DNA of 64,000 nt. Origin: a virus (lineage: Duplodnaviria > Caudoviricetes). The translations under genes and the position numbers were made by a program. How positions within the stretch are numbered: position 1 is the stretch's first letter; every line of letters begins with the position of its first letter. Of this stretch, positions 1 through 64,000 are shown one piece after another. Below the pieces are notes generated by a model, which saw only the letters and a program-made list of their open reading frames with translations, made no database searches and was not told the origin of the DNA. The DNA lies in IMG/VR virus record IMGVR_UViG_3300044557_000104, positions 1 through 64,000 of that record; one strand, written 5' to 3'.

Positions 1-20
1 TAATTTTAAAAATTGAAATA

Positions 21-127
21 ATTCTACTATTCTACTATTCTACTATTCTACTATTCTACTATTCTACTATTCTACTATTCTACTATTCTACTATTCTACT
101 ATTCTACTATTCTACTATTCTACTATT
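21..127. repeat. 8-bp tandem repeat (ATTCTACT) x13 plus partial unit
   Basis: Perfect tandem copies read directly from 21 to 124, followed by ATT. Confidence 0.97.
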
Positions 128-166
128 ATTTAAAGGAGGATCACAAAAAAGGATTTAAAAAAGTAT

Positions 167-195
167 TTTACAATATTGATAAAGTATGCTACAAT
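167..195 (+). promoter_or_regulatory. sigma-A-type early promoter
   Basis: TTTACA-17 bp-TACAAT with extended -10 TG, upstream of ORF 228. Confidence 0.75.
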
Positions 196-227
196 GATAC
201 TAACAAATAAAGAAAGAGGTAAACAAC

Positions 228-617
228 ATGACAAATACAATTACAAACTACGACACTATGGATAACACAGAAAAGGCTACGTTTCTATATGACTTTGCTT
301 TAAATAATGACGCTAGTATTTTAGAAAGCGTGCTAATCGATTTAAGTTGTAACACTGATGTGCCTATTTTTGACCTAGTGGAGTGGTTAGACAACTTTGA
401 CAACAACGCGGAATTAATTCAGATTGCACAAGCAAGTAACCATTTTGATGTTAATGACACTTACATTTGTGAGGGTATTTATTACAGTGATGTTACTACT
501 GGTAATCATGTAACTGATTTAATTAGTGAAGATACCGCCATTGATTGGATTGCCAACGCCTTAGAGGGTATGCCGCAAGATGTATATGAACTCACTAATT
601 TAATTGAATTTAATTAA
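228..617 (+). CDS. acidic early hypothetical protein (paralog of 1404..1748)
   Basis: GAGGT RBS; shares NY..MDN.EKA and I.WIANAL motifs with ORF 1404. Confidence 0.85.
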   Translation: MTNTITNYDTMDNTEKATFLYDFALNNDASILESVLIDLSCNTDVPIFDLVEWLDNFDNNAELIQIAQASNHFDVNDTYICEGIYYSDVTTGNHVTDLISEDTAIDWIANALEGMPQDVYELTNLIEFN

Positions 618-649
618 TAAAAAGATAATCAAGAAAGAGGTAAGCAAAA

Positions 650-1243
650 ATGATTAGTGCATATAAAAAAATTTTAGATAACGTGGTTTCAAAAAATGAT
701 AGTCGCCCGGTTTTAAAAGGGGTTCACTATGAAAACGGTAGCATGGTTGCCACTGATAGTCATCAACTAGTACTATTTAAAGACGTGGTGGAGGACACCA
801 AACTGAATGTAACGATTGATCTAAGTACCTATTTACCTATCAACAGAGACTACCCGGAAATAGACCGCATCATCCCAACGACTCACACCACGCAGCTAGC
901 GTTCCACAATTTGAGTGAAATTAGTGGCATCGTTGATTATCTTAAGGCGGGTAAAAAACAAACCGTTGATATGGATATTCAGGACTCTGGATTATCCTTG
1001 AAATTGCATGACAACGCGGGCATGACTTACGATCAAAAGGCTGAATGGAGTGGTGAAGCCTTACAGATTAGTTTTAACCCGAGTTACTTGTATAACGCCC
1101 TGGCGTACCTCGATCGGCTATACAAGGAACAACCAAGCGACTATGATGGAGACGTTACAATTAATTTCACTAGTGAGTTACGCCCGTTTACTGTAGAATT
1201 TGGTAAAATGGTATACGTAGTTACACCAGTGAGAAACTACTAG
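650..1243 (+). CDS. truncated DNA polymerase III beta sliding clamp-like protein
   Basis: DnaN-like motifs: SRPVLKGV, VATDSHQL, YPEIDRIIP, ISFNPSYL, F.SELRPF, YVVTPVR; only 197 aa. Confidence 0.8.
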   Translation: MISAYKKILDNVVSKNDSRPVLKGVHYENGSMVATDSHQLVLFKDVVEDTKLNVTIDLSTYLPINRDYPEIDRIIPTTHTTQLAFHNLSEISGIVDYLKAGKKQTVDMDIQDSGLSLKLHDNAGMTYDQKAEWSGEALQISFNPSYLYNALAYLDRLYKEQPSDYDGDVTINFTSELRPFTVEFGKMVYVVTPVRNY

Positions 1244-1344
1244 AATTAAATACTTGGCTAAAAGGGACGCCTTTATTATTTAACTATAATATCGCATCCC
1301 TTTTATTATGCTTATAATAAACTTCAATTAATTTAAAATAAGTA

Positions 1345-1373
1345 TTGACAGTATCCACTAATTATACTATACT
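1345..1373 (+). promoter_or_regulatory. sigma-A-type early promoter
   Basis: TTGACA-17 bp-TATACT. Confidence 0.85.
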
Positions 1374-1403
1374 TAAGTCAATCAAGAAAAGGGAGATCTT
1401 AAT

Positions 1404-1748
1404 ATGACAAAACAAACAAAAAACTATACAGATATGGACAACGAGGAAAAGGCGCAAGTGATTTATAACACGCTACTACGTGATCAACCCGATACGGGGT
1501 TGCCCGATTTGATTTTAGATTTAACATTAGAATACGCGGACGACGTTCAGCTTTATACATCTGATGAAATGTTAGAGTACTATAACCATATTCGTGAAAG
1601 TATTTACTATGCTGGATATACAGCAAGTACTAATATCGGTATCGATCTGATTGATGAAAGCGAAGTTATTGAATGGATCGCCAACGCGTTAGATGATGAA
1701 CTACCATGTATTGAAGAACTTGATAGCATGATGAAAGCTAAACACTAA
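1404..1748 (+). CDS. acidic early hypothetical protein (paralog of 228..617)
   Basis: GGGAG RBS, own promoter, shared motifs with ORF 228. Confidence 0.85.
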   Translation: MTKQTKNYTDMDNEEKAQVIYNTLLRDQPDTGLPDLILDLTLEYADDVQLYTSDEMLEYYNHIRESIYYAGYTASTNIGIDLIDESEVIEWIANALDDELPCIEELDSMMKAKH

Positions 1749-1754
1749 ACTAAC

Positions 1755-1789
1755 AGGGTTAATCTATTATGATTAACTCTTTTTATTTA
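1755..1789 (+). terminator. intrinsic terminator
   Basis: agggttaatc-loop-gattaactct followed by T tract. Confidence 0.7.
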
Positions 1790-2185
1790 TCTATATGTAT
1801 CTGTATTATTCTACCATGTCAATCATAATTAATTATGCAAGTCAAGCACAAAATTGTTACAATTTAATGAGTATAATTTAATAAACTTTTTATTATTTTT
1901 CTATTGATTATCATACATTTATGTGATAAAATAGTAGTAGGCACACCCCCTTGTTTTGAGCACGGGGCGGGTACATGTACATTCCATTCTGGTCTACCTC
2001 AGGTCACTTTATTTTTTCCCAGAAAATTTTTATATCCTGTACGTGAATACCTTAAACATATATGTGACTGTCCCCAATTGTGTCCCAATATATGCTCGAC
2101 TATTGCTCAATAAATGCACGCACACTTGCTCACACATGTAACTAACCCAAGGAACCTAAAGTATCCAATATATACACCCCCTACT

Positions 2186-2224
2186 AAAATAAGCACCCCC
2201 CTCTGTTATAGAAGGAGTGCTTTT
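2186..2224 (-). terminator. intrinsic terminator ending the leftward gene block
   Basis: GCACTCCTTCT/AGAGGGGGGTGC hairpin followed by TTATTTT on - strand. Confidence 0.65.
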
Positions 2225-2259
2225 AAAATGTCTAAATTTTCTCAGAAAAAATTTTAGGC

Positions 2260-2691
2260 TTAATCTTTTTGTTCAATATCACGTGGGTAGATATCTACAT
2301 TTTCTTTAGGACATGGGATTAAGTTACACCATCTATAGTCTAAACTACCATACATACCACCATATAAGTCTAGCACACCTGTGTCTGACCCTTTATCACT
2401 TGTCATATATACTGTTTCTTTCTCATCAATACAGTCTGTGGTTAGAGTAAAAAAGAAGTACTGGTCTTGCTCATTCTTTACATAGACATTAGAAATTTTG
2501 TAATACCCACGCTTATTGTCCTGAGTGACATAAGGGACAGTTACACCTTTGGTAGAAACGTAAGTGTATTTTGCTTTGCCATCATCATAATCATGACCAC
2601 TAGCTAATTCACGTGCCCCTGCTATTGTTGTAGTCTGCTTCTTCGCTGAATAATTATTTGTTCCTGCTAAATCTACTTTTTCTTCTGTCAT
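2260..2691 (-). CDS. hypothetical protein
   Basis: ORF with AAGGA RBS in co-oriented block. Confidence 0.75.
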   Translation of the reverse strand: MTEEKVDLAGTNNYSAKKQTTTIAGARELASGHDYDDGKAKYTYVSTKGVTVPYVTQDNKRGYYKISNVYVKNEQDQYFFFTLTTDCIDEKETVYMTSDKGSDTGVLDLYGGMYGSLDYRWCNLIPCPKENVDIYPRDIEQKD

Positions 2692-2706
2692 AATTAATTA
2701 TATCCT

Positions 2707-3324
2707 TTATTGTTGTTGTTCATACATAATAACTGGTGCATTCTTTACATCTAAACTAATACACGGGTGCAAATAGACATCCCCAGATTTAGACCATAGA
2801 GACACTAATTTACCATCTGTATTGACTACACATGTTTGTTGCTCCTGATCATCTACATTAAAGACAACCATACTAAAATAATAGGTCTTCATAGTGTCTT
2901 TGTCCATAATGTATACATTAACTAATCCACCCGTGGTAAGATAATCTGAATCTGGGGAAAATCCAGTCTCTTGAGTAGCTAGTAGCTGATACTTATCCAT
3001 ATGCCATGTTAAAGCTAACTTACTAGCGTCATCTATTGAAATAGTAGATAAACTAGCAGGACTAGGTAAATCTGTAATCTTATCAGTGTACTCTAGCATA
3101 GACCATTCACCAGTTAATAACATACCAGTATCCATCTCTCCACCTTTGTGTGTAACCAATGATAATGCTTCCTGTGCTGGAAAACAAAACTGTAAATCAG
3201 AATCTTTACTGTCTGCAATTTGGGTAGCAGAGTTAAGAAAGTATTTACCATCTTTTAAACAGATATAACAAGTAGGAAAGTCTGGTGACTTCCATCTAGC
3301 TAACCAAGTACCTTTATTATTCAA
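2707..3324 (-). CDS. hypothetical protein (likely TTG start at 3324)
   Basis: ORF track 2707..3393; GGAGG RBS precedes TTG at 3324, avoiding long overlap with the upstream gene. Confidence 0.7.
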   Translation of the reverse strand: MNNKGTWLARWKSPDFPTCYICLKDGKYFLNSATQIADSKDSDLQFCFPAQEALSLVTHKGGEMDTGMLLTGEWSMLEYTDKITDLPSPASLSTISIDDASKLALTWHMDKYQLLATQETGFSPDSDYLTTGGLVNVYIMDKDTMKTYYFSMVVFNVDDQEQQTCVVNTDGKLVSLWSKSGDVYLHPCISLDVKNAPVIMYEQQQ

Positions 3325-3679
3325 AAGTAGGATCCTCCATAATTTTATCAATGAACTCTTTGGTATATAAATCTTCCAAATCAACTGAATCAACCCGTGT
3401 AGCTTCCATCTTAGCTACCAGCACATCATTAGGATTATACACCTTGGCATAAGCATAGCCAGTGTCGAAATAGGTTCGCTTAGTATAATGACATGATACA
3501 CCATTATATCTACGGCAGTCATTCAAATACTTTTCTAATAACTTATCTAGGTAATTATGTAGCTCTGAATCAATATATCCAGTAACCTCAGTTTCTGCAA
3601 CCATTACCATTGACTTATCTGAGTACTCATCACTAATTTCATACTCTCGTGCCACCCATTTGATTTTTGAATTGATCAT
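3317..3679 (-). CDS. hypothetical protein
   Basis: ORF with GAGGGG RBS. Confidence 0.75.
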   Translation of the reverse strand: MINSKIKWVAREYEISDEYSDKSMVMVAETEVTGYIDSELHNYLDKLLEKYLNDCRRYNGVSCHYTKRTYFDTGYAYAKVYNPNDVLVAKMEATRVDSVDLEDLYTKEFIDKIMEDPTFE

Positions 3680-3696
3680 AATAACTAATGCCCCCT

Positions 3697-4203
3697 CTAC
3701 TTACTTATATTTAAGTTACCCTTAACTTTAATAATACTTCCATTGAAAGTACCAGAGTTATTACTTTGACTGATATGCTTAATATCAGTATGTTGTGTGG
3801 GGTGCCATTCCTTATTGTAATCTAATGATAATCCATCAGCATTTTTATTATACACTTCTAGTTTTACGTACATACTAGCATTATAACTTTGTAATTCACT
3901 CTTTTTATAATAAGTATCAAAGGCATCAAAGATACTATCTACTACTTCTAATGGTGTATTTTCTATTTCCTTTTTAAAGTTAGCGAAATGTACTATCAGT
4001 TTTTGCAGTCCATTACCTTTTCCCTTGATAGTAAAGTATATATTTACATCTGATTCGTCTGGGATTAAAGGATATACATAGCTTGACACATACTCACTAA
4101 GATCGTTAATCTGTGTGTATAGCATTTCAGTAGTAAGTTCCTTAGTAGCTACAGGTTCTGGTTTCTTATAAAAAAATCTCTTAATCCAATTTATTAATTT
4201 CAT
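3697..4203 (-). CDS. hypothetical protein
   Basis: ORF with GGAGG RBS. Confidence 0.8.
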   Translation of the reverse strand: MKLINWIKRFFYKKPEPVATKELTTEMLYTQINDLSEYVSSYVYPLIPDESDVNIYFTIKGKGNGLQKLIVHFANFKKEIENTPLEVVDSIFDAFDTYYKKSELQSYNASMYVKLEVYNKNADGLSLDYNKEWHPTQHTDIKHISQSNNSGTFNGSIIKVKGNLNISK

Positions 4204-4238
4204 TTGTGTAATCCTCCATAGTATTGGTCTATACCATT

Positions 4239-4430
4239 TTAACTTAATAGGTTAAAATTTATAATAGCCAAGTTATTTGCATTTGTATACTCAATTAAAT
4301 CAGCTTTAACATCTTTAATATCCTGTTGTGTTTTAATAGGCTTATATACACTAGCAACAATATTAAGAGTTTCCCCATCTGCTTGCACAGTAACAAAGTA
4401 CTGATATTTGTGTCTAAACGTTCTTAACAT
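4239..4430 (-). CDS. small hypothetical protein
   Basis: Coupled TAATG overlap with upstream gene. Confidence 0.7.
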   Translation of the reverse strand: MLRTFRHKYQYFVTVQADGETLNIVASVYKPIKTQQDIKDVKADLIEYTNANNLAIINFNLLS

Positions 4431-4804
4431 TACAATTCATCCTCCAATTCTTCAATATGAGTGTTAAGATTATCAATCTGCTCATTCAATTCATCAATCT
4501 CTACATCTTTATCTATAGCTTGGTATTTCATCTCTTCAATAGTGTCTAGAAGATCATCATTATCATCTTCTAGTCCCTGCACTTGATCACATAGTTCCTC
4601 ATAATCGTCTAACTTTTCTTCTAGTTCGTCATTCCGATCAGTTACCTTATTGATATACTCAGTAATTTCAACCAGTAAAGTTAAAGCATCTGTAGTAGTT
4701 GTCGCTTTCTTAATATCATTAGTTAACCTAGCAATATCCATGCTATCGAAGATGTCACTAATATTCATCTTGATTAAACTATCTTTAGTCATCAATTTAT
4801 CCAT
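4430..4804 (-). CDS. acidic coiled-coil hypothetical protein
   Basis: Heptad-rich acidic sequence; GGAGAG RBS. Confidence 0.75.
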   Translation of the reverse strand: MDKLMTKDSLIKMNISDIFDSMDIARLTNDIKKATTTTDALTLLVEITEYINKVTDRNDELEEKLDDYEELCDQVQGLEDDNDDLLDTIEEMKYQAIDKDVEIDELNEQIDNLNTHIEELEDEL

Positions 4805-5073
4805 TATTTACTCTCCTTTGTATGATGTCTAATTTCCCGTGCTCTGTGCATTAATGCTAAAAATTCAGATACTCCAAAGACCATTAGTACTAACCACATC
4901 AATGTTAGTAATGCTGATCCAATTGCAAACCCAGTTGTTGTGCTTTGCGCATAGTTCATGAACCATATACGTGAAAAATGCACGCCTGATGCAATGACAA
5001 AGATTGACATGGTCAAACTAATATCATTGACAAGTTTTAAAAATAGTGATACATGACTCCTAGATCGTCTCAT
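4804..5073 (-). CDS. small membrane protein (2 TM)
   Basis: Two hydrophobic stretches; GGAGG RBS. Confidence 0.7.
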   Translation of the reverse strand: MRRSRSHVSLFLKLVNDISLTMSIFVIASGVHFSRIWFMNYAQSTTTGFAIGSALLTLMWLVLMVFGVSEFLALMHRAREIRHHTKESK

Positions 5074-5084
5074 AGTTTCCCTCC

Positions 5085-5315
5085 TTAAACCCTAATAATT
5101 AAATAATGTAGATTTTTAACGCTAGACCAACTTCCTAACCAACTAATTGCTGTAAATAGTGAGTTCCATGTTAGAAACTTGCCTGATAAGTATATTTGGT
5201 TTCCAAAATACAATAAGCAGTACCCACATGCACACAGGGTAATAATATTTAATATGATCCAGATTATCCTAAATGTGTTACTCATCAGTATCACGCTTAT
5301 TATCTCGTGCTTCAA
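5085..5315 (-). CDS. small membrane protein
   Basis: Hydrophobic ORF; true start may be the internal ATG (MSNT). Confidence 0.6.
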   Translation of the reverse strand: MKHEIISVILMSNTFRIIWIILNIITLCACGYCLLYFGNQIYLSGKFLTWNSLFTAISWLGSWSSVKNLHYLIIRV

Positions 5316-5727
5316 TTAACTTATAATAATCATCATTAAGTTTATCCGTGGCCACATCAAAGTAATCCCAGTCTAAACCACCAAACCCATCTGCACCTGA
5401 TAGGGCGTATCCACTACCCAAATGGATAACATCCCCACCATGTCGTTCATATACTTGGATAGTATTGTTATCATGGATAACTTCATCTTCATCAATATTT
5501 TGTAGAGAAATAACATCATTCTCAATTGCCCTAACAATGTATTCATCAGTAGTAACAATGGTGATACCTTTACCATCTCTCCACTTTTTAAAAAGTCTAT
5601 GAGCATGATCTACTTTTTGCTGGGGTTCATCATAGCCCTCTGGATACCAATAAGTATGTTCTGTAGGAAATTTCTTTTTAATATCTTCTGTAGCTCCTTC
5701 ATGAAGCATAATTACTAAATTAGCCAT
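5278..5727 (-). CDS. hypothetical protein resembling a degenerate C-terminal ABC/AAA15 ATPase lobe (DUF3696-like tail)
   Basis: YPE...PQQ and ITIVTTDEYIVRAI resemble the EPE..HP..Q and IITTHS.YIL motifs; no Walker A. Confidence 0.45.
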   Translation of the reverse strand: MANLVIMLHEGATEDIKKKFPTEHTYWYPEGYDEPQQKVDHAHRLFKKWRDGKGITIVTTDEYIVRAIENDVISLQNIDEDEVIHDNNTIQVYERHGGDVIHLGSGYALSGADGFGGLDWDYFDVATDKLNDDYYKLIEARDNKRDTDE

Positions 5728-5882
5728 TTAATCGTCCTCCTCAACTTAAACATAAAGATGAATAACTGCTTTTGGCTTCTGTGTTTTAAAATCCGCATAG
5801 AAGGTGTAAGTTCCTGATGGTTCACTATACTTGCAAGTCAATCCTACGTTTTCCAAGCGTTTAATCATTTCACGTGTTTGCA

Positions 5883-6389
5883 TTAGTAGTTTACCCCCAT
5901 ATAGAGTTCTTTATAGTAGTAACCACGATTAGGTGTTCTTACATTTAGAAAGTCTACCCAACGTTGTGCTTCTTTACTTGAGAATAAGTATCCCATACTC
6001 TTTTTAAGTTCCTCTGTTCGTGGTAGAGCTTTAGCAGAGGTAACAATAATTAGTTGCCCATTCTCTACACTCATATAGCTGGTTTCACCATTACGTTCCC
6101 ATTTAATTAACCAGAGTGAGTTATCCTCATCATCAGTAGTTGTAGTGTTATCACTGCTACCATTTTCTTTGAGATCAGTAATCACACCGCTAAGTGCATT
6201 ACTATACCCTTTCATAGCTAGTAGTTGTGATATCCGCAAGTTATATTGACGAGCACTAATGGTATCTGATCCTAACTTACTACCTTGTGTTTGCTTATGT
6301 AAGAAATCCTTTAGTTTATCAATTTTAGTTTCTAACTCACGATACTCACTAGTAACTTCTTTAATTACAATATCAGTCGGTTTTAACAT
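5883..6389 (-). CDS. hypothetical protein with crAss001_48-like N-terminal helical domain
   Basis: EYRELETKIDKL..F and Q..L...QL.AM..Y...L motifs; GGAGG RBS before ATG 6389. Confidence 0.6.
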   Translation of the reverse strand: MLKPTDIVIKEVTSEYRELETKIDKLKDFLHKQTQGSKLGSDTISARQYNLRISQLLAMKGYSNALSGVITDLKENGSSDNTTTTDDEDNSLWLIKWERNGETSYMSVENGQLIIVTSAKALPRTEELKKSMGYLFSSKEAQRWVDFLNVRTPNRGYYYKELYMGVNY

Positions 6390-6660
6390 TATTATACCCT
6401 CCTTTCCTTTATGATTTAATAATACCACTTATTATTAAGATAAACAATCCCTTGATAGAGGAAATTAGTGAATTATCCAAAGTTTTTGGTAATTCATGAT
6501 TTATTCAGTTTTAGTGCTTTAGGTTTATGGTTAAACCGTAGGACTTGGTTAATGGGATTACATATTATCTTATAGATAATCAAATAAAATAGGATTCAAG
6601 GTTCATTTATGAACCCTAAATCCTTAAAGTGAACAAAAATGTAGCGGATTCCTGTCGGAA

Positions 6661-6792
6661 TTATTTGAATCTCCAGTAGAGAAGACCAAAGATAAAAAAT
6701 AGAATAATTAAAATAGTAGCTGCTAGTGTAATCCAGAAACTATACACTTGAATCATAATGTACCAGTGAATTAAGAGACCAAGGATATGCAA
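6661..6792 (-). CDS. 43-aa hydrophobic peptide (below ORF-track cutoff)
   Basis: GGAGG-8nt-TTG; MHILGLLIHWYIMIQVYSFWITLAATILIILFFIFGLLYWRFK. Confidence 0.55.
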   Translation of the reverse strand: MHILGLLIHWYIMIQVYSFWITLAATILIILFFIFGLLYWRFK

Positions 6793-6795
6793 AAG

Positions 6796-7206
6796 TTAAT
6801 CCTCCAAAGCAAGCCATAGTTGAGCAAAGCGCTCTTGATTCTTTTTATACGCTTGCTTGTTGTCATAGCTCCCTTGATATAGCCAATCAATGATTCCTGA
6901 TGAATCACTAGAACCACATAAAGCATCTCCTAGAGTTTTACCCTTAGACTTCATAGTCTTGGCATAATCAATCACATAGTCTGGATAGACACCGTGTAAG
7001 TTATGGTGGTGTAGTCCTGCAAACTCATTAGGATCACGTAGCATATCCTGAGAAGCATCAAATAGGAACTGCTTAGCAATATTAATATCATGTTGAACTT
7101 CTGCATTAGCTAAAATTTGTGGGTATTTTGCATTAATCCGTTCATAACCTTTATTCATTTGTAAGAACGCTTCATATAATACTTTACTTTCATCTTCCAT
7201 ATCCAT
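6796..7206 (-). CDS. hypothetical protein with DUF1642-like C-terminus
   Basis: P.YV.DY...K and WL...NQERFAQLW motifs; likely ATG at 7206. Confidence 0.55.
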   Translation of the reverse strand: MDMEDESKVLYEAFLQMNKGYERINAKYPQILANAEVQHDINIAKQFLFDASQDMLRDPNEFAGLHHHNLHGVYPDYVIDYAKTMKSKGKTLGDALCGSSDSSGIIDWLYQGSYDNKQAYKKNQERFAQLWLALED

Positions 7207-7207
7207 A

Positions 7208-7798
7208 TTAATCTTCCCCCACCTTTGTAATTTCAATAAAAATTTCATATGGTGATTCTACATAGTCCTTTGATCGTCCTTCTACCTCATAGAACTCTGG
7301 GTGAATTAGATACCATGTAGTTGGCTCATGCTGGCTAATAGAGTGATACTTACCTGTATAGAAGTAATTATTAGCACCTTCTTTAGCACTAGTCTTTAAG
7401 TAATCCTTAATGCTTCGGTTAAAGATTAACTCTGTAGCTTCGTCATAGTACTGCTCATCCTCTTCATCAGTGATCTCATCACCCTCTGGCATATCTGGTA
7501 ATGGTAGGTCACTAGCATAGGGGGAATCAATATCATACCAGTTAGGCTCAGTTTGCCGTCCATCTTGTCCAACGTAGTACTGTATTCCTTCATCTTCACT
7601 GCCTTCCATGTACTGATCTTCATAATCATACCACAATACAGAAACACTAAATTTGTATGATAAGTCCATATCCTTTTGAACACTTTTTAGGAATTTGTCT
7701 GCATCTCTGTCCATTGCCAAAATATTAAAATTGATCTCTGGGTGTTCAGCAAGCAAACGGTTCATAACTAATGATTCTTCTTTAGCAATTTTCCGCAT
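7208..7798 (-). CDS. acidic hypothetical protein
   Basis: ORF coupled to the kinase gene. Confidence 0.75.
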   Translation of the reverse strand: MRKIAKEESLVMNRLLAEHPEINFNILAMDRDADKFLKSVQKDMDLSYKFSVSVLWYDYEDQYMEGSEDEGIQYYVGQDGRQTEPNWYDIDSPYASDLPLPDMPEGDEITDEEDEQYYDEATELIFNRSIKDYLKTSAKEGANNYFYTGKYHSISQHEPTTWYLIHPEFYEVEGRSKDYVESPYEIFIEITKVGED

Positions 7799-8823
7799 TC
7801 TTTTAGTCCTTCCTGAATCTTCATGATAAAATCATCTGATGTCTCTCCCTGCTTATAAGCACTAGCTTTATCAATTATATTAAATAGTCGTAAATCTAAT
7901 ACTGTTTGATGATTAATATGATCCCTCTTAATCACCTTTGGGGAAAGTCCTTGAAACATTCTCATATGATGCTGAATAGCTAGTAGTAGTTGAGCTTGAG
8001 TGTGCATTAGCGGGTTACCAGCATCATTTTCAAAGAAGTAGGCATAAGCAAGGTAAAGCATAGCACTCACATTTTCATGGTTGTAATTATGAGTTCCTTT
8101 TTCATCTTTTGAGAAAGTATAGGGCTTGCCCATATCATGCCAATATGCAAGTTTTACTAATAAATCAGTTGGTAAGTTAAACTGTGCTGTTACAACTTGT
8201 GCCATCTGTTGAGCACTTAGTGTATGTTGTGCTAATGTTTCTGTGTGGTAAGCGTTGCTCTCATTCTGGTCTACCTTTATCTTAGGTGATATCCATTGAG
8301 TAACATCAGATGTGCGAATATCATACCAATCACAATCAACTTCTAAAATTGGTGGTTGCATGGAAGTAAACATATTATGAATAACTTGCTTACCAATCAT
8401 AGGAGTATCACCCAAGCTACTACGTTGAGTATCACGAGCATTAAGGGTGTCTTCACTCTCCATGAATACTTCAATCTTAACAGCAACTTTAATTCCTAAT
8501 TTATCTGCTAGGTGATTAGCTAAGTCATATAAATGGATTCTACGTTTCCTTGATAAGTTAGTAGCATCATAGATAATGGTATCAACATCTACACTTTTAA
8601 TTGCTTGGATAAACCGTTGCTCCATTAAATCAAAGGTTTTATGAGTAATCTCTTTATCTTTCCATGCAGATACTAGATCACCAGTTAGCTCAATTCTGAT
8701 CCCATCGCTACTTAGATACTTGATATTTTCCTTATTATAATGAGAATTATAATACTCAGTAGCCCAATAAGTCTTACCAGAGCAAGGAGCACCTACTAGG
8801 ACTTCAATCTTTTTATCATTCAA
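7768..8823 (-). CDS. polynucleotide kinase (P-loop) fused to HD phosphohydrolase (RNA end-healing)
   Basis: GAPCSGKT Walker A, SSD.IR, YDATNL..KRR; H.ETLAQHT, WHDMGK, NHENVSA, HM HD-domain motifs; adjacent to RNA ligase. Confidence 0.88.
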   Translation of the reverse strand: MNDKKIEVLVGAPCSGKTYWATEYYNSHYNKENIKYLSSDGIRIELTGDLVSAWKDKEITHKTFDLMEQRFIQAIKSVDVDTIIYDATNLSRKRRIHLYDLANHLADKLGIKVAVKIEVFMESEDTLNARDTQRSSLGDTPMIGKQVIHNMFTSMQPPILEVDCDWYDIRTSDVTQWISPKIKVDQNESNAYHTETLAQHTLSAQQMAQVVTAQFNLPTDLLVKLAYWHDMGKPYTFSKDEKGTHNYNHENVSAMLYLAYAYFFENDAGNPLMHTQAQLLLAIQHHMRMFQGLSPKVIKRDHINHQTVLDLRLFNIIDKASAYKQGETSDDFIMKIQEGLKECGKLLKKNH

Positions 8824-10021
8824 AATATCCTACCTCTAATCTGTGCTTATCTAGGTTGTCAAGGAAAAATTGTTTTAAGTCTTCAAACTCCACGTTATCT
8901 ACATGCTCACTCCTTTTCTCTGGAAGGATTCTAGAGCTGTGCTTTAAACAAGATAAAACAGCATATGCAAACTTATCTCTGTGCTTAGCAGCGTATTCCT
9001 TATTTGATAAATATGAGTATTCCTCTTTAAGATAAGTAAAGTATTCTTTATAGCTATCAATAAATTTAAATACCTTTAAGAAATTATCATGTAGTGCTTC
9101 ATGGTCTTTTACTATAGACTCAATATCATCCCAACTATCATCAAAATAAGTATTAACCATTGTTTGCAACTTGGCTACTGTATCAGGAGATCCAAAGAAC
9201 ATGGTATGGTTATAAAACTTCTCTAAATACTCGGAGGTCTTAACTTTAATTCGTTGACCATCATTATACTTGATAACCCAACCTTCTACATCATGAGCTG
9301 TCTTTGCTAATTCTGTAATATCTTTAATTTTAAAATCAGAATAATTCTTTGGCATATACAACTCTAAGTTAGGAAGTTCTCCATTCTTTAATAGCCATTT
9401 TGCAAATAAATGTTTAACTTCTCCCCAGCTTAACTCGTAATGGATCTTTTTGTCATATATCCCATGAATCCACAACTTGTAGTCATTACCATAATACTCT
9501 ACAAGTTGATTATCTTTAGAGGTTAACTCCGTGTAGAATACATATCGTTTGTGCTCATACAGAAATTGTCTCCACTCACGCCCCTCAACAGTAGCATTAG
9601 TTAAGAAATGTCGTGGATAAGAAAACATATCTGAGTTTACCGCTCCAGTTGTTCCATAAAGAAACTGATACTGGTCATCATAAGTATAGTTAACTAATGA
9701 GCCATCAATTTTCTCTAAAATCGCTTGTGGTTCCTCTGGTTCTAAATGGGACAATTTAATTGTTTCTTTAGACAAATCATCTCGATCATCTAATTGGTTG
9801 AGATTAAAGAATTTAGAGTAAGGTTTAATAATAATATTGCTATCTTCATCTAAGATTAATCCACGTGCTTGTCGATACAAGGGGTTATCCCAATCTACAC
9901 CTTGGTGAGCATATTTAATAGCATAGAGATGCAGATCTTCATTTTCATTAATAATGATGTCATGATTCTTATCTCTAAGTTCTCGATACTGATCCAATAA
10001 TTTCATCATTTCCATCCTCAT
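8816..10021 (-). CDS. T4 Rnl1-type RNA ligase
   Basis: ARGLI, KFFNLN, EKIDGSL (motif I), EGWVI, RIKVKT.EYL. Confidence 0.9.
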   Translation of the reverse strand: MRMEMMKLLDQYRELRDKNHDIIINENEDLHLYAIKYAHQGVDWDNPLYRQARGLILDEDSNIIIKPYSKFFNLNQLDDRDDLSKETIKLSHLEPEEPQAILEKIDGSLVNYTYDDQYQFLYGTTGAVNSDMFSYPRHFLTNATVEGREWRQFLYEHKRYVFYTELTSKDNQLVEYYGNDYKLWIHGIYDKKIHYELSWGEVKHLFAKWLLKNGELPNLELYMPKNYSDFKIKDITELAKTAHDVEGWVIKYNDGQRIKVKTSEYLEKFYNHTMFFGSPDTVAKLQTMVNTYFDDSWDDIESIVKDHEALHDNFLKVFKFIDSYKEYFTYLKEEYSYLSNKEYAAKHRDKFAYAVLSCLKHSSRILPEKRSEHVDNVEFEDLKQFFLDNLDKHRLEVGYFE

Positions 10022-10305
10022 CTTTCATTCCAATAGTTGGCAATAATATCAGGATCATCTGGGTTTCTCATATCTTCTAAGATACTACGCAGTTTTTGAG
10101 CTTCCTCACGATAAGTTTGTGCCTTTTCTTTATCTAAAGTAGTATCTTTAGTCTTCTTACCTAAGCGTCTTTCATACTTATCTGCATTGATCTCACAAAA
10201 TCCAATTGCCCATTCCATTGGGTACTTACCAGTTTCCATATCCCAAAAAATATCGTGTCCTGATTCACCTTTATAATAATCTGGTCTAATTGCCATTAAT
10301 GCCAT
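10018..10305 (-). CDS. DUF3310-like protein
   Basis: PDYY...GFC..N..KY..R.GKK...D..KA..Y pattern. Confidence 0.65.
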   Translation of the reverse strand: MALMAIRPDYYKGESGHDIFWDMETGKYPMEWAIGFCEINADKYERRLGKKTKDTTLDKEKAQTYREEAQKLRSILEDMRNPDDPDIIANYWNER

Positions 10306-10423
10306 CCTCTTCCATAGATAAAACTTTTTAATTGCTCTGGATATTCAAATATTATGTATATTAATCCTAATGCAAGGACTATGAGTAATAAATATCCAAA
10401 GAATACTTCAACCTTTTCTAACA

Positions 10424-10954
10424 TCACAAGTTGTCCTTTACCTGCTGCGTCTCATGCAATACTGTTTCTACCTTTTGCATAGCCTGTACTAGTTCATCAT
10501 ATTGTGCTAAGAAGATGTCATAGTTAGCATTTAGATAGCGGACATTAGCATGTGGACTGGTCATACGCTTTAAGGTATCACCCATGCTTTCAACTACATC
10601 AGCAGTGTTTTGGGCTAACCAACGTTTCTTAGCTACTGCTAACTCATTCATAGCATCTACTACAGATACCTTAACTTCTGGGATCACCTTAGCATTCTTA
10701 CTATCTAATTCTGTCTCACTTGCATCTTTGCCAAACACAGTTACAATTTCTTGACTACGTGGATTAGTAATTACTACAATATCATTTAACCGATACTTAC
10801 TATTACCATTATCCTGTTTCTCAACAAAAGTAGCTTGACTAAGCAATCGTGTTAACCACTTGTCTAGTTCAGCACCTGTGATATTAAACCGTGTTAAAAT
10901 ACGATTCTTAGCATGTGCATTAACTGTGTATGCTTGATAATTCTTAACTGCCAA
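10424..10954 (-). CDS. hypothetical protein
   Basis: ORF with own TG-TATAAT-type promoter upstream; HA..R...R motif. Confidence 0.75.
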   Translation of the reverse strand: MAVKNYQAYTVNAHAKNRILTRFNITGAELDKWLTRLLSQATFVEKQDNGNSKYRLNDIVVITNPRSQEIVTVFGKDASETELDSKNAKVIPEVKVSVVDAMNELAVAKKRWLAQNTADVVESMGDTLKRMTSPHANVRYLNANYDIFLAQYDELVQAMQKVETVLHETQQVKDNL

Positions 10955-11058
10955 AACTCATTACCTTCTTTCCTTAATATCTAAATTATACTACAATTAT
11001 GGTTTGCAATCAATAATAAATTAAAAAAGATACCTCCATTTAAGGAGTATCTCTTCAT

Positions 11059-11757
11059 TTAATCCCACCATCCATCTAGGTGTTCTGCAATTTGTTTATG
11101 CGCCAAATAATAATTAGAAGGTTCAGTTCCTTCTGGTTCTTTAACCCATAAGAGACTAACTACATCTTCTAATTCCTTAACCATCTTATTAGCCCCTTCA
11201 TCAGCTTCTGCGCCACAGTAGTACTTGGAGAAGGCAACATAATGTAAGAAGTTAGCAAGGGCGTTCCAGTGTTCCTCACGGTAGTTATCAAACACTTTAG
11301 TCAAAGTATCATAATTATTTTGTTGCATATCCTCAATAGTTTGCAGATAGGCGTTATTTTCAAAGTCAGACCAGTTTTTAAAGGCTTGCTTAGCTTTTTG
11401 ATATGCTTCTTTATCTGGTCGTAAGATCAAATACATAAAACGATAGATATATACTTGGTCATACCACGGGCATTTTTTAAGTAACTTGTGTACCCGTTTA
11501 GTAGTAAAGTATGGATCAATCGCTTTAATAGATTTAACTAAATCAGACTTGATAACCTGCTTTTGACTCCAATCCTCATAGTACTCATATCCAATTCTGC
11601 CATGTTGCTTTTGCTTCTTAATTTCATTATGAATATCTGCTTTCCAGTCATCAATGTCTTTATCAACTGGATCAAGCCACCCAGAATGATAGCCATTAGC
11701 TGGAATTAAGTTAATTTCATCATGATCCTGTTGCATTTTATCCCAATTATAATCCAT
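11059..11757 (-). CDS. hypothetical protein
   Basis: 232-aa ORF followed by a terminator hairpin near 11025-11055. Confidence 0.8.
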   Translation of the reverse strand: MDYNWDKMQQDHDEINLIPANGYHSGWLDPVDKDIDDWKADIHNEIKKQKQHGRIGYEYYEDWSQKQVIKSDLVKSIKAIDPYFTTKRVHKLLKKCPWYDQVYIYRFMYLILRPDKEAYQKAKQAFKNWSDFENNAYLQTIEDMQQNNYDTLTKVFDNYREEHWNALANFLHYVAFSKYYCGAEADEGANKMVKELEDVVSLLWVKEPEGTEPSNYYLAHKQIAEHLDGWWD

Positions 11758-11805
11758 ATTCTAACCTCGCGCTTTCTTAATTGATTTAATTAGTGCATTA
11801 ATGTA

Positions 11806-11951
11806 GTCAACTACTCGGCAATAAATTACCGAGCTTGTAACTCATGCCCCTAACGGGGCAGTAGTGCAAACGTCCTAAAGACTCCTACCAAAGTGGTTAC
11901 ATCATCGGGTGGTTGACAACACCCGTTTAGCAATCAGAGTATATCCAATTG
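11806..11951 (-). ncRNA. TnpB omega-RNA scaffold (right end)
   Basis: GGGTG-TTGTCAAC-CACCC hairpin whose GTCAAC can pair with terminal GTTGAC; lies between tnpB stop and RE. Confidence 0.7.
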
Positions 11952-13178
11952 TTATTCTTGATTAGAGATTACTTGCTGGAACGTGATTGGTTTATCAGTT
12001 ACCCAGTTCGTGCCTAAAAGTTGAATATTAATAGCTCCGATACGGTCATCATTACTGGTGTAACCGCAATGCTCACAGTGATATTCATGCTTAGCATGGT
12101 TACGAGCTTGTTTATCAACAATGCCACATTTAGGACAACGCTGACTAGTGTAATGAGCGTCAATCTTAACTACGGTTGAACCTTGAAGTTCAGCTTTATA
12201 GGTTAGAAATTGTTCAAACTGGTAAAATGCCCAACTAACCTGCTCATAACGGTTGTGTTTAGCAACCTTTTCGGTTGCAAACCGTACATTAGTTAAATCT
12301 TCAATTGTAAATACTGTACCACTGCCATATTTATCAACGAGTGTCTTAGTAACTTGATGATTAATGTCACTCATCCAGCGGTTTTCTCGTTGATTGATAG
12401 CTTTCAGTCTACGCTTAGCAGACTTAGTGCCCTTACTCTGCAATTGTTGACGTAATCGTTTGTACTTGCGCCGTTTAGCAATAATATTTTTGCCTGAAAC
12501 AAAGGAAGTGGTGCCTTTTTCATCATAAGCAGTTGATAGGAAACGTAACCCTCTGTCAATACCAACTACATGCTTAAGATTATCCTTATTAAACTGAGGA
12601 TTATCTAAAGTGCAAGCAACATGTAAAAAGTAGTGACCGCAAGATTTAACTAACTTAGCAGTACCCAATTTGCCTTTATCCAGATACTTTTCAAAGCCCT
12701 TAGCAATAAAACTCATCTTTTCTCTAGTACCAATGGTATTGATAGAAAGTTGGTTTTTAACAAAAGACCAATCTCTAACAGATACTAAGTCACATTGAGG
12801 ACGACTGAACTGAATAGGCTTTTGCAACCAGTCAAGATTACGCTTAACTGAAACCCACTTTCCAGACTTTGAATCTAGATACTTATAAGGTTTCCTTCTT
12901 AGTTGAGTATTAACAGTCTTGTATCTAGCCAAGACTGTTTTAAAACTTGATTGAGTCATTTGTGCTTTAAGCCCAAAGGTGTCACGTACTAAGTGGTATA
13001 ATGATTTCTGTAAGTCACTTTGTTTTAGCTTAAAATCATGCTCAAAATAGTAAGTAGATACTAAATTACATGCTAATTGATATTGTTCCATAGTGGCTTC
13101 AAGTAAATTAGCTTGGTTATTATTTGGATATAAACGTAGTTTTAAAGTAATAGTTGTCATAGCTTCACCTTCTTTCAC
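11952..13178 (-). CDS. tnpB: RNA-guided endonuclease TnpB (IS200/IS605 type)
   Basis: LRLYP HTH; RuvC D (GIDRG), E (IEDL), D (DDRIGA); CxxC...CxxC zinc finger. Confidence 0.95.
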   Translation of the reverse strand: MKEGEAMTTITLKLRLYPNNNQANLLEATMEQYQLACNLVSTYYFEHDFKLKQSDLQKSLYHLVRDTFGLKAQMTQSSFKTVLARYKTVNTQLRRKPYKYLDSKSGKWVSVKRNLDWLQKPIQFSRPQCDLVSVRDWSFVKNQLSINTIGTREKMSFIAKGFEKYLDKGKLGTAKLVKSCGHYFLHVACTLDNPQFNKDNLKHVVGIDRGLRFLSTAYDEKGTTSFVSGKNIIAKRRKYKRLRQQLQSKGTKSAKRRLKAINQRENRWMSDINHQVTKTLVDKYGSGTVFTIEDLTNVRFATEKVAKHNRYEQVSWAFYQFEQFLTYKAELQGSTVVKIDAHYTSQRCPKCGIVDKQARNHAKHEYHCEHCGYTSNDDRIGAINIQLLGTNWVTDKPITFQQVISNQE

Positions 13179-13297
13179 TATTAATAGTATAACACTTATT
13201 TAGTGAAATAGCCAATATTTATAACAATATTTTAGAAAAGAGGTGAGTTGCTCAAGACGACGATTCCTATCGGCACTAAAGTACCGAGTTTCCTCAT

Positions 13298-13909
13298 CTA
13301 GCAACTCTTATGAATATCCTCAATACCAATATGATTTGGTTTATAATCCACATTGAATAACTTAGAAATATTTTCTAGTGAAACTCCACCGGGATTAATC
13401 ATCTCACTAATAGTCCGCTCAATGTCTTGTAACACCACAGGAACAATTTCGTCACTGCTATGATAAAGTGACTTAGCCTGTTCATTAAATGTCTTTACAT
13501 CAGTGTTAGCTCCATATGAAATAATGGGTGATCGTTTAATCTTATCCCGTAGTACCCAAGAACTAAACTTAGTAAATAAATCATTGTAATTACGTGATCG
13601 TAAGATATCTAATGGAATCCCACATTTCTTTACTGTATTAACTGTATTAGAATCTTTAACTCTAGGACTCATCACCCACATGTTAAATTGATCTGTCTTT
13701 TTACCTTTTTCATAGTACTCTGCTGAAATATTTACTGGAACCTGTGCTGTTTTATTACTACTAATATTTTCTGTAGCATATTCCATATCCACAATTGTGT
13801 AGTTCGTCATATGGTCTAATGTTACTGTTTCCATCGGTGTTGATAATAGTTTTGCTGTTCTTACTGTTTTCAATATAAATACCCCTTTTCCATAGTTATA
13901 TATTACCAC
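13298..13909 (-). pseudogene. DEDD 3'-5' exonuclease-like gene, C-terminus displaced by IS insertion (last 14 codons and stop at 11761..11805)
   Basis: VDMEY (ExoI), YG.NTD (ExoII), H.G.ED (ExoIII); in-frame continuation YINALIKSIKKARG* beyond the element. Confidence 0.7.
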
Positions 13910-13930
13910 TGGGAAGGGGGCATTTCAACA

Positions 13931-14425
13931 CTAATATTTAATTTCTTCTCGTGTTACTAAAAATCCTTTAACTTCATAAGCACCCTTTTGAAGATTAGTG
14001 CTTATCTCACCACGTGACACGCTCACATACTTTGAGACTGCATCTAAACTATCTTTGTCTTCACGGTGCCCATCTTTAAAAGCATGGTACTTATACTTCT
14101 TATTCCACACCTTAATCCCATGTGAGTGGCAATAATCAGATATAGATTTACCCGGAATTTTCATCTTTGCCCCAATTTCTACAGGGGTAAGTTTTTTATT
14201 AACATAATACTTGAGCTTATCAATATTGCCCTCGTTAATATAGTTTGGGTGAATCTTATATCCTTTTCGCCTTTGAGAACTGCTCTTATAAAGCAACTTA
14301 CCCTGCTTAATAATAGCTTGGCAAATTGGGCACTCATCTACCTTATGTCCCTCATAGTCCTGCACAACATGCTGTGAAAACCCTAAATCATATAGGGTAT
14401 CTAGTGATACTTCCTCCTTAATCAT
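13931..14425 (-). CDS. putative DNA-binding (HTH-like) protein
   Basis: LTPVEIGAKMKIPGKSISDY HTH-like segment; CPIC motif. Confidence 0.55.
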   Translation of the reverse strand: MIKEEVSLDTLYDLGFSQHVVQDYEGHKVDECPICQAIIKQGKLLYKSSSQRRKGYKIHPNYINEGNIDKLKYYVNKKLTPVEIGAKMKIPGKSISDYCHSHGIKVWNKKYKYHAFKDGHREDKDSLDAVSKYVSVSRGEISTNLQKGAYEVKGFLVTREEIKY

Positions 14426-14434
14426 TATATCCTC

Positions 14435-14743
14435 CTAGTTTACATTATATTTCTTAATTTTAGTAGGTTGAAATCCTCCCCAGAACTCAACCATGTTGCC
14501 TTCATCATCTAATGCTTTAACCAATGGCATCTGGTGGATATTATACTTGCTCTTAATATCTTCCACCTTTTGTTCACTCCATTGACGTTTAGCATCATCT
14601 TTACTCTCTAAGTCTAATTGGTTAGTTTGAGATTCGTCCCCATAGTAGTTATCTACATATGGGATCCCTAACTGTTTTACCAAAGCTACCGTCATCTTAC
14701 ATTGCACACAATTTGTCTTTGTGTAAATTACTAAATGCACCAT
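14435..14743 (-). CDS. nrdH: NrdH-like glutaredoxin
   Basis: YTKTNCVQCKMT, MPLV, WGGFQP. Confidence 0.88.
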   Translation of the reverse strand: MVHLVIYTKTNCVQCKMTVALVKQLGIPYVDNYYGDESQTNQLDLESKDDAKRQWSEQKVEDIKSKYNIHQMPLVKALDDEGNMVEFWGGFQPTKIKKYNVN

Positions 14744-14860
14744 TTCTCCCTCTTTCTACCACCAGTTATGCTGATCACCATAGTTTAGTAACAGGTGACT
14801 TATAAAAACTATTAGTAGAAGCAAAAGTACGCCTATTACATTCCCCATGATACCACACCT

Positions 14861-17800
14861 TTAGTTTAAATTGTACTTATTATCTATTGCTTTCATCTTT
14901 ATTTCATATTCATTTTCTAATTTCTGCTTCTCATCCAAATCATCAGTACTCTTAATCTGGGGGCCAAGTATGATATCAACATTTTTCCGTTCCACAGCCA
15001 GTTTGTAATAAGCATCAATCCCTATCTTATTGAAGATATCAGGTTCCCAATCAAATCCATCTCCATAACTGCGACCCCATTCTACATTGGCAATTAGAGG
15101 GAAACGGAACTGAGTATCTGATATCTTGTATTTATCGTCTACCTTTAATGTAGGAAAATCAGCTAAATTTAAGATGAAATTATTAATTGGTAAATGTTCC
15201 ATAATCGCCTTAACCAACGCTGGGACTGTCTTAATTTCATCTGGGTGTACATCTAATACCAGTGAGTCATGTACAGTATTAACTAGTTTAGACTTAAACT
15301 TATACTTACGTAAAGCGTTCCGTACTAAGATTACTGCATTGTTAGTACAGTAGGCGCCAGACCCTTGAATAACTGCATTGAATGACTGTCGGAGTGAACG
15401 TGACTTTAGTCGTCTGTCCCCACCTTTAGCATCTGGCAATCTACGAGTATGCCCACTAATAGTTTCTACATATCCATAACGAGATGCAAAGTCCTCAGTT
15501 AACTTAATTGCCTTTTTAAGTTGTGGCATAGCCCCTAGAACCTTTTCCATAATTCTATTAGCTTCGTCAATATCAATTCCTAGTGTATCTGCAAGCCCCA
15601 TTTCAGATTCTCCATAGAGGGAGCCAAAGCCCACCGATTTCGCTGCGAACCTCTGTTTGTCTGTTACATCTTCGGGATTCACGCCAAAAGCGATACTTGC
15701 ATTTCTACGGTGAATATCGGCACCGTCCATTAGAGATTGCATTAAATTAACATCTTTTGATACTAATGCTGCCACAAAGATTTCCAGACTCTTGTAATCC
15801 ACATTAATAATAATACCATCATCAAATCGTGAGGTAAACAATCCCTTAATGGGGTAATCATAATACATACTATTAGGGTCATGAGTAGGCTTAGGAATGT
15901 TTTGGCTGTTCGGGCTGGTTGCAGATAAGCGGCTCGTAGGCGTTCCAGTGGGGATATAGTTAGGGTGTAGCATGTGGTTACTATCCATGAATCCCGGATA
16001 AGAGTTAATAACAGATGATATAATCTTATTTACCTGTGCATATTCAATTAGGTTTTTAGCTAGTGGATCATTATACTGTTTGAATATATATGGTAATGCC
16101 TTATCCTTATCTGCTTTAAAGTCACTCCATACTAATTTTTCTGGGTGAGATAACTTATTTCCTGCAGCTACTTTAGGAAGTACATAATCCTTTTCTGGTG
16201 GAAGTTCATACCCTAATTGGTGATATAGAATATATGCTTTCTTTGTACTTGAGGATGGTTTAAATTTCCACTTAGGAGTTCCATCTGTATCTTTACCCAT
16301 GAGCTTAGCTTTTTCCTTAATGAATGCTAATTCCTCATCTGTTCTATCCACTGGTTTAATGCTTAGTAACTCATGACGCTTCTGTAAATCAGCTAAGTTT
16401 TTGTTTTCATACTCCTTAATCTCTGGAGTAGAATCATACATTTCTTTTGTAATAGTTTCTAACATTCCATTATATGCTTTATCATACTTCTGGAACTTAT
16501 CCCATGACATATTAAATCCATTGTGTGATACAAAGGCTAAACTATCTACTAACTTGGGATAGAAATTAAACACTAGATTATGCCATGAATCCTTCTTATC
16601 AACTTGCTTTAAAAAGATATGGTAGAGTTGCAAGGTCACATCAGTATCAGCCGCAGCATACTTATATAACACATCAATTGGAATCCACTCAAAGTTTAAT
16701 TTACTATTGTCAACATCATTTAGTGGTGGAACATAATGACTTTTAGCAGGTTTCTTTGGTTTCTTAGACTTACCTGTCTCTGCATTCTCTTTATCCATCT
16801 CTTCAATTAAACGTTGTTCTTCTTTTTCATACCAAGCATCATAATCTTGCTTTAGATAGTTATCAAAGAACACATCACGATCATTTTCATACCCACCCAT
16901 ATCAGTATACATATAAGCTAAATGCTTCAAACCTTTTTGAGCTTTAGGGTTCTCCTGTCTAATTACATAATACATAAGCAAAGAATCAGCACAGTTTTGT
17001 GTATATTCTAGCCCATAGATATTCATTAGCATGGTAGTATCATAAATCCCATTATGTAGAACTTTTGGTTGTGGTGACATAAACAACTTTTTAATGTGGT
17101 CAATGATATAGTCAAACTCTTCTTTAGTCCATAAATCAGGATATAACTTATGCTCTAGTGGAATTGAAATACCTTGGTGTTCTTTCCATGACACTGATAA
17201 CATAATAGCTTTAGCACCATCTAAGTAGGTTTGAACCGTATTAGTTTCAAAATCCAATGCCAGTAATCCTTGCTTCGGTAGTGTCTCCTGAAACAATACC
17301 TTAACATCATCAAAGTCTGTTAACATTTTATACTTACCAAAGGCTGGAGTAACCTCACTTCCCTCACCCTTAATAAAGCGATTGACCATTCTGTTTTCAA
17401 TTAAGATTCTGTCTTGATCATTATACCCTAGATAGTTTAATCGTGTTAACGCTGGATTAAGTGAGATATATGGTTGATAATCGTCTGAAATTTTTAATTG
17501 TTGTAGTTCAAACTCAGATGAACTTACCCCATAAGCCTTAATCAATGGGTTATTTGCTTCTGCACCATATGATACAATAATATCTGGTTTGTGTTCTAAC
17601 ACATAGTTTTTAAACGCTTCTAATATTTCTGTCTTATACTTAGCTTTAATTTTACTTGGGTTAACCACTTTGTCATAAAAGAAGTACATGTCAAAGTCTA
17701 CATTGGAAATATCAATTGCTTTATGCAACCCATCTCGCATGATTGTTGATGACTTACGATAAATCTTTTTGATATTCTTACCAACTTCACTCTTGTAGAA

Positions 17801-17875
17801 GTTAAGAGTTACCTCTCCACCCTTAACATCAAACATATCCTCCCTCAGATAGTCAACCAATACTAATAGTTTCAC
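14861..17875 (-). CDS. family A DNA polymerase with 3'-5' exonuclease
   Basis: DFET, HNG.YD, YAAAD exo motifs; T.TSRLS..PNSQN, DYKSLE, R..AKSVGFG.LYG, VHDS polymerase motifs. Confidence 0.96.
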   Translation of the reverse strand: MKLLVLVDYLREDMFDVKGGEVTLNFYKSEVGKNIKKIYRKSSTIMRDGLHKAIDISNVDFDMYFFYDKVVNPSKIKAKYKTEILEAFKNYVLEHKPDIIVSYGAEANNPLIKAYGVSSSEFELQQLKISDDYQPYISLNPALTRLNYLGYNDQDRILIENRMVNRFIKGEGSEVTPAFGKYKMLTDFDDVKVLFQETLPKQGLLALDFETNTVQTYLDGAKAIMLSVSWKEHQGISIPLEHKLYPDLWTKEEFDYIIDHIKKLFMSPQPKVLHNGIYDTTMLMNIYGLEYTQNCADSLLMYYVIRQENPKAQKGLKHLAYMYTDMGGYENDRDVFFDNYLKQDYDAWYEKEEQRLIEEMDKENAETGKSKKPKKPAKSHYVPPLNDVDNSKLNFEWIPIDVLYKYAAADTDVTLQLYHIFLKQVDKKDSWHNLVFNFYPKLVDSLAFVSHNGFNMSWDKFQKYDKAYNGMLETITKEMYDSTPEIKEYENKNLADLQKRHELLSIKPVDRTDEELAFIKEKAKLMGKDTDGTPKWKFKPSSSTKKAYILYHQLGYELPPEKDYVLPKVAAGNKLSHPEKLVWSDFKADKDKALPYIFKQYNDPLAKNLIEYAQVNKIISSVINSYPGFMDSNHMLHPNYIPTGTPTSRLSATSPNSQNIPKPTHDPNSMYYDYPIKGLFTSRFDDGIIINVDYKSLEIFVAALVSKDVNLMQSLMDGADIHRRNASIAFGVNPEDVTDKQRFAAKSVGFGSLYGESEMGLADTLGIDIDEANRIMEKVLGAMPQLKKAIKLTEDFASRYGYVETISGHTRRLPDAKGGDRRLKSRSLRQSFNAVIQGSGAYCTNNAVILVRNALRKYKFKSKLVNTVHDSLVLDVHPDEIKTVPALVKAIMEHLPINNFILNLADFPTLKVDDKYKISDTQFRFPLIANVEWGRSYGDGFDWEPDIFNKIGIDAYYKLAVERKNVDIILGPQIKSTDDLDEKQKLENEYEIKMKAIDNKYNLN

Positions 17876-17892
17876 TTAGTATGCCCCTTTTC

Positions 17893-19689
17893 CTAGTCTA
17901 AAAATCCTTGTTCCTTATAGTATGATATCCGTGCCTTAGCATGTTTGAATAGGCTTTCAGATGTTCGATCTACTAAATCAAAGATGTAAACGTTCTGTTT
18001 CTCAGGCATAATCCGTAGCACACGTCCGATTCTTTGCAAAGTAGCGACATAACTCTTACTTGCGTCAACCATAACTAAATACTTTAGGTTTGGTATATCA
18101 ATACCAGTATCCCATATCTTTGTGCTAATTACAATAGGAATATTACCGGAAACAACACCTTTTCTAACTTCCTCACGTTCCTCTTCACTATTCATGCCTT
18201 GAATAAAGGCATAAGGTGTTCCTTTTGCTTTAACAAACTTCTCAATGTTTTCACCTTGGTGGATACTGTTGACAAAGATCAAGGTGGCCATCTTATCTTT
18301 ACGCTTAGCTAACCCATCTGCAAGTTCTGCAATTGTTTCATTACGAGAATCATTTTCAATTACACCTTGACGATAAGTTTCATTATAACGAGATAGATCA
18401 AGCATATAACGTGGTACTGGGTTGTCTCGTAAATATTGTTCTACCTTAGTATCTAAATCTGTAGGTGTGTTAATTGATAGCAACTTAATATGTGGTTTAG
18501 CACTATAACCAAGCTCAATCATATCCTTATTATCAACGCTTACTAAAATTCCACCTAAGATAGCTTTTATCTGGGTAAAACGTTCTGCATTCTTAGTTTC
18601 TAGACTACCAGTCATTCCCATACGTACACGAGCATTAGGCATATTCTTAAATACTTCTTGGTAGGAAGCTGATGCACAGGAATGACATTCATCACAGATA
18701 ACTGCACGTACAGAATCTAGGAACATAGTACCTTCCTCATACTTTTCAAAGCCTTTTTTATTTTTCTTACGCATGAGCTTTTCATACTTGCGCTTATAGG
18801 CTTTAAATACCTTGAGAGTTTCTTTATCATTAGGTACTTGCTGTGCTAAAGACATTAATGTTCGTTTGTCTTCCTGCTCATACTTATATTTAGGAGTAAA
18901 ACTATGAGCGAACATTTTTAAAGTGCTTAGTGCGTTATCACTACCCATGATCTTATCATAATAGGTAGTAGCAAAACGTTCTGTTAGCTTGTCATTAGCA
19001 CTAGTTAGTTTAATCTTAGGGTCTTTAATTGCAGATGCTAAGGTCTGGATACTAGCACATACAATTGGGTGATCTAAGTCCTTCTTACCATTACCCCAGA
19101 TACCAATCTTATCTTCCCCCAAATAACCACAAAAGTTATTATACAATTGCTCCATAATACTAGTACGAGGTGCAATAAATAGTAAATGCTCATCTTTATC
19201 AATTTCGTCTAATAAGTAGTTAAATAATACATAAGCAATAGCAGACTTACCAGCATTAGTACTATACTTAACAATTCCTCGTTGGTCATCAAATACTGCA
19301 TTAACCGCTTCTAACTGGTAATCACGTAGTTTAAGGGTTTTAAGGTCATAACCATCTTTAGACTCCATGACTAAATCATCAGGAACGCCCTCAGAGGGTC
19401 TCAGTGGCTCACCACGCATATCTTTCGGTTCAAGGGTAAGATTAGCAGGGTAGCTATGCAAAAGGTTCATAAGATCATCATATAACCCTGTGGGAACCCG
19501 TCTATGATCTATATCACACACTTTAATCCGTCCGTCCCAGATATGCTTCCTAAATAAAGCAGAATGAAAACGAGCTTGAGATAGTGGATTAAATTCCCGA
19601 TTAATCTTACCCATAATATCTTTTTCAATTGCTGGGGTTTCTCTATCAAACTCCAATTGAATATCTACATTGTCAATTAATAATTTCAT
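17893..19689 (-). CDS. superfamily 2 DNA helicase
   Basis: LRDYQ, TNAGKS, DECH, GMTGS, TGIDIP, QRIGRVLR. Confidence 0.93.
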   Translation of the reverse strand: MKLLIDNVDIQLEFDRETPAIEKDIMGKINREFNPLSQARFHSALFRKHIWDGRIKVCDIDHRRVPTGLYDDLMNLLHSYPANLTLEPKDMRGEPLRPSEGVPDDLVMESKDGYDLKTLKLRDYQLEAVNAVFDDQRGIVKYSTNAGKSAIAYVLFNYLLDEIDKDEHLLFIAPRTSIMEQLYNNFCGYLGEDKIGIWGNGKKDLDHPIVCASIQTLASAIKDPKIKLTSANDKLTERFATTYYDKIMGSDNALSTLKMFAHSFTPKYKYEQEDKRTLMSLAQQVPNDKETLKVFKAYKRKYEKLMRKKNKKGFEKYEEGTMFLDSVRAVICDECHSCASASYQEVFKNMPNARVRMGMTGSLETKNAERFTQIKAILGGILVSVDNKDMIELGYSAKPHIKLLSINTPTDLDTKVEQYLRDNPVPRYMLDLSRYNETYRQGVIENDSRNETIAELADGLAKRKDKMATLIFVNSIHQGENIEKFVKAKGTPYAFIQGMNSEEEREEVRKGVVSGNIPIVISTKIWDTGIDIPNLKYLVMVDASKSYVATLQRIGRVLRIMPEKQNVYIFDLVDRTSESLFKHAKARISYYKEQGFLD

Positions 19690-19695
19690 TATTAC

Positions 19696-20829
19696 CTACA
19701 TACTTTCTTCTCTTACTTTTCCTAGATAGGATAATGCCATATCTTTAATATCTGGGTAGTATTTACTACAATAGCTAGATACAATCTCAGATGTAGAAAA
19801 ATCAGAATCAATATCTAAATCTACTGTCTCTGCAATTGGAATATCTAACTTAATTTTAAAATTGTACTTATCTTTATCTAATGTTTTTAAGTAATCCTGT
19901 TGCTTAGTACTATGCACTGTAACTTGCACATAATTACTTTCCATTAGAGATAATTCTGTATCTGATAATGTTTCTTCATTATCCATGTCAATCATAATAA
20001 ATTGTGGGTAATTATCTGTAATTGGAACAAATTCATGGCTACCTGTTTCAGTATCAATCACATCAAATCCACGTTTAGTACCTACACCATTTTTATCTAC
20101 ATCATTAAAGTTAATAGGTAATAATGATCCAGTATACCAAGCAGAACGTTCATCACTATTATCTGATCCTTGCATAAACACACGGGTATGATAATGACCA
20201 AGGTTAATTGCTTTTACACTGGAATTACCCCAACCTAAGTCATTAATATTATATGATCCAGACACTTTATGTTCCCACCGTCCCTGAGACACGTTATTTA
20301 ATCCTAGGTGAGCGAAAACAATCACAGGTATACTTTCATCTACAGAGTTTAAAGCGTCTCTCACTGCTGTTTTAGACCCCTCTGTATCCTCTGTATAGGG
20401 GACAAACAACATATGGTCATACCATTGTGCTTTCTTATCAATTACTTTAATAGTACAACTGTTAGCATTGTAATCCTTAAAGATGCTTAATGAGTTAGGT
20501 TCTACATCACGTCCACTTTGATCATGATTACCCGGATTGATAATTAGTGTTCCTTGATTAGTTTTACCAATCATCTCAAACACTCTGGTTACACAATAAG
20601 CATACATACTAGGATTAATATTTGATCGTTGGTTAAACAAATCACCATTAATTATATAGGTAGAGATATTGTGATCAACTCCATATTGAAAGAACTCTTC
20701 TAAAGCATCTAATGAGTCTTTTAATCGTGAGTTAACTAATTGATTATCTGTCGGTTCTGCAAAGTTCTTAAAATTATCTAAATGTACATCTGCACACACT
20801 AATACCTTCATAGAATACCTTCTTTCCAT
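19696..20829 (-). CDS. SbcD/Mre11-like metallophosphoesterase nuclease
   Basis: DVH, GDLF, GNHD, GHYH, YTGS motifs. Confidence 0.9.
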   Translation of the reverse strand: MERRYSMKVLVCADVHLDNFKNFAEPTDNQLVNSRLKDSLDALEEFFQYGVDHNISTYIINGDLFNQRSNINPSMYAYCVTRVFEMIGKTNQGTLIINPGNHDQSGRDVEPNSLSIFKDYNANSCTIKVIDKKAQWYDHMLFVPYTEDTEGSKTAVRDALNSVDESIPVIVFAHLGLNNVSQGRWEHKVSGSYNINDLGWGNSSVKAINLGHYHTRVFMQGSDNSDERSAWYTGSLLPINFNDVDKNGVGTKRGFDVIDTETGSHEFVPITDNYPQFIMIDMDNEETLSDTELSLMESNYVQVTVHSTKQQDYLKTLDKDKYNFKIKLDIPIAETVDLDIDSDFSTSEIVSSYCSKYYPDIKDMALSYLGKVREESM

Positions 20830-20877
20830 AACTAATTATATCACAAAAACACCCCTTTATTCAAGAGGTGCTGTGAA

Positions 20878-22908
20878 TTAAATGTCTAATAGCTTAATAA
20901 TATCATCCTTAGTTACCTTGCGAGCATCTAGTTGGTGAATATGTTCTGATGCTACACCATCTGGAATCTCATCTGCTGAACTAACGATATTAGCATCTAC
21001 AATTTCAAGGACTTCATTAAGAGATGGTGTATGAGTACTCTTAAAGTCTAATACATTAATAGCATTGTCTACAACATTAATATCAGGGTCTGGCATATGT
21101 CCTCTACCAAAATCATGATTAGCCAAGATAACCTTTAACTTCCCGTCTGCCTTAGGAATCACTACTGCAAAGATTTTGGCATCTCCGTCTGCTTTAGTAA
21201 AATCAGTAGTGCTAGTAATTCCCTTTCGTGATAATGTGGCTAGGATTCCACTTGGGTCATCAATTAGATGCTCTACTGATTGCTTTTGAGAAGTGTCTAT
21301 AAAGTACTTAGCATTTTCACCATTATCACCATAATCATATAGCTGGGTAATTACAGGTTTATTTAACCCCTGCTTAATTCGGTAGGCTTCCGTTGCGTAC
21401 CCATATTTATTAGTATCAGTCATGTCACCAGAGAAAGTAATTGACTCTCCCTGATCTATTCCATTCCACCCATAATGGGTTCCATCAACATCAAACAAAT
21501 GTAAATCCAGATCAGAGTGAGTTGTCCATGAGACACCTAAAACAATATCTGATTGGTAATCAAGACTTGACATATATGGGATGTTACCCACAAAAGTTTT
21601 AGCTGATGTAGGGAAAGCATAAGTCAAAAAGTCATGTTGTGGGAAAATGAAGTAGTCCCCAGAATATTTACTAAACCGTTTTCTTAACTCATTGCTAATT
21701 AGTGTATTAGCAATTTCTCCACTTGAACGGTTATAATCAATTCCTCGATACTCATTTCTCTTCATCCAAGACTTACCATTGCGAATGTTATAAATAGAAT
21801 ATTTTGGTAAATCACCATTAGATCGGTATTTAGTGATACCTTGTAATGCTGTCACTAACTTAAAGGTACTTGCATTTTTTAATGCCTTTTTAAAATTCTC
21901 ATCTTTACCATGAATTACCCTATCATAATTTTCTCGCATATAAGTTACTACGTCATTCATAATAGGTGTTTTACGAGGAAGATAAACCTTCTTAGCTTGC
22001 TTCATAGCTCGATTGATAACCGACTTATTTTTCAGGAACTTACGGATTACTAAATATATCTTTTTGTAACGCATAATATTCATAGCCATAGAGTTAGTTC
22101 CATAGATAAAAGCATAACGGTCAATATAATCTTCGATTTTATTAGCTTTACCTTCATCAACTTCTATTTGATCTAGGGCATCACGAGTTTGTTTGTTATT
22201 AACTAGTAAGGTGCTACCAGTTGCTGTGTACACTAATAAGCGAGTAAATTCATCAAAGTTTTTTGGAACGATTCTGAACTTATCAGATAAGATCAGTTTC
22301 AATTCTTTATTCTTAATATCATCATAGATTTTATAAAGATCAATTGAACATCTGTCACTTAATACCTCAGCTACATCTACAAGAGCTTCAATATCTTCTT
22401 CTGATAGTGCAATATTAGCATGAAAACTATCAATCAACATAGCTGGTAACTCATCAGCAGTGATAGGATTGATATAGGTTAATGATTCTGCGAAGTCTAA
22501 TGCAGTGTCTAAGTCTAGCGTTTGAGGTTCATAAATATCACCAGAATTACGTAATCCTTCAATGCCACCATAAGTTGAAGCATAGTGGGCACACTGAATT
22601 AAGAAACGTTCTAGTTCTGACATTTGTTCTGCTTCATCAAACGATTTAAACAGTGTTGAGTTAGCTTCAAATCCATTAATCCCATAATTAGATTTAATAT
22701 AATCAATTACACTATCTAAAACTAAGGAATTTCCAGATAAGAATCTAATGGTACTAGGATCAATAAATACACCAATCCCTAATAGTCGCTTTGAAAAACT
22801 TTCTGCAATCTCAGATGATCTTTGTGGCTTGTCTGATACCAGTACACCTTTATATAAATGTAGCAAGTCTAATTGAAACTTAATTCCTTTTTGTGCTTCT
22901 GTGATCAT
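20878..22908 (-). CDS. 676-aa protein with C-terminal TerD-like domain (Rot / Ro60-TROVE-like + TerD family candidate)
   Basis: Large helical N-terminal part; C-terminal GVSW...DLDLH...GWN...FSGDMT TerD-like motifs; family recalled, not searched. Confidence 0.6.
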   Translation of the reverse strand: MITEAQKGIKFQLDLLHLYKGVLVSDKPQRSSEIAESFSKRLLGIGVFIDPSTIRFLSGNSLVLDSVIDYIKSNYGINGFEANSTLFKSFDEAEQMSELERFLIQCAHYASTYGGIEGLRNSGDIYEPQTLDLDTALDFAESLTYINPITADELPAMLIDSFHANIALSEEDIEALVDVAEVLSDRCSIDLYKIYDDIKNKELKLILSDKFRIVPKNFDEFTRLLVYTATGSTLLVNNKQTRDALDQIEVDEGKANKIEDYIDRYAFIYGTNSMAMNIMRYKKIYLVIRKFLKNKSVINRAMKQAKKVYLPRKTPIMNDVVTYMRENYDRVIHGKDENFKKALKNASTFKLVTALQGITKYRSNGDLPKYSIYNIRNGKSWMKRNEYRGIDYNRSSGEIANTLISNELRKRFSKYSGDYFIFPQHDFLTYAFPTSAKTFVGNIPYMSSLDYQSDIVLGVSWTTHSDLDLHLFDVDGTHYGWNGIDQGESITFSGDMTDTNKYGYATEAYRIKQGLNKPVITQLYDYGDNGENAKYFIDTSQKQSVEHLIDDPSGILATLSRKGITSTTDFTKADGDAKIFAVVIPKADGKLKVILANHDFGRGHMPDPDINVVDNAINVLDFKSTHTPSLNEVLEIVDANIVSSADEIPDGVASEHIHQLDARKVTKDDIIKLLDI

Positions 22909-22938
22909 AGTTGTATACCCCCAAGTATAATAAAATTA

Positions 22939-22971
22939 AGACCCCTCAACACATAATATGCCAAGGGGTCT
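22939..22971 (-). terminator. terminator/attenuator hairpin between leader RNAs and the 676-aa gene
   Basis: AGACCCCT/AGGGGTCT stem followed by TAATTTTATT on - strand. Confidence 0.6.
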
Positions 22972-22981
22972 CCGTATGTAC

Positions 22982-23108
22982 AGAGTACGAGACGTAGTAC
23001 ATATCCATAGTAGTTTAAATGGGAACGCCTTTGTGTACTCTTTTAGGTTGACGAGATGTAATTAAATAAGTTGTTTGTAAGTTAAAATAGGAACACCCTT
23101 GTGCCAAC
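22982..23108 (-). ncRNA. two tandem ~60-nt structured RNA repeats
   Basis: Units 23108-23047 and 23041-22982 share CACAA(G/A)GG.GTTCC.ATTT.AACT ... TAC.TCTCGT with different closing stems and variable loops. Confidence 0.75.
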
Positions 23109-23120
23109 TCTATGGTTCAT

Positions 23121-23149
23121 AGTATATCATAGTATTATTCATTTGTCAA
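23121..23149 (-). promoter_or_regulatory. sigma-A promoter for tandem RNAs and the 676-aa gene
   Basis: TTGACA-17 bp-TATACT with extended TG. Confidence 0.85.
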
Positions 23150-23156
23150 GTTATTT

Positions 23157-23690
23157 TTAAAAAGATATAGGTTTATTGTCAAAATACTTGTTGATAGGAT
23201 GTCTACTTATTCCATACCCAATTTTGTGAACTTCCATTGTATTAATGTTAAGGACTTCATTGTAAGGTAGCTTATTGATAGGAACTAAATCGAAGAACTC
23301 TCGATTATTCATAACACCAGCTTGCACATAATGTGGATTTCCTTCATAATCAATAAATTCCCATTGAGAATATTCCCCACAGATGGGCATACGTGGACTA
23401 CTTTTAAACTTAAAATCAGTGTTGTAGAATAACGCACAGCAATAAAAGTATCCACGCTCAATAGTTTTATCTGAAAAGGTAGCATAGTATCCTAGACTTT
23501 TATGCTTAGCAAATTCCTGAATAATAGTAGTAAAGGGGTTAATTTTGATTTTATGAAACAGCTTGTTAAGACGCTGTTCATACCTTAACTCACCTATAAG
23601 GAATGCCATGAGCATATCATTACCCTCATTGTCAAAGAAATCATTAATGTCTTCCTCATTAAGTTTAATGTCATGAAAACTACTTTCCAT
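23157..23690 (-). CDS. hypothetical protein
   Basis: ORF in co-oriented block. Confidence 0.7.
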   Translation of the reverse strand: MESSFHDIKLNEEDINDFFDNEGNDMLMAFLIGELRYEQRLNKLFHKIKINPFTTIIQEFAKHKSLGYYATFSDKTIERGYFYCCALFYNTDFKFKSSPRMPICGEYSQWEFIDYEGNPHYVQAGVMNNREFFDLVPINKLPYNEVLNINTMEVHKIGYGISRHPINKYFDNKPISF

Positions 23691-23913
23691 GTCTCTTACC
23701 CCACACTAGTAGACTATTCTTATACTCCCAATACAGTACTCTACGAAATCTAGTGTTTCCATTATGCTTGGATTTAGGTTCTGCACTTAATTTGTGCTTT
23801 AATTTTTTACTATAGTTTTTCCACAGGTGCATCTTTGGCAGATCTTTGTAGGAATAAACATCCGTCCATTCATCAAACCACTCATAATATTTATTCACTT
23901 GTCGTTTATTCAT
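23680..23913 (-). CDS. small basic hypothetical protein
   Basis: GGAGG RBS; overlaps neighbours by a few nt. Confidence 0.65.
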   Translation of the reverse strand: MNKRQVNKYYEWFDEWTDVYSYKDLPKMHLWKNYSKKLKHKLSAEPKSKHNGNTRFRRVLYWEYKNSLLVWGKRHGK

Positions 23914-24289
23914 ATTTTATGTCCTCCACATCGAATGATACACACATGTGACTATTACGGTTGATTTGTGCTTCCTCTAAGTCTAACAATCTTGATGGAT
24001 ATAATGCTAAGTCTTCAATTCTAGGATCACTAACCTTATAGGTGATGCTAGTTGTTTCAAAGTTAATGGTGATAGACTTAGCATCTTTTTGTAGCAATAG
24101 ATCATTCTCACGACAACTTTTGTAAGTTAAATATAGTCTGTCAAACTCAAATTCAATGCTATTTACTCTAGATAAGGTAAACTCTTGGTCATCTGTTTTT
24201 ACCACAATAGATGTAATACTATCATTCAAATCTTGGTCATAATCAAACATTGGTTGATTGCCCCCTTTTCCATATAAAAAGCATACCAC
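23906..24289 (-). CDS. hypothetical protein
   Basis: ORF; likely start at internal MFDY after GGGGG RBS. Confidence 0.7.
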   Translation of the reverse strand: MVCFLYGKGGNQPMFDYDQDLNDSITSIVVKTDDQEFTLSRVNSIEFEFDRLYLTYKSCRENDLLLQKDAKSITINFETTSITYKVSDPRIEDLALYPSRLLDLEEAQINRNSHMCVSFDVEDIKYE

Positions 24290-24312
24290 TTAGGCATGCT
24301 AATGTAAAGATA

Positions 24313-25122
24313 TTATTTAGCTTTTTTAACTGTTGTTTCTTTCTTACCAAAGCCTTTAACAACTTCTTGGTTGCGGAACCAACCACGAGGGCTAAAGATG
24401 AACCAAAGGTCATTCAACAGGAAGATTGAGTAGCTACCAAACAGTGCCCAGTTAGCATCTCCTGCCATAGCAGTTTGGAACCAAAGAATTAAGGTAATTA
24501 CTGATGCAGTAATCCAGAACCATGTTTGTTCCTTTGCTAAGTTAAATTCTAGAATTGAACCTGTAATACTAATTGCAAGTGTCATAGAATCCATGAATAA
24601 ACGTGGGTCATTAAGCATTCCATAGAATAAATATGCTACACCCCAAGCAACAAAGAAGAAAATAATGTACTTGATCCACCCAACAATTCCACCAATGGAG
24701 TGAACTTTAATAGTGCTGTTCCATGAAGGAGATAAGATACAAAATGCGTCTAGGAAGATAAAGTAAAAGATTTGAAGTGTCATATCTGCATAGTTATGCG
24801 CTAGAAAGGCATTCAAAGCAATAAATACTGCTGATGTGGCACCAAACCATCCTTGGATAGCTGATTTTTGAGCAATACCAACCACACAGAATACAGACAA
24901 GTTAGCAGCCATAAAACTAATAATAGTATGTAATGGAGGAACCGTATTCCAGCCTTGCCATGCTAAGATAATCTGGATAATAAAGTTAAATCCAATTAGA
25001 GTCCACCCAAAGGCACTCCAGTTTTTCATTTGACCAAACAGCCATTTGAAATAGTCCTTGCGAAAAATATTCTTTGAGTAGTCCCCAAAGTTAGTAATAA
25101 CGTCCTTGTATTGTTCAAACAT
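24313..25122 (-). CDS. pnuC: PnuC-family nucleoside/nicotinamide riboside transporter
   Basis: About 7 TM segments; YADM.LQ.FY, P..DS..LAIS..G, EQ.WFW motifs; near dNK gene. Confidence 0.85.
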   Translation of the reverse strand: MFEQYKDVITNFGDYSKNIFRKDYFKWLFGQMKNWSAFGWTLIGFNFIIQIILAWQGWNTVPPLHTIISFMAANLSVFCVVGIAQKSAIQGWFGATSAVFIALNAFLAHNYADMTLQIFYFIFLDAFCILSPSWNSTIKVHSIGGIVGWIKYIIFFFVAWGVAYLFYGMLNDPRLFMDSMTLAISITGSILEFNLAKEQTWFWITASVITLILWFQTAMAGDANWALFGSYSIFLLNDLWFIFSPRGWFRNQEVVKGFGKKETTVKKAK

Positions 25123-25135
25123 TGTTTTGTATCTT

Positions 25136-26557
25136 CTGCTACATAAATCTTATAAAAACCTACTAAGCATAGTTTTATTTACTTAATAGTTAGTATCTTT
25201 ATAAGTATTTATTTACCTTCGTCATTACTAGTATTCTGACTATTATCACAGAGACAATAGCCACATTGACTAGCTCTTAAGGCTTGAGGGAGTAGCCTTC
25301 CCCTTTCATTGGATTCCCTCAATTAAATTAACTGTAATAAGTTTTGTACTGCGTTTTCATCTCTATCTATGATAGCCCCACAATTGTAACAAATATACTC
25401 ATTATGTTTAGTATGGTGTTTCTTATTCCCTTGAAGGGTTATTCTATCATCACCTTGTTTAACATTACCACATTCTGAGCATCTTTGTGTGCTAGGGTAA
25501 AACTTATCTGCTAATACTAGTCTCTTTCCATACCAATTACACTTATAGGTTAAACACTGTCTAAAGTAGCCAAACTGGGATCTTTGTAGTCCTTTAGAGG
25601 CTACATGGCTCATTTGCATATGCTTAACATCTAAGTCTTCAATACCTATAGTGTCATAGTTAGATACTAGTTTTGTAGTAAACTTATGAATAATATCATG
25701 TTGTACATTAGTTACCTTAGTATAATCACGTTGAAGTTTGGTTCTCACTTCTTGATAATTTATACTTCCATGTTTCTTTCTTGACAACATTTTTTGATAA
25801 TGCTTGATTCTATCATAGAGCTTAGCTAAACGTTTCGGTAGAACATTACAACTACCTTCTGTGTAATTCAAGTGTCCAACATTCACATCTACTGCTGTAC
25901 TCTGATTGGTCTTAGGTTTGCTAGGAATATCCTCTACTTTATAGGGAATAGAGGCATAATATTTACTATTGACTCTATAGATAGAGATGGTACCATAATC
26001 ATAATTTAGGAGGTTACCCCTTACTTTAATATCATACCAAATAGACTTATTATCTCTAGGCTTATCCAGCCTAAGTTTGCCTTTAATAAACTTAATTCTA
26101 TCTGATTTAAACCCCTGTCTAGGAGCTTTCTTAGACTTAAATTTGGGCTTGCCCCAATCAGGTAATGACTTATCAAAGAAATGCTTCCAAGCATTACCTA
26201 AGTCAGAAATTCCCTGCTGTAGCACTCTAGCAGACAGAGCATACTGCCAATCTTGCTTGTTAGCTACTAAGTAGTCTCTAACTTTATATTCACTAGGGCT
26301 AGGATTATTATCTTTATCTAGTAAGTGCAAATTATACATCTCATTCCATGCTTCTAAGCCTAGATTCCAACAATACCTTCGATAGTCACAAAGCCTATCT
26401 AATTCCTTAGTCATATGGCTATTAGGGTATAACCTAACTGTTATTGTTTTTACATACACTATTCTCACCTTCTTTCCAGATAATAACAGTGTAGCATACT
26501 TAATAGATATTATCAAGTTTGTAGACTATTTTATAAATAATTAGTTACAGTTCACAG
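25136..26557 (-). mobile_element. non-autonomous IS607-like (tnpB-only) element
   Basis: No end hairpins; LE GCTGTGAACTGTAACTAA and RE ...TTTATAAGATTTATGTAGCAG resemble IS607 ends; AG dinucleotide at both junctions; no serine recombinase gene. Confidence 0.65.
25323..26516 (-). CDS. tnpB: RNA-guided endonuclease TnpB (IS607-type)
   Basis: VRLYP HTH, RYCWN, PKFKSKK; RuvC D (AVDVN), E (IEDL), D (DRDENA); zinc finger; likely GTG start near 26459. Confidence 0.93.
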   Translation of the reverse strand: MIISIKYATLLLSGKKVRIVYVKTITVRLYPNSHMTKELDRLCDYRRYCWNLGLEAWNEMYNLHLLDKDNNPSPSEYKVRDYLVANKQDWQYALSARVLQQGISDLGNAWKHFFDKSLPDWGKPKFKSKKAPRQGFKSDRIKFIKGKLRLDKPRDNKSIWYDIKVRGNLLNYDYGTISIYRVNSKYYASIPYKVEDIPSKPKTNQSTAVDVNVGHLNYTEGSCNVLPKRLAKLYDRIKHYQKMLSRKKHGSINYQEVRTKLQRDYTKVTNVQHDIIHKFTTKLVSNYDTIGIEDLDVKHMQMSHVASKGLQRSQFGYFRQCLTYKCNWYGKRLVLADKFYPSTQRCSECGNVKQGDDRITLQGNKKHHTKHNEYICYNCGAIIDRDENAVQNLLQLI

Positions 26558-26649
26558 CTCCTCTGCTTTATTAGCTTTCTTTCACATAGATGTGAATTGC
26601 TTATCCACACTCACGGAGTGCTTCCTTATTAAAGTAATTAATAATAAAT

Positions 26650-26865
26650 TTAATTAAATAATGCTTTCTGAAATATCTCTGCACTAGTATGGTTAGACCT
26701 AACTTCTTTGTACATACTCATATTAGTGGATATCCAGTTACTTGCTACTTTTTTAGTTAACTCTCCACCACGTGATAATACTTCATAGTTATCTTCAAAA
26801 GTAGATAACCACATTTCCATTGAGTTAATTAAGCTCATTTGCTTTTCTGTAGCACTGCTTTCCAT
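26650..26865 (-). CDS. small hypothetical protein
   Basis: AGGTG RBS; ATEKQ...I motif. Confidence 0.7.
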   Translation of the reverse strand: MESSATEKQMSLINSMEMWLSTFEDNYEVLSRGGELTKKVASNWISTNMSMYKEVRSNHTSAEIFQKALFN

Positions 26866-26877
26866 TATATCACACCT

Positions 26878-27636
26878 TTAGTTAATTGTGTCTGCAACTA
26901 AATCTAGCATACGGTGAACTTGTTGCTGTGATGGATTAACACTGTCTTGCAGTTTTTCAACGTCATCAATTAATCCAATGCTATCCATTTTATCTAGGAT
27001 AGCTGATAATACTAGTTTACGATCATTTTCATTCTCAGTGAAGTCATACTTATCTCCGTCAATAATGATAATATCGCTATTAGGATTATTAACTTTGAAA
27101 GCATCAAACCATTCATCATACCGTTCAATTAGAAGTTTGTAATAGTTAATTAATGAACCATCTTGGCTAATCTGTTCATAACTACGACCACGTTTTTGAA
27201 TCCGACTTACAATTGTCTCATAACTTGCTCGAATCCCAATAACTAAGTCTGGTGTCTTCTTAGGAAGCGTATCAAGTTCTTCTAACATATTGTTAAGAAG
27301 ATTATCATAAGTGTCTATAACTGTATCACTATCTTCCTTTGTTTCCCCAACACGCCCTAACTCAGCATTTGCATGAAATAGAATAGCATCTTCACGAATA
27401 GAACGATCCATAATGGCATTCTTAATAGTGGTTGCCTTTTTCATTGATTTAAAGCGAGTGTTAAGGAAGTATATCTGTAGTAAGAACGCGTACTTATTTG
27501 GATCTTTATAAAATAGTGGGAGAACTGGATTATCATCAACACTTTCATAAAAAACTGGTACATCTAGGACATTTCCTAGAATAGTAGAAAGTGTGGACTT
27601 ACCAGACCCAATCATACCTGCACATGCAATAATGAT
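26878..27636 (-). CDS. deoxynucleoside kinase (probable non-AUG start at 27636 or 27633)
   Basis: IIACAGMIGSGKST P-loop, YESVDDNP, LQIYFL..RF, DRSI.ED, RIQKRGR. Confidence 0.92.
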   Translation of the reverse strand: MIIACAGMIGSGKSTLSTILGNVLDVPVFYESVDDNPVLPLFYKDPNKYAFLLQIYFLNTRFKSMKKATTIKNAIMDRSIREDAILFHANAELGRVGETKEDSDTVIDTYDNLLNNMLEELDTLPKKTPDLVIGIRASYETIVSRIQKRGRSYEQISQDGSLINYYKLLIERYDEWFDAFKVNNPNSDIIIIDGDKYDFTENENDRKLVLSAILDKMDSIGLIDDVEKLQDSVNPSQQQVHRMLDLVADTIN

Positions 27637-27639
27637 TAC

Positions 27640-28164
27640 TTATACCTCACTCTCGTTAGTTGTATTTAGCTCTTTTAGATGTAGATCATTAACCTTAATC
27701 ATATCAGATAAGCGAGCATTACTTACCTTATTACGATCAACTCTTATAATTGTATCCTCTGGGAACAGTGATGTCAATATCTTATCTAATAAAATTCCTT
27801 TTACTAAGATAGGGTGTGTTGCATTGATTGATTTAGTTAAATCTGGTCTTAGTGCAACTACATTATTAGACTTATTAACCCCTGTTTCTGTTAGTGAGAC
27901 CATAGTATCAATAATTTTTAGTGATAAACGCCCAAGCAAATCTTCATTTAGTGTTCTGCCAACCATACGGACACCATGATCTGGTAGATCACCAAAGTCT
28001 AGGGTAATGTCATTACCAACACTATATAACTTGGTTTCAGAATCAAGCGTTTCAATTTGCTTTTCTGTAATGCTTTGCTTATCAATGAACAGTAATCCAC
28101 CCATAGTTGGTCGAACATCAAAAGTGATGGTATAAATTGTGTATAATTTAGACATCTTCATCAT
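27640..28164 (-). CDS. hypothetical protein
   Basis: ORF in co-oriented block. Confidence 0.7.
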   Translation of the reverse strand: MMKMSKLYTIYTITFDVRPTMGGLLFIDKQSITEKQIETLDSETKLYSVGNDITLDFGDLPDHGVRMVGRTLNEDLLGRLSLKIIDTMVSLTETGVNKSNNVVALRPDLTKSINATHPILVKGILLDKILTSLFPEDTIIRVDRNKVSNARLSDMIKVNDLHLKELNTTNESEV

Positions 28165-28618
28165 CTACTTCTTCAAAGTTATTTAAATTAGTATATTCAT
28201 ACACTAATTGTGCTTTAGCATCATCAAGTGCAAATGGTGAATTAATCACTGAATCATCAACACTGAGTTCTACATCTTTAGGATTAAGTAAAACTTCTCC
28301 TTGATCTTTGATTGAATTTAATGCCAATTCACTAAACTCTTCTGGTTCCATAAGGTGTAATTTAAGAATATTCTTAATAGCTTCTGTATTCTTATAAGCA
28401 AATGAGATTACAAAGTACAACTTTTTATTCCCATCTTCGTCTTCCTGAACTACATCACGCTTTGAAATACTACCATCTAGTACTGCATCTGAATAGCTAA
28501 GTGCAAGTGATTTATATAATTCATCTTCAATTTTTGCATCACTCATACCTGCTACAACAGATTGGTCTTTACCTAACATCAATTCTTTAATATTAGTGCT
28601 CGTTGTCATATACGCCAT
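28148..28618 (-). CDS. acidic hypothetical protein
   Basis: GGAG RBS. Confidence 0.75.
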   Translation of the reverse strand: MAYMTTSTNIKELMLGKDQSVVAGMSDAKIEDELYKSLALSYSDAVLDGSISKRDVVQEDEDGNKKLYFVISFAYKNTEAIKNILKLHLMEPEEFSELALNSIKDQGEVLLNPKDVELSVDDSVINSPFALDDAKAQLVYEYTNLNNFEEVDDEDV

Positions 28619-28631
28619 ATTATTTCATCTC

Positions 28632-29045
28632 CTAATCTCTCTTTAGCATAATGCTGATCTTAGCATCTGGTTTAGTGTTACGTTCTAGAATATCTAGAAA
28701 TAAATCCTTATTCCACTTAGTGTTAGGCTTATATTCATTATAGGCTTCACTAAGTGGTAGCATTACTTCTTTCAACCGTTCAATCGCAACACTTCTATTA
28801 TGGCACATTGTATATACCTTGGCAACACATGAATTTTCATAAATGAATTTTACCGCATTAAATTCATCTAGTTCATTATGAAGATTTTCCATAGTTTCAT
28901 TCTTTCCTTTAATTAGGATCGAATCTAAAAAGTTCATAATTTGATTATCAGTGAAACCTACATATTTATACAATAAGTGCATATTGATAGAGTAAACCTT
29001 AATACCTCGTTCAATCATATCTTTATCTATGTTCTTAGTACTCAA
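28632..29045 (-). CDS. hypothetical protein
   Basis: GGAGG RBS before TTG. Confidence 0.75.
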   Translation of the reverse strand: MSTKNIDKDMIERGIKVYSINMHLLYKYVGFTDNQIMNFLDSILIKGKNETMENLHNELDEFNAVKFIYENSCVAKVYTMCHNRSVAIERLKEVMLPLSEAYNEYKPNTKWNKDLFLDILERNTKPDAKISIMLKRD

Positions 29046-29081
29046 AATTATACCCTCCTAGTGTATTCTATGTAACCAGAC

Positions 29082-29399
29082 TTAACTGGGGACATATTTA
29101 AACTTCTTTCCTGTTGCCATATCTTTTAACCACTCAGGCTTGGTATCACCCACATTATAGTGCTCAATAGGCATACCACCCTTTGGATATTTGTCAATTA
29201 TGGGATAGTTTAAATCCTTCATTAACTGTTTCTTACAACGCTTGTCACAGGCAAAGTAAATGTATCTATACTTAGGTGATCTAAACACTCGGTACTTTTG
29301 AATTGCACCCTTGTCATAGTGTCTGCTATGCTTGCCATGACCGGAGTACCGATCTGTTCTAGATTTAGTTTCTCCAGTGTAGTAGAAGTTAGTTGCCAT
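29082..29399 (-). pseudogene. C-terminal fragment of a Mom-like (GNAT) DNA base-modification protein
   Basis: ATNFYYTG, RS.KYRY.YF, L.YP...YPKG match the Mom-like C-terminus as recalled; N-terminal GNAT core absent; upstream in-frame stop. Confidence 0.55.
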
Positions 29400-29512
29400 C
29401 TCATACCTAGTATACTATTAAAATGTCTAGGTCTCAATAGGTTATTACCCACTCAGTAAACTGAGTTTTGATTAACACCTATCATGTTTTTAGAGTATGC
29501 TGAGTAGTGTCT

Positions 29513-29639
29513 GTGGATTACTCATTACTAAAGTAACGAGCTTCTAGGAACACCACATGCTTGTACTCCTATAATATTTAGAAGTATAGAGGTTATGGCT
29601 ATTTACTAAGGGCTGTCCCAGCCCATGTTAGTCTTTTGA
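29513..29639 (-). ncRNA. TnpB omega-RNA / IS200-IS605 right end
   Basis: GGGCTGGGACAGCCC hairpin after the stop; RE hairpin CTCGTTACTTTAGTAATGAG ending TAATCCAC. Confidence 0.7.
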
Positions 29640-30809
29640 TTATTCACTAGCTAAAATATTCTTAGCAGCGTTGATGTCTCTATCATGATGAGCATGACAT
29701 TGTGGACAAGTCCACTGTCTAATATCTAAGGTATGTTTACCATCATCATAGCCACAACTAGAACAAATTTGTGATGTTTTCCTTGGGTTAACAATGACTA
29801 GTTGTTTACCGTACCAATCACATTTATATTCTAACTGTCTTCTAAGTTCTCTCCAACTTTGGTTAGCAATTGCTCTAGCTAATTTATGATTCTTTAGAAG
29901 ATTTTTGGTTTTCAAATCTTCAATCTTAATCACATCATACTGTTCTACTAGTTGCTTTGTTAATTTATGGAGATAATCTTTTCTTTGGTTAGCAATCTTT
30001 TCACTATACTTAGCAACCATTAAACGTGCCTTTTGATAGTTTTTAAAATCACTTAATTCACGTGGTTCTGGTACTTTGTTATGCTTATCCCAAGCTATTT
30101 TAGCTTGTGCTTGTAATCTTCTTCGAGCTAACCGTTTCTCCCAATAATGTTTCTTTTTAGCTAAGATTTTATCAAATCTAATGGTAGGATACTTAATACC
30201 GTCACTAGTAATCATTAGATCAGCCACACCCATGTCAATTCCTACTTGATTATTCATTTTGTCTAGCTCTGATATATCTGTATCAACTAATAGCACTGCA
30301 TAGTAATTACCAGTAGTTGATAGTTTAATAGTTACCTTCTTGATAGTTCCTTTAACTTGCTTACTACCTCTAAATTTCATTATTCCTAATTTAGGTAATC
30401 TAATATGGTGGTTATCTACTAAATTAATATTATGGTTGATAGAGTTGCTTTGATAACTTTGCTTTGGAAACTTACGAGATTTAAACTTGGGAAATCCTTT
30501 ATGTGATTTAAAAAATCTTTTATAGGATTCTACTAAATCATGATTAGTATATTGTAAACTAGTTGATTCAGCTTCTTTCAACCATGGGTACTCTTCCTTT
30601 AATGGCTTTAATAAATAATTAAGATTAAAAGCACTAGGAAATTTAGATTCATGATTATTCTTATATCTTGCAATCATCATGCCTAACATCTGATTCCAAA
30701 CAAATCTATTATATCCAAAATTAAGTTTAATCTTTAACTGTTGTTCTTTACTAGGATAGATTCTTAGTTTAATTCCTTTGTATGTCATATTATATTCACC
30801 TCTTTTCAA
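29640..30809 (-). CDS. tnpB: RNA-guided endonuclease TnpB (IS200/IS605 type)
   Basis: KLRIYP HTH, RFVWN; RuvC D (GIDMG), E (IEDL), D (DRDINAA); zinc finger; likely ATG at 30788. Confidence 0.95.
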   Translation of the reverse strand: MKRGEYNMTYKGIKLRIYPSKEQQLKIKLNFGYNRFVWNQMLGMMIARYKNNHESKFPSAFNLNYLLKPLKEEYPWLKEAESTSLQYTNHDLVESYKRFFKSHKGFPKFKSRKFPKQSYQSNSINHNINLVDNHHIRLPKLGIMKFRGSKQVKGTIKKVTIKLSTTGNYYAVLLVDTDISELDKMNNQVGIDMGVADLMITSDGIKYPTIRFDKILAKKKHYWEKRLARRRLQAQAKIAWDKHNKVPEPRELSDFKNYQKARLMVAKYSEKIANQRKDYLHKLTKQLVEQYDVIKIEDLKTKNLLKNHKLARAIANQSWRELRRQLEYKCDWYGKQLVIVNPRKTSQICSSCGYDDGKHTLDIRQWTCPQCHAHHDRDINAAKNILASE

Positions 30810-30869
30810 TGTTTATTGTGTTTATGTACACATTGTACCCTGTTAGGGGTAACAATGCAACAGTCTACA

Positions 30870-30972
30870 AAAGGGTAAGGTAAAGAAACTCGACTGTTCT
30901 AAGGAATTACGGGAGCGACCCCAACCTCGTTTGCTACATGTAGCGCCACTACATGTCTAATGCCTTACCACA
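30870..30972 (-). ncRNA. candidate ~100-nt structured small RNA
   Basis: TG-TATAAT promoter at 30979-30987; closing stem GGTAAGG/CCTTACC plus U tract; two internal hairpins. Confidence 0.6.
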
Positions 30973-31219
30973 TATTCTATTATAGCATAGTCCGCGTCTT
31001 ATTCAACCCTAAATCTACAATTTTTTTTAATTTATTTTCACAATGCAAGTATTAGTAACCAAGCCCAATGGTAGTTATGTGTGGTATAGATTAAGAATCC
31101 TACCAAAGATATCACAGCTACATCATAGATACATTCTGCTGTCCATTTATTCATATTAACTCCTCCAAGCAAAAAGGTGCATACCTAAAGTATACACCTG
31201 TTAATTGATTATTTAATTA

Positions 31220-31831
31220 TTAGTACCAGTTGTGTTGTAACCAGAATGACTTTGCGTTATTCCATGATCCATATCGACTAGTCACATACTCACTCGCTGC
31301 ACGTTCCTGTCCTGCTGGTGATGTACCATATTTAAGATTATAACTCTTTAATTGATACTTACCGTATGCACCTGATGGGTTGCTTGCAGTGTATGAACCA
31401 CCTGATTCTTTCTGTGCAATAAAGTCTTTAGCACTTTGTTCTGAACTAGAACCTACATTGCTTGTTGAAGCGCTCTGAGATGGTGATGTGCTCGTTTTAG
31501 GAGCAGTCGCTGTAGTTTGCTTAGCTTGCGTGTTAGATGCCTGTGCTGTGGTCTGAGGAGCCTGTGTGGTTGTATTAGCTTGTGCAACATCACCATTGAC
31601 TGATAACTTGTCACCAACGTAGATCAAGTTTGCATTATCTAAGTGGTTGTCCTTAATTAATTGGTCAACTGAAACTTGATGTGCATTAGCAATTTCAGAA
31701 ACAGTGTCACCTGCATCAACACGAACTGTGTTTGAATCAATCTGTGTATCTGCATGAGCAATTCCTGCAACTCCTAAAGTAGTTAATGCAATAGCACTTG
31801 CTAATAATGTCTTACCTTTTTTGTTTAAAAT
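31220..31831 (-). CDS. secreted LysM + lysozyme-like (Apf-type) cell-wall protein, probable ATT start
   Basis: Frame open to 31831: signal peptide LNKKGKTLL...AHA, LysM (VDAGDTVSEIA...NLIYVGDKL), C-terminal KESGGSYTA...GKYQL...RYGSW..AKSFW..HNWY. Confidence 0.85.
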   Translation of the reverse strand: MLNKKGKTLLASAIALTTLGVAGIAHADTQIDSNTVRVDAGDTVSEIANAHQVSVDQLIKDNHLDNANLIYVGDKLSVNGDVAQANTTTQAPQTTAQASNTQAKQTTATAPKTSTSPSQSASTSNVGSSSEQSAKDFIAQKESGGSYTASNPSGAYGKYQLKSYNLKYGTSPAGQERAASEYVTSRYGSWNNAKSFWLQHNWY

Positions 31832-31896
31832 GATTAAAATCCCACTTTCTTTTGTTTTGTTGTTAATTCATAATGTAGTTATCATATCATGTTAAG

Positions 31897-31956
31897 GTTA
31901 CTAAACCATTACTACAATGTTACAGAACCATTACATTAGGTTACAACATGGTTACT
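31897..31956 (-). promoter_or_regulatory. array of six (T/A)GTAA(C/T) half-sites with 10-11 bp period, WalR-box-like
   Basis: Includes TGTAAT-GGTTC-TGTAAC; lies upstream of a TG-TATGAT -10 (31881-31889) for the LysM gene. Confidence 0.65.
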
Positions 31957-32054
31957 AACCTCTTATTTAGCCTAAATATTACCTTATATGGTAAAACTAA
32001 AAACTTTTTCACAAAATATTAGGTATTTAAACCAAAGTGTGTTACAATATATAC

Positions 32055-33060
32055 AGTAAGAAATTACAAAGCTACGGGGAAGCCTGAGATTGGTATAAAC
32101 TGTAGTGACAATTGAATAGTACTATGGTAATGGGGAGAGACAAGTTCGCATTCATCATAGAGCGTTATCCCAGAGCGGTTAAAAACGTGAGGGTGGAAAG
32201 AAAATGTGGGAAACAAGCTGGTTTATAACTTGTTGCGGTATAGAGTAGTATACGTTGAGCCGATTCTATAAAATCAACGGGAGGGCTATCTAAGTAGGAG
32301 AGTAGGAGGATAGTCTGTGAGTGGCTGGCAGCTCATTAAATACTTGCCGTTGATGGCGTCTGGTGTCTTGAAAGAGATGGGCGCTATAATATTAGAATCA
32401 AGTCTTATCAGAATACGAGAGCGGGTTCTACGGGTGTGGCTAGACAACACCCAGTTTAGTTCAAAGCAACTATTGTATTATAGCGAGGGACGATCTAAGG
32501 TATTATCTATCTGAGGTTCTGGGTCAGATAATATTATGATCTAGCTGGCATCTACTCTCCTAAAAAAATGAAACGCGTATTGGGGCTTTTCTGGTTCTTA
32601 TGTTTTATTTGAGTTGCTTTTCCCATAGTTGCTCTGTTAGTTTACCTTGTCTATTTGACATGTTTTCAGAGTATACTATGGGGACAACTCTATTTTCTCA
32701 CAACGTTTAAAACTTTCTGGTTAAGTTCATAACATACATAATACTTCTAATTAACATTTCCAAATAAATACAATTTGATATAACTTCTAACAAAAATAAA
32801 AATTGATTACTACATCACCGGTTCTCAGGTGATAACGTCCAGAGGTTCGTCCTCTGGTTGGAAGGTATTTGCGGGCTTTGCAAATTCCTTTCAAAGTAAA
32901 GAACTTTAAAATATATAAATAAACTGAATAGATAACACAACTGAAAAAGAGAAAGTACATAAAGAGAAAAGATTAAAAGAGAAGAGACAAGTTCAAGAGA
33001 AGTATGTCAACGTCCCGTTGCCACCGTGGATTGCCCCACGGAGGGCATTAAGTGATAAAT
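32055..33060 (+). ncRNA. candidate large structured non-coding RNA region
   Basis: No credible ORF; TG-TACAAT -10 at 32040-32048; 11-bp long-range pair 32295-32305/32552-32562; many nested hairpins. Confidence 0.55.
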
Positions 33061-33385
33061 AACTTAATAGAGTTACTCTTTATTATTTTCTTTAAGTTGA
33101 AACAAAGTTAGGTTTAGTACAGGTAAAATACTTTTATTAGTAATTTAAGTAATTAATTTTAAATACAATAAATCATAACAATTTTTGTGGTCAATTTTAA
33201 AATAGTAGAGTTAGTAATACATAACAATAAATGTGGTCAATAATGAATTAAAGAATAAATATACATAAAATGAATAGATAATTAGTACAACTAGTTGTTG
33301 AAAAATACTGATAAATATGGTATAATATAGTAGTAAACTAGAACAGATTAGTCGTAGTATATGCAGACAGGAGGGTATAAATATT

Positions 33386-34183
33386 ATGAGTAGTTCAGCT
33401 AAATACTATTGTGTTGTATCAGGATTTGAAACAGGTATCTACAGATCATGGGAAGATACCCAAAAACAAACCAATCACTACAAATACCCAATTTATAAGT
33501 CGTTCAAAAATAGATGGGATGCAGAAGATTGGTTTAAGTCAGGATATAAGAAAGATAAACAGTATCTGATGTATCAAAGTCAAGGAGTAGACTTACAAGC
33601 CTACAAAGACTTTGTAACTCAAAATCCTACTAAACCAGATAAGTTTAATAAAAATAAGAAAGAACAAACTAAACCATATGATTATAAGGATTATGATGTA
33701 GTTGTATTCTCAGATGGTGGTAATCGAATTACTGGTAACATTAAAGGACAACACATTAATTCAAATGATCCATCAGCTTGGGCATATGAGTTAATTTATC
33801 CAGATAAAACTAAAGAGTCAGATTCCTATGGTTATCTAGGTAAGACAAATAATGCTATGGAAATTTCAGGATTAATCAATGGATTACAAACTATTATTGA
33901 TTCAGGTTATCAGCATAAGAAAGTATTATCTGTAATGGATTCTAAGTATGTAATTAACTCAGTTACTCAAAAGTGGATTGATGGATGGAAACGAGATAAC
34001 TGGACACGTCATGGTCAACCATTAAAGAATGCTGGATTATGGAAACAATTGTATGTATTATTACAACAGATGGATCACCTAGACATCATGTGGGTTAAAG
34101 GTCACACAGATAAGACTGATTTCTATAGTCAAGGCAACCAAGATGTTGATACACTTTTGAATAGAACAATGGATAACCTATAA
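33386..34183 (+). CDS. rnhA: ribonuclease HI with N-terminal hybrid-binding domain
   Basis: YY.V..G.ETGIY.SW N-domain; FSDG, TNNAMEI, DSKYV, WVKGH, GN..VD motifs. Confidence 0.93.
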   Translation: MSSSAKYYCVVSGFETGIYRSWEDTQKQTNHYKYPIYKSFKNRWDAEDWFKSGYKKDKQYLMYQSQGVDLQAYKDFVTQNPTKPDKFNKNKKEQTKPYDYKDYDVVVFSDGGNRITGNIKGQHINSNDPSAWAYELIYPDKTKESDSYGYLGKTNNAMEISGLINGLQTIIDSGYQHKKVLSVMDSKYVINSVTQKWIDGWKRDNWTRHGQPLKNAGLWKQLYVLLQQMDHLDIMWVKGHTDKTDFYSQGNQDVDTLLNRTMDNL

Positions 34184-34257
34184 AACAGATATGCCAAAAT
34201 CTTTCTATATTATAACTAGTAAGATAATTTATAATTCAGAAAGGTTCTCGATAAGGA

Positions 34258-35547
34258 ATGAAAAAGTCCATTAAATGAACCCTTGGTATTACGACAGCTA
34301 CTCTAGCATTTGTTGTGGCAACAGGAGCATTCACAGTGTCTTCATATGCTGCAAAAGGTGATAAAGGTATTGACGTAAGTCATTATCAGAGTGCTACAAA
34401 GATCAAGGGATATGCAAGCGATAAGTTTATGATTTCCCAACTTGGTGGATATTATAATGGTACTTTCCGCCCACAGGAAACATATGCTACCCAAGTTCAG
34501 TACGCCATTGCCCAAGCAGTTCGTGCTCATACTTATATTTATCTGCAAGCATCTAATAATGCTCAGGTAGACCAAGCACTTGACTACTATTTACCTAAAG
34601 TTCAAACACCTAAAGGTTCTATTGTAGCCTTAGACGTTGAATCAGGGTCAACTACTACTAGTGCTATCCGCCATGGTTTAGATAGAGTTAAGGCAGCAGG
34701 TTACACCCCAGTGCTATATGGATATAAGAATTTCTTTGTATCACATGGTATTGATTATAATGGAATTGCTAAAGACTACACCTTGTGGTTGGCAGCATAT
34801 CCTAATTATAAGGTAACTACTGAGCCTAATTACCATATTTTCCCTAGTGCTAATAACGTTGGTATCTATCAATTTACCTCAACTTATGTAGCTGGTGGAT
34901 TAGATGGTAATATTGACCTGAATGGTATTACTGATAAAGGTTATGATGGTACATCTACTAGTGCTCAAGGTGGTACCAAGGTCGATACTAATAGTACAAC
35001 TCCTGCGATTAAAGCTGGTCAGGAAGCTAATAACACAGCTAAATCAGATATTAAAGCTGGAGATACTGTAAAGATTAACTTTAGTGCTACTCATTGGGCT
35101 AATGGTTCTAAATTGGCCAGCTTCGTTAAAGGTCACTCATATAAGGTATCTAGTGTAAGTGGTAATAAAGTATTGCTTAAATCTGGTAACACTTATATGG
35201 GATGGATGAACAAATCAGATGTTGAAATTCTTAGTGTTGGTACTCCTGTAACTACATCTACAGCTACTAAGAGCACAGCTAAGGTGTCTGGAACATTTAA
35301 AGATGGTGGATACACTATTACACGTCAACACGGTGTCTTCACTGCTGGACAGACCCTGAGAGTATTTGCTTATCCGGGTGCACAACCAACGGGAGCTAAA
35401 TATTTTAAAGGACAGCAAATTATCTATGATGGCTATGTAAGACGTGGCAACTACATTTATGTAAGCTATCAAATTAAAGGTGGCTACCACCATTATATTG
35501 CTGTTAGAAACGCAAATACACGGGTACTACTAGGTAGTATTCGTTAA
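34258..35547 (+). CDS. GH25 muramidase endolysin with signal peptide and SH3-like cell-binding domains; in-frame TGA at codon 7
   Basis: GIDVSHYQ, ALDVESG, WLAAYP, YQFTS, LDGN; ATG 34258 is in frame with the 34315 ORF apart from TGA at 34276-34278. Confidence 0.88.
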
Positions 35548-35745
35548 CATATAACAAAGCACCCTACACACCTCTTAACAATGTGTCCCATGTAGGGACT
35601 ACATATAATAAATGCAGGCACAACTGCTTATAATTAACCAGATAGGAATTTACGTGGGGAAACCCCGTAGTTGGCAAGCAACAGAAAAACTTGTAATTTT
35701 AAAGGCTGGACATATTCCAGATAGTTGAGCTGGCAACGATAAAAA

Positions 35746-36084
35746 TTGTGTGTACATATAATTAGTTATATTAAGAGTAAGGTGGTGAATACTATGACAG
35801 AAGAAGAGTTAAAAGATAAACGTAAGATTATTTTATTGAGTGTTAAAAATCGCAAGGTCATTAAAACAGGCAATCATAATTTACATGGCCTAAGATTTTG
35901 TGCAGTCTGTGGACGACCATTAGTAGAGTACTTACCAGATAATCCAGATTATAAGTACCTAACCACAGTTAAACACTTTCACTATAATATCTTCGATAAT
36001 CTTAATGGTTCTATGTGTTATAGTATTGGATCATGTAGATACTATTTGAAAACAGTAAGAAGACACGTTATTTCAATAACGTGA
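35746..36084 (+). CDS. zinc-finger-like protein preceding terminase
   Basis: CAVCG...C..C motifs; likely start MTEEE. Confidence 0.65.
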   Translation: MCVHIISYIKSKVVNTMTEEELKDKRKIILLSVKNRKVIKTGNHNLHGLRFCAVCGRPLVEYLPDNPDYKYLTTVKHFHYNIFDNLNGSMCYSIGSCRYYLKTVRRHVISIT

Positions 36085-36115
36085 TGAATTGCTGATTTGA
36101 AAGAAGGTAAGAATA

Positions 36116-36535
36116 GTGAGTAACCGTTTAATTGATGGAATTAAAAATGAGATTGATGATACTAAAGATGAAACTACCATTACTAATGTTAAAAAGACTA
36201 TTGAGTTATTATCAGGTCGGTTACTGCAACAGGCATCAGAGGGTACCATTGATTTAGATATTAAAGATTTAAAAGACCTAACGTCAGTTCTAGCTATGTT
36301 GAAAGATTCTGGTGAAGATAATGGCCAAATGGGTACTCCACCTGTAAGTGGTAGGATGACTGTTTACTTTAACTCAGCTTTAAATGGTCAGAAAGATAAC
36401 CCAGAACAATCTGATGATGAAACCGATATTAGTCAAGGCTTGGAAGATATGTCTGAGGAAGATGTCAACAAAATGCTGAATGCTCAGTTTGAAGAACAAA
36501 ACAAAGAAAACTTTGACAAAAATAATGAAGCGTGA
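36116..36535 (+). CDS. putative terminase small subunit
   Basis: Position before terL; acidic helical protein of typical size. Confidence 0.6.
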   Translation: MSNRLIDGIKNEIDDTKDETTITNVKKTIELLSGRLLQQASEGTIDLDIKDLKDLTSVLAMLKDSGEDNGQMGTPPVSGRMTVYFNSALNGQKDNPEQSDDETDISQGLEDMSEEDVNKMLNAQFEEQNKENFDKNNEA

Positions 36536-36745
36536 TATACTATAATCAAGTTGATAGATAAACCTTTTACATTATAATATCGTGCTAATTAAGTCATAAT
36601 CTTATCTATTAACCTAGTAGTAATACTTGTTGGAGCAGGTGTTACTATGAATTGTGGCAGGTATTCAATCGTTAAGATACTTGGCATTTTTGAAAACTCC
36701 TTTTTATTGATTGCAGAGAAGAGACTGTGTGAGGTCTCTTTTTTG
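36513..36745 (+). ncRNA. sRNA unit 1 (promoter + hairpins + anti-RBS segment + terminator)
   Basis: TTGACA-17-TATACT; CAT-TTTTGAAAA-CTCCTT at 36685-36702; AGAGAC/GTCTCT terminator plus T tract. Confidence 0.7.
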
Positions 36746-36762
36746 TTTGCCTGAATAAATAG

Positions 36763-36909
36763 TTGACAAAACATTTAATTCATGCTATTATAGTACTTGT
36801 AGATGAGTAATATCATCTACACTTGCTGATTTTCATGATGTTTGTTTTCAACCTATTTATATTTTTCCTCTACTTTGCCTTCCCCTTGTGTGCAATGTAG
36901 AGGTTTTTT
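36763..36909 (+). ncRNA. sRNA unit 2
   Basis: TTGACA-17-TATTAT; 5' hairpin TGTAGATGA/TCATCTACA; pyrimidine-rich tract with CAT; CCTCTAC/GTAGAGG terminator plus T6. Confidence 0.7.
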
Positions 36910-36918
36910 GTGCTATAA

Positions 36919-37091
36919 TTGACATTTTAAACAGATCATGATATTATATGTACATGGTAGGATGTTAATACATCTCATAGGGGTAAACCGCATACTACCT
37001 ATGAACTACCATTACAACTCATGGTTGTATACCTCCTTTTCCATAATATAGTTTACACTGCGGTTGGTATCCCACTTGGGGTACCTTTTTT
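36919..37091 (+). ncRNA. sRNA unit 3
   Basis: TTGACA-17-TATTAT; branched 5' hairpin; CAT-GGTTGTAT-ACCTCCTT at 37020-37038; GGTATCCC/GGGGTACC terminator plus T tract. Confidence 0.75.
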
Positions 37092-37153
37092 AATACTGTG
37101 GTGTTGCTATATTATAAATTACAAACAAATAAGTAACAGAAAGGATTGATAAA

Positions 37154-40100
37154 TTGAATGGTAAACAACTAGATTCTATGATTAGAGATACCTTTAATCT
37201 GGGGTCTAACGATCCAATTACACCAAAGCAATTGAACTATGTAATGGGACTAATGGTACCTTCTAACTACTTGTTGCAGAACCATACTATTGATGGTAAG
37301 CCAGTGACTTACAACATTCCTAACCGTAATGAGAATATGGCACGAGGACATCGACCTTGGCAGGTAGATATAATTAACGATATGAGTAAAAATTTGGTTG
37401 TTATCAAAGGTCGCCAAATGGGTTTAAGTGAAGTTGGTATAAGTCAAATGATATGGTTCGCAGATACACACTCCTATGACCACGTGAATTGTCTATATGC
37501 TTTTCCTAAGTAAGATGTGGGACTTTTAGGAGCAATCCTAATTGAAAAACTCTGTTAAACGGGCATAGCCAAGATAACTACTATATAAACAATAGGCTGG
37601 TAAGAAAGACTAAATCCCAATAGTAGGGGACAGAGTTAATCACCGTAGTAAATCAGTATTGTATTCGATACTGTAAATCTCTAGAGACTAAATTTCTAGG
37701 TAGCTACTAAAATGGTAGTAGTAAGAACTAGATAAGAAAAATTTTAACAGAGGTAATCAATATGCCTAAATTTAAGACACAAGATGAATTTATAAATGAT
37801 GTTTATGCTAAATATGGTGATCAGTTTTCTGTTATTGGAAAATACGTTAGAAGTACTACTCGTGTAAGAATTAAGTGTAATGTATGTGGATATACATTTG
37901 ATGCTATGCCAAATACTTTGCTCACTAGAGGACGAGGTTACAAATGTAAGAAGTGTCTGATGAGTAATCCTAATTATGCTAATGAAGTATATAAGGAGTA
38001 TAATGGTAAATTTTCTGTTTTAAGTAGTTACAAGGGTTGTGATACACCTGTTTTATATAGATGTAATGTTCATAATAAGGAGTTTAAAATGAAACCAACT
38101 TCCTTTAGAAGATCAAATTTTAAATGTCCTGTATGTAAATATAACCACGCTACTGAAAAGCAGAGAAAAACAGACACCCAATTTAAGTCAGAGTTGAATA
38201 AAGCACATCATGGTAGAATAATTGCGCTTGATAAATATGTTAACACACATACTAAAATAAAATTCAAGTGTACTGTATGTGGAAGTGTATTTTGTACTGA
38301 GCCAAATGCTGTTTTGAGAATTAGCGGATGCCCAAAGTGTTCTTATAGTACTGGTGAAACTATTATAAAAGACTTGTTTGATGATGAAGGTATTGATTAT
38401 GAGTCACCAAAGAAGTTTCCAGATTGTGTATATAAAAGGCAATTGCATTTTGACTTTTACCTAGAAAAGTATAACCTTCTTATTGAATTTGATGGGGAAC
38501 AGCATAATAAAGCTGTTGACTTCTTTGGTGGGGAGGAATACTTAAAAGATTATAAAATACGAGATAGTATTAAAAATGAATATGCTATTAAAAATAATAT
38601 TAATTTAATGCGTATACCATATATTAGAGATAAAAATGAAGTTTGCAAAATAATAATGAACTTTATTAAATATAAATCATCAGATTACCTTGTTAATAAA
38701 TAAGTAAAGCAGAGACTCTTATACCAAAAGTTAAGAGTAAGAGATAGTCCACTCCCTAAATAAATATTGGGAAACCAAGGGTATAAAGAACATATAAGCA
38801 AATGAACACATTCTACAAGCAACGTCTAAAGCCTGAGTTTACATCAGGTGGGTATTATAGTAGTTTGGTAGATGAAAAGCATGGAATGTCTATGGATCAA
38901 ATGAACATTAGAGATTCGTCAGTAACATTCCGTACATCAAGTAAGGGAGCAAGTCTTGAAGGACTCAAGGTTGACCTTGCTTCGTTGGATTTATAATAAG
39001 TCCAGTATTGTAGTAATATAATAATATAAACACTGTTAAACGGGCATAGCCAATATAACTACTATATAAACAATAGGCTGGTAAGAAAGACTAAATCCTA
39101 GTAGTAGAGGGCAGAGTTAATCACCGTACTAAATTAGTAGAAATACTATACAGGTCTAACGACTATCGAACAGGGAGTTAATTAAATGGAATTAACAAGA
39201 CTTAGTAGAGTAAAACTCATAGTAATATGAGAGGAAAAGCAGTGAGTCCTACACCAAAAGGTAGGATTAAGAGATAGTCTAAACCCTAAATAAATATTGG
39301 GAAACCAAGGGTACTAATTGGAATATGACAGATTGAGTCCTTTAGCTGAGCAATCAGCTATTCAATCAATGGCATCATCTAAGTATCAATTACTAAGAAG
39401 ATGGTCAACGCCTACAACAAGCCACTATGGTATCCACAAATTGTTTGAACAATCAGATCAACGATTCTGGACTCATAAATGCCCACATTGTGGATATTGT
39501 CAAGTAATGGATTATGATAAAAATATTAAACTTCTTAATAAAGATGGTATTGATGTCATTGGTAAAAAAGTATACCCTGGAACCTTTCAATATGTTTGTC
39601 AGAAATGTGGTAAGCCACTAGACAGATGGTATGACGGATTTTGGGATATTACATCACCCGGTGATGGTGGTCGTGCTCATGGGTACTCACTATCACAAAT
39701 GGACTGTGTGTGGATCAGTGCTTCAAAACTTAAAGAATCTGAAATGAATGCACCAAGTAAATCATACTTCTACAACTATAGTTTAGGTCGCCCATATCAA
39801 GATGATAGTTTATCCTTTAAGAGTGCAGATGTTTATTCTCACATTGCAGACTATGATCGTCCATTTGATAGAAGCAACTACACCCTAGTATCCGCTGGAA
39901 TTGATTGGGGTTAAATCTTAGCTCCACTATAGAGTAATCTATAGGAAAATAAAACACTGTTAAACGGGCATAGCCAATATAACTACTATATAAACAATAG
40001 GCTGGTAAGAAAGACTAAATCCTAGTAGTAGAGGACAGAGTTAATCACCGTAGTAAATCAGTAGTATAATAAATACTGTAAATCTCTAGAGACTATCGAA

Positions 40101-42222
40101 CAGGGAGTTAATTAAATGGAATTAACAAGACTTAGTAGAGTAAAACTCATAGTAATATGAGAGGAAAAGCAGTGAGTCCTACACCAAAAGGTAGGATTAA
40201 GAGATAGTCCAAGCCCTAAACAAATATTGGGAAACCAAGGGTATAAACTGGAGCACAATCATACCCTTACCATAATGGGAATGACTGATTCTGGTAGAAT
40301 TGATTTTATGCACCTCAAGGAAATTCCAAGAGCATTAGGTGCTGAGCATATTGAGGAAGACTTAGATATGGTTGTTAGAACCCTTAACCAGTTTGCACCA
40401 GATATCATAATTGCCGATAGAGGATTAAATTAAGTCCCGTACAGAAGTAATTCTGTATGTAAAACCATGTTAAACGGGCATAGAAAAATAGCTACTATAA
40501 AAAACAATATTCTGGTAAGAAAGACTAAATCCTAATAGTAGAGGAAAGAGTTAACCTACCGTGCTAAATCAGTATTATAATTAATATTGTAAAAGCCTAG
40601 AGACTAAATTTTTGGATAGCTATACAAACAGGTGTAGTGAAAACCAAATAAAAGCATACCTTTCTATATTATAAGTATATGGAAATTATATTTATAAACT
40701 TGGAAGGTGAATTGCATTACTAGAAGACGAACGAATGAAGAATTTATTGCTGAGGTTAAAGAACTTGTAAATGACGAGTACACCTTTCTAGACGAATATG
40801 ATGGTGTTTTAACTAAAATTAGAATTAAACATAATAAGTGTGGTCATGTGTACCTTACAACACCTAATTCATTTATTAATGGTGGTTCAAGGTGTAATAT
40901 ATGTAAGTCAAAAGAAGCAGGTATAAAGAAAACAAAGGATACAGAATGGTTGAAGCAAGAAGTATATAAAATAGCAGGTGACGATTATTCTGTTATCGGT
41001 GAATACCATATGGCCAAATATAAAGTAAAGCTAAAACACAATGTCTGCGGAAATACTTTTGACATGACAATAGGACATTTTAGGAGTGGTGAACGATGTC
41101 CAAGGTGTAGCTATAAGAAGCGTGCTAAGCAAAGAATGAAGACCCAAGATGAATTTAAAAGAGATGTATTAGATACATTAGGCCCTAAATATACAGTTAT
41201 AGGAGAGTATAAAGGGGATTCCATCCCTGTAGAAATAAAGCATTCATCCTGTGGAAAATCATATTTTGCCATTCCCTCCGCAGTTAAGCAGAGGTCAAAC
41301 ACATGTCCTTATTGTAGGCCATATCATGGGGAAGAATTTATAATGAATTGGTTAGACCACAATAGCATTGACTACGAAGTTCAAAAGAAGTTTTCTGATC
41401 TACGTGATTCTAAACCCCTAAGCTATGATTTCTTTATTCCAAAGGATAAGATACTGATCGAATATCAAGGGGTACAACATTTTAGACCAACTACGCATTT
41501 TGGCGGAGTACCCAGATTTAAAGTTCAGAAAAGACATGATGATATAAAGAGAGAATATGCAGTAACTAATGGGTACACCCTAATAGAAATTCCCTATACT
41601 TATAAGTCATATGAATCAATAGCAACGTTTTTAAGTAATGCAATAAATGTGTAAAGCATGGATACCATACCTAAAATTATGGTATAAGATATAGTCCAAA
41701 CCCTTAATAAATACTAGGAAACTAGGGGTATAAATTGTTAATGGTAATTATGTGGACAAACTCATTAAGTACTATGGTGAAGGAAGAGTATATGGTTGCA
41801 TTGTTAGATCGGCTAAGACTAATAATGATCCAATAGCTCACTTCACTAATACTGATGTCACCATAGATAAGTTGACACAAAACCTAATTATGTTGTCAAA
41901 CCTCAAACGTGGAGAGATTCATTTCTGGAGAGGGTCAGAACGGGATAAAGATATTAGAACATTAATTGCTCATTGGAGTAATGTTGTATTTCGTACTGAT
42001 GAAAAAGAAGATCCAGATACTCACGAGATTGGAACGCAACAGGTTATTCTAAGAAAAGGGCCAGATCATGCAGCTCAGAGCCAATGTTATGCAAATGTTG
42101 GTCTTAATAAGTTAATGCACGACTATGCAGAACGTAATAGTAATAAGACTGAGGTTTCATTATTGAGTACTGATCTAATTGCACCAGAAAAGACCTCTAT
42201 TCAACGTGAATATGATCTATAA
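37154..42222 (+). CDS. terL: terminase large subunit, 5 exons (37154-37507, 38790-38990, 39321-39911, 40251-40425, 41738-42222; 601 aa spliced)
   Basis: RPWQ, KGRQMGLSE, YAFP|TYKQM, SLD|EYD (Walker B), WSTPT, IDWG|EHNH, ADRG F NGNY, GPDH; exon lengths sum to 1806 nt. Confidence 0.92.
37508..38789 (+). mobile_element. group I intron 1 of terL with homing endonuclease ORF
   Basis: P1 U-G wobble (TCCT/GGGA), core GAGACTA / GATAGTCC (P7), shared 5' core and 3' tail with introns 2-4. Confidence 0.9.
37762..38703 (+). CDS. intron-encoded homing endonuclease (Zn-ribbon repeats + Vsr-like/PD-(D/E)xK domain)
   Basis: Repeated C..CG...CP.C units; FDFYL...LIEFDGEQH...K..YA..NNI.L.RIPY. Confidence 0.85.
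   Translation: MPKFKTQDEFINDVYAKYGDQFSVIGKYVRSTTRVRIKCNVCGYTFDAMPNTLLTRGRGYKCKKCLMSNPNYANEVYKEYNGKFSVLSSYKGCDTPVLYRCNVHNKEFKMKPTSFRRSNFKCPVCKYNHATEKQRKTDTQFKSELNKAHHGRIIALDKYVNTHTKIKFKCTVCGSVFCTEPNAVLRISGCPKCSYSTGETIIKDLFDDEGIDYESPKKFPDCVYKRQLHFDFYLEKYNLLIEFDGEQHNKAVDFFGGEEYLKDYKIRDSIKNEYAIKNNINLMRIPYIRDKNEVCKIIMNFIKYKSSDYLVNK
38991..39320 (+). mobile_element. group I intron 2 of terL (ORF-less, 330 nt)
   Basis: P1 TGGAT/GTCCA; ends in G; splicing joins Walker B D|E. Confidence 0.92.
39912..40250 (+). mobile_element. group I intron 3 of terL (ORF-less, 339 nt)
   Basis: P1 TGGGGT/GCTCCA; ends in G; near-identical to intron 2. Confidence 0.92.
40426..41737 (+). mobile_element. group I intron 4 of terL with homing endonuclease ORF
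   Basis: IGS ATTAAGTCC pairs with ligated GGAT|TTAAT; ends in G; internal late-promoter motif at 40664. Confidence 0.92.
40707..41654 (+). CDS. intron-encoded homing endonuclease (same family as 37762)
   Basis: H..CG...CP.C repeats; YDFFIP...IEYQGVQH...KREYA. Confidence 0.85.
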   Translation: MNCITRRRTNEEFIAEVKELVNDEYTFLDEYDGVLTKIRIKHNKCGHVYLTTPNSFINGGSRCNICKSKEAGIKKTKDTEWLKQEVYKIAGDDYSVIGEYHMAKYKVKLKHNVCGNTFDMTIGHFRSGERCPRCSYKKRAKQRMKTQDEFKRDVLDTLGPKYTVIGEYKGDSIPVEIKHSSCGKSYFAIPSAVKQRSNTCPYCRPYHGEEFIMNWLDHNSIDYEVQKKFSDLRDSKPLSYDFFIPKDKILIEYQGVQHFRPTTHFGGVPRFKVQKRHDDIKREYAVTNGYTLIEIPYTYKSYESIATFLSNAINV

Positions 42223-42226
42223 ATTA

Positions 42227-42259
42227 AAGGTTCAGCTATTAAACATAGCTGGACTTTTT
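42227..42259 (+). terminator. intrinsic terminator after terL
   Basis: ggttcagcta/tagctggact stem plus T tract. Confidence 0.7.
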
Positions 42260-42351
42260 GTGTATCCAACATAAATTACTATATTAATATTGAGATGCAG
42301 TATAATTAAATTAATGGAAGGATTCAAAGAGAGAAGGTGGCGTACTAAACT

Positions 42352-43854
42352 ATGGGGATCCTAGATAAGGTATTCGGACGTGATAATGATGAGTACCTAG
42401 ATATGGATGAAATAACGAAGTCATTCAGATCAGGTAAATCCGATCAAAGAATAGATACAGACTATTATGATATTCCAATGGCTAATAATGGTAAGTCATC
42501 AGATAAGTCTGATGATAAACAATCTTCATTAAGTCAGGATTATTTTATAAGACATAAAAAAGACCTAAGAATGTATGCTAATGATTTATTAGTACAAGCA
42601 ATCATTCGGACACGTACTAATCAAGTACTTAGATATGCAATGCCAGCAGATTGGACAGAAGATGGTGTTGGCTTCAAAATTGTTCCTAAAGACCCAAGTA
42701 AGTTTGATAAGGATAATCCTAAATATCAAGCTAAGATTAAACAGATTGAAAAGTTTATCTATTATACGGGTAAGGATCATTTAGACTGGCGTGATGATTT
42801 TCCAACATTTTTAACTAAGATTTTATATGACTTTTATGTATATGATCAAGTTAATTTTGAACGGGTGTATGAGTCAGCACGATCAAACCAACTAAATCAC
42901 TTTAATGCGGTTGATGCTGGAACAATCTTAATTGATAAGTATCCAAAGTCAATAGACAAAAAGAAAACTTATGTCCAATATATTGAAGATAAACCAGCAC
43001 ATGAGTTTACAGAACGTGAAATGGTATTCCAAACTTATTGGGCTAGATCAAATATGGAATCAAAGGGATATGGTTTCTCACCTGTAGAAGCAGCAATCCC
43101 ACAAATTGGTTATCATATTAATACAGAACAATTTAATGCCCGTATTTTTAGCCAAGGTGGATTAACTCGTGGTGTACTTTTAGTTGATAATGGTGAAAAT
43201 GGAATGACTTCCAAAGCATCATTAGATTCTATCAGACGGGGGTTAACATCAGCTCAGGGTAACAATGGGGCATGGAAAATTCCAATAATTGCTGCTAAAG
43301 ATGCCAAGTATGTTAATATGACACAGAGTAGTAAAGACATGGAATTTGTTAATTTTCTTAATTATTTAACTAATATCATTACGGCAAACTTTAACATTCA
43401 ACCAGACGAGATTAACTTCCCTAACAAGGGTGGTGCAACCTCTAAGGGTGGTGGTACAACTCTTAATGAGGGTAATACTACCAAAACTAAGATGCATGAA
43501 TCTAAAGCTACGGGGTTAACACCAGTACTACGATTCATTGAACGTCTGATGAATGACCGTGTACTTAATTTATATGATGATGACTTCCGGTTTGTATTTA
43601 CCTCTGGTGATCCACTTTCACCAACGGATAAAGCCAAAAAGATTCAGGAGGAAGAAATTGCTGGTAAGACTTTGAATGAGGGTCGTAAAGAAATGGGACT
43701 TGATCCTATTGAAGGTGGAGATACACCGGGGACTGCTAAAGAATTTATCCAGATGCAGAATGTGCTTAATAAGGATGATTCAGAAGCTCAACAGAGTATG
43801 CAACACTCAAACGACTATAAAAAAGATGATAACAACAAAGGTGTATCAAATTAA
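42352..43854 (+). CDS. portal protein
   Basis: AIIRTR.NQV, YDQVNFE, GYG.SPVE, FSQGG.TRG, DMEF..LNYL, PDEINFPN typical of Twort-like portals. Confidence 0.93.
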   Translation: MGILDKVFGRDNDEYLDMDEITKSFRSGKSDQRIDTDYYDIPMANNGKSSDKSDDKQSSLSQDYFIRHKKDLRMYANDLLVQAIIRTRTNQVLRYAMPADWTEDGVGFKIVPKDPSKFDKDNPKYQAKIKQIEKFIYYTGKDHLDWRDDFPTFLTKILYDFYVYDQVNFERVYESARSNQLNHFNAVDAGTILIDKYPKSIDKKKTYVQYIEDKPAHEFTEREMVFQTYWARSNMESKGYGFSPVEAAIPQIGYHINTEQFNARIFSQGGLTRGVLLVDNGENGMTSKASLDSIRRGLTSAQGNNGAWKIPIIAAKDAKYVNMTQSSKDMEFVNFLNYLTNIITANFNIQPDEINFPNKGGATSKGGGTTLNEGNTTKTKMHESKATGLTPVLRFIERLMNDRVLNLYDDDFRFVFTSGDPLSPTDKAKKIQEEEIAGKTLNEGRKEMGLDPIEGGDTPGTAKEFIQMQNVLNKDDSEAQQSMQHSNDYKKDDNNKGVSN

Positions 43855-43871
43855 CACCAATCGTTCAAGTT

Positions 43872-43899
43872 GATTACTATATTATAAATAGAGACAAAT
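43872..43899 (+). promoter_or_regulatory. late promoter motif (CTATATTA), 28-bp copy identical to 46008-46035
   Basis: GATTACTATATTATAAATAGAGACAAAT before the protease and capsid genes; core also near 34205, 37107, 40664, 42279, 50194, 54540, 62354. Confidence 0.75.
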
Positions 43900-43924
43900 C
43901 ATGGTACAAAGCAGGTGATATTTA

Positions 43925-44752
43925 TTGAATAAGAGCTTTGATGTCTTTTTACCTATTGACAAAGTAAGTAAGTCAAAGGACTCTGAGACATCTAACATAA
44001 CCGTCTCTGGATGGGCTAGTACCCCAGATCAAGACCTACAAGGTGAAACAATTGATTCTCATGGTATTAACGCAGACTACTTGATCAGTGATGGTTGGGT
44101 TGATTACGAACATGATCGTGATATTGTAATTGGTTTTCCAACAGAAAATAGCTTTGTTGATAGTAATAAAGGATTATTCCTAGAAGCTGAGTTATTCGGT
44201 AATGATCCACATGTTCAGGAGATTATTAAGCTATATAACAACATTAAAGAAGCAGGTGCTAATCGTAACCTTGGTTTTTCCATTGAGGGGAAAGTTGAGG
44301 AACGTGATGGTGCAGATGAAAGTATTATCCGTAAAGTAAACATTACTGGTGTTGCTGTTACTAAGAATCCAGCTAATACAGAAGCCACTTGGGAAGTCTT
44401 ACAAAAGTCAATTTTAAATGATAAGGCTTTAGAAGCTGGTTATAGTATTTCACCAAGTACCCAAACTGATGGCGCTGCATTCCGTACAGAATCATTATCC
44501 ACTTCTTTAATCAGTATAGCTCGTAATCTAGATGGTTTAGATGATACAGGATTACAAAATATAGGTAGCACAGTAGCTCAGATCTTAGATGATCGTGGGA
44601 TTACAGATGAAACTACACTTGCAACCTTCTTACAGATCTTCTCAGGGTTGTCTAAGCAGGAAGCACTAACAATAGTTAACACAAAAGATTTAACTGATTC
44701 AACGTTATCAAAATTACTTGGTAGCGGTGATGATGCAACAGATGATGATTAG
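43925..44752 (+). CDS. prohead protease
   Basis: GWASTPD.DLQGE, YEH, LGFSIEG, VAVT.NPAN.EATW. Confidence 0.92.
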   Translation: MNKSFDVFLPIDKVSKSKDSETSNITVSGWASTPDQDLQGETIDSHGINADYLISDGWVDYEHDRDIVIGFPTENSFVDSNKGLFLEAELFGNDPHVQEIIKLYNNIKEAGANRNLGFSIEGKVEERDGADESIIRKVNITGVAVTKNPANTEATWEVLQKSILNDKALEAGYSISPSTQTDGAAFRTESLSTSLISIARNLDGLDDTGLQNIGSTVAQILDDRGITDETTLATFLQIFSGLSKQEALTIVNTKDLTDSTLSKLLGSGDDATDDD

Positions 44753-44771
44753 AAAGTGAGGTTAACAGATT

Positions 44772-45992
44772 TTGAGTAAAAGTATCTCAGATATCTACAA
44801 TAAACTTAATGATGTCCAAAAGAGTTTAGAAACTCAAGAGGAACCAGAAGTTAAGGAAGTAGAAAAATCTGTTGAAGTTGAAGATGAATCTGCAAATGGC
44901 AAAGCCCCTAAAAAGGCTGAAAAGTCAGTAGAAGCAGAAAAGTCAGATAAAGATGCAGGAATGTGTGATGACACTAAAAAGTGTGACGTTGAAGAATCAA
45001 AGGACAAAGCAAGTAAATCTGCTGAGGATGGTGATCCAGACGAAGGGGCTGAAAAGTCTCAATCTAATAAAGTAGAAAAAGATGATGAAGATGGTGACAT
45101 TGAGGAATCAGCTAAATCTACTAAGGATGTGGAGGATGACAAGCAAGACCAAGCTGAAAAGTCAATTGATGAACCAGAAGATAAATCGTTGTATTTAGAT
45201 GCTGTCAACAAGTCATTAGACATTATTAACTCATTAGTTGAAAAATCAGTTAATGTTAAACCAATGGCAGTTGCTAAATCAATTGCACCAGCAAAGGAAA
45301 GCGTTGTTAAGTCAGTTATTGATGATTATAACGACAATGTTGTTTGTGCTAAATTAGGTGCAGCATTATATGCCCTTGAAGACGCTTTCTGTGATGCTCG
45401 TTGGGACAACAATGGTGATGATAGCAAGTACTTAGATGATGTTCGTACTGCACTAGCAGAATTTACTAAGATTATGGATAATATTGAAGCTGATACTGAT
45501 GACCAAGTTGCTAAGTCAGTTAAAGAAGACAAGGAAGATGAAGCTGAAAAATCAGTAGAAGCTCCTAAAGATGATGAAGCACAAAAGTCTGCTAAAGAAT
45601 CAACTGAAAAAGATGATGATGAAGAAGACGAAGATGTAGAAGAATCAAAGAAGTCAGATGACAAAAAAGATGATGAAGCTAAGAAATCTGTAGAAGAAGC
45701 AGATGATAAAGCTGAAAAATCAATTGAAAAGTCCGAAGATGAAGTAGAAAAGTCATTACCAGAATCTAAAGCTGTTTCTTATGATGAAGGTGAAGAACCA
45801 GAAGAAGAATCAACTGGTGTTTCTAAGTCAGCATTGCAAGATGTTATTGCAGATTCAATTAACGACTTGGAAAAATCACAATTATCTATTAATCAAAACC
45901 GCGTTAACAAGCTCCGTGAACTTGCCAAATCAGTTGGTACTGGTGAAGATGATGTTGAAAAGAGCTTTATTGAACAATATAACGAAATTTAG
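44772..45992 (+). CDS. acidic scaffold/inner-head protein with about 26 KS motifs
   Basis: Between protease and capsid genes; low-complexity D/E/K with repeated (E/A)KS. Confidence 0.75.
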   Translation: MSKSISDIYNKLNDVQKSLETQEEPEVKEVEKSVEVEDESANGKAPKKAEKSVEAEKSDKDAGMCDDTKKCDVEESKDKASKSAEDGDPDEGAEKSQSNKVEKDDEDGDIEESAKSTKDVEDDKQDQAEKSIDEPEDKSLYLDAVNKSLDIINSLVEKSVNVKPMAVAKSIAPAKESVVKSVIDDYNDNVVCAKLGAALYALEDAFCDARWDNNGDDSKYLDDVRTALAEFTKIMDNIEADTDDQVAKSVKEDKEDEAEKSVEAPKDDEAQKSAKESTEKDDDEEDEDVEESKKSDDKKDDEAKKSVEEADDKAEKSIEKSEDEVEKSLPESKAVSYDEGEEPEEESTGVSKSALQDVIADSINDLEKSQLSINQNRVNKLRELAKSVGTGEDDVEKSFIEQYNEI

Positions 45993-46055
45993 CTAATAGA
46001 CTAAACAGATTACTATATTATAAATAGAGACAAATTAGAAGGGAAGAATAGAAAT

Positions 46056-47552
46056 TTGACTGAATTAAAGACTAAAGAAGCTCGCAAGAGTTACTTTGAA
46101 CTAAATAAATCAATCACAGAAAATAAACAAGTTTCTGATACGATTGCTAAAGCGTTCACCGCTGGTACTGGTATTACACCAGAAACACAACCAGATGGTG
46201 CTGCATATCGTTTGGAATCATTAGACCATAACTTAAATATCGCAACATGGGGTGACATTGATTACACCATTTATAAGGATATCTTCCGTCAACCAGTTAA
46301 GCAAACTGTTCAAAAGTATACAGTTTACTACTCACATGGTCGTAGCGGACATCAAATGTTCCAAAATGAAATTGCTAAGCTCCAAAGTAATGAACCACAT
46401 GCAAAACAACAGACCGTAAATATCAAGTTCCTTGTTGATACTAAGGGTGCAAGTTTTGCCATGAACATGGTTGATACTACGGTTGATACCACGACATTAC
46501 TTGAAATTTCAGGTGTTAACAACTTAGCTAAGGCTATTGAATATGGTATCTTCTATGGTGATTCAGACTTAGCAGCCCAAAAGGGTGAAGGTCTTGAATT
46601 TGATGGTTTGAGTAAGTTAATCTACGAACACAACCACTTAGATGCTAAGGGTACTTCACTTACACCAGCATTGCTTAACAAAGCAGCAACGCAAATTGGT
46701 CATGTAGGATTCGGTGTTGCAACAGATGCTTACATGCCTATTGGTGTTAAAGCAGACTTCATTAACCAACACTTATCAGCACAACGTATCTTAATGCCAA
46801 ACGCAGCAGGACACGGTATGCAAGTTGGCTTTGATGTAGCTCGCTTCATCTCAGCTCGTGGTGACATCAATCTGCATGGTTCAACGATCATGGACTTGGA
46901 TAATGTCCTTGACACAGATACTGTACTGGATGTTAATGCTCCTAAAGCACCAGAATTGGTTGCTAAAGCAGAAACAGGCAAGGGTGGTAACTTCTTAGCA
47001 GAGGATCGTACATTCACTGATAAGGATGGTGTAGATCATGTATTGCTCAACAAAGAAGTTGGTACAGAACTTGAATATCGTGCAGTTGCAGTTGGATCAT
47101 CTGATTCACTTCCTACAGACGTTGTTAAAGCTACGCCAGCAAATGCTACTGATGGTGTTAAGCTGACAATTACGCTTAACCGTTTGGCATCTGTGCTTCC
47201 GGACTACGTAGCAATCTACCGTAAGTCACAAGTTCCGGGTGATGATCAATTCTTCTTAATTGACCGTATCCCTTACAGTGAATTTGATGGTGCTACACAA
47301 TCATATGATTATGAAGACCTTGGTGCTACTATTCCGGGTACTGCTGATGTGTTTGTTGGTGAATTGAAGCCAGAAACTATCCGCTTGCTTGAATTAGCTC
47401 CAATCATGAAGTTCCCACTGGCAATCCAAACGACTGCTACGAACTTCGCAATGCTCTGGTATGGTGCTATGCAACTTACCTTCCCTAAGCGTTGGGTACA
47501 AATTCATAACGTGTTGTACAACTCACAGTTTGATGATACACGCTTTGCCTAG
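46056..47552 (+). CDS. major capsid protein
   Basis: KAFTAG.GITP.TQ.DGAA.R.E.LD, IEYG.FYGD, GLEFDGL.KLI, G.ATDAYMP.GV. Confidence 0.96.
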   Translation: MTELKTKEARKSYFELNKSITENKQVSDTIAKAFTAGTGITPETQPDGAAYRLESLDHNLNIATWGDIDYTIYKDIFRQPVKQTVQKYTVYYSHGRSGHQMFQNEIAKLQSNEPHAKQQTVNIKFLVDTKGASFAMNMVDTTVDTTTLLEISGVNNLAKAIEYGIFYGDSDLAAQKGEGLEFDGLSKLIYEHNHLDAKGTSLTPALLNKAATQIGHVGFGVATDAYMPIGVKADFINQHLSAQRILMPNAAGHGMQVGFDVARFISARGDINLHGSTIMDLDNVLDTDTVLDVNAPKAPELVAKAETGKGGNFLAEDRTFTDKDGVDHVLLNKEVGTELEYRAVAVGSSDSLPTDVVKATPANATDGVKLTITLNRLASVLPDYVAIYRKSQVPGDDQFFLIDRIPYSEFDGATQSYDYEDLGATIPGTADVFVGELKPETIRLLELAPIMKFPLAIQTTATNFAMLWYGAMQLTFPKRWVQIHNVLYNSQFDDTRFA

Positions 47553-47567
47553 TCATAAAGGCTAATT

Positions 47568-47604
47568 AAAGAGTTAAGACTTTTAATGGTCTTAGCTCTT
47601 TTTT
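47568..47604 (+). terminator. intrinsic terminator after capsid gene
   Basis: agagttaagac/gtcttagctct stem plus T tract. Confidence 0.75.
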
Positions 47605-47625
47605 AATAGAGAAAGGAGATAAAGA

Positions 47626-48543
47626 ATGGGAAAATATGATGACTTAATTGACCACCTAGAATACGGGGGTAGTAATACACTATATGCTGGTAATCCAGAC
47701 TTAACGTTTGGCAAGGACTTTAGAGAAGTTACCCTAGACTCACTGGGAGTTACTATTAGTGTTATTAAAGAAGAGCTACTCGGTATGAATGAAGACCTAG
47801 TTGACCCTACTACTAATGAACCATATTCAGATCAGTTCTTTCAGGATATGCTAGAACTAGCTGTTAGTGAGACAGAAAAGAAGTTTGACTTTGTAATCCG
47901 CCCACGCTTAGTTATGGATCGCTTAGATTACCACCGTAATGACTTCACTGCTAATATGTTCATCAATTCAAATGCACGCCCTATTCTACATGTGGAACAA
48001 GCTAAGCTCTATTACAATGAACAGAGTGTTATGGACATGCCAGACTCATGGATTAAAGTTACTAACCGTATGGGACAATTACAGGTGCAACCGTCTACCT
48101 TATTTCAAGGACTGAATCAAGTAATTAATCCACTAATTTATCCTATGGGTGGTATACCTTACATGGGTAATCCATCACCATTTAATGAAACAGAGTATGC
48201 TCCACAAATGATTGGTATTGCCTATATTGCAGGAATGATGCCACAACCAGATGATGAGGTTGGAATTAATCGTGATTGGTATATTCAACCAGATGTCATT
48301 CGGTATATTGGTAAACTAGGCGCTATTGAAGTGCTAGAACGTTTTGGTCGTACTATTCTTGGCCCCGGTATTGCATCATACTCAACTAGTTTTGATGGTA
48401 TGTCCTCAAGCATTGACTCTACTCAAAGTGCTGAAAATAGTGCTACTGCTGGTGAAATTCGTAACCTTAAAGAGGATATGAAAGATATTGAAGCAGGTAT
48501 CCGTAACTTCTATGGTGCATATAATATTGGTTTAATTGGATAA
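47626..48543 (+). CDS. neck / head-tail adaptor protein
   Basis: Position; RPIL.VE, YAPQMI...Y.AGM, G..ILGPGIA...DG.S.SI.STQSA motifs. Confidence 0.75.
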   Translation: MGKYDDLIDHLEYGGSNTLYAGNPDLTFGKDFREVTLDSLGVTISVIKEELLGMNEDLVDPTTNEPYSDQFFQDMLELAVSETEKKFDFVIRPRLVMDRLDYHRNDFTANMFINSNARPILHVEQAKLYYNEQSVMDMPDSWIKVTNRMGQLQVQPSTLFQGLNQVINPLIYPMGGIPYMGNPSPFNETEYAPQMIGIAYIAGMMPQPDDEVGINRDWYIQPDVIRYIGKLGAIEVLERFGRTILGPGIASYSTSFDGMSSSIDSTQSAENSATAGEIRNLKEDMKDIEAGIRNFYGAYNIGLIG

Positions 48544-48557
48544 GGCGGTGAATAGAC

Positions 48558-49439
48558 ATGGCAAATAATGGTAATCCTAATTATACCAAACGTAATGTAC
48601 AACCATTTCAAATTGTACAAAATCATGTACAACTTATTCAGCGTAATGCTATTTCATGCACGTGGGAACAAGCAATGAAGTGTCCATGTGTGGATATTCA
48701 AACAGGACAACCAAAGCCTAATTGTCCAGTATGCCATGGTCAAGGATTTATCTATTATAATTCAGTTGATGTAGATATCTCATTGTATTCCGATGAAAAG
48801 AAATTAGCAGTCACTGAGTCAGGAACTACTAGTTTAATGGGTACCGAAGCTACCCCACAGATTACAGTCAATGGTGTAGAACAGGGCATGAAAGTTGGAG
48901 ACCGTATTACTGTTAATGGCTGGGATACAGTAGAAAATTATGTATTTAATGTTACTAAGAGTAGACTGAATAATAAGATGTTTCTACCTTATAAGGTAGA
49001 TAAGATTATTGATGCTTATGTAATTAGTAATAATGTTCTTACTAAACTAGATGTTAACACTAGTTTTAGCTTAGAAGATAATCTACTTGAGATTAAAGAT
49101 GATTCTTTACTGAATGCCACAGTTTCACTTAATTTATCTGTAATTAAACGTTTCTATATTGTGTATATGGAAAAAGAGCTACGGTACCTACAGGTATCTA
49201 AAAACTCTGATAAACTTTGGGCAACTGGACGTGGAAATAACTATTTAACTTATGACCAAGTTAAAGAAGGAAAATTTCCTAATGGTGTACAGGTATTTAG
49301 AATGTCACCTAAATTATTACTTAGACGTGAAACCCTTTATTTTTCTAATACTAATTTAATTAGTAGTGAGACTGATAATAATATGGTAATTAATGACCCT
49401 AATGTATCAGCAATGAATGACTTCTTAGGGAGTGATTAA
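48558..49439 (+). CDS. neck protein (Zn-finger-containing stopper-like)
   Basis: WE.A..CPC...T.QP...CP.CHG.G. Confidence 0.7.
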   Translation: MANNGNPNYTKRNVQPFQIVQNHVQLIQRNAISCTWEQAMKCPCVDIQTGQPKPNCPVCHGQGFIYYNSVDVDISLYSDEKKLAVTESGTTSLMGTEATPQITVNGVEQGMKVGDRITVNGWDTVENYVFNVTKSRLNNKMFLPYKVDKIIDAYVISNNVLTKLDVNTSFSLEDNLLEIKDDSLLNATVSLNLSVIKRFYIVYMEKELRYLQVSKNSDKLWATGRGNNYLTYDQVKEGKFPNGVQVFRMSPKLLLRRETLYFSNTNLISSETDNNMVINDPNVSAMNDFLGSD

Positions 49440-49441
49440 GT

Positions 49442-50104
49442 ATGGGTGATTCCTTTGGAGTATCAAAATTCTTAGAGGAACGGGTTGAAGAAGTTAAATC
49501 TGATTATACAAATAAGTTAAAGAAAACCTTAGCACAGGAAGTTGGAGCTAATAACATTAGAGCTTCTGATGATACTATCTCTATTACCTATAAAATATTA
49601 GATCAGCAACAACAGGAGCAAGGATCAGGTGGCTTTATTGATCTCAAACCATACTTTGCTAATTCTAGTAAGGCTAAGCCTAAAAAAGATGGTGGCTGGT
49701 ATATTAAGGTGCCTGTAGGTGGTCAGCAGAATACCACTAAGATGCGTCAAGCCTACGGACGTAAGTTATGGGACGAAATAAGTCATATGGACTTTGGTTC
49801 CACTGGTGGTGGCAATGCTGATATAGATCGAGTTAGAAAGGCTCTCACAGGTAGCACAAATGGTGGTGGTGGCTTTCTAAACTATGATTGGAAGTCTACT
49901 AACATAACTAGAACTCAAGCTGGATCTGGACGATATGGACACTATACTACCTTTAGAACCGTTAGTGATAAATCTAGTCCTACTTCATGGATTGTAGGCA
50001 GGCAAGGTATGAATAATAAAGTCAGCTCATATGATAATGGTGAAGAGATAGCTAAAGTGCTTATGCAAATAATCAGCAAAACAGCGTCAAGTATTAAAAT
50101 TTAG
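49442..50104 (+). CDS. virion morphogenesis protein
   Basis: DLKP.F..S.K.K..K.GGWY..VP, Y..FRTVSD.S...SWI motifs of Twort-like neck region. Confidence 0.7.
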   Translation: MGDSFGVSKFLEERVEEVKSDYTNKLKKTLAQEVGANNIRASDDTISITYKILDQQQQEQGSGGFIDLKPYFANSSKAKPKKDGGWYIKVPVGGQQNTTKMRQAYGRKLWDEISHMDFGSTGGGNADIDRVRKALTGSTNGGGGFLNYDWKSTNITRTQAGSGRYGHYTTFRTVSDKSSPTSWIVGRQGMNNKVSSYDNGEEIAKVLMQIISKTASSIKI

Positions 50105-50119
50105 GAGGTGTAGTAGGTT

Positions 50120-50992
50120 TTGCCAATTTCTCTCGTAGATCAGCAGTTAAGTAATGAAATATCCTCATTATTAAAGGGTATTCTATCAAATTACTATATT
50201 ATAAATAGGGACATATTAGCAGAGTTACCAGATGATGTATCACAACCCTTTATAGAAACTTATGGAATAGGGGAAGGCTACAAGGGCGTTAATATACCAA
50301 TTTACTTTAATTTTCCAGACACTCCCCCAACAACTGCATTTGTGTTAATTCAGTATGAGGGTGGCGAGGAAGATACAGATTCTACATCTCTAGGAATGGT
50401 TCAAGGATCTATGGGTTCTACCTATTCTAAAGATGGTGTTTCTGAGAAGTTAAAGGTACATGTTGATACCTCTGGTGATTCTCCGAAGGCATTCATAACT
50501 CCAAGCAAAACACCATATAGTGTTGCTGGGGTACAGCAAGTTAGTAAGTACAACCTAGAAGATGATGGAAATATTTATGTTAAGTATTTTGACCTGTACA
50601 AGGATAATGATATTTACTTAGATGTTACTTACTATCCTAAAGCAGATAAGGGTAGTGATTATATTCCTCTAGGTACTGTGCTTAATGAGAAGGTGACTGT
50701 TGACTTTATAGCATCAAATACAAATACCATTAGATGTCTATCTGCATTAATGACATACATTAGTATTTATCTACGTACTACCTTAGAGAATAATGGAAAT
50801 GTATTCCTACCTAAAGTTGTTTTAAATGGTATGGATTTGTTAGAAGATATTACATCTGCTACTGATTCTGCTGAGGGACAACAGTTAAGGTATCGTAGAA
50901 TGGAGATTACTTATAAGGTAACGCAATCCATTAATATGAGTGCTGTAAAGAAAATAGAGGACATAGATATAAATAAGGAAGGTATCAGCTAA
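50120..50992 (+). CDS. tail terminator/neck protein
   Basis: Position before sheath; conserved gene order. Confidence 0.6.
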   Translation: MPISLVDQQLSNEISSLLKGILSNYYIINRDILAELPDDVSQPFIETYGIGEGYKGVNIPIYFNFPDTPPTTAFVLIQYEGGEEDTDSTSLGMVQGSMGSTYSKDGVSEKLKVHVDTSGDSPKAFITPSKTPYSVAGVQQVSKYNLEDDGNIYVKYFDLYKDNDIYLDVTYYPKADKGSDYIPLGTVLNEKVTVDFIASNTNTIRCLSALMTYISIYLRTTLENNGNVFLPKVVLNGMDLLEDITSATDSAEGQQLRYRRMEITYKVTQSINMSAVKKIEDIDINKEGIS

Positions 50993-50993
50993 T

Positions 50994-51197
50994 ATGACAT
51001 TAAACAAAAAGAAAACTGCACCGAGGAAGCTATACTCCTTAGATGCGTTTATCCAGTCCGCCATAGAATCACCTAAATATAAGGGTGTTTCTAAAGTCAA
51101 GTTGGCAGGCTTTAAATCTTTGATGGTACAACAGGACAAACAGTATGTATATGATGAATCCGAGTATGTACCAGAACTTGACAAGTATTTGAAATAG
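50994..51197 (+). CDS. small virion-associated protein
   Basis: AGFK..M motif; conserved position before sheath. Confidence 0.6.
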   Translation: MTLNKKKTAPRKLYSLDAFIQSAIESPKYKGVSKVKLAGFKSLMVQQDKQYVYDESEYVPELDKYLK

Positions 51198-51213
51198 AAA
51201 GGAAGATTAATTA

Positions 51214-53049
51214 ATGGATTTAACTACCCTAGAAGAATCAATGAAAAAGATTTTTCCTAAGACATATAATTCACGTCCACACGTAGAAGTTGGATACGAT
51301 GATTCAGCATTATCTAACAGTTCATCTGATTCAGATAAGAATATTTTCTTACTTGGGTCAGCTACTGATGGTGATCCAAGTAAAATCTATGAAGTTAACT
51401 CAAGCCTGATGGCTCGTTCCATCTTTGGCTCTGGTGACTTGGTAGATGCAATGGAGGTTATCTGGGATCCTTCAAGTAGCGGTACACAAAATGGTGGTAC
51501 AGTTTTTGCCATGCGTGTTGAAAATGCTACTCAAGGAACACTTAAAAATGGTGTTGTAACATTTAAATCTAAAGTATTTGGTTCAAACGCTAATAAGATT
51601 GCTTTAGCGCTTGATAAAGATGCTATTACAAATGCTTACCGTTTGACTGTTAACTATCCAGTTAAGAACTACAGTACAACATATACTAACATTGGGAACA
51701 TCTTTTCATTGTCATACATTGGTACCGAAGCATCTGCAGCTTATAAGGTTGATGGTAGCTTAGGTAATGCTACAAGTTTTGAACTATCAGTTGGTAATGA
51801 CACTGCCAGTTTGGCTCCAGTTGCTACCTTTGATATTTCAAGTGGTAACTATGATAGTGTTTATGACATTATTGAAGCTATTAATAAGATCCCGGGATTC
51901 CAAGCAGCACCACTTAAATCAGCTTACTCAATCTCAGCTTTCAAGTTGGATGCTACTGCTGATCGTGTACAAGTTAAGAACTCAGATGAACCAGCAATTG
52001 TTACATCACTCTATGGCGATCTAGAAAACGTTCTGGAAGATGACACTTATGTAGGTGTATCAGTATTATATGATGATCCTTCTAAGATTCAAGACCCAGA
52101 AAATGTTACTGCAACGCCAACTAATGATGGTGCTAAGGTTACTGCAACTGATAGTGAACGGACTGGTATTACTCCATTTGAACTTACTAATTTATCTGGT
52201 GGTACTGACGGTGTTGTTCCTACAAGCTGGGCTGATAAGTTTAATAACATTATTGGTCATAATGTCTATTACATTGTTCCATTAACTGCTCAAGAAAACG
52301 TTCATGCTGAATTGCGTGAGTTCCTAAATGAACAAGACTTATTGGGTTATCATTATATTGCCTTTGTTGGTGGTGGTTACAATGAAAACTATACTAAGGC
52401 TATTTCACGTCAAGCAGCATTACGTTCTAACCGAATTGCATTAGTTGCTAACTCAGGATACTACACAGCATTGAATGGTGCTACTGTTCATATTCCGGGT
52501 TATATCATGGCAGCCTTTGTAGCTGGTACTTCATCAAGTCTTCCAGTTGGATATGCCGTTACTAACAAGTACCTTGGTCTAACTAGTTTGGATCAAAACT
52601 TCTCTGGTGATGAACTTAACCAATTGGACGCATCAGGTATCATTGCTATTGAAGCAGTTATCAACCGGAATGCTAGTGGTGGATTTGCAATCGTTGAAGA
52701 TGTTACTACGTATAACTCAACTAATGAACCTGTTAAGAACTTGATTTCACTACAAGAGTTAACAGACTTCCTATTTGATGACTTACGTGTTTCGATGCGT
52801 GAAGATTACATTGGTAAGCCACTATCAACCTTGTCTGGTCAACAAATTTCATCATACATTTCAACATTCTTATCAAAGCGTGTTGCATCTGGTATGTTGG
52901 CATCATATGATCCTAACGACATTGAAGTTGATATTGTTGGTAACACTGTAATGGTTGTTTTCTCTGCAGCGCCTGCACGGGAAGCTCGCTTGATTGTGGT
53001 TAAAGGTACTTACACTAACTTCACAAGCACAACAACCTCAGCGGGTTAA
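51214..53049 (+). CDS. contractile tail sheath protein
   Basis: FP....RPH, A..IFGSGDL.DA.E..W.P, YYIVPLT...HAE, IVEDVTTYN. Confidence 0.93.
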   Translation: MDLTTLEESMKKIFPKTYNSRPHVEVGYDDSALSNSSSDSDKNIFLLGSATDGDPSKIYEVNSSLMARSIFGSGDLVDAMEVIWDPSSSGTQNGGTVFAMRVENATQGTLKNGVVTFKSKVFGSNANKIALALDKDAITNAYRLTVNYPVKNYSTTYTNIGNIFSLSYIGTEASAAYKVDGSLGNATSFELSVGNDTASLAPVATFDISSGNYDSVYDIIEAINKIPGFQAAPLKSAYSISAFKLDATADRVQVKNSDEPAIVTSLYGDLENVLEDDTYVGVSVLYDDPSKIQDPENVTATPTNDGAKVTATDSERTGITPFELTNLSGGTDGVVPTSWADKFNNIIGHNVYYIVPLTAQENVHAELREFLNEQDLLGYHYIAFVGGGYNENYTKAISRQAALRSNRIALVANSGYYTALNGATVHIPGYIMAAFVAGTSSSLPVGYAVTNKYLGLTSLDQNFSGDELNQLDASGIIAIEAVINRNASGGFAIVEDVTTYNSTNEPVKNLISLQELTDFLFDDLRVSMREDYIGKPLSTLSGQQISSYISTFLSKRVASGMLASYDPNDIEVDIVGNTVMVVFSAAPAREARLIVVKGTYTNFTSTTTSAG

Positions 53050-53106
53050 ATCACCACTGATGATATAATAAAGGTAGCTTATTATATCGAGAGAAGGATG
53101 ATTTAA

Positions 53107-54057
53107 TTGGGAAGACGTTTAACTAACGAAGAGTTCACAGAACGGGTTTATAACTTAGTAGGTAATGAGTACACATTTGAAGAACCCTATAAGGGAAACA
53201 GAGAGAAGCTACTGGTGAGACATAGCAAGTGTGGTCATACCTATAAAGTTGCACCTTATGCTTTTAAATCTGGTAGAAGGTGTCCTTATTGTCTGAATAG
53301 AAATGTATTAAATCAAGAGCAGTTTATTGCTGAAATCAAGAAACACTTTGGTGATAGATATACTGTTGTGGGCAAATACATTAACAGGAGTACTAAAGTT
53401 AAAATGCACTGTAATAAGTGTGGTACAACTTGGAATGCTCTCCCGACTACCCTACTAAGTGGACATGAGTGTGAAATTTGTTCCTATAGGAAGCGTGGAG
53501 ACAATAGACGGTATACAAAAGAACAGTTTGTAGAAAATCTGGAATCTAAATATCCTCATAAATACACTATCATAGGTGAGTATAAAGGAGTCCACAAGCC
53601 TATAGAAGTAATTTATAATCATTGTGGTCACACTGGATTTGTAGACCCATCTAATCTACTAATTGGATATGGGTGCCCTATTTGTAAGAACTCTCGTGGT
53701 GAACTACTTATTGCTAAAGTATTAGATAGTTTAAATATTAAATATCAAGCTCAAAAGTGTTTTGAAGGTTGTAAGGATAAAAGAATGCTTCCCTTTGATT
53801 TTTATATTCCAGAGTATAATACATGTATTGAATATGATGGTATCCAACATTATGAACCACGTAGCTTTGGTGGATCAGACGAGGAAACTATTGAGAACTA
53901 TAATATTCAGAAATCACATGATGTTATGAAAGACAAATTTTGCAAAGCAGAGGGAATCCTTCTAGTCAGAATACCTTATAGTGTTAAAGAGTTTGAAGAT
54001 TTAAAAAATATTATACTAGATAATATAGTTTTTAAAACTAGAAAGGATTGTGATTAA
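53107..54057 (+). CDS. free-standing homing endonuclease (same family as the terL intron HEGs)
   Basis: H..CG...CP.C repeats; FDFYIP.YN..IEYDG.QH; no flanking intron core. Confidence 0.85.
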   Translation: MGRRLTNEEFTERVYNLVGNEYTFEEPYKGNREKLLVRHSKCGHTYKVAPYAFKSGRRCPYCLNRNVLNQEQFIAEIKKHFGDRYTVVGKYINRSTKVKMHCNKCGTTWNALPTTLLSGHECEICSYRKRGDNRRYTKEQFVENLESKYPHKYTIIGEYKGVHKPIEVIYNHCGHTGFVDPSNLLIGYGCPICKNSRGELLIAKVLDSLNIKYQAQKCFEGCKDKRMLPFDFYIPEYNTCIEYDGIQHYEPRSFGGSDEETIENYNIQKSHDVMKDKFCKAEGILLVRIPYSVKEFEDLKNIILDNIVFKTRKDCD

Positions 54058-54490
54058 AATTAGTACAGAAGCCGGACAAACAGTTTCAACTGGGAATCGT
54101 ATCTACATCATGGCTAAGAATACATTGATTGGTCGTGCTCAATCACTTACCGCTGATGTATCATTTGGTACAGAAGGGGTTTATGAATTAGGTTCAATTA
54201 TGCCACAGGAACATGTATACTTAAAGTATACTGGGACTGTAACACTTGAACGTTTCCGTATGATTGATTTAAACTTTGCTAACTCATCATTGGGAATTGC
54301 AGCACTTGGTGAGGATATTCTCCAAAAAGATGTCATTGACATTAACGTTATGGATGATATTACAAAGGGTGTTATTGAAACATATCGTGGATGTACTGCT
54401 GATTCACACAACACGTCAATGCGTGCGAACCAGATTGTTACAGAAAACATGCGTTTCTTCTTCCTAACATGCTCTACACAAGGAGCATAA
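54050..54490 (+). CDS. tail tube protein (start possibly ATT at 54059)
   Basis: STEAGQTV.TGN, IGRAQS, FGTEGVYE.GSIMPQEHVYLKY.G. Confidence 0.92.
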   Translation: MIKISTEAGQTVSTGNRIYIMAKNTLIGRAQSLTADVSFGTEGVYELGSIMPQEHVYLKYTGTVTLERFRMIDLNFANSSLGIAALGEDILQKDVIDINVMDDITKGVIETYRGCTADSHNTSMRANQIVTENMRFFFLTCSTQGA

Positions 54491-54503
54491 ACTAATTAAA
54501 TTA

Positions 54504-54539
54504 AGAGACAGCTATCTTAACGGGTGGTTGTCTCTTTTT
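54504..54539 (+). terminator. intrinsic terminator after tail tube
   Basis: agagacagc/gttgtctct stem plus T tract. Confidence 0.75.
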
Positions 54540-54641
54540 CTATATTAAATGATAGATAATTCAGACTTAACAGATAAAAAGGCGATATATTGTATAATTA
54601 GATTAGAGTTTAAATTTAATTATATAGAGGGAGACATATAA

Positions 54642-55256
54642 ATGGCTTTATCAGAAGAAGAAAAACGTAAGGCAATGCAGCAATTGCGTGACCAAGATAA
54701 ACAACGTCAAGCAAAAGAAGCGGAAGCTAATAAAGATGCTAAACCAGTTGATGTAATTAAGCAGGAATCTAAGGACGATAAGGATGCCATTATTGAATCA
54801 TTAAAATCTCAGATTGCTAAGAAAGATGAAACAATTGGTAGTTTAAAGAGTCAAGCTAATGATCAATTTAGTGAAAAGACATTCTTGCAGGAGAATGAAG
54901 CGCTTAATGCAGTTCTTAAAGGTAATGATGGTAAGAACTTTGTTAAGGAATATAACTTAGATGTTGAAAATAGTGATAACAAATTACATTTCATTGTTAA
55001 GATGCACTTACCTAATGTTATGGAAATTTCAGCTATTGAACAGGAATTTGTAGACTTAACTAAGGGGCGTGGAAATAGCTTTAGTCAAACTAACCAAATG
55101 TTATTCCGTGCCATCTCATACTTCCGTGTAGTGGGAGATGAAGTTCCAGAATGGTTTAAAGACCCAGAAAGTACCTACCGTTGGGATATTATCCTAAGTA
55201 CATGGTTGGATTACGAGGAATGGGAAGACTCCTTTCGAGACCAGCAATTCAAGTAA
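54642..55256 (+). CDS. tail assembly chaperone (gpG-like)
   Basis: Position between tube and tape measure; VG.EVPEWF motif. Confidence 0.75.
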   Translation: MALSEEEKRKAMQQLRDQDKQRQAKEAEANKDAKPVDVIKQESKDDKDAIIESLKSQIAKKDETIGSLKSQANDQFSEKTFLQENEALNAVLKGNDGKNFVKEYNLDVENSDNKLHFIVKMHLPNVMEISAIEQEFVDLTKGRGNSFSQTNQMLFRAISYFRVVGDEVPEWFKDPESTYRWDIILSTWLDYEEWEDSFRDQQFK

Positions 55257-55773
55257 AAACAACCCAAATAGTAACCCTAACCTACCAAGAGCAATTAATG
55301 AACTTGGGGGTATGGAAAAAGTAGCTCGGTCTACCGCTGGTCGTAACATGTGGCTTATTATGAAGATGTTTAATGCACTTCCTAATGACCCATTAATTAA
55401 AAGTTTAACTTATGCTCAACGTGAGTTTATTGTGGCAAGTATTACACAGGATAATCGTGAAGCAGAACTTGGTGACAACACTAAGGAAGTTTCGCATGTA
55501 GTTGATAACTCAGACTACAAAGATAAGTTCTACTCTAATGATAATATTGATCTGCTTGAAGATGGGGATAACTTAGATGATATCTACAATCAAGTTCAAA
55601 AACTTACTAATGATCCTAGATTTGAAATGGACATTGATAACAAGATTGAACATGCTTTGGAAGATAAGAAGTCTGAGAATAAGAATGCAGATCAAATCAT
55701 TAAAGAATCATGGGATAAAATTGAACAGGATGCTAAGCAAGCTATTAGTGATGAGGAATGGGCTGAAATCTAA
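55230..55773 (+). CDS. tail assembly chaperone frameshift extension (gpGT-like, +1 frame)
   Basis: +1 frame open from at least 55201 through ATG 55312; TCC TTT CGA at 55230-55238. Confidence 0.7.
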
Positions 55774-55790
55774 AGAGGGGAAGTGATCTA

Positions 55791-58700
55791 GTGTCCGACA
55801 GCAAAGATGTCGATCTGAATATAAAATTTAATGCTAATGAAGTATTATCACAAATTCGTCAAGTAGACCAAGCAATTGCAAACACACAGAATAGAGTTAA
55901 CCAGCTTAATCGAAAAGCAAGTAACAACAATGGCACTATTTCTGCCCGTGACCAAGCTAATGTTGCTGGACAACTTGGTGACTCCCAAGAGATGCTCCGA
56001 GCAATTCAGGAGCTTTCTAAGGTAACAGCCCAGACACTGGACTATCAACGTGCTAATCATGCTGATACTAGTACTGTGTCTAATAACCAAAATGTTTATA
56101 AGATGTTACAAGATGCTTTGGATCGTGGACACTCCTCAATTGGATATAGTCAAACCACAGGCAATGTCAACCCTAATGAATCCTTTCAGCAGACTCAAGG
56201 TTATAAGACAAATGCTTCAAAAGCGTATAGTAATTATAATGATACTGATTTACAGCATGAGCGTGATGAGTTAAACCGTTCCATGAAAGACTTTGTAAGG
56301 TCTATCAGCTTACAAGTTGGTAATACCTCAAGGTCAATCACTCGTACATCAGGTACACTAGATACAACTATTCGATCTGGACACATGTCTGGTGAACGCT
56401 ATGACAAGTATAATAATGGTTTTGCTACTGCTAATGAAAATATTAAATCTACCAGTGTTTCTATTGATGATAAAATTAGAGAATATACAGGTAGACGTGA
56501 TCAAGTCCAAGGCAGAATTGATAGCATTAATAACAATAATGCTAAAGGACAGTATTCACGAGATGATGCTAGTGAGAAAGCCGCAGCCACTGAACAGGTT
56601 AAAGAGATTCAAAAGAACATTGATTCTCTACGAACTTTCCGTGAGCAACTTGATAAAGCTAGTGACACTAATAAGACTAATCAAAACAAGCTAAATACAG
56701 CGGTAGATTCAGATGCTGTTGGTGTTGATCCCTATAAGAACTCATTAAGAGGGATTATTAATAGTCGTCTTCCATCTATTGGACGTGGGGCGGTTGCTGC
56801 AGGGACTGCTACTGCTACTGGGTTAGTTTCCTCTGGTAGTCAAGCCCGTCTGCAAATGGAAGAGCAAGTTAATCCAATTATGTATGCACAGGCACAGCAA
56901 AATGGTGTCACTAAACATGCAGATAATACAATTGAGAACAACCTAGCAGACATTAGTAAAAAGAATGGTACTAACTACAAGCAAACAGAAATGGCTCAAT
57001 TTGCTAGTGCATATACTGGTAGTACAGGTAACTCAAACTATCAATCAGGTGCTAATAATTGGTCACAGTTTGCTCGTTATAGTGGAGTATCAAATGATAC
57101 TGCTCTAGCTCTAGAAAACACTGTTGGTCAGTCTGGTGGTGGTAGTGATTCCGCAGCGGTCACTCATGCTATTCAGAACTCTATTACTAATTCTGGTATG
57201 ACTGCTAAAGCTAATGTGCAGGGACAAGCTCTTAACTCCCTTATTAGTAATGCTTCTAACCTAAACTTATCTAAGACCAATATCAAAGATATGGCTGGTT
57301 TCCAAGGAATAATGGCCAAACAAGGTTCTGATCTCCAAGGACAAAATGGTGCTAATGCTCTTACCGCTACTACTAAAGCAGTAACTAATTTTAATGATCC
57401 AGTTGCTCGTATGTGGTTTGGTGGTAACTCAGATAAGTACCAAGGTGTTGATGGACAAGTTAAGTTAATGGATGATATGCAACAAGCTGCTAAAGATCCA
57501 TTAAAACTTAATAACCCTATTGCTCGTGGATTGGCAAGCAACCATGGTAATGTTGAACGTACTGCTGGACAGTTATCACAAATGGCTCAAGCTAATGGCC
57601 AAGACCTAACAGTTGCACAAGCTCGTAAGCTGATTAACTTGCAAAAGAATGGTCAGTGGACTAAAAAAGCTGTTAACGATATTGTTAAACCTAAAGGCAA
57701 GAGTGATAAGAATAAAGCCCAGTATGATAAATCTGGTGTAGCTACTATTAATGCCAAGGAAGCTATTATTCAAGCAGCTTCTATTAAATCTAGTCAAGCT
57801 ATGGATACTCCTCGTGCTATTGGCAATACCCTTATGGGAATGAGTAGTGGTTTAACCGCTACTATGTTGACTGGTGGTAGTATTGGTGCATCAGCACTCC
57901 AAAGTATTGGGGGTACTGCTATTGGTAGTATGTTCCAAGGTAAAGGTGAACATACTGCTCCTCGTGGTGGTCGTCACATGGATAAATCAGGTAGATTTAC
58001 TAGTAGGGTAGGGTCAAAAATTAGGAGCACTGCTTCTACTATTGGTGAATCAGGAATATTTAAGGGTGCCACTAAGTATGCTAAGCGTGCTGGCGGGTTC
58101 CTTAAAAATAGTAGAATTGGTGGATTTGCAGTAAGTGTAGGAACTGGTATTCTCACCCATGGTAAGAGTTTAAAATCTAGAACAATGCAACGATTTGCAC
58201 GTAATGGTTCTCACTTTGCAACTAAGGGTGCAACCAAAGAAGCAGAATCAGTTGCTACTCGTGCTACTAGATTTGCTAAAACCAGTAGAGCATCTTCACT
58301 GCTAAGCAAGGGTGGCAGCGTTCTAAGAGGTGCTGGTAAAATTGGTGGTGGAGCATTAAGTGCTGCGTTAGCTGTTGGTAGTATCTACACTGATTTAAAA
58401 ACCACTAAAAAAGGTTCTAAAGAACGTCATAAAGCAGTTGGATCATCAGTAGGTTCAGGTGTTGGTGGTACAGTTGGTTCTGTACTTGGATCAGCACTTG
58501 GCCCCCTTGGTACAATAGCTGGGGGTGCAGCAGGATCATGGATTGGTGGAAAAATTGGTGGATTTGCTGGTGGGCTACTGCCTGCTAATAATAAAAAGAG
58601 TGTTGTTGAACGTGCCAAAGAGAAACAAAAGAAGGATATGAAAAAGTTCTTTGGTGGGGATAAAGATGATAAGAATCTAACTAAGATGGGTAAGAGTAAG

Positions 58701-59654
58701 AACACCAGCAACAATAAGAAAAATGATGTTCTTAGTCGTGCTAAATCCCTGCTCAAAGGTTTCAATGATATGCTTGACAAAGCCCTTAAAGTTATTGCCG
58801 CAGCCAAAGAGATTAAAGGCGGAGACTCTAATAGTGACTCAGACTCTAATTCTGATGTAACTGGAACAAGTGGCAAAGGCTCAGAAGCACTTAAAAGCAT
58901 TGCAAAAAAAGTTGGTAAGGATTTGGGGGTTGACCCAAGCTATATCTATGCACAACTAGCGTTAGAATCAGCAGATGGAACATCCAAATTGTCTTCCCAC
59001 AATAACTTTGGTGGTATAAAGTACCAAAGTGGGGCAGCCGGTGAAACAAAAGGGTCAATAAGTCCAGAGCATGATGCCTACGCATACTTTGACTCAACAG
59101 ATGCTTTTGCCAGTAAGTATGAAGCAACATTAAAGAGTAAAGGAATACAGAACTCATCAAGCCTAGAAGACTTTAATAATAAGCTCAAAGCTGGTGGGTA
59201 TTATACAGATAACTCTGCGCATTACTTATCTATGTTAAAGTCAAAAGTAAAAGACTATAATGCTATGGGTGGTGTAAAACTTCATTCCACTGGTGGTATG
59301 AGTATTGCTAACCAAGCCACTTATGCTAATGGTGGCAACGTCTATGGTGAAGCTGGTACCGAAGCATATGTTCCATTAAATGCTGGACACTTCTATGATG
59401 GTATGTCTACTGTTAATGATCTAGCTGGTATGTTTGGCAAACGTCTGGTAGATCATAGCGCTACTGATAATTCAAGTAATGCACGTAATGTTTCTGTATC
59501 ACCATCTTATAACATTAATATTGATGCTAGTGGTAGTAATGGTGTTGATGAGAATAAGATTAAACAAGTGGTTATGCAAGCATTACAGTCCTATACTAAT
59601 GATATTAAAAATCAAACTACAAGTGCATTCTTTGGTAATGCCTTTGTACAATAA
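55791..59654 (+). CDS. tape measure protein with C-terminal glucosaminidase (GH73-like) domain
   Basis: Long Ala/Gly/Ser-rich helical protein; AQ.ALES...NN.GGIK...F.S...L...GY.TD..Y. Confidence 0.88.
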   Translation: MSDSKDVDLNIKFNANEVLSQIRQVDQAIANTQNRVNQLNRKASNNNGTISARDQANVAGQLGDSQEMLRAIQELSKVTAQTLDYQRANHADTSTVSNNQNVYKMLQDALDRGHSSIGYSQTTGNVNPNESFQQTQGYKTNASKAYSNYNDTDLQHERDELNRSMKDFVRSISLQVGNTSRSITRTSGTLDTTIRSGHMSGERYDKYNNGFATANENIKSTSVSIDDKIREYTGRRDQVQGRIDSINNNNAKGQYSRDDASEKAAATEQVKEIQKNIDSLRTFREQLDKASDTNKTNQNKLNTAVDSDAVGVDPYKNSLRGIINSRLPSIGRGAVAAGTATATGLVSSGSQARLQMEEQVNPIMYAQAQQNGVTKHADNTIENNLADISKKNGTNYKQTEMAQFASAYTGSTGNSNYQSGANNWSQFARYSGVSNDTALALENTVGQSGGGSDSAAVTHAIQNSITNSGMTAKANVQGQALNSLISNASNLNLSKTNIKDMAGFQGIMAKQGSDLQGQNGANALTATTKAVTNFNDPVARMWFGGNSDKYQGVDGQVKLMDDMQQAAKDPLKLNNPIARGLASNHGNVERTAGQLSQMAQANGQDLTVAQARKLINLQKNGQWTKKAVNDIVKPKGKSDKNKAQYDKSGVATINAKEAIIQAASIKSSQAMDTPRAIGNTLMGMSSGLTATMLTGGSIGASALQSIGGTAIGSMFQGKGEHTAPRGGRHMDKSGRFTSRVGSKIRSTASTIGESGIFKGATKYAKRAGGFLKNSRIGGFAVSVGTGILTHGKSLKSRTMQRFARNGSHFATKGATKEAESVATRATRFAKTSRASSLLSKGGSVLRGAGKIGGGALSAALAVGSIYTDLKTTKKGSKERHKAVGSSVGSGVGGTVGSVLGSALGPLGTIAGGAAGSWIGGKIGGFAGGLLPANNKKSVVERAKEKQKKDMKKFFGGDKDDKNLTKMGKSKNTSNNKKNDVLSRAKSLLKGFNDMLDKALKVIAAAKEIKGGDSNSDSDSNSDVTGTSGKGSEALKSIAKKVGKDLGVDPSYIYAQLALESADGTSKLSSHNNFGGIKYQSGAAGETKGSISPEHDAYAYFDSTDAFASKYEATLKSKGIQNSSSLEDFNNKLKAGGYYTDNSAHYLSMLKSKVKDYNAMGGVKLHSTGGMSIANQATYANGGNVYGEAGTEAYVPLNAGHFYDGMSTVNDLAGMFGKRLVDHSATDNSSNARNVSVSPSYNINIDASGSNGVDENKIKQVVMQALQSYTNDIKNQTTSAFFGNAFVQ

Positions 59655-59718
59655 AATGATACCTCTCGGTTTATTCTGGGAGGTATTCCTACATAATCCT
59701 AAGTAAAAGGAGAAAATT

Positions 59719-62301
59719 ATGAGAAATTTATATACACTTAAAGCAAATATGACCATTACTTTTTATACTGTAGATGGATCATATCCTGTTGTATCTCGTG
59801 CAGTTGATAATCAAGTTAGTCCGGGTTCACACCAAGCATTTTATAATGGATTAATATCATTTCAAACTAAAAATGATACTAGCGAAGATATTCCTACAGC
59901 AACCATTGTATTAACTGATGACTATGACTGGTCATCTATTCTAGTTCCTAATGACTATGTGGTAATTACTGCTGGTTATCGTGGAGACATGCCATACTCT
60001 GATAAAAACACAACTGTTAACAGTACTCTTTACTGTGGACTAGTTACTGATATCATGAAGACTGGTAGCTACGGGGATAATAATGCTAACAGAACCTTTA
60101 CCATTACAGTACAAGGAATGGCCAAGGTTCTACAAAGTATGAACCTATCTACTTTCTCTGAAATTACATCTACATTAAATGGATACCAAATGTTACCTGA
60201 TGATGAAAAGACAGGGATTGCTTTTTCCGGTAAGTCCTCTGCTGTTTTAATTGATGAAGTTTTAAAAAAGTTTATTCTTAACAACAATGAGTATACAAAG
60301 TATTTATTCCAAGATGAAAATGGTCAACAGTTCTCATTGGAATCATTACTACAAACACAATTGCAACCTAACACAGATGAAGCCTTTGCAAGTAATAGTA
60401 ATAATCAGTTTATGAACTATAATGGTACTATTCTGCAAATGGTTAAAGATATGGCTGTACGCCCTTTTAATGAGTTATATTGGACACATGAGCAAGGTGT
60501 AGCTACTCTTCATTATCGACCAACACCATTTGAGCAGTCTGAATGGACAGCATTAGAAGAGATCGACCTTAGTTCAGATAACATTATTTCTGAGGAAGTA
60601 CGTGCTAATGATGCTGAGCAGAGTTCTATTTTTAAACTATTAGCCACTGATGATGCAGGTTCACAATTAACAACTACTGGATTTTCTGGATCAATTTATC
60701 CATTAACTAATAGAGCGTTGATTCAACGATATGGGTATAAAACAATGGAAGTTCAAACCCCATATTTCAGTGGTGAATCTAACTCTGATGATTCCTCCTA
60801 TGGTGGAACTAGTGAAGCTGGTAAAGGTAAGACTGAATCAGAAGCTCAACTTCATTATCCCTCATATGGTAATATTCAAGATTACTTTGCTTTAGCTCGT
60901 GGAGTAAATGGAACAGATGATTATGATGTGCCCCCAGAACATGGTGGCAACCACACTTATGATTCCTTGTTAAGTTCACTTAAAGGTGGGGCTAGTCAAT
61001 CAGCATTTGTATCACAAGCTACTGATACTGGATTTATATCAGAGACACAAGCTAACAACTTATATGCTAAATATAAATCTTCTGGTAATGGAACTCTCAA
61101 TAAACAAGCGTACCTTTCGATCGTTGCACCTAACTATAATCCGACATCTACTAATGTTAGTTACAGCTCTACTTATTTAAAGAGTGTTAGTAAAATGAAA
61201 GATGACCCGGAGAAAGCTGCCATGGAGCTTATGCAGGAATCTAAATATACCTTGGGTTCTAAGCAGGCTTATGATCTAGTACAGGCAGCTATTGCAAGCA
61301 AGGGTAATGTAAGTAAGGCAACCTACCAAAAGATACTTGGTGAAGGTTATAACGCTAAACAAGATGGTGTTGACATATTATCAGCAGATGGTAGTGGGAA
61401 TCAAGACGCTGTTTCTCTACTTTTCCAAATGTATACACAAAAACTATTTAACTGGTATGCAGATAACAGTAAGTTTCACTCAGGAACAATTACAGTGCAA
61501 GGAACATTAGGCATCGAAAATGGTAAGCGTCTAGTGGTCTATGACAACAAAGAAAAAGTATACTGGGAGTACTATATTGAGTCAGTAGGGCATAACTTTA
61601 GTTACACTCAAGGCTGGACAACTCAAATTGGTGTTACCCGTGGGTTAGCCTTACCTAATCAAGGTGATACTACTAGGCGTTATGGATTCCCTTATAGTTT
61701 TTGGGGAACCTATGAACAATTTGTTGGTGGATACTTTGGTGAACAATCTATGGCTGATGCTGTGGCTGCTGCTGATTCTGCTAGTGGAGGTAGTGATGAT
61801 ACCTCTGGTGGTAGTGTTAGTGGTGGTGGAGATGATAAGTTTAGTTCTGGGGGTAAAACAGCTACAAAGGCTGTTGAACTAGCTAGTGGATTGAGTAAAA
61901 AAGCTGGAGCTGGTAGCTATAATCAAAGTTATCATACCCAAGACCCGTTTAATATGAGTAGTCCAAAAGGTGATTGTTCTAGTCTTGTGTACTTTGCATA
62001 TAAACACGCAGGCGTTAATTTAAGCAATGGTGGATGGACTACATGGAAACTGGCTAAAAGTGATAAACTAAAAACTATTGGTAGCTCTGGTAGTAATAAA
62101 GATGATGTTTATAAAAAGATGCACGTTGGTGACTTAATATTTTTCAAGACAACTGCAAAAGATGATAGCCATGTTGGGTTAGTTATGAGTGATGGAATCA
62201 TTGCTTGGAATACTAAAAAGGGGGTCTCTACCTTCTCATTAAAGAGTTCAAATTATTGGTGGAATGCGTGGAGGGGTCATTGCATGAGACTAAAAGAGTA
62301 A
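59719..62301 (+). CDS. baseplate hub / tail-associated lysin with C-terminal NlpC/P60 domain
   Basis: F.TKN...D, PFNEL.W, L.NWY..N..F.SG.I.V.G, YIESV.H.FSY; DCSSLV...GDLIFF...HVG. Confidence 0.88.
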   Translation: MRNLYTLKANMTITFYTVDGSYPVVSRAVDNQVSPGSHQAFYNGLISFQTKNDTSEDIPTATIVLTDDYDWSSILVPNDYVVITAGYRGDMPYSDKNTTVNSTLYCGLVTDIMKTGSYGDNNANRTFTITVQGMAKVLQSMNLSTFSEITSTLNGYQMLPDDEKTGIAFSGKSSAVLIDEVLKKFILNNNEYTKYLFQDENGQQFSLESLLQTQLQPNTDEAFASNSNNQFMNYNGTILQMVKDMAVRPFNELYWTHEQGVATLHYRPTPFEQSEWTALEEIDLSSDNIISEEVRANDAEQSSIFKLLATDDAGSQLTTTGFSGSIYPLTNRALIQRYGYKTMEVQTPYFSGESNSDDSSYGGTSEAGKGKTESEAQLHYPSYGNIQDYFALARGVNGTDDYDVPPEHGGNHTYDSLLSSLKGGASQSAFVSQATDTGFISETQANNLYAKYKSSGNGTLNKQAYLSIVAPNYNPTSTNVSYSSTYLKSVSKMKDDPEKAAMELMQESKYTLGSKQAYDLVQAAIASKGNVSKATYQKILGEGYNAKQDGVDILSADGSGNQDAVSLLFQMYTQKLFNWYADNSKFHSGTITVQGTLGIENGKRLVVYDNKEKVYWEYYIESVGHNFSYTQGWTTQIGVTRGLALPNQGDTTRRYGFPYSFWGTYEQFVGGYFGEQSMADAVAAADSASGGSDDTSGGSVSGGGDDKFSSGGKTATKAVELASGLSKKAGAGSYNQSYHTQDPFNMSSPKGDCSSLVYFAYKHAGVNLSNGGWTTWKLAKSDKLKTIGSSGSNKDDVYKKMHVGDLIFFKTTAKDDSHVGLVMSDGIIAWNTKKGVSTFSLKSSNYWWNAWRGHCMRLKE

Positions 62302-62323
62302 AAGTGTCTATTAAGTATATAGT

Positions 62324-62353
62324 AGAGCAGGGATTAAGTTCTCTGCTCTTTTC
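62324..62353 (+). terminator. intrinsic terminator
   Basis: agagcaggga/tctctgctct stem plus TTTT. Confidence 0.7.
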
Positions 62354-62446
62354 CTATATTAAACTCTAGTCAATTAAAATACAGAGAATAGTATTAAAAC
62401 TATGCTAAAATAGATTTATAAGGAAATGAAAGGCAGGGTGTAATCT

Positions 62447-64000
62447 TTGGCAAATGTAATTATTCCTAAATCAGAGAACCCTCTTAGAATGCAAGCTAGT
62501 CTTGGAGGAAAAAATGTATTTAGATCAACCTCTGGTCTAGATGGAAACAGTTACCTATTATCAGGGACTGTATCAAAGGTTTACTACCAAAAAGGAACCC
62601 TTGATTTTAAATTAGACGGGTCTAATATCCCAGTACAGGTTGTTGAAGGTGATGATGGTACATTTAGTGCCCCTATCCCAGTAGACTTCTTTGGGGAGAA
62701 CTCAGAAGGTCAAACATATGGGCATTACCGGCCAATACAAACAGGAAGTAAAATTGTAGTTGCTTATCTTAGTGGTAAGTTAAATAATCCTATTGTTATT
62801 GGTGTATACCCTAGTGACTCTGCTAGTTATGAATTAGTAGGGGGTATTAGTCGTAATACCCAAGACGATACACAGGAAGATGTGCAAGACGAAGTACTAA
62901 GTGAAAAGCATGTATATCCAAGTGGACAAATCCTATATCGTGCAGGTTCTGGGGATATAGCAGAGAGTTTACAAGGTAAATCATTTAGACTGATTCAACA
63001 AGATTCTATGGGGTATATGGACGACATTTGGTATACCTATGATGCTCTAGGGCTATTTAATGATGGTAATAATGATCCAATTACATCTAAACAAACATTG
63101 GCTGGATCATGGTTATTAGTTCATGAAGATAATAACCAAGCTAATGATGAAGCAGATGGACATATGACTCGCTTCTATGTTGATCCACACGGTAAATTCC
63201 AGATGGTCTTTGGTAACTATAATGATGCAAGTAACCTTGCAGTCTTAGAAGGTTCTAAAGATGCTGGATTCACCTTAACTAAGTTTTATGATAGTAATGA
63301 ACCAACAGATAGCTCAAAAGACTATGTAATGATGACCCTTGGTGATGAAAACAAGTCAATTAAGTTTACTGCTAGTTCAGAAGCAGAATCTGCTGATCAA
63401 TCATCTACTCTAGAAGTTAAGTCTGATGATGTCTATGTGAACGGTAAGAAACTTAGTGATTACATTAATGGAGTCACTAATATTGATGATGCTCTTAAAA
63501 ACTCAGATGAATACAATAGTACTAAAGACAAAGTAAATCAAGCTACCAATGACATTAGTGAATTATCTAAGCAAACAAGTGAAGCAGGAATTGTTGCGAG
63601 CCAAGCAGCAGAACAGGCTTCTCAAGCTGGTGAAGCCGCAGCTCAAGCTGGTGTAGATGCTAAAGCAGCAGGTCAAGCAGCATTAGACGGTGCTAATGAT
63701 ATCAAGAATAAAATTATTTACTATACCTCTATCTCACCTGAATCTGATGGAGACAATTATATTCCGGGTAAGTTTATTCATCTAACTACAACTACACTGA
63801 TTGATGAAGGTATTATTAAAAATGCCTATATTGAAAATGAAGCTGTTGATAACTCTAAGATTGCTAATCTAGCTGTTGATAGCGGTAAGATTACAGACTT
63901 AGCTGTTACTACTAGTAAAATTGCTAACTTAGCTGTTAACTCTGCACAGATTGCAGACTTGGCTGTTACAGATGCTAAGGTTGGTACCCTTAGTTTTGAC
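62447..64000 (+). CDS. central tail spike / baseplate protein, truncated by window end
   Basis: TTG start after GGGTG RBS; RMQASLG, V.KVYY..GT.DF OB-fold-like N-terminus; 10-aa AV...KI..L repeats at about 63840-63990; missing from the ORF track, consistent with no stop inside the window. Confidence 0.8.
   Translation, partial: MANVIIPKSENPLRMQASLGGKNVFRSTSGLDGNSYLLSGTVSKVYYQKGTLDFKLDGSNIPVQVVEGDDGTFSAPIPVDFFGENSEGQTYGHYRPIQTGSKIVVAYLSGKLNNPIVIGVYPSDSASYELVGGISRNTQDDTQEDVQDEVLSEKHVYPSGQILYRAGSGDIAESLQGKSFRLIQQDSMGYMDDIWYTYDALGLFNDGNNDPITSKQTLAGSWLLVHEDNNQANDEADGHMTRFYVDPHGKFQMVFGNYNDASNLAVLEGSKDAGFTLTKFYDSNEPTDSSKDYVMMTLGDENKSIKFTASSEAESADQSSTLEVKSDDVYVNGKKLSDYINGVTNIDDALKNSDEYNSTKDKVNQATNDISELSKQTSEAGIVASQAAEQASQAGEAAAQAGVDAKAAGQAALDGANDIKNKIIYYTSISPESDGDNYIPGKFIHLTTTTLIDEGIIKNAYIENEAVDNSKIANLAVDSGKITDLAVTTSKIANLAVNSAQIADLAVTDAKVGTLSFD

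What the first reader, a model, noticed from the sequence alone, without database searches (positions are those of the whole stretch)
20878..23149. Rot-like (Ro60/TROVE + TerD) protein co-transcribed with two tandem Y-RNA-like structured repeats
Seen: consensus promoter, then two ~60-nt repeats (GTTGGC-ACAA-GGGTGT-TCCTATTTTAACT-var-TACATCT-C-GTCAAC and GAGTAC-ACAA-AGGCGT-TCCCATTTAAACT-var-TACGTCT-C-GTACTC), then a terminator hairpin, then a 676-aa gene with TerD-like C-terminal motifs. The stems differ in sequence but keep pairing, the internal loop and bulged C are conserved, and the central loops are unrelated. Recalled knowledge: Ro60 binds bulged Y-RNA stems, and Ro-like/TerD (Rot) genes are linked to RNA repair loci. 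Inference: a phage ribonucleoprotein with interchangeable variable-loop RNAs, possibly working with the Rnl1/kinase-HD pair against host RNase defences.
Basis: partly seen in the sequence, partly recalled or inferred. Interest (0 to 1): 0.8.

Follow-up and report, generated by a model that had tools for sequence, protein, structure and literature searches.

The report
Phage small RNAs with TerD partner
Two small folded RNAs in front of an unannotated gene of a Lactobacillus-type phage belong to a widespread, undescribed RNA family that travels with this one protein family. Together they probably form an RNA-protein particle laid out like Ro60 with its Y RNAs, but built around a different protein.

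Summary
On the minus strand lie a near-consensus promoter, two RNAs of about 60 nt (23108-23047 and 23041-22982), a strong terminator and a 676-aa gene (22908-20878).

The RNAs share a "handle": helix P1, an A-rich internal loop opposite a one-base bulge, helix P2, then GUUCCU ... UAC. The apical part varies. The same handle recurs on the gene's strand beside homologues only 23-36% identical, in 1 to 6 copies. Pairing is kept in 93.5% of cells, against 27-46% for slid controls.

All nine whole phage records with the protein also had the RNA. Among 151 Lactobacillaceae genomes, only the one with the protein had strong RNA matches.

In other phages the apical modules mimic tRNA parts: anticodon loops, a T arm, and one YrlA-like tRNA domain. 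The arrays sit in tRNA clusters. The window's own two RNAs lack such mimics.

Best reading: an undescribed phage ribonucleoprotein analogous to Ro60/Y RNA. This scan had already found the same pairing on at least eight other DNAs.

The parts
23121..23149 (-). Sigma-70-type promoter of the RNA unit (TTGACA, 17 nt, TG-extended TATACT). The -10 box ends about 12 nt before helix P1 of RNA 1.
   Evidence: 11 of 12 matches. Equivalent promoters precede the arrays in L011 and in G001.
23047..23108 (-). Handle RNA 1: P1 6 bp, ACAA loop opposite bulged C, P2 6 bp, then GUUCCU, a 33-nt mostly unpaired apical region, and UAC.
   Evidence: Covariance models score 66.6 bits (R1) and 57.7 bits (R2).
22982..23041 (-). 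Handle RNA 2: P1 7 bp, ACAA loop opposite bulged C, P2 6 bp. The apical region has a short CCAU/AUGG helix (the 'GGA type').
   Evidence: Covariance models score 54.4 and 50.2 bits.
22938..22972 (-). Intrinsic terminator ending the RNA unit, 30 nt before the start codon of the protein gene.
   Evidence: -23.2 kcal/mol, z -5.9. The same order of array, terminator, RBS and gene is seen in L005 and L011.
20878..22908 (-). 676-aa protein of a large unannotated, mostly viral family.
   Evidence: 1086 cluster representatives at E<=1e-3. No Pfam, PHROG or NCBIfam family. AlphaFold model pLDDT 88, pTM 0.88.
21664..22908 (-). N-terminal all-helical domain (residues 1-415), HEAT/ARM-like solenoid.
21064..21561 (-). 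TerD-fold beta-sandwich (residues ~450-615). The family-invariant residues include D466, D468, G494, D495 and E507.
7768..10021 (-). Context only: kinase+HD gene (7768-8823) and Rnl1-type RNA ligase gene (8816-10021), a tRNA-repair-type pair on the same strand.
   Evidence: PF13671 + PF01966; PF09511. Not linked to homologues elsewhere.

Best explanation
The locus encodes the two halves of an undescribed phage ribonucleoprotein.

Shown:
- A strong promoter drives a short unit of two ~60-nt RNAs that ends at an intrinsic terminator.
- The RNAs belong to a family with a constant handle: P1, an A-rich 3-4-nt internal loop opposite a single C or A bulge, P2 ending in G-U, then the invariant UCCU, and UAC entering the 3' strand of P2. 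The apical module varies freely.
- The adjacent 676-aa protein has a HEAT-like helical domain and a TerD-fold domain with conserved acidic residues.
- RNA and protein genes co-occur and are nearly always adjacent, on the same strand, across very distant phages.

Inferred:
- The protein binds the handle.
- The terminator keeps the RNA in excess over the protein, which is made by read-through.
- The particle presents the apical module to other factors.

In relatives the modules are copies of tRNA parts: anticodon arms with the loops of tRNA-Lys, Cys, Asn and Phe, a T arm, and a whole YrlA-type tRNA-like domain. There the RNAs sit inside tRNA and tmRNA clusters. The system therefore most likely acts on tRNA-directed enzymes. 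It could be a decoy or sponge for host anticodon nucleases, or a platform for RNA repair or quality control, as Ro60 with Y RNA is.

It works like Ro60/Y RNA, but the protein is not a detectable TROVE/vWA protein.
For: Structure of the RNA:
- 10 of 13 pairs are compensatory in 11 copies.
- In 44 distinct copies, 93.5% of cells are paired and 169 cells changed on both sides. The covariation score is 0.72, against 0.22 for shuffles (0 of 500 reach it) and 0.06-0.18 for slid partners.
- G-U pairs occur on this strand only.

Linkage of RNA and protein:
- A model built from 2 phage groups found untrained copies beside homologues in S-CRM01, Phass-1 and L011-13.
- It also found copies in about 30 metagenome loci. 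All 54 hits were on the gene's strand and nearly all lay 100-400 nt upstream of the gene.
- All 9 whole phage records with the protein also carry the RNA, with hits confined to one or two loci.
- Among 151 Lactobacillaceae genomes, the protein is in one, and the only strong RNA hits are in that genome, directly upstream of the gene.
- LfeInf and LpeD have neither a family-profile protein hit nor a significant RNA match.

The RNAs are their own genes:
- A separate promoter-RNA-RNA-terminator operon lies 36 kb from the gene in G001.
- In Phass-1, copies lie between tRNA genes.

tRNA mimicry:
- Anticodon-loop-like hairpins occur in 12 of 53 modules against 2.9 expected. The strict form occurs in 7 against 0.19 expected. 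No shuffle of 2000 reached either count.
- The loops are identical to the phages' own tRNA-Lys and tRNA-Cys loops.
- One S-CRM01 member on the same handle scores 35.9 bits on Rfam YrlA. A genuine YrlA beside a genuine Rsr scores 39.9 bits.

Protein fold.
Against: - No binding, transcript or phenotype data exist. Protein-RNA contact is inferred from gene linkage alone.
- The window's own two RNAs show no tRNA-like module, and this phage has no tRNA genes at all. The tRNA-related function is therefore extrapolated from relatives.
- Single-RNA folding energies are not significant.
- One homologue group (L019, L020, L022) shows no RNA within the 3 kb fetched upstream.
- TerD domains are known as Ca-binding stress proteins, not RNA binders.
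- No conserved enzyme partner was seen among ten neighbouring ORFs.
Confidence: 0.6

Rival explanations
1. The protein is a true but extremely diverged Ro60 (TROVE) orthologue whose vWA domain was replaced by TerD. On this reading the RNAs are genuine Y RNAs, so this is a member of the Ro60/Y RNA family rather than an analogue.
For: - The N-domain is a HEAT-like solenoid, as TROVE is.
- The RNAs have a stem-bulge-stem made by their 5' and 3' ends, like Y RNAs (PMC12135203).
- A YrlA-like tRNA domain sits on this handle in S-CRM01.
- None of six genomes with the system has a canonical TROVE gene.
- The invariant GUUCCUA differs by one base from the GUUCCGA at the 5' end of a genuine YrlA. It also resembles the vertebrate GGUCCGA (PMC4201824).
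Against: - There is no Pfam TROVE hit at E 10 and no PDB hit with a 64-sequence profile.
- hhalign against Rsr gives 0.6% probability.
- No Ro60 chain appears in three structural searches.
- The handle model does not detect the true YrlA loci.
- The CGAA motif is absent and the bulge is on the 3' strand, not the 5' strand.
Confidence: 0.15
2. The RNAs are independent small RNAs, either tRNA-like species or regulators using the exposed CU-rich UCCU as a seed. They are not bound stoichiometrically by the protein. The protein would be an enzyme that makes, modifies or processes them, or merely a co-regulated neighbour.
For: - The RNAs have their own promoter and terminator.
- In Phass-1 some copies are embedded among tRNA genes, far from the protein gene.
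- UCCU is unpaired in most copies and is complementary to ribosome-binding sites.
- The protein has family-invariant polar residues (Y109, N200, N299, K437) that could be catalytic.
Against: The tight same-strand adjacency across 23-36% identical homologues, and the one-to-one co-occurrence in whole genomes, fit a physical partnership better. No known catalytic fold was found.
Confidence: 0.15
3. The repeats are a cis-acting leader. The protein binds its own 5' leader and controls read-through of the terminator, as an autoregulatory attenuator.
For: The order of array, terminator, RBS and gene is conserved, with no clear separate promoter for the gene.
Against: - RNA operons lie 36 kb from the gene in G001, and likewise in G154.
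- Copies lie downstream of the gene in S-CRM01 and Phass-1.
- Copies lie inside tRNA arrays.
- Up to six diversified copies are hard to explain as a leader.
Confidence: 0.06

Closest known systems
Ro60 (Rsr; TROVE + vWA) with bacterial and phage Y RNAs YrlA/YrlB (Rfam RF02553; Chen et al. 2014, PMC4201824)
   Same: - A large helical-repeat protein with a metal-binding C-domain is encoded next to one or several small RNAs.
- Each RNA's 5' and 3' ends form a stem-bulge-stem.
- The variable part can be a tRNA mimic.
- The system is found in phages.
- One S-CRM01 RNA on this handle scores like a real YrlA (35.9 against 39.9 bits).
   Different: - The protein shows no TROVE signal by HMM, profile-profile or fold search.
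- It carries TerD instead of vWA.
- The RNA lacks the CGAA/GNCGAA motif.
- Its loop is 3-4 nt on the 5' side and 1 nt on the 3' side.
- The invariant GUUCCU lies above P2.
- The handle model does not hit true YrlA loci, and Rfam does not hit the window RNAs.
Thermus phage phiLo Ro60 with Yrl1/Yrl2 (PMC12135203; crystal structure reported there)
   Same: A phage-encoded RNA-binding protein has two small stem-bulge-stem RNAs just upstream of its gene. It is proposed to modulate host RNA decay or defence.
   Different: phiLo Ro60 is a canonical doughnut of HEAT repeats plus vWA, and its RNAs carry CGAA. Neither feature is found here.
TerD family (PF02342; PDB 2kxt, 3ibz, 2qz7)
   Different: There is no Pfam TerD match. 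Here the domain is fused behind a 415-residue helical domain and linked to RNA genes. Classical TerD proteins are about 190 aa and sit in tellurite/stress operons.
Phage answers to anticodon nucleases: T4 Rnl1 + Pnkp repair, and phage tRNAs that neutralise PARIS (PMC11464382)
   Same: In relatives the RNAs display anticodon loops of tRNA-Lys, Cys, Asn and Phe and lie in phage tRNA clusters. The window also carries Rnl1 and a kinase+HD gene.
   Different: These RNAs are not tRNAs: ARAGORN finds none, and they have no D or T arms and no CCA end. A decoy function is inferred, not shown.

Membership tests
Ro60 / TROVE (PF05731) | Match to the TROVE profile | tested here: not met
   Pfam scan at E<=10 found no family. 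None of 64 homologues hits TROVE. The PF05731 search of the whole phage found nothing, while controls rang in Deinococcus and Bacteroides.
Ro60 / TROVE (PF05731) | Remote homology to Rsr by profile-profile comparison | tested here: not met
   hhalign of the family alignment A1 against a 16-sequence Rsr alignment A7 gave probability 0.6%, E 0.097, over 70 columns. The family profile against PDB sequences gave no hit at E<=10.
Ro60 / TROVE (PF05731) | Ring-shaped HEAT-repeat fold like solved Ro60 structures | tested here: inconclusive
Ro60 / TROVE (PF05731) | C-terminal vWA domain with MIDAS site | tested here: not met
   The C-domain is a TerD-fold beta-sandwich. No vWA match by Pfam or fold.
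Y RNA / YrlA (RF02553) | Score at or above the Rfam gathering threshold | tested here: not met
   No YrlA or Y_RNA match at E<=10 over 22850-23250. A related RNA in S-CRM01 scores 35.9 bits against a threshold of 69. A genuine YrlA next to Rsr also scores only 39.9 bits.
Y RNA / YrlA (RF02553) | Stem-bulge-stem formed by the 5' and 3' ends | tested here: met
   P1 and P2 with an internal loop and bulge, supported by covariation.
Y RNA / YrlA (RF02553) | CGAA / GNCGAAN0-1G motif in the bulged region (PMC4201824, PMC12135203) | tested here: not met
   The window RNAs read C-ACAA-R at this place. The family loop is AAAA, AAA, AAUA, AUA, AGAA, AUAA or ACAA.
Y RNA / YrlA (RF02553) | tRNA-like domain (T and D arms) | tested here: not met
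   Absent from both window RNAs. Present in one S-CRM01 family member.
Y RNA / YrlA (RF02553) | Bound by Ro60 | not testable with these tools
   No canonical Ro60 gene is present in six genomes that carry the system.
TerD (PF02342) | TerD beta-sandwich fold | tested here: met
TerD (PF02342) | Match to the Pfam TerD profile | tested here: not met
   No Pfam hit at E<=10.
TerD (PF02342) | Conserved acidic Ca-binding motifs | tested here: inconclusive
   D466, D468, D495 and E507 are invariant in 64 sequences. Their equivalence to the TerD Ca sites was not mapped residue by residue.
tRNA | Cloverleaf recognised by tRNA finders | tested here: not met
   ARAGORN finds 0 genes in the window and in the whole genome. 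There is no Rfam tRNA hit at the site.

The most novel reading that the evidence does not exclude
A widespread, unannotated phage ribonucleoprotein. A HEAT+TerD protein grips a constant RNA handle and displays interchangeable modules (copies of anticodon arms, T arms or whole tRNA-like domains) as decoys or baits for host tRNA-targeting immune nucleases or tRNA-handling enzymes. This would be a second, independently built Ro60/Y-RNA-type machine.
Probability: 0.3. Interest if true: 0.85.

Novelty: new variant of a known kind. Interest (0 to 1): 0.74.

Why it matters
If the pair is a particle, it defines both a new RNA family absent from Rfam and a new protein family absent from Pfam. The protein family has more than a thousand 50%-identity clusters and is mostly viral. 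Together they repeat the logic of Ro60 and Y RNA with different parts.

That would show that "protein handle plus displayed tRNA mimic" is a recurrent solution in phage-host conflict. It would explain unannotated gaps, and spurious ORFs such as S-CRM01 g173c, inside phage tRNA clusters. It would also give a modular scaffold for displaying RNA baits.

The anticodon-loop modules (Lys, Cys, Asn, Phe) point directly to testable targets, such as anticodon nucleases. S-CRM01 and S-CBWM1, which have named Synechococcus hosts, offer experimental entry points.

Tried and rejected
RNA searches that gave nothing useful:
- Rfam found nothing at the site, neither at gathering thresholds nor at E<=10.
- Folding energy alone does not support the two RNAs.
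- Homologue group L019/L020/L022 has no RNA motif in the 3 kb fetched upstream. Their whole contigs were not searched.
- A marginal RNA hit in a Lactobacillaceae genome without the protein (G247) lacks the G-U ... A-C closing pairs on reading. I take it as chance.

Protein searches that gave nothing useful:
- Pfam, PHROGs, NCBIfam and PDB sequence searches found no family for the protein.
- Ro60 was never listed in Foldseek or VIA searches with the whole model or the N-domain model. I treat this as inconclusive for fold.
- tblastn of three family members against deposited phages finds only S-CRM01, S-CBWM1 and Phass-1.
- BFVD lists remote full-length structural look-alikes in Campylobacter phages IBB35 and CP21 and in Lactobacillus phage LpeD. 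LpeD has no family-profile hit and no significant RNA motif. I did not count them as members.

Context checks:
- tblastn of the window's Rnl1, kinase-HD and neighbouring genes against all fetched loci showed synteny only with L021 (SbcD and helicase). Rnl1 was near no other homologue.
- Pfam on ten neighbouring ORFs showed no shared partner and no RtcB.

Readings rejected:
- I first considered the gene as the Rad50/SbcC partner of the downstream SbcD-like gene. I rejected this because I saw no Walker A motif on reading the translation and no SMC-type or AAA-type Pfam match was found.
- DNA-level repeats were rejected because pairing is kept through G-U pairs on one strand only, and all copies follow the gene's strand.

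Tool problems:
- The search for related loci failed with the 64-sequence alignment and with the single protein. It worked with a 13-sequence alignment.
Full report
**What is at the site**

All features lie on the minus strand.
- A promoter (TTGACA, 17 nt, TG-extended TATACT; 11 of 12 matches) at 23149-23121.
- Two RNA-like repeats at 23108-23047 and 23041-22982.
- A 16-bp terminator hairpin with a T run at 22972-22938. It folds at -23.2 kcal/mol, z -5.9.
- After 30 nt and a G-rich ribosome-binding site, a 676-aa ORF at 22908-20878.

The 23-nt core shared by the repeats occurs exactly twice in the window and in the whole 118-kb virus record, with none expected by chance. Each repeat folds into P1 (6-7 bp), an ACAA loop opposite a bulged C, and P2 (6 bp) closing a 29-33-nt apical region.

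**Context**

The record is an uncultured myophage of the Herelleviridae type. Its DNA polymerase is 46% identical to that of Lactobacillus (Limosilactobacillus) fermentum phage LfeInf.

Downstream of the gene lie an SbcD-like nuclease, a helicase and DNA polymerase A. Upstream lie small ORFs, PnuC and a TnpB element.

An Rnl1-type RNA ligase (8816-10021) and a kinase+HD protein (7768-8823) lie 11-13 kb away on the same strand. The whole genome has no tRNA gene.

**The protein**

It matches no Pfam, PHROG or NCBIfam family and no PDB sequence. Yet it has 1086 cluster representatives at E<=1e-3, all about 600-700 aa. None of those checked is named or carries a Pfam domain, and the nearest ESM Atlas clusters are 75-88% viral.

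A model built on 64 homologues is confident (pLDDT 88, pTM 0.88). It shows three parts:
- An all-helical N-domain, residues 1-415.
- A beta-sandwich, about 450-615.
- A short helical tail.

**Is it Ro60?**

I tested this in several ways.
- TROVE is not matched even at E 10.
- A profile of the family finds no PDB chain.
- I fetched two genuine TROVE genes and collected their relatives. I aligned 16 of them and compared profiles: probability 0.6%, E 0.097.
- No Ro60 chain appears in any structural list.
- The C-domain is TerD, not vWA.

Membership in the Ro60 family is therefore not supported. A very remote relation of the helical domain cannot be excluded.

None of six genomes carrying the system has a canonical TROVE gene, while the control genomes did ring.

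**The RNA family**

Upstream of a 31%-identical homologue in five viral contigs I read three tandem copies of the same design. They directly follow two tRNA genes and precede a terminator and the gene. Eleven copies align well, and RNAalifold recovers P1 and P2 with compensatory changes at 10 of 13 pairs.

A covariance model built from these copies found untrained copies in three further groups:
- Synechococcus phage S-CRM01, just upstream and just downstream of g174.
- The gut phage Phass-1.
- Three other contigs.

It then found copies in about 30 metagenome loci and in a Limosilactobacillus agrestimuris contig. All 54 hits there are on the gene's strand, and nearly all lie 100-400 nt upstream of the start codon.

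On 44 distinct copies, 93.5% of cells pair. The figure is 27-46% when partners are slid. 169 cells changed on both sides, and no shuffle of 500 reaches the observed covariation.

The consensus handle reads as follows:
- P1 ends in G-C.
- Then A and an A-rich loop (AAAA, AAA, AAUA, AUA, AGAA, AUAA or ACAA).
- Then P2, ending in G-U.
- Then the invariant UCCU.
- On the return strand, UAC, the rest of P2, a C or A bulge, and P1.

**Specificity and co-occurrence**

With a second model I searched whole records. In all nine records that carry the protein, RNA hits exist and are confined to one or two loci.

In two large phages the RNAs form their own operon of promoter, two RNAs and terminator. In G001 it lies about 36 kb from the gene. 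In Phass-1, extra copies lie between tRNA genes (Cys, suppressor, Glu; Val, Leu) on the tRNA strand.

In 151 Lactobacillaceae genomes the protein occurs once. The only strong RNA hits are in that genome, right in front of the gene. One marginal hit elsewhere does not look like a member.

The closest cultured relative, LfeInf, has neither part. LpeD has no family-profile hit and only a weak RNA match at E 0.29.

The RNAs are thus independent genes that travel with this protein. A cis-acting leader is unlikely.

**What the variable modules are**

In relatives many apical regions form a 4-5-bp stem with a 7-nt loop that obeys anticodon-loop rules.
- 12 of 53 distinct modules do so, against 2.9 expected.
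- The strict form (C, U, three bases, A, then A or C) occurs in 7, against 0.19 expected.
- No shuffle of 2000 reached either count.

The loops equal those of tRNA-Lys(UUU), tRNA-Cys(GCA), tRNA-Asn(GUU) and tRNA-Phe(GAA). They are identical to the phages' own tRNA-Lys and tRNA-Cys loops, on different stems.

One S-CRM01 copy carries a T-arm-like hairpin. Another, at L003:3616-3730, scores 35.9 bits on Rfam YrlA through its T, acceptor-like and D arms. On reading, it sits on the same handle. For calibration, a genuine YrlA immediately upstream of a genuine Rsr gene scores 39.9 bits. My handle model does not detect that locus.

A second recurrent module type contains GGA or GGGA, able to pair with the UCC of the handle: 15 of 53 against 6 expected. 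RNA 2 of the window is of this type (CCAU/AUGG). RNA 1 has a loop-like CUUACAA without a stem. Neither window RNA is a clear tRNA mimic.

**Mechanism**

Shown: the anatomy, the covariation, the fold of the protein, and the linkage and co-occurrence of the two genes.

Inferred: the protein binds the handle, and the particle presents the module. The conserved terminator between array and gene would give RNA in excess, with the protein made by read-through.

The modules copy tRNA parts and the arrays sit in tRNA and tmRNA clusters. I therefore think the particle deals with tRNA-directed enzymes. The specific candidates are a decoy for anticodon nucleases, or a platform for RNA repair or quality control as in Ro60/Y RNA. 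These remain hypotheses. The presence of Rnl1 and a kinase+HD gene in this phage fits them but is not a conserved linkage.

**Comparison with what is known**

The layout is that of Ro60 with Y RNAs. The closest cases are bacterial and phage YrlA tRNA mimics (PMC4201824) and the phiLo phage Ro60 with Yrl1/Yrl2 (PMC12135203).

The differences are listed here.
- No TROVE signal, and TerD in place of vWA.
- No CGAA motif.
- The single-base bulge is on the 3' strand.
- An invariant GUUCCU lies above P2.

A weak lead: GUUCCUA differs by one base from the GUUCCGA at the 5' end of the genuine YrlA I fetched. It also resembles the vertebrate Ro-contacted GGUCCGA quoted in PMC4201824. A 7-mer resemblance is not evidence of homology.

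I found no paper describing this protein family or these RNAs. PMC7824862 uses 'ROT/TROVE' for the TROVE module itself.

**Earlier notes of this scan**

After my own analysis of the arrays, a look-up showed that this scan had already reported the same RNA-protein pairing on at least eight other DNAs, with similar conclusions.
- They led me to test Rfam YrlA on relatives, confirmed for S-CRM01.
- They led me to the phiLo paper.
- Their statement that the helical part is 'Ro60-shaped' was not borne out by my searches.
- RtcB was not among the ten neighbours I checked.

**Verdict**

The finding is real and the structure is well supported. It is a new member locus of an undescribed RNA-protein system analogous to Ro60/Y RNA. 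The Ro60/TROVE label itself is not supported.

Noticed in passing
L004:7482-7920 (Phage Phass-1, OQ749652.1, about 92139-92577): A full-length tmRNA (Rfam RF00023, 77.9 bits) lies directly after the six-copy handle-RNA array. It sits in a stretch the record leaves unannotated, and ARAGORN did not report it.
   Followed up: partly
L003:3785-3931 (S-CRM01 g173c, minus strand): The annotated hypothetical ORF g173c lies antisense over the handle-RNA array upstream of g174. It is probably a spurious call. S-CRM01 has about six handle RNAs (3510-3966 and 5819-5878) inside its tRNA cluster.
   Followed up: partly
L005:2164-2253 and L005:3673-3747: Upstream of the three-RNA array this 61-kb phage carries a long tRNA read by ARAGORN as a suppressor (anticodon UUA) and a tRNA-like gene with a four-base anticodon call (CCCC).
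   Followed up: no
window 7768-10021 (-): A kinase+HD gene and an Rnl1-type RNA ligase gene overlap by 8 nt. They form a T4-like tRNA-repair pair in a phage that has no tRNA genes in its 118 kb.
   Followed up: partly
window 25222-26516 (-): A TnpB (OrfB_IS605 + Cas12f-like TNB) gene with a Transposase-1 RNA match (RF03014, 43.2 bits) lies just downstream of it, between pnuC and upstream genes. Other ~400-aa ORFs that may be TnpB lie at 11952-13178 and 29640-30809; I did not test them.
   Followed up: no
L005:6055-7752 and L015:5017-6705: In two Lactobacillaceae-type relatives a ~565-aa ORF with no Pfam family starts at, or 4 nt after, the stop of the TerD-family gene. It may be a further partner in that clade. 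The window has SbcD at this place instead.
   Followed up: no
BFVD hits H6SUA9, I7JBZ3, A0A291I9M6: Campylobacter phages IBB35 and CP21 and Lactobacillus phage LpeD encode 460-750-aa proteins with remote structural likeness to the model (full-length for IBB35 and LpeD; E 2e-14 to 6e-16, 11-13% identity). LpeD shows no family-profile hit and no RNA motif.
   Followed up: partly
L021:358-4344: A metagenome contig shares the window's gene order (handle RNA, TerD-family gene, a 209-aa ORF, then SbcD and helicase at 49-53% identity). It is the only syntenic relative found.
   Followed up: partly

Follow-up and report, generated by a model that had tools for sequence, protein, structure and literature searches.

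An array of three units that look like independent non-coding transcription units occupies the 618-nt gap from terS to terL, on the plus strand of an uncultured and apparently virulent herellevirus, and its third member carries an antisense image of an entire phage gene start. The array pattern is a real feature, beyond chance. Its best explanation, in which we place roughly even confidence, is that the units would specify early trans-acting sRNAs and that unit 3 would repress genes of the phage itself, not host defence genes. Units 1 and 2 would be accessory and exchangeable and unit 3 the core member, a division that belongs to the same reading and shares its confidence.

The window, that is, the whole stretch of DNA analysed, comprises the first 64 kb of an IMG/VR virus record of 118,436 bp that is herellevirus-like. 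Among cultured phages, Lactobacillus phage LfeInf (Herelleviridae) comes closest, at 56% identity across the first TerL exon; in LfeInf, terS directly abuts terL. The large terminase subunit gene is broken up by insertions bearing HNH-endonuclease. Phage endolysin matches point to Lactobacillaceae hosts, e.g., Oenococcus, Leuconostoc, Lactiplantibacillus, and Pediococcus, and a search with the endolysin in GTDB genomes gave no match. The features discussed below are listed in Table 1.

Table 1. Coordinates of the array, its flanking genes and the predicted target sites of unit 3.
Feature	Coordinates	Strand	Description
terS (left flank)	36116..36535	+	phrog_1063, small terminase subunit
Promoter P1	36513..36541 (-35 36513-36518; TG-extended -10 36533-36541)	+	11/12 consensus; overlaps terS stop codon; hexamers kept in relatives
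Unit 1 RNA	36548..36752	+	Predicted, ~205 nt, from folds and alifold; variable 5' part, central hairpin, conserved core
Unit 1 anti-start and anti-SD segment	36685..36702	+	Anti-SD and CAU kept; 9-nt spacer varies in sequence and length
Terminator T1	36713..36750	+	From folding; 14-pair hairpin (36713-36746), then U run
Promoter P2	36763..36791	+	11/12 with TG; hexamers kept, spacer variable
Unit 2 RNA	36798..36911	+	Predicted, ~114 nt; 5' hairpin 36798-36821, U/C-rich single strand, T2
Terminator T2	36867-36903	+	From folding; hairpin, then U run
Promoter P3	36919..36947	+	11/12 with TG; kept in all relatives
Unit 3 RNA	36954..37092	+	Predicted, ~139 nt, from fold; found in every relative; 4 variable sites
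Unit 3 seed	37019..37050	+	Antisense image of entire gene start: 5' leader, SD, 8-nt spacer, AUG
Terminator T3	37066..37091	+	From simple scan (37066-37085) and folding
terL late-type promoter motif	37107..37119	+	Downstream of T3; 9-mer common to the upstream regions of 8 late genes or gene blocks
terL exon 1 (right flank)	37154..37513	+	phrog_9315 and phrog_675, large terminase subunit
Predicted target 1	22905..22922	-	Start region of 676-aa gene (20878-22908); 18 contiguous pairs, 2 of them G-U
Predicted target 2	G000 117144-117160		Start region of 207-aa Gad2-family gene; 17 contiguous pairs
Possible third target	24248..24275	-	Start region of 114-aa gene (23906-24250); weaker; not conserved in relative L038

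Promoters, Terminators and Folds of the Three Units

Each unit is bracketed, at the sequence level, by its own promoter and intrinsic terminator, within the 80–250 nt expected of anti-SD sRNA genes in Bacillota. The sequence-only reading had placed promoters at 36513, 36763, and 36919, and these coordinates are correct: P1, P2, and P3 are near-consensus sites of the sigma-A type, each with a perfect -35 hexamer, a 17-nt spacer and a TG-extended -10 hexamer. A fourth promoter-like site, also matching 11 of 12 positions, lies at 36551 within unit 1. Sites of this strong class number 17 genome-wide (118 kb, both strands), and four of them fall in the array, within 430 nt. Loose promoter-like sites (at least 9 of 12 positions) are not enriched in the 2.5-kb region, where 13 were observed vs 11.8 expected. 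Among relatives, variable sites affect 3 of the 45 positions in the hexamers and TG, against 15 of the 42 in the inter-hexamer spacers (P = 0.001), and the promoters are read as functional because the former stay constant while the latter vary. On the downstream side, a simple terminator scan detected only T3, and T1 and T2 came from folding. Four RNA-library runs were compared with positions 36000-37700 in the form of contigs, which may stem in part from phage DNA and so carry no information on RNA ends, strand or level. The late-type motif at 37107 bounds the array on the terL side.

All three units fold in the same general way. Hairpins at the 5' end precede a pyrimidine-rich stretch that stays open, and a terminator hairpin with its U run closes the unit; this arrangement had already been proposed and is seen in the folds and in T1–T3. 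Fold z-scores range from -2.5 to -4.5, the lowest being that of unit 2 (-4.5). Unit 1 forms a long-range stem (36550-36561 with 36603-36614) and a central hairpin at about 36620-36652. In unit 2, T2 has a C-rich 13-nt loop (36879-36891) with a UCCC-type motif. Folding also places a C/U-rich seed in an exposed position in each case, namely the single-stranded anti-SD of unit 3, the terminator loop of unit 2 and the open stretch of unit 1.

The anti-start and anti-SD motifs described earlier, at 36685-36702 in unit 1 and at 37020-37038 in unit 3, lie exactly where they had been read, with the CAU of unit 3 in a hairpin loop. This hairpin (37012-37029) has seven pairs and encloses the 5' end of the unit 3 seed, i.e., the CAU and the arm that pairs with the spacer, and from the anti-SD onwards the seed is single-stranded. 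In unit 1, the spacer exists as two alleles of 9 and 10 nt among relatives, with the anti-SD and CAU fixed. An antisense image of SD, 5–10 nt and ATG occurs twice in the 85-kb plus-strand gene block, both times in the array, and two of the five occurrences of the anti-SD hexamer in this block are there as well.

Coding Potential

It had been claimed that the array contains no sense ORF. Taken literally this does not hold, since mechanical ORFs of 25–42 aa are present, but none of them is conserved in relatives. In unit 1, the plus-strand ATG at 36647 is ACG in five relatives, and a 1-nt deletion leaves only four codons of the minus-strand 32-aa ORF (MPSILT...) in nearly all of them; conservation of this ORF, which had been named beforehand as an observation that would speak against RNA genes, is thus not seen. 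A hydrophobic plus-strand ORF of 25 aa in unit 2 is without an SD and is frameshifted by a 1-nt indel in relatives L024 and L029. The minus-strand ORF of seven codons in unit 3 sits in invariant sequence, so conservation there cannot discriminate. The plus-strand ORFs of 35, 25, and 42 aa and the minus-strand ORF of 32 aa were therefore rejected as genes, being broken or not conserved in relatives. A type I toxin-antitoxin system was also considered and rejected, in view of the missing SD and the frameshift of the unit 2 hydrophobic ORF and the broken ORFs of unit 1.

Conservation and Modularity Among Relatives

The relatives compared here are 14 contigs from public assemblies whose TerS is more than 90% identical, all of them Logan and ENA contigs; food-fermentation samples are among the sources of this clade. 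The proposal of a modular cassette is borne out by their synteny, with units absent, added or disrupted by an IS. In 3 of the 14 contigs, the terS-terL spacer is 239 nt long and holds unit 3 only. One relative has an additional promoter unit before unit 1, in another, different modules and a Dps gene come after unit 1, and in a further one a TnpB element is inserted within unit 2.

No relative lacks unit 3, which is better conserved than any other segment of the region. Its variable sites (4/139) are far fewer than those at third-codon positions of terS (38/140; Fisher P = 5e-9), in flanking non-coding DNA (13/103; P = 0.004) or in terL (97/270), and within the seed none of the 32 nt varies, spacer included. 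Where identity over the first 270 nt of terL drops to 71% (67% at the protein level), unit 3 retains 98.6%. Variable sites amount to 9.6% in unit 2 and 16.5% in unit 1. Covariation, the other part of the check that had been suggested along with synteny, gave little: the structural signal is thin and amounts to a single compensatory pair, in the T2 stem, the remaining changes being one-sided and wobble-compatible (alifold).

In 15 more distant herelleviruses, terS abuts terL, and the array is read as a lineage-specific insert because spacer and promoters are absent from this junction in all of them. A blastn search against 50,697 phage records found matches inside terL only and no DNA similarity for the array. 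No match was returned by TerS protein searches in phage records and IMG/VR, nor by scans for exact unit 1 and unit 3 patterns in IMG/VR, JGI metagenomes and GTDB genomes. The 4227 Rfam covariance models gave no match to the array either; the highest-scoring model, ncr952, reached 19.7 bits where its gathering score is 100.

Predicted Targets of Unit 3

Of all contiguous matches in the genome to segments of unit 3, the two longest fall on gene starts, and they pair in the same register over 18 and 17 pairs. A control in which the anti-SD and CAU were fixed and the 8-nt spacer was randomised, evaluated over 127 start regions, gave P = 0.0013 for at least 18 pairs, and the same design gave P = 0.0005 for two sites with at least 17 pairs. 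With a cruder shuffle of the whole unit, the 18-pair run has P = 0.027. Pairing was scored in windows and corrected for accessibility, since unrestricted duplex prediction gave over-long, meaningless duplexes. The accessibility-corrected energies of unit 3 with the three start regions in Table 1 are -21.4, -20.0, and -18.4 kcal/mol and the next value is -12.8 kcal/mol, so that these three separate in energy from the other 124. For units 1 and 2, no phage start region stands out as a target.

Both main target sites are identical in relatives, and the leader of the 676-aa gene is replaced by a different element in some of them; the first site is identical in L036, L037, and L038 despite a different upstream leader. 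Two transitions separate one main site from the other, and both retain pairing with unit 3 via G-U. As the two resemble each other, they are not independent matches. Co-variation of seed and target is absent because both are invariant among the relatives examined. The match of unit 3 to its targets ends just past the start codon, which fits masking of the RBS better than a copied gene end.

The product of the 676-aa gene belongs to a widespread phage family, and the gene lies upstream of an SbcD-like nuclease and a helicase. Searches with this protein in Pfam, PHROG and PDB gave no match, even with a 32-sequence profile. Distant homologues of the gene were examined in four IMG/VR virus records of 60 kb, of which three are classified as proviruses; none of the four carries an antisense copy of the homologue's own start region, a result that is uninformative because these four records are without the array. 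For the 207-aa gene, the Gad2-family match was precomputed for a relative more than 90% identical; the Pfam search made here returned a weak match to a nucleotidyltransferase head only and did not reproduce Gad2.

Since unit 3 mirrors the RBS of two phage genes, it probably lowers their translation. The sequence-only reading had proposed that each RNA silences a different phage or host mRNA in trans, for example that of a defence gene. For unit 3 the idea of trans-silencing gains ground, with two phage genes as predicted targets in place of host defence genes, and for units 1 and 2 it found nothing among phage starts. The earlier interpretation as a whole is thus partly supported.

Alternative Explanations and the Strand Question

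The units might instead be general anti-SD sRNAs that mimic the 3' tail of 16S rRNA and act on host or bulk mRNAs with a strong SD, the match of unit 3 to phage genes being a by-product of an inverted gene-start copy. Several features are consistent with this. Nine nt of unit 3 copy the canonical core of the 16S tail, a sequence unique in 85 kb, and unit 1 keeps its anti-SD and CAU while the spacer changes in sequence and length. The UCCC-type loop of unit 2 is like those of LhrC, RsaE, and RoxS (PMC4132741), and units 1 and 2 are without a phage target. A generic anti-SD would not need the constancy of all 32 nt of the unit 3 seed, however, including that of the spacer, whose match to the targets is significant in the randomised-spacer control. 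The energy gap between the three start regions and the other 124 also argues against it, and we consider this explanation unlikely.

Strong promoter-terminator pairs immediately upstream of the late packaging and structural block could also be cis-acting cassettes, either of the lambda PR'-tR' 6S RNA type or leader attenuators, from which an antiterminator would allow read-through into terL and the structural genes. What late antitermination predicts was not found here: terL has its own late-type motif, shared with eight other late genes, and the position of this motif downstream of T3 argues against the array as a late read-through switch. Units 1 and 2 are missing or disrupted by an IS in relatives, other herelleviruses do without such an element, and the body of unit 3 is far more conserved than its promoter spacer, which a role in cis does not require. 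A cis-acting cassette is therefore very unlikely.

The functional strand of unit 3 might be the minus strand, on which positions 37051-37000 read as a phage-type promoter, an SD and a mini-ORF of seven codons, specifying a leader peptide or an antisense or sponge transcript over units 2 and 1 and terS. On this strand the seed resembles a class of phage gene starts with a -10 box, a short purine leader, SD and ATG (like those at 13894, 20830, 24274, 110224, and 117130), and it agrees with the late-promoter core at 9 of 10 bases. Bona fide late motifs have one more conserved base, though, and lie 42–48 nt from their genes, not 31 nt. There is no terminator or downstream gene, the next minus-strand gene being 5.4 kb off, and the analogous minus-strand ORF of unit 1 decays in relatives. 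The conserved, canonical P3 and T3 on the plus strand would be left unexplained, and we regard a minus-strand function as highly improbable. The resemblance to the gene-start class and to the late-promoter core bears on origin: the probable source of the unit 3 seed is a phage gene start copied in inverted orientation, and duplication could have produced the mirror image.

A position beside terS is typical of pac sites. Least probable of all is that the block has no RNA function and is conserved as DNA, for example as a site for packaging or terminase recognition, or is left over from a mobile element, since its location next to terS, in a spacer that is an insertion hot spot for TnpB, Dps and other modules in relatives, is outweighed by promoter conservation, canonical terminators and a strand-specific anti-start motif that suit an RNA gene and not a protein-binding DNA site, by the absence of a repeat array on inspection, and by the expectation that debris would not stay at 97% where terL fell to 71%.

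Proposed Mechanism

On the explanation that we prefer, trans-acting sRNAs, the array comprises three small non-coding RNA genes on the plus strand, predicted at ~205, ~114, and ~139 nt, and every gene has a separate promoter and terminator. The layout of the units, their non-coding character, their pattern of conservation, their modularity and the statistics of complementarity are shown by the sequences. What we infer, namely transcription, its timing, pairing in vivo and repression, would proceed as follows. Each unit would be transcribed by the host sigma-A RNA polymerase, probably from the start of infection because the promoters are near-consensus for sigma-A. The open anti-SD of unit 3 would make the first contact with the SD of its target mRNAs, and pairing would then spread across the adjacent 7-pair hairpin to the AUG. 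The resulting duplex would cover the whole RBS of the 676-aa and Gad2-family mRNAs, and possibly of the third, so that ribosomes would be excluded and translation initiation blocked. Such repression may limit or time the synthesis of possibly costly proteins; the Gad2 of SPbetaL7 is toxic when expressed (bioRxiv 10.1101/2023.05.01.538930). Units 1 and 2, with CU-rich or C-rich seeds, may act likewise on mRNAs outside the phage start regions, maybe those of the host.

A fuller version of this mechanism can be put forward only tentatively, at clearly less than even confidence. In this version, unit 3 would be an early and abundant antisense shut-off switch of a virulent Gram-positive phage, which masks the whole RBS of two genes, an anti-defence gene of the Gad2 family and a widespread early gene of 676 aa, and thereby doses or times possibly harmful proteins. 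It would belong to an exchangeable terS-terL cassette, whose host-directed sRNA modules are swapped among related phages.

Comparison With Known Regulatory RNAs and Proteins

In phage T4, RegA is a translational repressor protein and RegB an endoribonuclease, and both act on SD or start regions in some of the early mRNAs of T4 itself. The array would share with them the principle that a phage product shuts off translation of the phage's own mRNAs, the proposed effector being an RNA and not a protein.

Among RNAs, the mode of action proposed for the array resembles those of c4 RNA and of the UCCC-motif sRNAs, and by its sequence the array appears to stand outside all Rfam families. The c4 antisense RNA of phages P1 and P7, temperate phages of Gram-negative hosts, is processed from a longer transcript and controls an antirepressor (Rfam RF01695; reviewed in PMC12197685). 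As proposed for unit 3, c4 is a phage RNA from one locus that pairs in trans with the RBS of another gene of the same phage and prevents its translation. In contrast to c4, with which there is no sequence or structure match, the array units have their own sigma-A promoter and terminator, and the two predicted targets are unlinked.

In Bacillota, LhrC1-5 of Listeria monocytogenes, RsaE/RoxS, RNAIII and FsrA use UCCC or CU-rich motifs, exposed in loops, single strands or the terminator loop, for pairing with the SD (PMC4132741). The genes for the LhrC RNAs are present in several clustered copies, every one with a promoter and a terminator of its own, and the RNAs are near-identical, host-encoded siblings induced by a two-component system (PMC4132741). 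Clustered genes with their own promoter and terminator are likewise found in the array, and the layout of unit 2, with its motif in the terminator loop, is also similar. Unlike LhrC, the array units are encoded by a phage, have sequences unrelated to one another, carry constitutive-looking promoters and match no Rfam family.

Non-coding RNAs have been described in two other phages of this family. Staphylococcus phage K produces short and long ncRNAs, and one of the short ncRNAs was proposed to target the mRNA of a prophage baseplate protein (PMC10383478). Listeria phage CKA15 has three highly transcribed non-coding regions, which are without canonical terminators or UCCC motifs according to the authors and are not located at terS-terL (PMC12282133). 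In both phages these are promoter-driven, highly transcribed regions without ORFs for which a role as sRNA is suspected, the array being known from its sequence. It differs from the ncRNAs of phage K and CKA15 in having specific predicted targets in its own genome, and it shows no DNA similarity to any of the 50,697 phage records searched.

Significance

Almost nothing has been charted of the regulatory RNAs in virulent Gram-positive phages, and herellevirus transcriptomes are rich in ncRNAs of unknown role (PMC10383478, PMC12282133). The locus offers a concrete, testable pair, a near-invariant 139-nt RNA and two defined start regions, and appears to be a good experimental lead, based wholly on sequence analysis. 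The finding is of relevance wherever phages for food fermentation or therapy are annotated. If the proposed explanation is true, phages would meter their own early and counter-defence genes by trans-acting RNAs, beyond proteins, and the terS-terL junction would be a landing pad for swappable RNA modules.

Promoter Classes and Modules Related to the Array

The promoters of the three predicted sRNA genes between terS and terL are of the host sigma-A type, unlike those of another class in this genome, which is marked by a late-promoter-like 9-mer core. This core occurs 13 times genome-wide; eight of the copies precede a + strand gene or a block of such genes, and five of these eight are located 43–48 nt upstream of late genes. 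Within the block of + strand genes, which runs from 33386 past the window's end at 64000 to the end of G000 (the whole 118-kb record), the hexamer complementary to the Shine-Dalgarno (SD) sequence, which units 1 and 3 both carry, is strongly avoided on the sense strand: it occurs five times in 85 kb, or about 0.06 times per kb.

A 17-nt segment of unit 1 (36605–36621) has a perfect same-strand copy elsewhere in the genome, for which the chance expectation is about 0.003. The copy lies within a 379-nt gap free of genes, and neither a promoter nor a terminator was found around it. In one relative, L025, units 2 and 3 are replaced by a Dps/ferritin gene (PF00210), which follows unit 1 and has a promoter module of its own.

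Coordinates of features related to the array, its predicted targets and neighboring elements (window positions unless a record is named; L handles, other DNA records, mostly contigs of relatives)
Feature	Position	Strand
Late-promoter-like 9-mer core, 8 copies	34205, 37107, 40664, 43877, 46013; G000 84687, 94750, 104478	
Copy of unit 1 segment	G000 103534-103550 (L035:535-551)	+
Dps/ferritin module	L025:1606-2106	
Leader of 676-aa gene (248 nt)	22909-23156	-
207-aa gene (outside window)	G000 117157-117780 = L034:658-1281	
Recurrent ~45-nt element	G000 ~79760-79805, ~104700-104745; also L025, L026, L036, L037	
Rfam Transposase-1 RNA match	25222-25282	-
TnpB/IS605 OrfB gene	25323-26516	-
Split terL region	37514-42222	
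HNH-endonuclease ORFs within terL	37762-38703, 40707-41654	

Predicted Target Genes and Mobile Elements

The 676-aa gene, whose start region is a predicted target of unit 3, has a leader with a strong predicted sigma-A promoter of the TG-extended kind at 23149. This leader also contains two ~25-nt direct repeats and, directly ahead of the SD, a terminator-like hairpin. For the 207-aa gene, the second predicted target, the Gad2-family match (PF26128) is one recorded for a relative with more than 90% identity; the poly-A-polymerase-head match obtained here was weak. In the relative L039, the hairpin immediately 5' of this gene carries a compensatory double change.

Between the TerL-coding pieces, terL is interrupted by two HNH-endonuclease ORFs, and intron content at the first insertion site varies among relatives. 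The TnpB gene, which lies beside the Transposase-1 RNA match, belongs to an element that is evidently mobile in this phage clade, because L030 carries a related TnpB gene inserted into unit 2 and L024 has one upstream of terS. Several genes are preceded by a recurrent ~45-nt element with a 4-nt loop and an 8-pair stem whose pairs co-vary from copy to copy; in relatives, it is present in the extra modules adjoining terS and in front of the 676-aa gene. This element may represent an RNA hairpin that is mobile or regulatory. In the relatives L036 and L037, the leader of the 676-aa gene is replaced by a repeated hairpin element that differs from it, and the start region is identical.

Follow-up and report, generated by a model that had tools for sequence, protein, structure and literature searches.

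A modular array of three predicted small RNAs in the terminase gap of a herellevirus-like phage, with complementarity of one member to the phage's own gene starts

The terS-terL gap and its three units

The window considered here, the whole 64-kb stretch of DNA that was analysed, forms the start of a 118,436-bp virus record (GC 35%). Judged from its sequence, the phage is herellevirus-like, and its lifestyle looks lytic. The nearest herellevirus to exon 1 of TerL is Lactobacillus phage LfeInf (56%), and its endolysin and TnpB suggest Lactobacillaceae, the top TnpB matches being in Secundilactobacillus and Lentilactobacillus; a CRISPR-spacer search for the phage host found no spacer. The gene for the small terminase subunit, terS, is followed by a gap occupied by three consecutive promoter-RNA-terminator units, after which terL begins at 37154. 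In LfeInf, and in relatives with a 66% identical TerL, terS directly abuts terL, and the array is therefore regarded as a lineage-specific insertion at this site. The features of the locus are as follows.

36116 to 36535, plus strand: terS, terminase small subunit (PHROG 1063, E 5.5e-14)
36513 to 36541, plus strand: sigmaA-type extended promoter P1 (pattern and genome-wide promoter score)
36548 to 36745, plus strand: predicted unit 1 RNA, about 200 nt (fold z -4.1; three hairpins)
36763 to 36791, plus strand: promoter P2 (pattern and genome-wide promoter score)
36797 to 36908, plus strand: predicted unit 2 RNA, about 110 nt (fold z -4.8; 5' hairpin)
36919 to 36947, plus strand: promoter P3 (pattern and genome-wide promoter score)
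36953 to 37091, plus strand: predicted unit 3 RNA, about 140 nt (fold z -2.9; three-way junction)
37107 to 37119, plus strand: late-promoter-like motif, also found upstream of structural genes at 34205, 43877, 46013 and 50194

The motif at 37107 would restart transcription for terL behind the three terminators. The terL gene itself (37154-42222) is interrupted by several introns, two of which carry HNH-type endonucleases (37762-38703 and 40707-41654). Elsewhere in the window, an Rfam Transposase-1 RNA match lies at 25222-25282 (minus strand), at the end of a TnpB-like gene.

The three extended promoters that the initial annotation had placed at 36513, 36763 and 36919 are all present, in the form TTGACA-17-TGn-TAnnnT, with the TG of P1 supplied by the stop codon of terS. 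This strict pattern occurs seven times in the genome vs 0.3 times in shuffled genomes, and P1, P2 and P3 are three of the six highest-scoring sigmaA-type promoters in all 118,436 bp. The division of each unit into promoter, hairpin and terminator also holds, since every predicted RNA folds better than 200 of 200 shuffles (z -4.1, -4.8 and -2.9 for units 1 to 3) and each 3' end consists of a hairpin and a U-tract. An unbiased genome-wide scan for promoter, non-coding stretch and terminator returned the three units of the array and a leader at 23149 (minus strand), and nothing else. The units each have their own promoter and an intrinsic terminator and no conserved ORF, as expected of trans-acting antisense sRNAs. 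Searches of Rfam with units 1 to 3 gave no family at the gathering score, the best low-stringency match (E 0.06) lying far below it.

Two of the units read as the antisense of a translation start, as had been proposed, with the CAU of unit 3 in a hairpin loop. In unit 1 the anti-SD/anti-AUG stretch (36685-36712) is predicted to be open and is followed by the terminator (36721-36745). In unit 3 a hairpin conceals the anti-spacer and anti-AUG portion, while the anti-SD/anti-leader toehold (37031-37050) is open, with predicted unpaired probabilities mostly of 0.75-1.0; the terminator occupies 37066-37091. Furthermore, a unit 3 loop at 36986-36992 is the perfect 7-nt complement of 37059-37065 (chance 0.002), a possible pseudoknot. 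Unit 2 contains a U-rich single strand and a C-rich terminator loop, and its anti-start, described from the outset as the weaker version, is weak indeed, with 12-nt spacing. A 17-nt stretch of unit 1 (36605-36621) is identical to genome positions 103534-103550, an intergenic hairpin region and not a gene start.

Modularity and conservation among sister strains

The array was compared with a sister set of 11 further contigs, whose TerS or TerL falls in the same 90% clusters and which cover the gap partly or fully. Three of these retain unit 3 alone, owing to a clean deletion that runs from one promoter to another. In a fourth, an inserted element and a ferritin-family gene come after unit 1, and a fifth carries an element inserted within unit 1; the earlier suggestion of a modular cassette is borne out by such arrangements. 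TnpB omegaRNA-like mini-elements (L359:1330-2355, L360:800-1130 and L136:380-520), recognised by eye from their ends, were seen in or beside sister sRNA loci and inside the analogous unit of phage Lb338-1. In L359 a ferritin/Dps-family gene sits after unit 1.

Across seven sister contigs, 0-2 of the 139 nt of unit 3 are changed, vs 23-26 of 420 nt (about 6%) in sister terS and about 7-20% in the spacers. Compared directly, 1/139 vs 26/420 gives a Fisher p of 0.006, and a second strain gives p 0.04. Unit 2 differs at 2-8 of 112 nt in the sisters that cover it completely. Unit 1 diverges by about 9-11%, its stems being kept in five strains mostly through one-sided changes, with one compensatory pair.

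The units had been taken as non-coding, with a 32-aa minus-strand ORF named as the product whose conservation would speak against this. That ORF is only 4 codons long in five of the five sisters tested and, being truncated in all of them, is not a conserved product; the other two minus-strand mini-ORFs of the array are 7 codons each. An antitoxin of a type I toxin-antitoxin pair was rejected on the same grounds. A packaging role like that of pRNA, of which AACC/GGUU loop pairing and a position between the terminase genes are reminiscent, was likewise set aside, given that a protein TerS is present and that relatives lack the array. By these sequence measures, the array is a real, selected and modular sRNA array.

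Complementarity to gene starts in this phage and in its relatives

Every position on both genome strands was searched for contiguous helices with unit 3. The best helix genome-wide falls on the start of a gene for a 676-aa Rot-like/TerD-like protein, with the AUG in register opposite the CAU. The third-best lies at 117157 (plus strand), at the start of a 207-aa nucleotidyltransferase-like gene, where 17 bp with an upstream extension are predicted, again with the AUG in register. Four regions in the window are of interest.

22905 to 22922, minus strand: start region of the 676-aa Rot-like/TerD-like gene (22908), 18 contiguous bp (2 G-U) with unit 3
24261 to 24274, minus strand: sigmaA mRNA leader (gene at 24250, 114 aa, function unknown), pairing with the unit 3 toehold over 14 bp
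13882 to 13894, minus strand: sigmaA mRNA leader (gene at 13873, 191 aa), pairing with the unit 3 toehold over 13 bp
20811 to 20830, minus strand: leader of a gene for an SbcD-like nuclease, which matches unit 3 less well and with a bulge

For the genes at 24250, 13873 and, with a bulge, 20811, the sequence complementary to the toehold stands at the very 5' end of the leader, from the predicted +1 onward. The SbcD-like match is absent from one sister strain. The 676-aa protein has no Pfam, PHROG or PDB match and only weak TerD/Prok-RING_4 neighbours, so that the Rot label is a tentative one. Directly before its gene (22925-23149, minus strand), a top-scoring promoter leads into a structured, terminated leader of about 180 nt (z -3.4), conserved in two sister contigs.

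For ten other herelleviruses the top-5 mean helix of unit 3 lies between -13.1 and -15.9 kcal/mol, vs -20.1 kcal/mol at the phage's own starts, three of which outscore every one of the 1,823 starts from those ten phages (foreign best -17.6). None of 300 shuffles of unit 3 that retained the anti-SD and CAU attained the best or the top-5 value. With gapped duplexes and opening energies, the same four own genes head the unit 3 ranking, but on this accessibility-corrected score the own best (-20.2) is not separated from foreign values of -21.9, -20.5 and -20.3. The preference for own starts therefore depends on the contiguous-helix metric, the gapped score letting foreign starts match, and exact 10-mer counts show no bias of unit 3 toward own starts. 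For units 1 and 2, own starts are not favoured over foreign ones. The comparison of each seed with the full phage genome, proposed in the initial annotation, gave a mixed outcome: unit 3 stands out in the contiguous-helix and shuffle tests but not in gapped net energy, and the other two units do not stand out.

In a sister strain whose Rot-like start has diverged by four substitutions, pairing with unit 3 is still predicted (-26.4 vs -29.6). Random substitutions manage this in 0.5% of cases under a null that ignores SD selection, and one of the four substitutions improves the SD regardless. One sister strain shows drift in two of the target leaders. No compensatory change between unit 3 and its targets was seen in the sisters, covariation of seed and target being invisible because unit 3 itself is invariant.

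A blastn search of 50,697 phage records yielded chance matches, with the exception of a 25-nt similarity to the promoter and 5' end of unit 2, which led to an analogous unit in Lactobacillus phage Lbab1.

Lbab1 40127 to 40380 (L132:2483-2732): unannotated promoter-RNA-terminator unit beside terL

This unit, with a predicted RNA of about 215 nt, is retained in Lb338-1 (49164; predicted RNA about 300 nt). The 9-mer CAAGAAAGG occurs 12 times in Lbab1, in 11 early-gene leaders and, as antisense, within the terL-adjacent unit; it is found just once in the present phage, and the leader motif of unit 3 marks no Lbab1 leader. The observed match of the Lbab1 unit to its own leaders was attained by 4 of 300 shuffles. 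In LfeInf, a 97-nt unit after the portal gene fits nine own leaders vs 1-6 foreign ones, a count reached by 0 of 300 shuffles (7 of 300 reach the top-5 mean), and it appears to match its own early leaders more weakly than the Lbab1/Lb338-1 unit does. From the own-leader matches in the present phage, Lbab1 and LfeInf, it would follow that the seed of these analogous, though not necessarily homologous, RNAs tracks each phage's leader in three genera. The portion of the seed that extends beyond the 16S tail (4-6 nt) differs among the phages and follows each phage's own leader.

A 67-nt LfeInf unit and a unit of Lpa804 show no preference for own starts, and no clear analogue came out of the scans of LP65, SAC12B, 3-521, K, A9 and AVP. 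Relatives sought in IMG/VR and metagenomes yielded only distant terminases, and a scan for the generic promoter-plus-anti-SD pattern returned 94 loci. Unannotated units made up of promoter, RNA and terminator were also noted in LfeInf at 38759 (plus), 44670 (plus), 21803 (minus) and 21668 (minus) and in Lpa804 at 78248 (minus), and several of them contain an anti-SD stretch; the two adjacent minus-strand LfeInf units have a common terminator.

Proposed role, alternatives and comparison with known systems

Because unit 3 is complementary to the ribosome-binding regions of several early genes, its probable role is to switch off early-gene translation. The reading that we favour, at a probability of about 0.5, is that it acts as an antisense RNA in trans to shut off early translation in the phage itself. 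Host sigmaA polymerase would transcribe the modular cassette of three small RNA genes, with unit 3 as the core module, a trans-acting antisense RNA expressed against a set of own early/middle mRNAs. In vivo, pairing would start at the open pyrimidine toehold, which would bind the shared short leader and SD, and the duplex would then zip into the adjacent hairpin (unzipping about 6 kcal/mol) to cover spacer and AUG. Repression would result from the blocking of 30S loading by the duplex over the start. As RNA and targets have a common promoter class, the timing of the switch would rely on stable-RNA accumulation: the stable, structured unit 3 would build up and later damp its targets, in the manner of an incoherent feed-forward timer. 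In this scheme units 1 and 2 would probably be accessories to unit 3 that act in the same way, on mRNAs of the host or of other phages.

The initial annotation had each RNA aimed at a different mRNA, for example of defence genes, a view that gained no support: unit 3 fits several own phage mRNAs instead of a single host mRNA. Its wider form, in which the main job of the RNAs is to silence defence or metabolic mRNAs of the host, or else mRNAs of competing phages, is considered rather unlikely. In its favour, no own start is fitted by unit 1 or unit 2, whose targets may therefore be external, and the variable presence of these two units would suit host-specific targets. In a scan of 401 Lactobacillaceae genomes no defence-gene target emerged, and units 1 and 2 had no significant target. 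The unit 1 core gave 12 matches in five gene families, about as many as a rough count of start sites predicts; in eight genomes the core matches the start of a DEAD-box helicase gene. The best host pairing of unit 1 (-42.9 kcal/mol) is with the start of the leuA attenuator leader peptide in one Lentilactobacillus genome. It was rejected as a significant target, since 36 of 2,352 pattern-conditioned controls (1.5%; about 7% over five independent hits) reach it, five related leu leaders are without the match and the energy falls to -38.5 with the commoner unit 1 allele; the pairing may be taken as only a lead. A leucine-rich leader-peptide attenuator upstream of leuA is kept in at least six Lentilactobacillus genomes (L190:1340-1540, minus strand; L193-L198). 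None of the host matches of unit 2 falls on a gene start preceded by a ribosome-binding site, and the 17-mer of unit 3 occurs in 4 of the 401 genomes vs 2 for its control, which is chance level.

It is less probable still that unit 3 acts through its fold, the three-way junction and pseudoknot, as a ligand or decoy for a protein such as the Rot-like protein or a host factor, its complementarity being the relic of an inverted gene start. The near-invariance of the entire unit 3 body, beyond the seed, would agree with this, as would the possible 7-bp pseudoknot and the resemblance of the minus strand to a promoter, leader and ATG; in addition, the Listeria herellevirus CKA15 has abundant non-coding RNAs beside an Rsr-like gene (PMC12282133). 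A relic, however, is not expected to fit several leaders, or to turn up again in Lbab1 and LfeInf matched to another leader, and unit 3 has no Y-RNA or other Rfam match. Identity as a bacterial Y RNA (Yrl) was rejected on this last ground and because 14 kb separate the array from the Rot-like gene, which is preceded by a structured leader of its own (23149, minus strand).

Generic mimicry of the 16S rRNA 3' tail, in which the RNAs titrate strong SDs and the fit to own leaders merely reflects the strong SDs of the phage, is judged improbable to a slightly greater degree. The cores of unit 3 and the Lbab1 RNA equal the Firmicute anti-SD, part of each seed corresponds to the 16S tail, and the gapped score fails to single out own starts. 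On the other hand, shuffles that keep the anti-SD core fall short of the observed values, the 4-6 nt outside the 16S tail are phage-specific, and two own genes are paired in register through both spacer and AUG, all of which speak against mimicry. Lastly, that the array consists of minus-strand mini-genes or inert promoter/terminator debris is very improbable, for although the minus strand has SD-ATG pairs and a late-promoter-like 9-mer, this 9-mer is about as frequent on minus strands as chance predicts, the ORFs are as short as given above, the plus strand keeps its strong promoters and its terminators across strains, and the conservation of unit 3 exceeds that of terS.

More tentatively than for unit 3 itself, the favoured reading might be extended to Lactobacillus herelleviruses in general, which would carry phage-specific anti-leader sRNAs in the packaging/structural module, each fitted to the private early-gene leader of its phage, as an off-switch for early translation, here expanded to an exchangeable three-RNA array whose accessory members would hit host mRNAs, for example an amino-acid attenuator leader.

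Among known systems, c4 antisense RNA of P1/P7 is likewise a phage-encoded, structured RNA that acts in trans, pairs at the ribosome-binding site of its phage's own mRNA and blocks translation (PMC12197685). It serves one antirepressor mRNA of a temperate phage, whereas unit 3 fits several unlinked early/middle starts of a lytic-looking phage, from within a tandem array whose units have their own promoters and terminators. The array units have no match to the c4 RNA Rfam families.

The sar RNA of P22 overlaps its single target on the opposite strand. In common with the array units, sar and lambda OOP, the latter classed as cis, are small promoter-terminator RNAs whose pairing represses phage mRNA (PMC12197685). 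OOP, too, overlaps a single opposite-strand target, whereas the array units lie 12-80 kb from their putative targets and would pair imperfectly.

LhrC and the Rsa/RNAIII RNAs of S. aureus achieve Hfq-independent repression of multiple targets through unpaired anti-SD pyrimidine motifs. These Gram-positive C-rich-seed sRNAs (LhrC is cited in PMC12282133) differ from the array in being host-encoded and serving host regulons, and no sequence or Rfam relation connects them. Expressed herellevirus non-coding RNAs have been reported in phage K (PMC9241854; overview PMC10383478) and CKA15 (PMC12282133), for which neither a common anti-leader motif nor a tandem array is described. Unlike the array units, the CKA15 RNAs are without intrinsic terminators (PMC12282133), and unit 3 has no sequence match to phage K. 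The phage sRNAs reviewed to date have single phage mRNAs or host mRNAs as targets and belong largely to temperate phages (PMC12197685), and herellevirus transcriptome papers present non-coding RNAs without function (PMC9241854, PMC10383478, PMC12282133). No anti-leader sRNA or tandem array in herelleviruses was found in our literature search.

Sigma-factor switching and protein inhibitors so far account for the shut-off of early genes and of those for host takeover in SPO1-like lytic phages. A multi-target anti-leader RNA, if true, would add a translational layer to this shut-off. The analogue in cultured Lbab1 and Lb338-1, whose host belongs to the L. casei group, makes the proposal directly testable and is the best experimental handle, while the array units themselves may offer compact, Hfq-independent antisense scaffolds for lactobacilli.

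Follow-up and report, generated by a model that had tools for sequence, protein, structure and literature searches.

The region between the TerS-like gene (36116-36535) and terL exon 1 (37154-37513) of this phage raises the question of what a small RNA encoded there may do, and in particular whether it acts as an antisense switch on a gene located 14 kb away, as an earlier note on this DNA had proposed. The window, that is the whole stretch of DNA that was analysed, covers the first 64 kb of a 118,436-bp IMG/VR virus record. The DNA is distantly related to the Herelleviridae phages of Lactobacillus plantarum, and the phage appears, on the basis of its sequence, to be a lytic, Herelleviridae-like phage of the Lactobacillus type. 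Three TG-extended consensus promoters (36513, 36763 and 36919) and three terminators are found between the two genes, and the third unit, sRNA3, contains an 18-nt seed (37019-37036, + strand) that can pair with the start region of a gene encoding a 676-aa protein. The most fitting view of this duplex is that it is one of the consequences of sRNA3 containing a recurrent start cassette in mirror image. The reading preferred here, to which we would give a probability of roughly 45%, is that the full segment of ~35 nt in the middle of sRNA3 (37016-37053, + strand) is an anti-start-region element with some role in the masking of start regions, in cis on terL and/or in trans.

The promoter of sRNA3, P3 (36919-36947, + strand), is a TG-extended consensus promoter of the sigma-A type, in which TTGACA and TATTAT are separated by 17 nt, with 11/12 matches, and is conserved in the relatives. 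From this promoter and the terminator that follows we infer a terminated transcript of ~140 nt (36953-37092, + strand; fold z = -2.9), which is predicted to consist of a structured 5' domain of nested hairpins (36954-37012, + strand), an open middle and an intrinsic terminator (37066-37092, + strand) with an 8-bp stem and a U6 tail. The terminator lies 60 nt before terL, and sRNA3 would also constitute the 5' leader of terL once it is read through. With regard to the seed, fold prediction places its 5' half in a weak hairpin (32% unpaired) and leaves its 3' half, UACCUCC, exposed (88% unpaired). The loop of the second 5' hairpin, AACCGC (36986-36991), is the exact complement of the GCGGTT found immediately before the terminator stem (37060-37065), and pairing between them could form a pseudoknot competing with the 20-bp read-through helix described below.

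In eight independent metagenome contigs sRNA3 is 98.6-100% identical to the window, whereas terS, terL, unit 1 and unit 2 are only 88-95% identical in the same contigs, and sRNA3 is the most conserved stretch of the locus. Since this identity lies far above that of the flanks, the whole length of the RNA appears to be constrained, and not the seed alone. The seed is invariant in all the relatives, the structured 5' domain differs by one base in L014 and is otherwise invariant, and three relatives (L011-13) carry a G-U to A-U change in the terminator that keeps the stem. In the same three contigs, which represent one lineage, units 1 and 2 are cleanly deleted (window 36536-36912), the deletion joint lying between promoters 1 and 3, and unit 3 is kept. 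Two other relatives (L009, L010) have an extra element inserted within unit 1.

Searches for a known RNA family gave little. The sRNA array matches no Rfam family at the gathering score, C4 included, with only chance-level matches when E up to 5 is allowed; for the leader of the 676-aa gene there is no credible Rfam match either, no tRNA or tmRNA was found, and exact-pattern scans of IMG/VR and JGI for the 5' domain of sRNA3 returned no match. Several coding readings of the array were also rejected: the 42-aa ORF at 37021 on the + strand is devoid of an SD, the ATG of the + strand reading of unit 1 is ACG in the relatives, the 32-aa ORF on the minus strand of unit 1 is frameshifted in four relatives, and the minus-strand ORF that follows the mirror-image start in sRNA3 has 7 codons only. 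The 12-14-nt complements to 37001-37016 that occur across the genome were likewise discarded as a signal, as they reflect a common coding word, AATGGTAGT.

The earlier note had described 18 contiguous pairs between the seed and the start of the 676-aa gene, covering its SD-to-AUG region, and the sequence at both sites bears this out. The seed reads TCATGGTTGTATACCTCC and the proposed trans target, which comprises the SD, spacer and AUG of the gene (22922-22905, minus strand, variant T0), reads GGGGGTATACAACTATGA, with an ATG at 22908-22906 that opens the ORF 20878-22908. Sixteen of the pairs are Watson-Crick and two are G-U (target G3 with an sRNA U, and target U14 with an sRNA G). The duplex is the longest contiguous one that sRNA3 can form in the genome, and a degenerate search of the whole window retrieved these two sites only. 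Its rarity was scored as the best contiguous helix of sRNA3 against each of 398 start codons in the 118-kb genome, each preceded by an SD-like tract and opening a frame of 40 codons or more. The score of the 676 start, 41, was reached by 0.2% of 1000 and by 0.7% of 300 dinucleotide shuffles, and the third-best partner is also an outlier (P = 0.003-0.004 against shuffles). Among real 140-nt windows of the genome (n = 3380), 1.1% reach 41 with a non-overlapping start region, mostly via dispersed repeats, and if the antisense is counted as a start region too, a partner agreeing at 16/18 positions in register exists for 1.5% of the start regions. The match thus exceeds the chance expectation at about the 1% level, without correction for the free search by which it was first noticed, and is unusual, not astronomically rare. 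Cofolding of sRNA3 with the 676 start region gives a net energy of -23.8 kcal/mol, and the duplex is real, thermodynamically credible and non-random.

A further claim, that no other start region in the window matches as well, holds for the window, where the next partner, the start at 24250, has 14 contiguous pairs, and does not extend to the genome, as the start at 117157 has 17 contiguous pairs and a lower duplex energy. When the open middle of sRNA3 alone was ranked against all 398 start regions, the top three duplexes were those with 117157 (-32.5 kcal/mol), 24250 (-29.7) and 22908, the 676 start (-29.6), followed by a fourth-best duplex at -25.9, against a mean of -14.2 and a standard deviation of 4.1. 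Cofolding with longer mRNA pieces gave net energies of -25.7 for 117157 and -21.4 for 24250, close to the value for the 676 gene, and of -3 to -10 kcal/mol for three control genes. The start at 117157, which lies beyond the window, belongs to a 207-aa nucleotidyltransferase-like protein with a weak match to the head of poly(A) polymerases and CCA enzymes (E = 0.005). The third predicted partner is the start cassette (24251-24274, minus strand) of a 114-aa ORF, which adds more pairs to its 14 contiguous ones; this cassette is absent in L017-19, and in L005 its first part alone survives. The 676-aa gene thus shares its rank with two other candidates and is not a private target. ACCUCCUUU in the anti-start-region segment equals the 3' tail of the Firmicute 16S rRNA, so the SD-complementary part is generic and specificity can come from the spacer and the CAU only. 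Since sRNA3 can pair about equally with two other genes and, inside its own transcript, with the terL start, a dedicated switch on the 676-aa gene is no more than a possibility. sRNA1 likewise looks like an anti-SD/anti-AUG RNA; comparison of sRNA1, sRNA2 and the 676 leader with the start regions of the phage gave no match above chance.

The relatives also permit a comparison of seed and target. The 676 start region exists in three variants: T0 in the window and in five further contigs, T1 (GGAGGTATGCAAACATGA) in L005 from sample ERZ24991167, and T2 (GGAGGTATATAATTATGA) in L017 from sample SRR28489346. L005 shares its sample with L008, whose seed is unchanged, so that T1 gives 17/18 pairs with one G.A mismatch; T2, paired with the invariant seed known from other samples, would give 18/18 pairs, three of them G-U. 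The duplex energies are -29.6, -26.4 and -27.1 kcal/mol for T0, T1 and T2, respectively. The variants have changed at 3-4 of the 18 target positions, which is faster than the surroundings, and in L005 the stretch from the terminator to the ATG of the 676-aa gene differs at 8/34 positions, with the leader upstream diverging more slowly. In a drift test that used random substitutions and held the SD core and the ATG fixed, pairing was kept equally well in 12% and 19% of the trials (P = 0.12 and 0.19); most of the target changes are transitions opposite an sRNA G or U, so pairing is kept automatically. The co-variation that a switch on this gene might be expected to leave is thus not found, as the seed is invariant in eight contigs, the target drifts with no compensatory change, and the retention of pairing is not significant. 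The pattern that the earlier note named as counting against its proposal, relatives that keep the seed while the target diverges, is present by half: the target does diverge, and pairing is largely kept. Scans of IMG/VR for close relatives with TerS and with the 676-aa protein found none. In the phage contigs of two distant relatives of the 676-aa gene there is no complement of their start region, and the one complement with 2 mismatches in the distant relatives was rejected, as a host transporter gene contains it; the query used for terL found no match there, so the phage is probably incomplete in these contigs.

The 676-aa gene (20878-22908, minus strand) had been called Rot-like, a term used for ROT/TROVE proteins (PMC7824862), and this call fares unevenly. 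The protein matches no Pfam or PHROG family and no PDB entry by sequence profile, and Pfam TROVE gives no match in it or in 25 homologues, even at loose E-values. Its AlphaFold model (pLDDT 81), searched as the whole 676-residue model, aligns residues 450-616 with 2qz7 (Z 9.2, rmsd 2.8, 133 residues aligned) and with 2kxt (Z 8.6), and Foldseek recovers the TerD-fold domain at E = 7e-4, so that the modelled structure has a TerD beta-sandwich fold at residues ~450-616. The helical-repeat N-terminal part gives only generic HEAT-like matches in the whole-model search (Z 5-6). The Rot-like call is thus unconfirmed for its TROVE part, and the claim that sRNA3 links two RNA modules of the phage, which depends on the Rot/Ro60-like assignment, finds its TerD-fold part alone confirmed.

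The same gene has a leader (22938-23149, minus strand) with a consensus promoter (23149-23121), an RNA of ~190 nt and a terminator (22972-22938). Repeated motifs of the GTTCCTATTT type occur in it (22972-23118, minus strand), followed by the terminator. The layout of leader, terminator and start is kept before homologues that are only 32-34% identical (L085, 1270-1400; L086, 1320-1420), and the leader RNA thus seems to belong to the gene. These distant homologues come from a Lactobacillus MAG and from a contig of Limosilactobacillus agrestimuris. In two relatives (L015, 60-300; L016, 1-150; compared with 22940-23150) the leader is replaced up to the SD by another sequence, which has its own internal repeat (GTTCCTAGAAGCTCGGTAC...), and the start region and coding sequence are identical.

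What the partners of sRNA3 share becomes apparent when the segment is read on the other strand. The reverse complement of 37016-37053 consists of CTATATTAT, GGAAAAGGAGG, TATACAAC and CATG, which correspond to a late-promoter-like box, an extended SD, a spacer and a start, with the spacer of this mirror-image cassette placing the SD about 8-9 nt before the ATG. It aligns with the start cassette at 110213-110246 with 30/35 identical positions (E = 5e-4), and further related start cassettes are found at 13911, 22942, 24274 and 117130. The box CTATATTAT has 13 copies in the 118-kb genome, 10 of them on the + strand, and these are mostly intergenic, lie ahead of the + strand genes of the structural region and often precede AAATAG. 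Within the window it occurs at 34205, 37107, 40664, 43877, 46013 and 50194 on the + strand and at 33330, 37051 and 54028 on the minus strand, with more copies beyond the window. Judged by its sequence and position, CTATATTAT looks like the core of the late promoter of the phage. The inverted copy in sRNA3 (37043-37051, minus strand), which also forms the 5' arm of helix 6 of the predicted fold, is an exact 9-nt match that, by our own estimate from base composition and the number of copies found, would be expected ~0.003 times per window.

The seed has, in addition, a partner in cis. The terL start region (37139-37173, + strand) comprises an SD at 37139-37145, a TTG start at 37154 and codons 3-7 at 37160-37173. 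The read-through RNA (36953-37200) is predicted to fold to -75.6 kcal/mol (z = -5.9), and in both the minimum-energy and the centroid folds positions 37019-37040, which comprise the seed and the four bases after it, form 20 bp with the terL SD and codons 3-7, and the start codon remains in an internal loop. A second predicted helix of 20 bp (37043-37064 with 37095-37115) encloses the terminator, and its 3' arm (37095-37115, + strand) holds the + strand CTATATTAT box upstream of terL (37107-37115). In the relatives 99.2% of the pair cells remain paired, with seven one-sided pair-preserving changes, no two-sided ones and little variation overall; three pairs are broken in one or two relatives, and in the seed-terL duplex one pair is broken in L010-L013. 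No two-sided change occurs anywhere because sRNA3 hardly varies. The arms of the second helix differ at positions that give G-U in the + sense RNA and A.C on the other strand, which points to selection on the + strand RNA. As a bimolecular duplex the pairing of seed and terL is average (rank 69/398). A transcript from the late-type box would be devoid of the seed and would leave the terL start free, so a simple cis logic is plausible; against it, a strong promoter maintained solely for a silent leader seems wasteful. Overall, the folding model makes cis masking of terL by the segment a tentative proposal with odds a little short of even.

Any action of sRNA3 in trans on phage mRNAs is a possibility that we place somewhat lower, and it is doubtful that the 676-aa gene is a true trans target. 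The promoter and terminator of sRNA3, its conservation, the exposed anti-SD half of the seed, the cofold and the duplexes with T1 and T2 all speak for the antisense switch as it had been proposed; specificity, co-variation and the cis partner of the seed in terL speak against it. Its strictest form, in which sRNA3 would be a dedicated trans-encoded switch on the 676 SD and AUG that couples the sRNA array to the leader-RNA/676 module, strikes us as improbable. The length of the contiguous duplex, which sRNA3 exceeds nowhere in the genome, its P of ~0.002-0.007 against shuffles, the accessible anti-SD toehold and the pairing retained by T1 and T2 are in line with such a switch, but two further start regions match or surpass its pairing, and four target changes are uncompensated by the invariant seed, including the G.A mismatch within one sample (L005/L008). 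Pairing retention is, moreover, not significant, the distant relatives with the leader-gene module show no anti-start sequence in their contigs, and the Ro60/TROVE identity of the 676-aa protein is unconfirmed. At the other extreme, an AT-rich genome with starts rich in SD and ATG, confronted with a CU-rich sRNA, might yield one long match by chance. With G-U allowed, helices of 18 bp are not very rare, being equalled by 1.1% of windows and 1.5% of start regions, and the earlier reader searched freely; nonetheless, chance seems very improbable, since the second and third partners are outliers too, and the similarity extends to several cassettes (E = 5e-4) and includes an exact inverted 9-nt box.

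Between these two stands an explanation by cassette homology, in which an inverted cassette was spread by recombination, or arose as the complement of the terL promoter and start for the leader hairpin, and the 676 match reflects shared ancestry with no use in trans. It accounts for a similarity to other cassettes that reaches past what start-region pairing needs, for a cassette located at gene-cassette boundaries that differ among relatives, for the ~1% of real windows that reach the score via dispersed repeats, and for target start regions that are not conserved. We nevertheless consider it unlikely: a duplex of -30 kcal/mol with an exposed toehold would probably form, selected or not, if the two RNAs coexist, and the strong promoter and invariant 5' domain argue that the terminated RNA is itself functional. 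It would take a good deal more to favour a leftward late unit, in which the minus-strand CTATATTAT box (37051-37043) fires late and produces an RNA that is antisense to both sRNA3 and P3 and would work either as an anti-sRNA or through promoter interference. Such an RNA would start at an SD-like sequence, and the likeness to the 676 start would be that between two ordinary cassettes. A perfect 9/9 box, an ideal SD, a 9-nt spacer and an ATG fit this arrangement, but the ORF that follows has only 7 codons, the minus strand offers neither a terminator nor a longer ORF, the box is accounted for in full by its complementarity to the other arm of helix 6, and the differences between the arms are G-U in the + sense RNA only, which together leave it scarcely credible.

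Under the preferred reading, that of an anti-start-region element, sRNA3 would be made from a consensus host-type promoter and would terminate before terL, with read-through producing the terL leader. The segment is the mirror image of the standard start cassette of the phage (box, extended SD, spacer and AUG), and since it mirrors this cassette it could cover ribosome-binding sites in two ways, in cis and in trans. In cis, the read-through RNA may close a long hairpin that buries the terL SD and first codons, a masking that would not affect transcripts begun at the CTATATTAT box, which lies downstream of the seed. In trans, the exposed ACCUCC may serve the free sRNA as a toehold for pairing with the few start regions that share the cassette, namely those of the nucleotidyltransferase-like gene (117157), the 676-aa gene and the ORF at 24250. 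The sequences, their conservation and the predicted energies are what the analysis establishes, while the ends of the transcript, the timing of these events and any repression are what we infer. A fuller version, rather unlikely when taken as a whole, is that of a dual-use RNA: the free 140-nt sRNA would silence a shared-cassette regulon (the TerD-domain 676-aa protein, the nucleotidyltransferase resembling CCA-adding enzymes and poly(A) polymerases, and the small ORF), and as a leader it would keep the terminase untranslated until the late promoter fires. If sRNA3 does mask ribosome-binding sites, it would offer a concrete and easily tested example of a lytic phage of Gram-positive bacteria that times its own translation by means of RNA, and an early sRNA would be tied to the onset of packaging-gene expression. 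The finding is a well-defined candidate and not evidence of a new mechanism.

Anti-SD sRNAs with C/U-rich exposed motifs are familiar from Firmicutes, such as RNAIII and the Rsa RNAs of S. aureus, or RoxS and SR1 of B. subtilis. sRNA3 resembles them in its structured 5' domain, its unpaired C/U-rich anti-SD motif, its intrinsic terminator and its predicted pairing from SD to AUG; they are, however, host-encoded and multi-target RNAs with short seeds, whereas in sRNA3 an entire cassette is mirrored over an exceptional length (18-33 nt). A second comparison is with leader hairpins that hide the SD of the gene behind them until processing or an alternative start frees it, as in the lambda N leader, which has an RNase III site. 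The predicted read-through fold similarly buries the terL SD at the base of a long hairpin, and transcripts from the downstream late-type box would be devoid of the occluding arm; unlike in those leaders, the occluding arm of sRNA3 is predicted to be released as a separate, abundant terminated RNA as well.

Among phage RNAs, the c4 antisense RNA of phages P1 and P7 has the ribosome-binding region of the ant mRNA as its target (PMC12197685). Like c4, sRNA3 is a phage sRNA with exposed segments complementary to the ribosome-binding region of an mRNA of the same phage, and is predicted to block translation in trans. c4 is, however, processed from the operon of its target in the immunity region of a temperate phage, whereas sRNA3 is served by a host-type promoter and a terminator of its own, the distance to the proposed target is 14 kb, the phage is lytic and Herelleviridae-like, and several candidate targets rank equally. 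The sar RNA of P22, which blocks antirepressor translation, and the OOP RNA of lambda are cis-encoded antisense RNAs (PMC12197685). As predicted for sRNA3, these short RNAs of phages pair with a phage mRNA, but they are transcribed from the strand opposite to their target and are perfectly complementary by construction, while the target of sRNA3 would lie at another locus. Small RNAs have also been seen in the transcriptomes of Herelleviridae phages, with functions that are unknown (PMC10383478).

With regard to expression, four public runs were compared, all as contigs that carry no information on ends, strand or level, and one RNA run among the public data (X5) covers nearly the whole phage. 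In a metatranscriptome run (X23), of which contigs only are available, small pieces fall on unit 1 and on the 676 leader and none on sRNA3. The few X23 pieces that match the phage fall on non-coding stretches, at 32144-32294 and 32428-32578 (the intergenic region near 32 kb), 36583-36772 (unit 1) and 23012-23060 (676 leader); as contigs they provide a hint of expression that falls short of evidence, and the runs weigh on neither side of the question.

Several observations concern the mobility of elements around this locus. An ORF for an HNH/treble-clef homing endonuclease (37762-38703) separates terL exon 1 from the rest of terL, and in the relatives the gene calls for terL exon 1 range from 88 to 187 aa, with differences in the intron region as well. 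A match to the Rfam Transposase-1 RNA (25222-25282, minus strand) adjoins a TnpB-like ORF (25323-26516), and copies of TnpB (OrfB_IS605) are located elsewhere in the relatives, at 4111-5259 in L008, between lysin and terS, and at 9226-10374 in L011; their different placement among close relatives indicates that these elements move between closely related phages. Lastly, the start regions of the TerS-like gene (36102-36119, + strand) and of the TnpB-like ORF (26456-26473, minus strand) are identical at 16/18 positions in register, forming one of only three pairs at this level among the 398 start regions.
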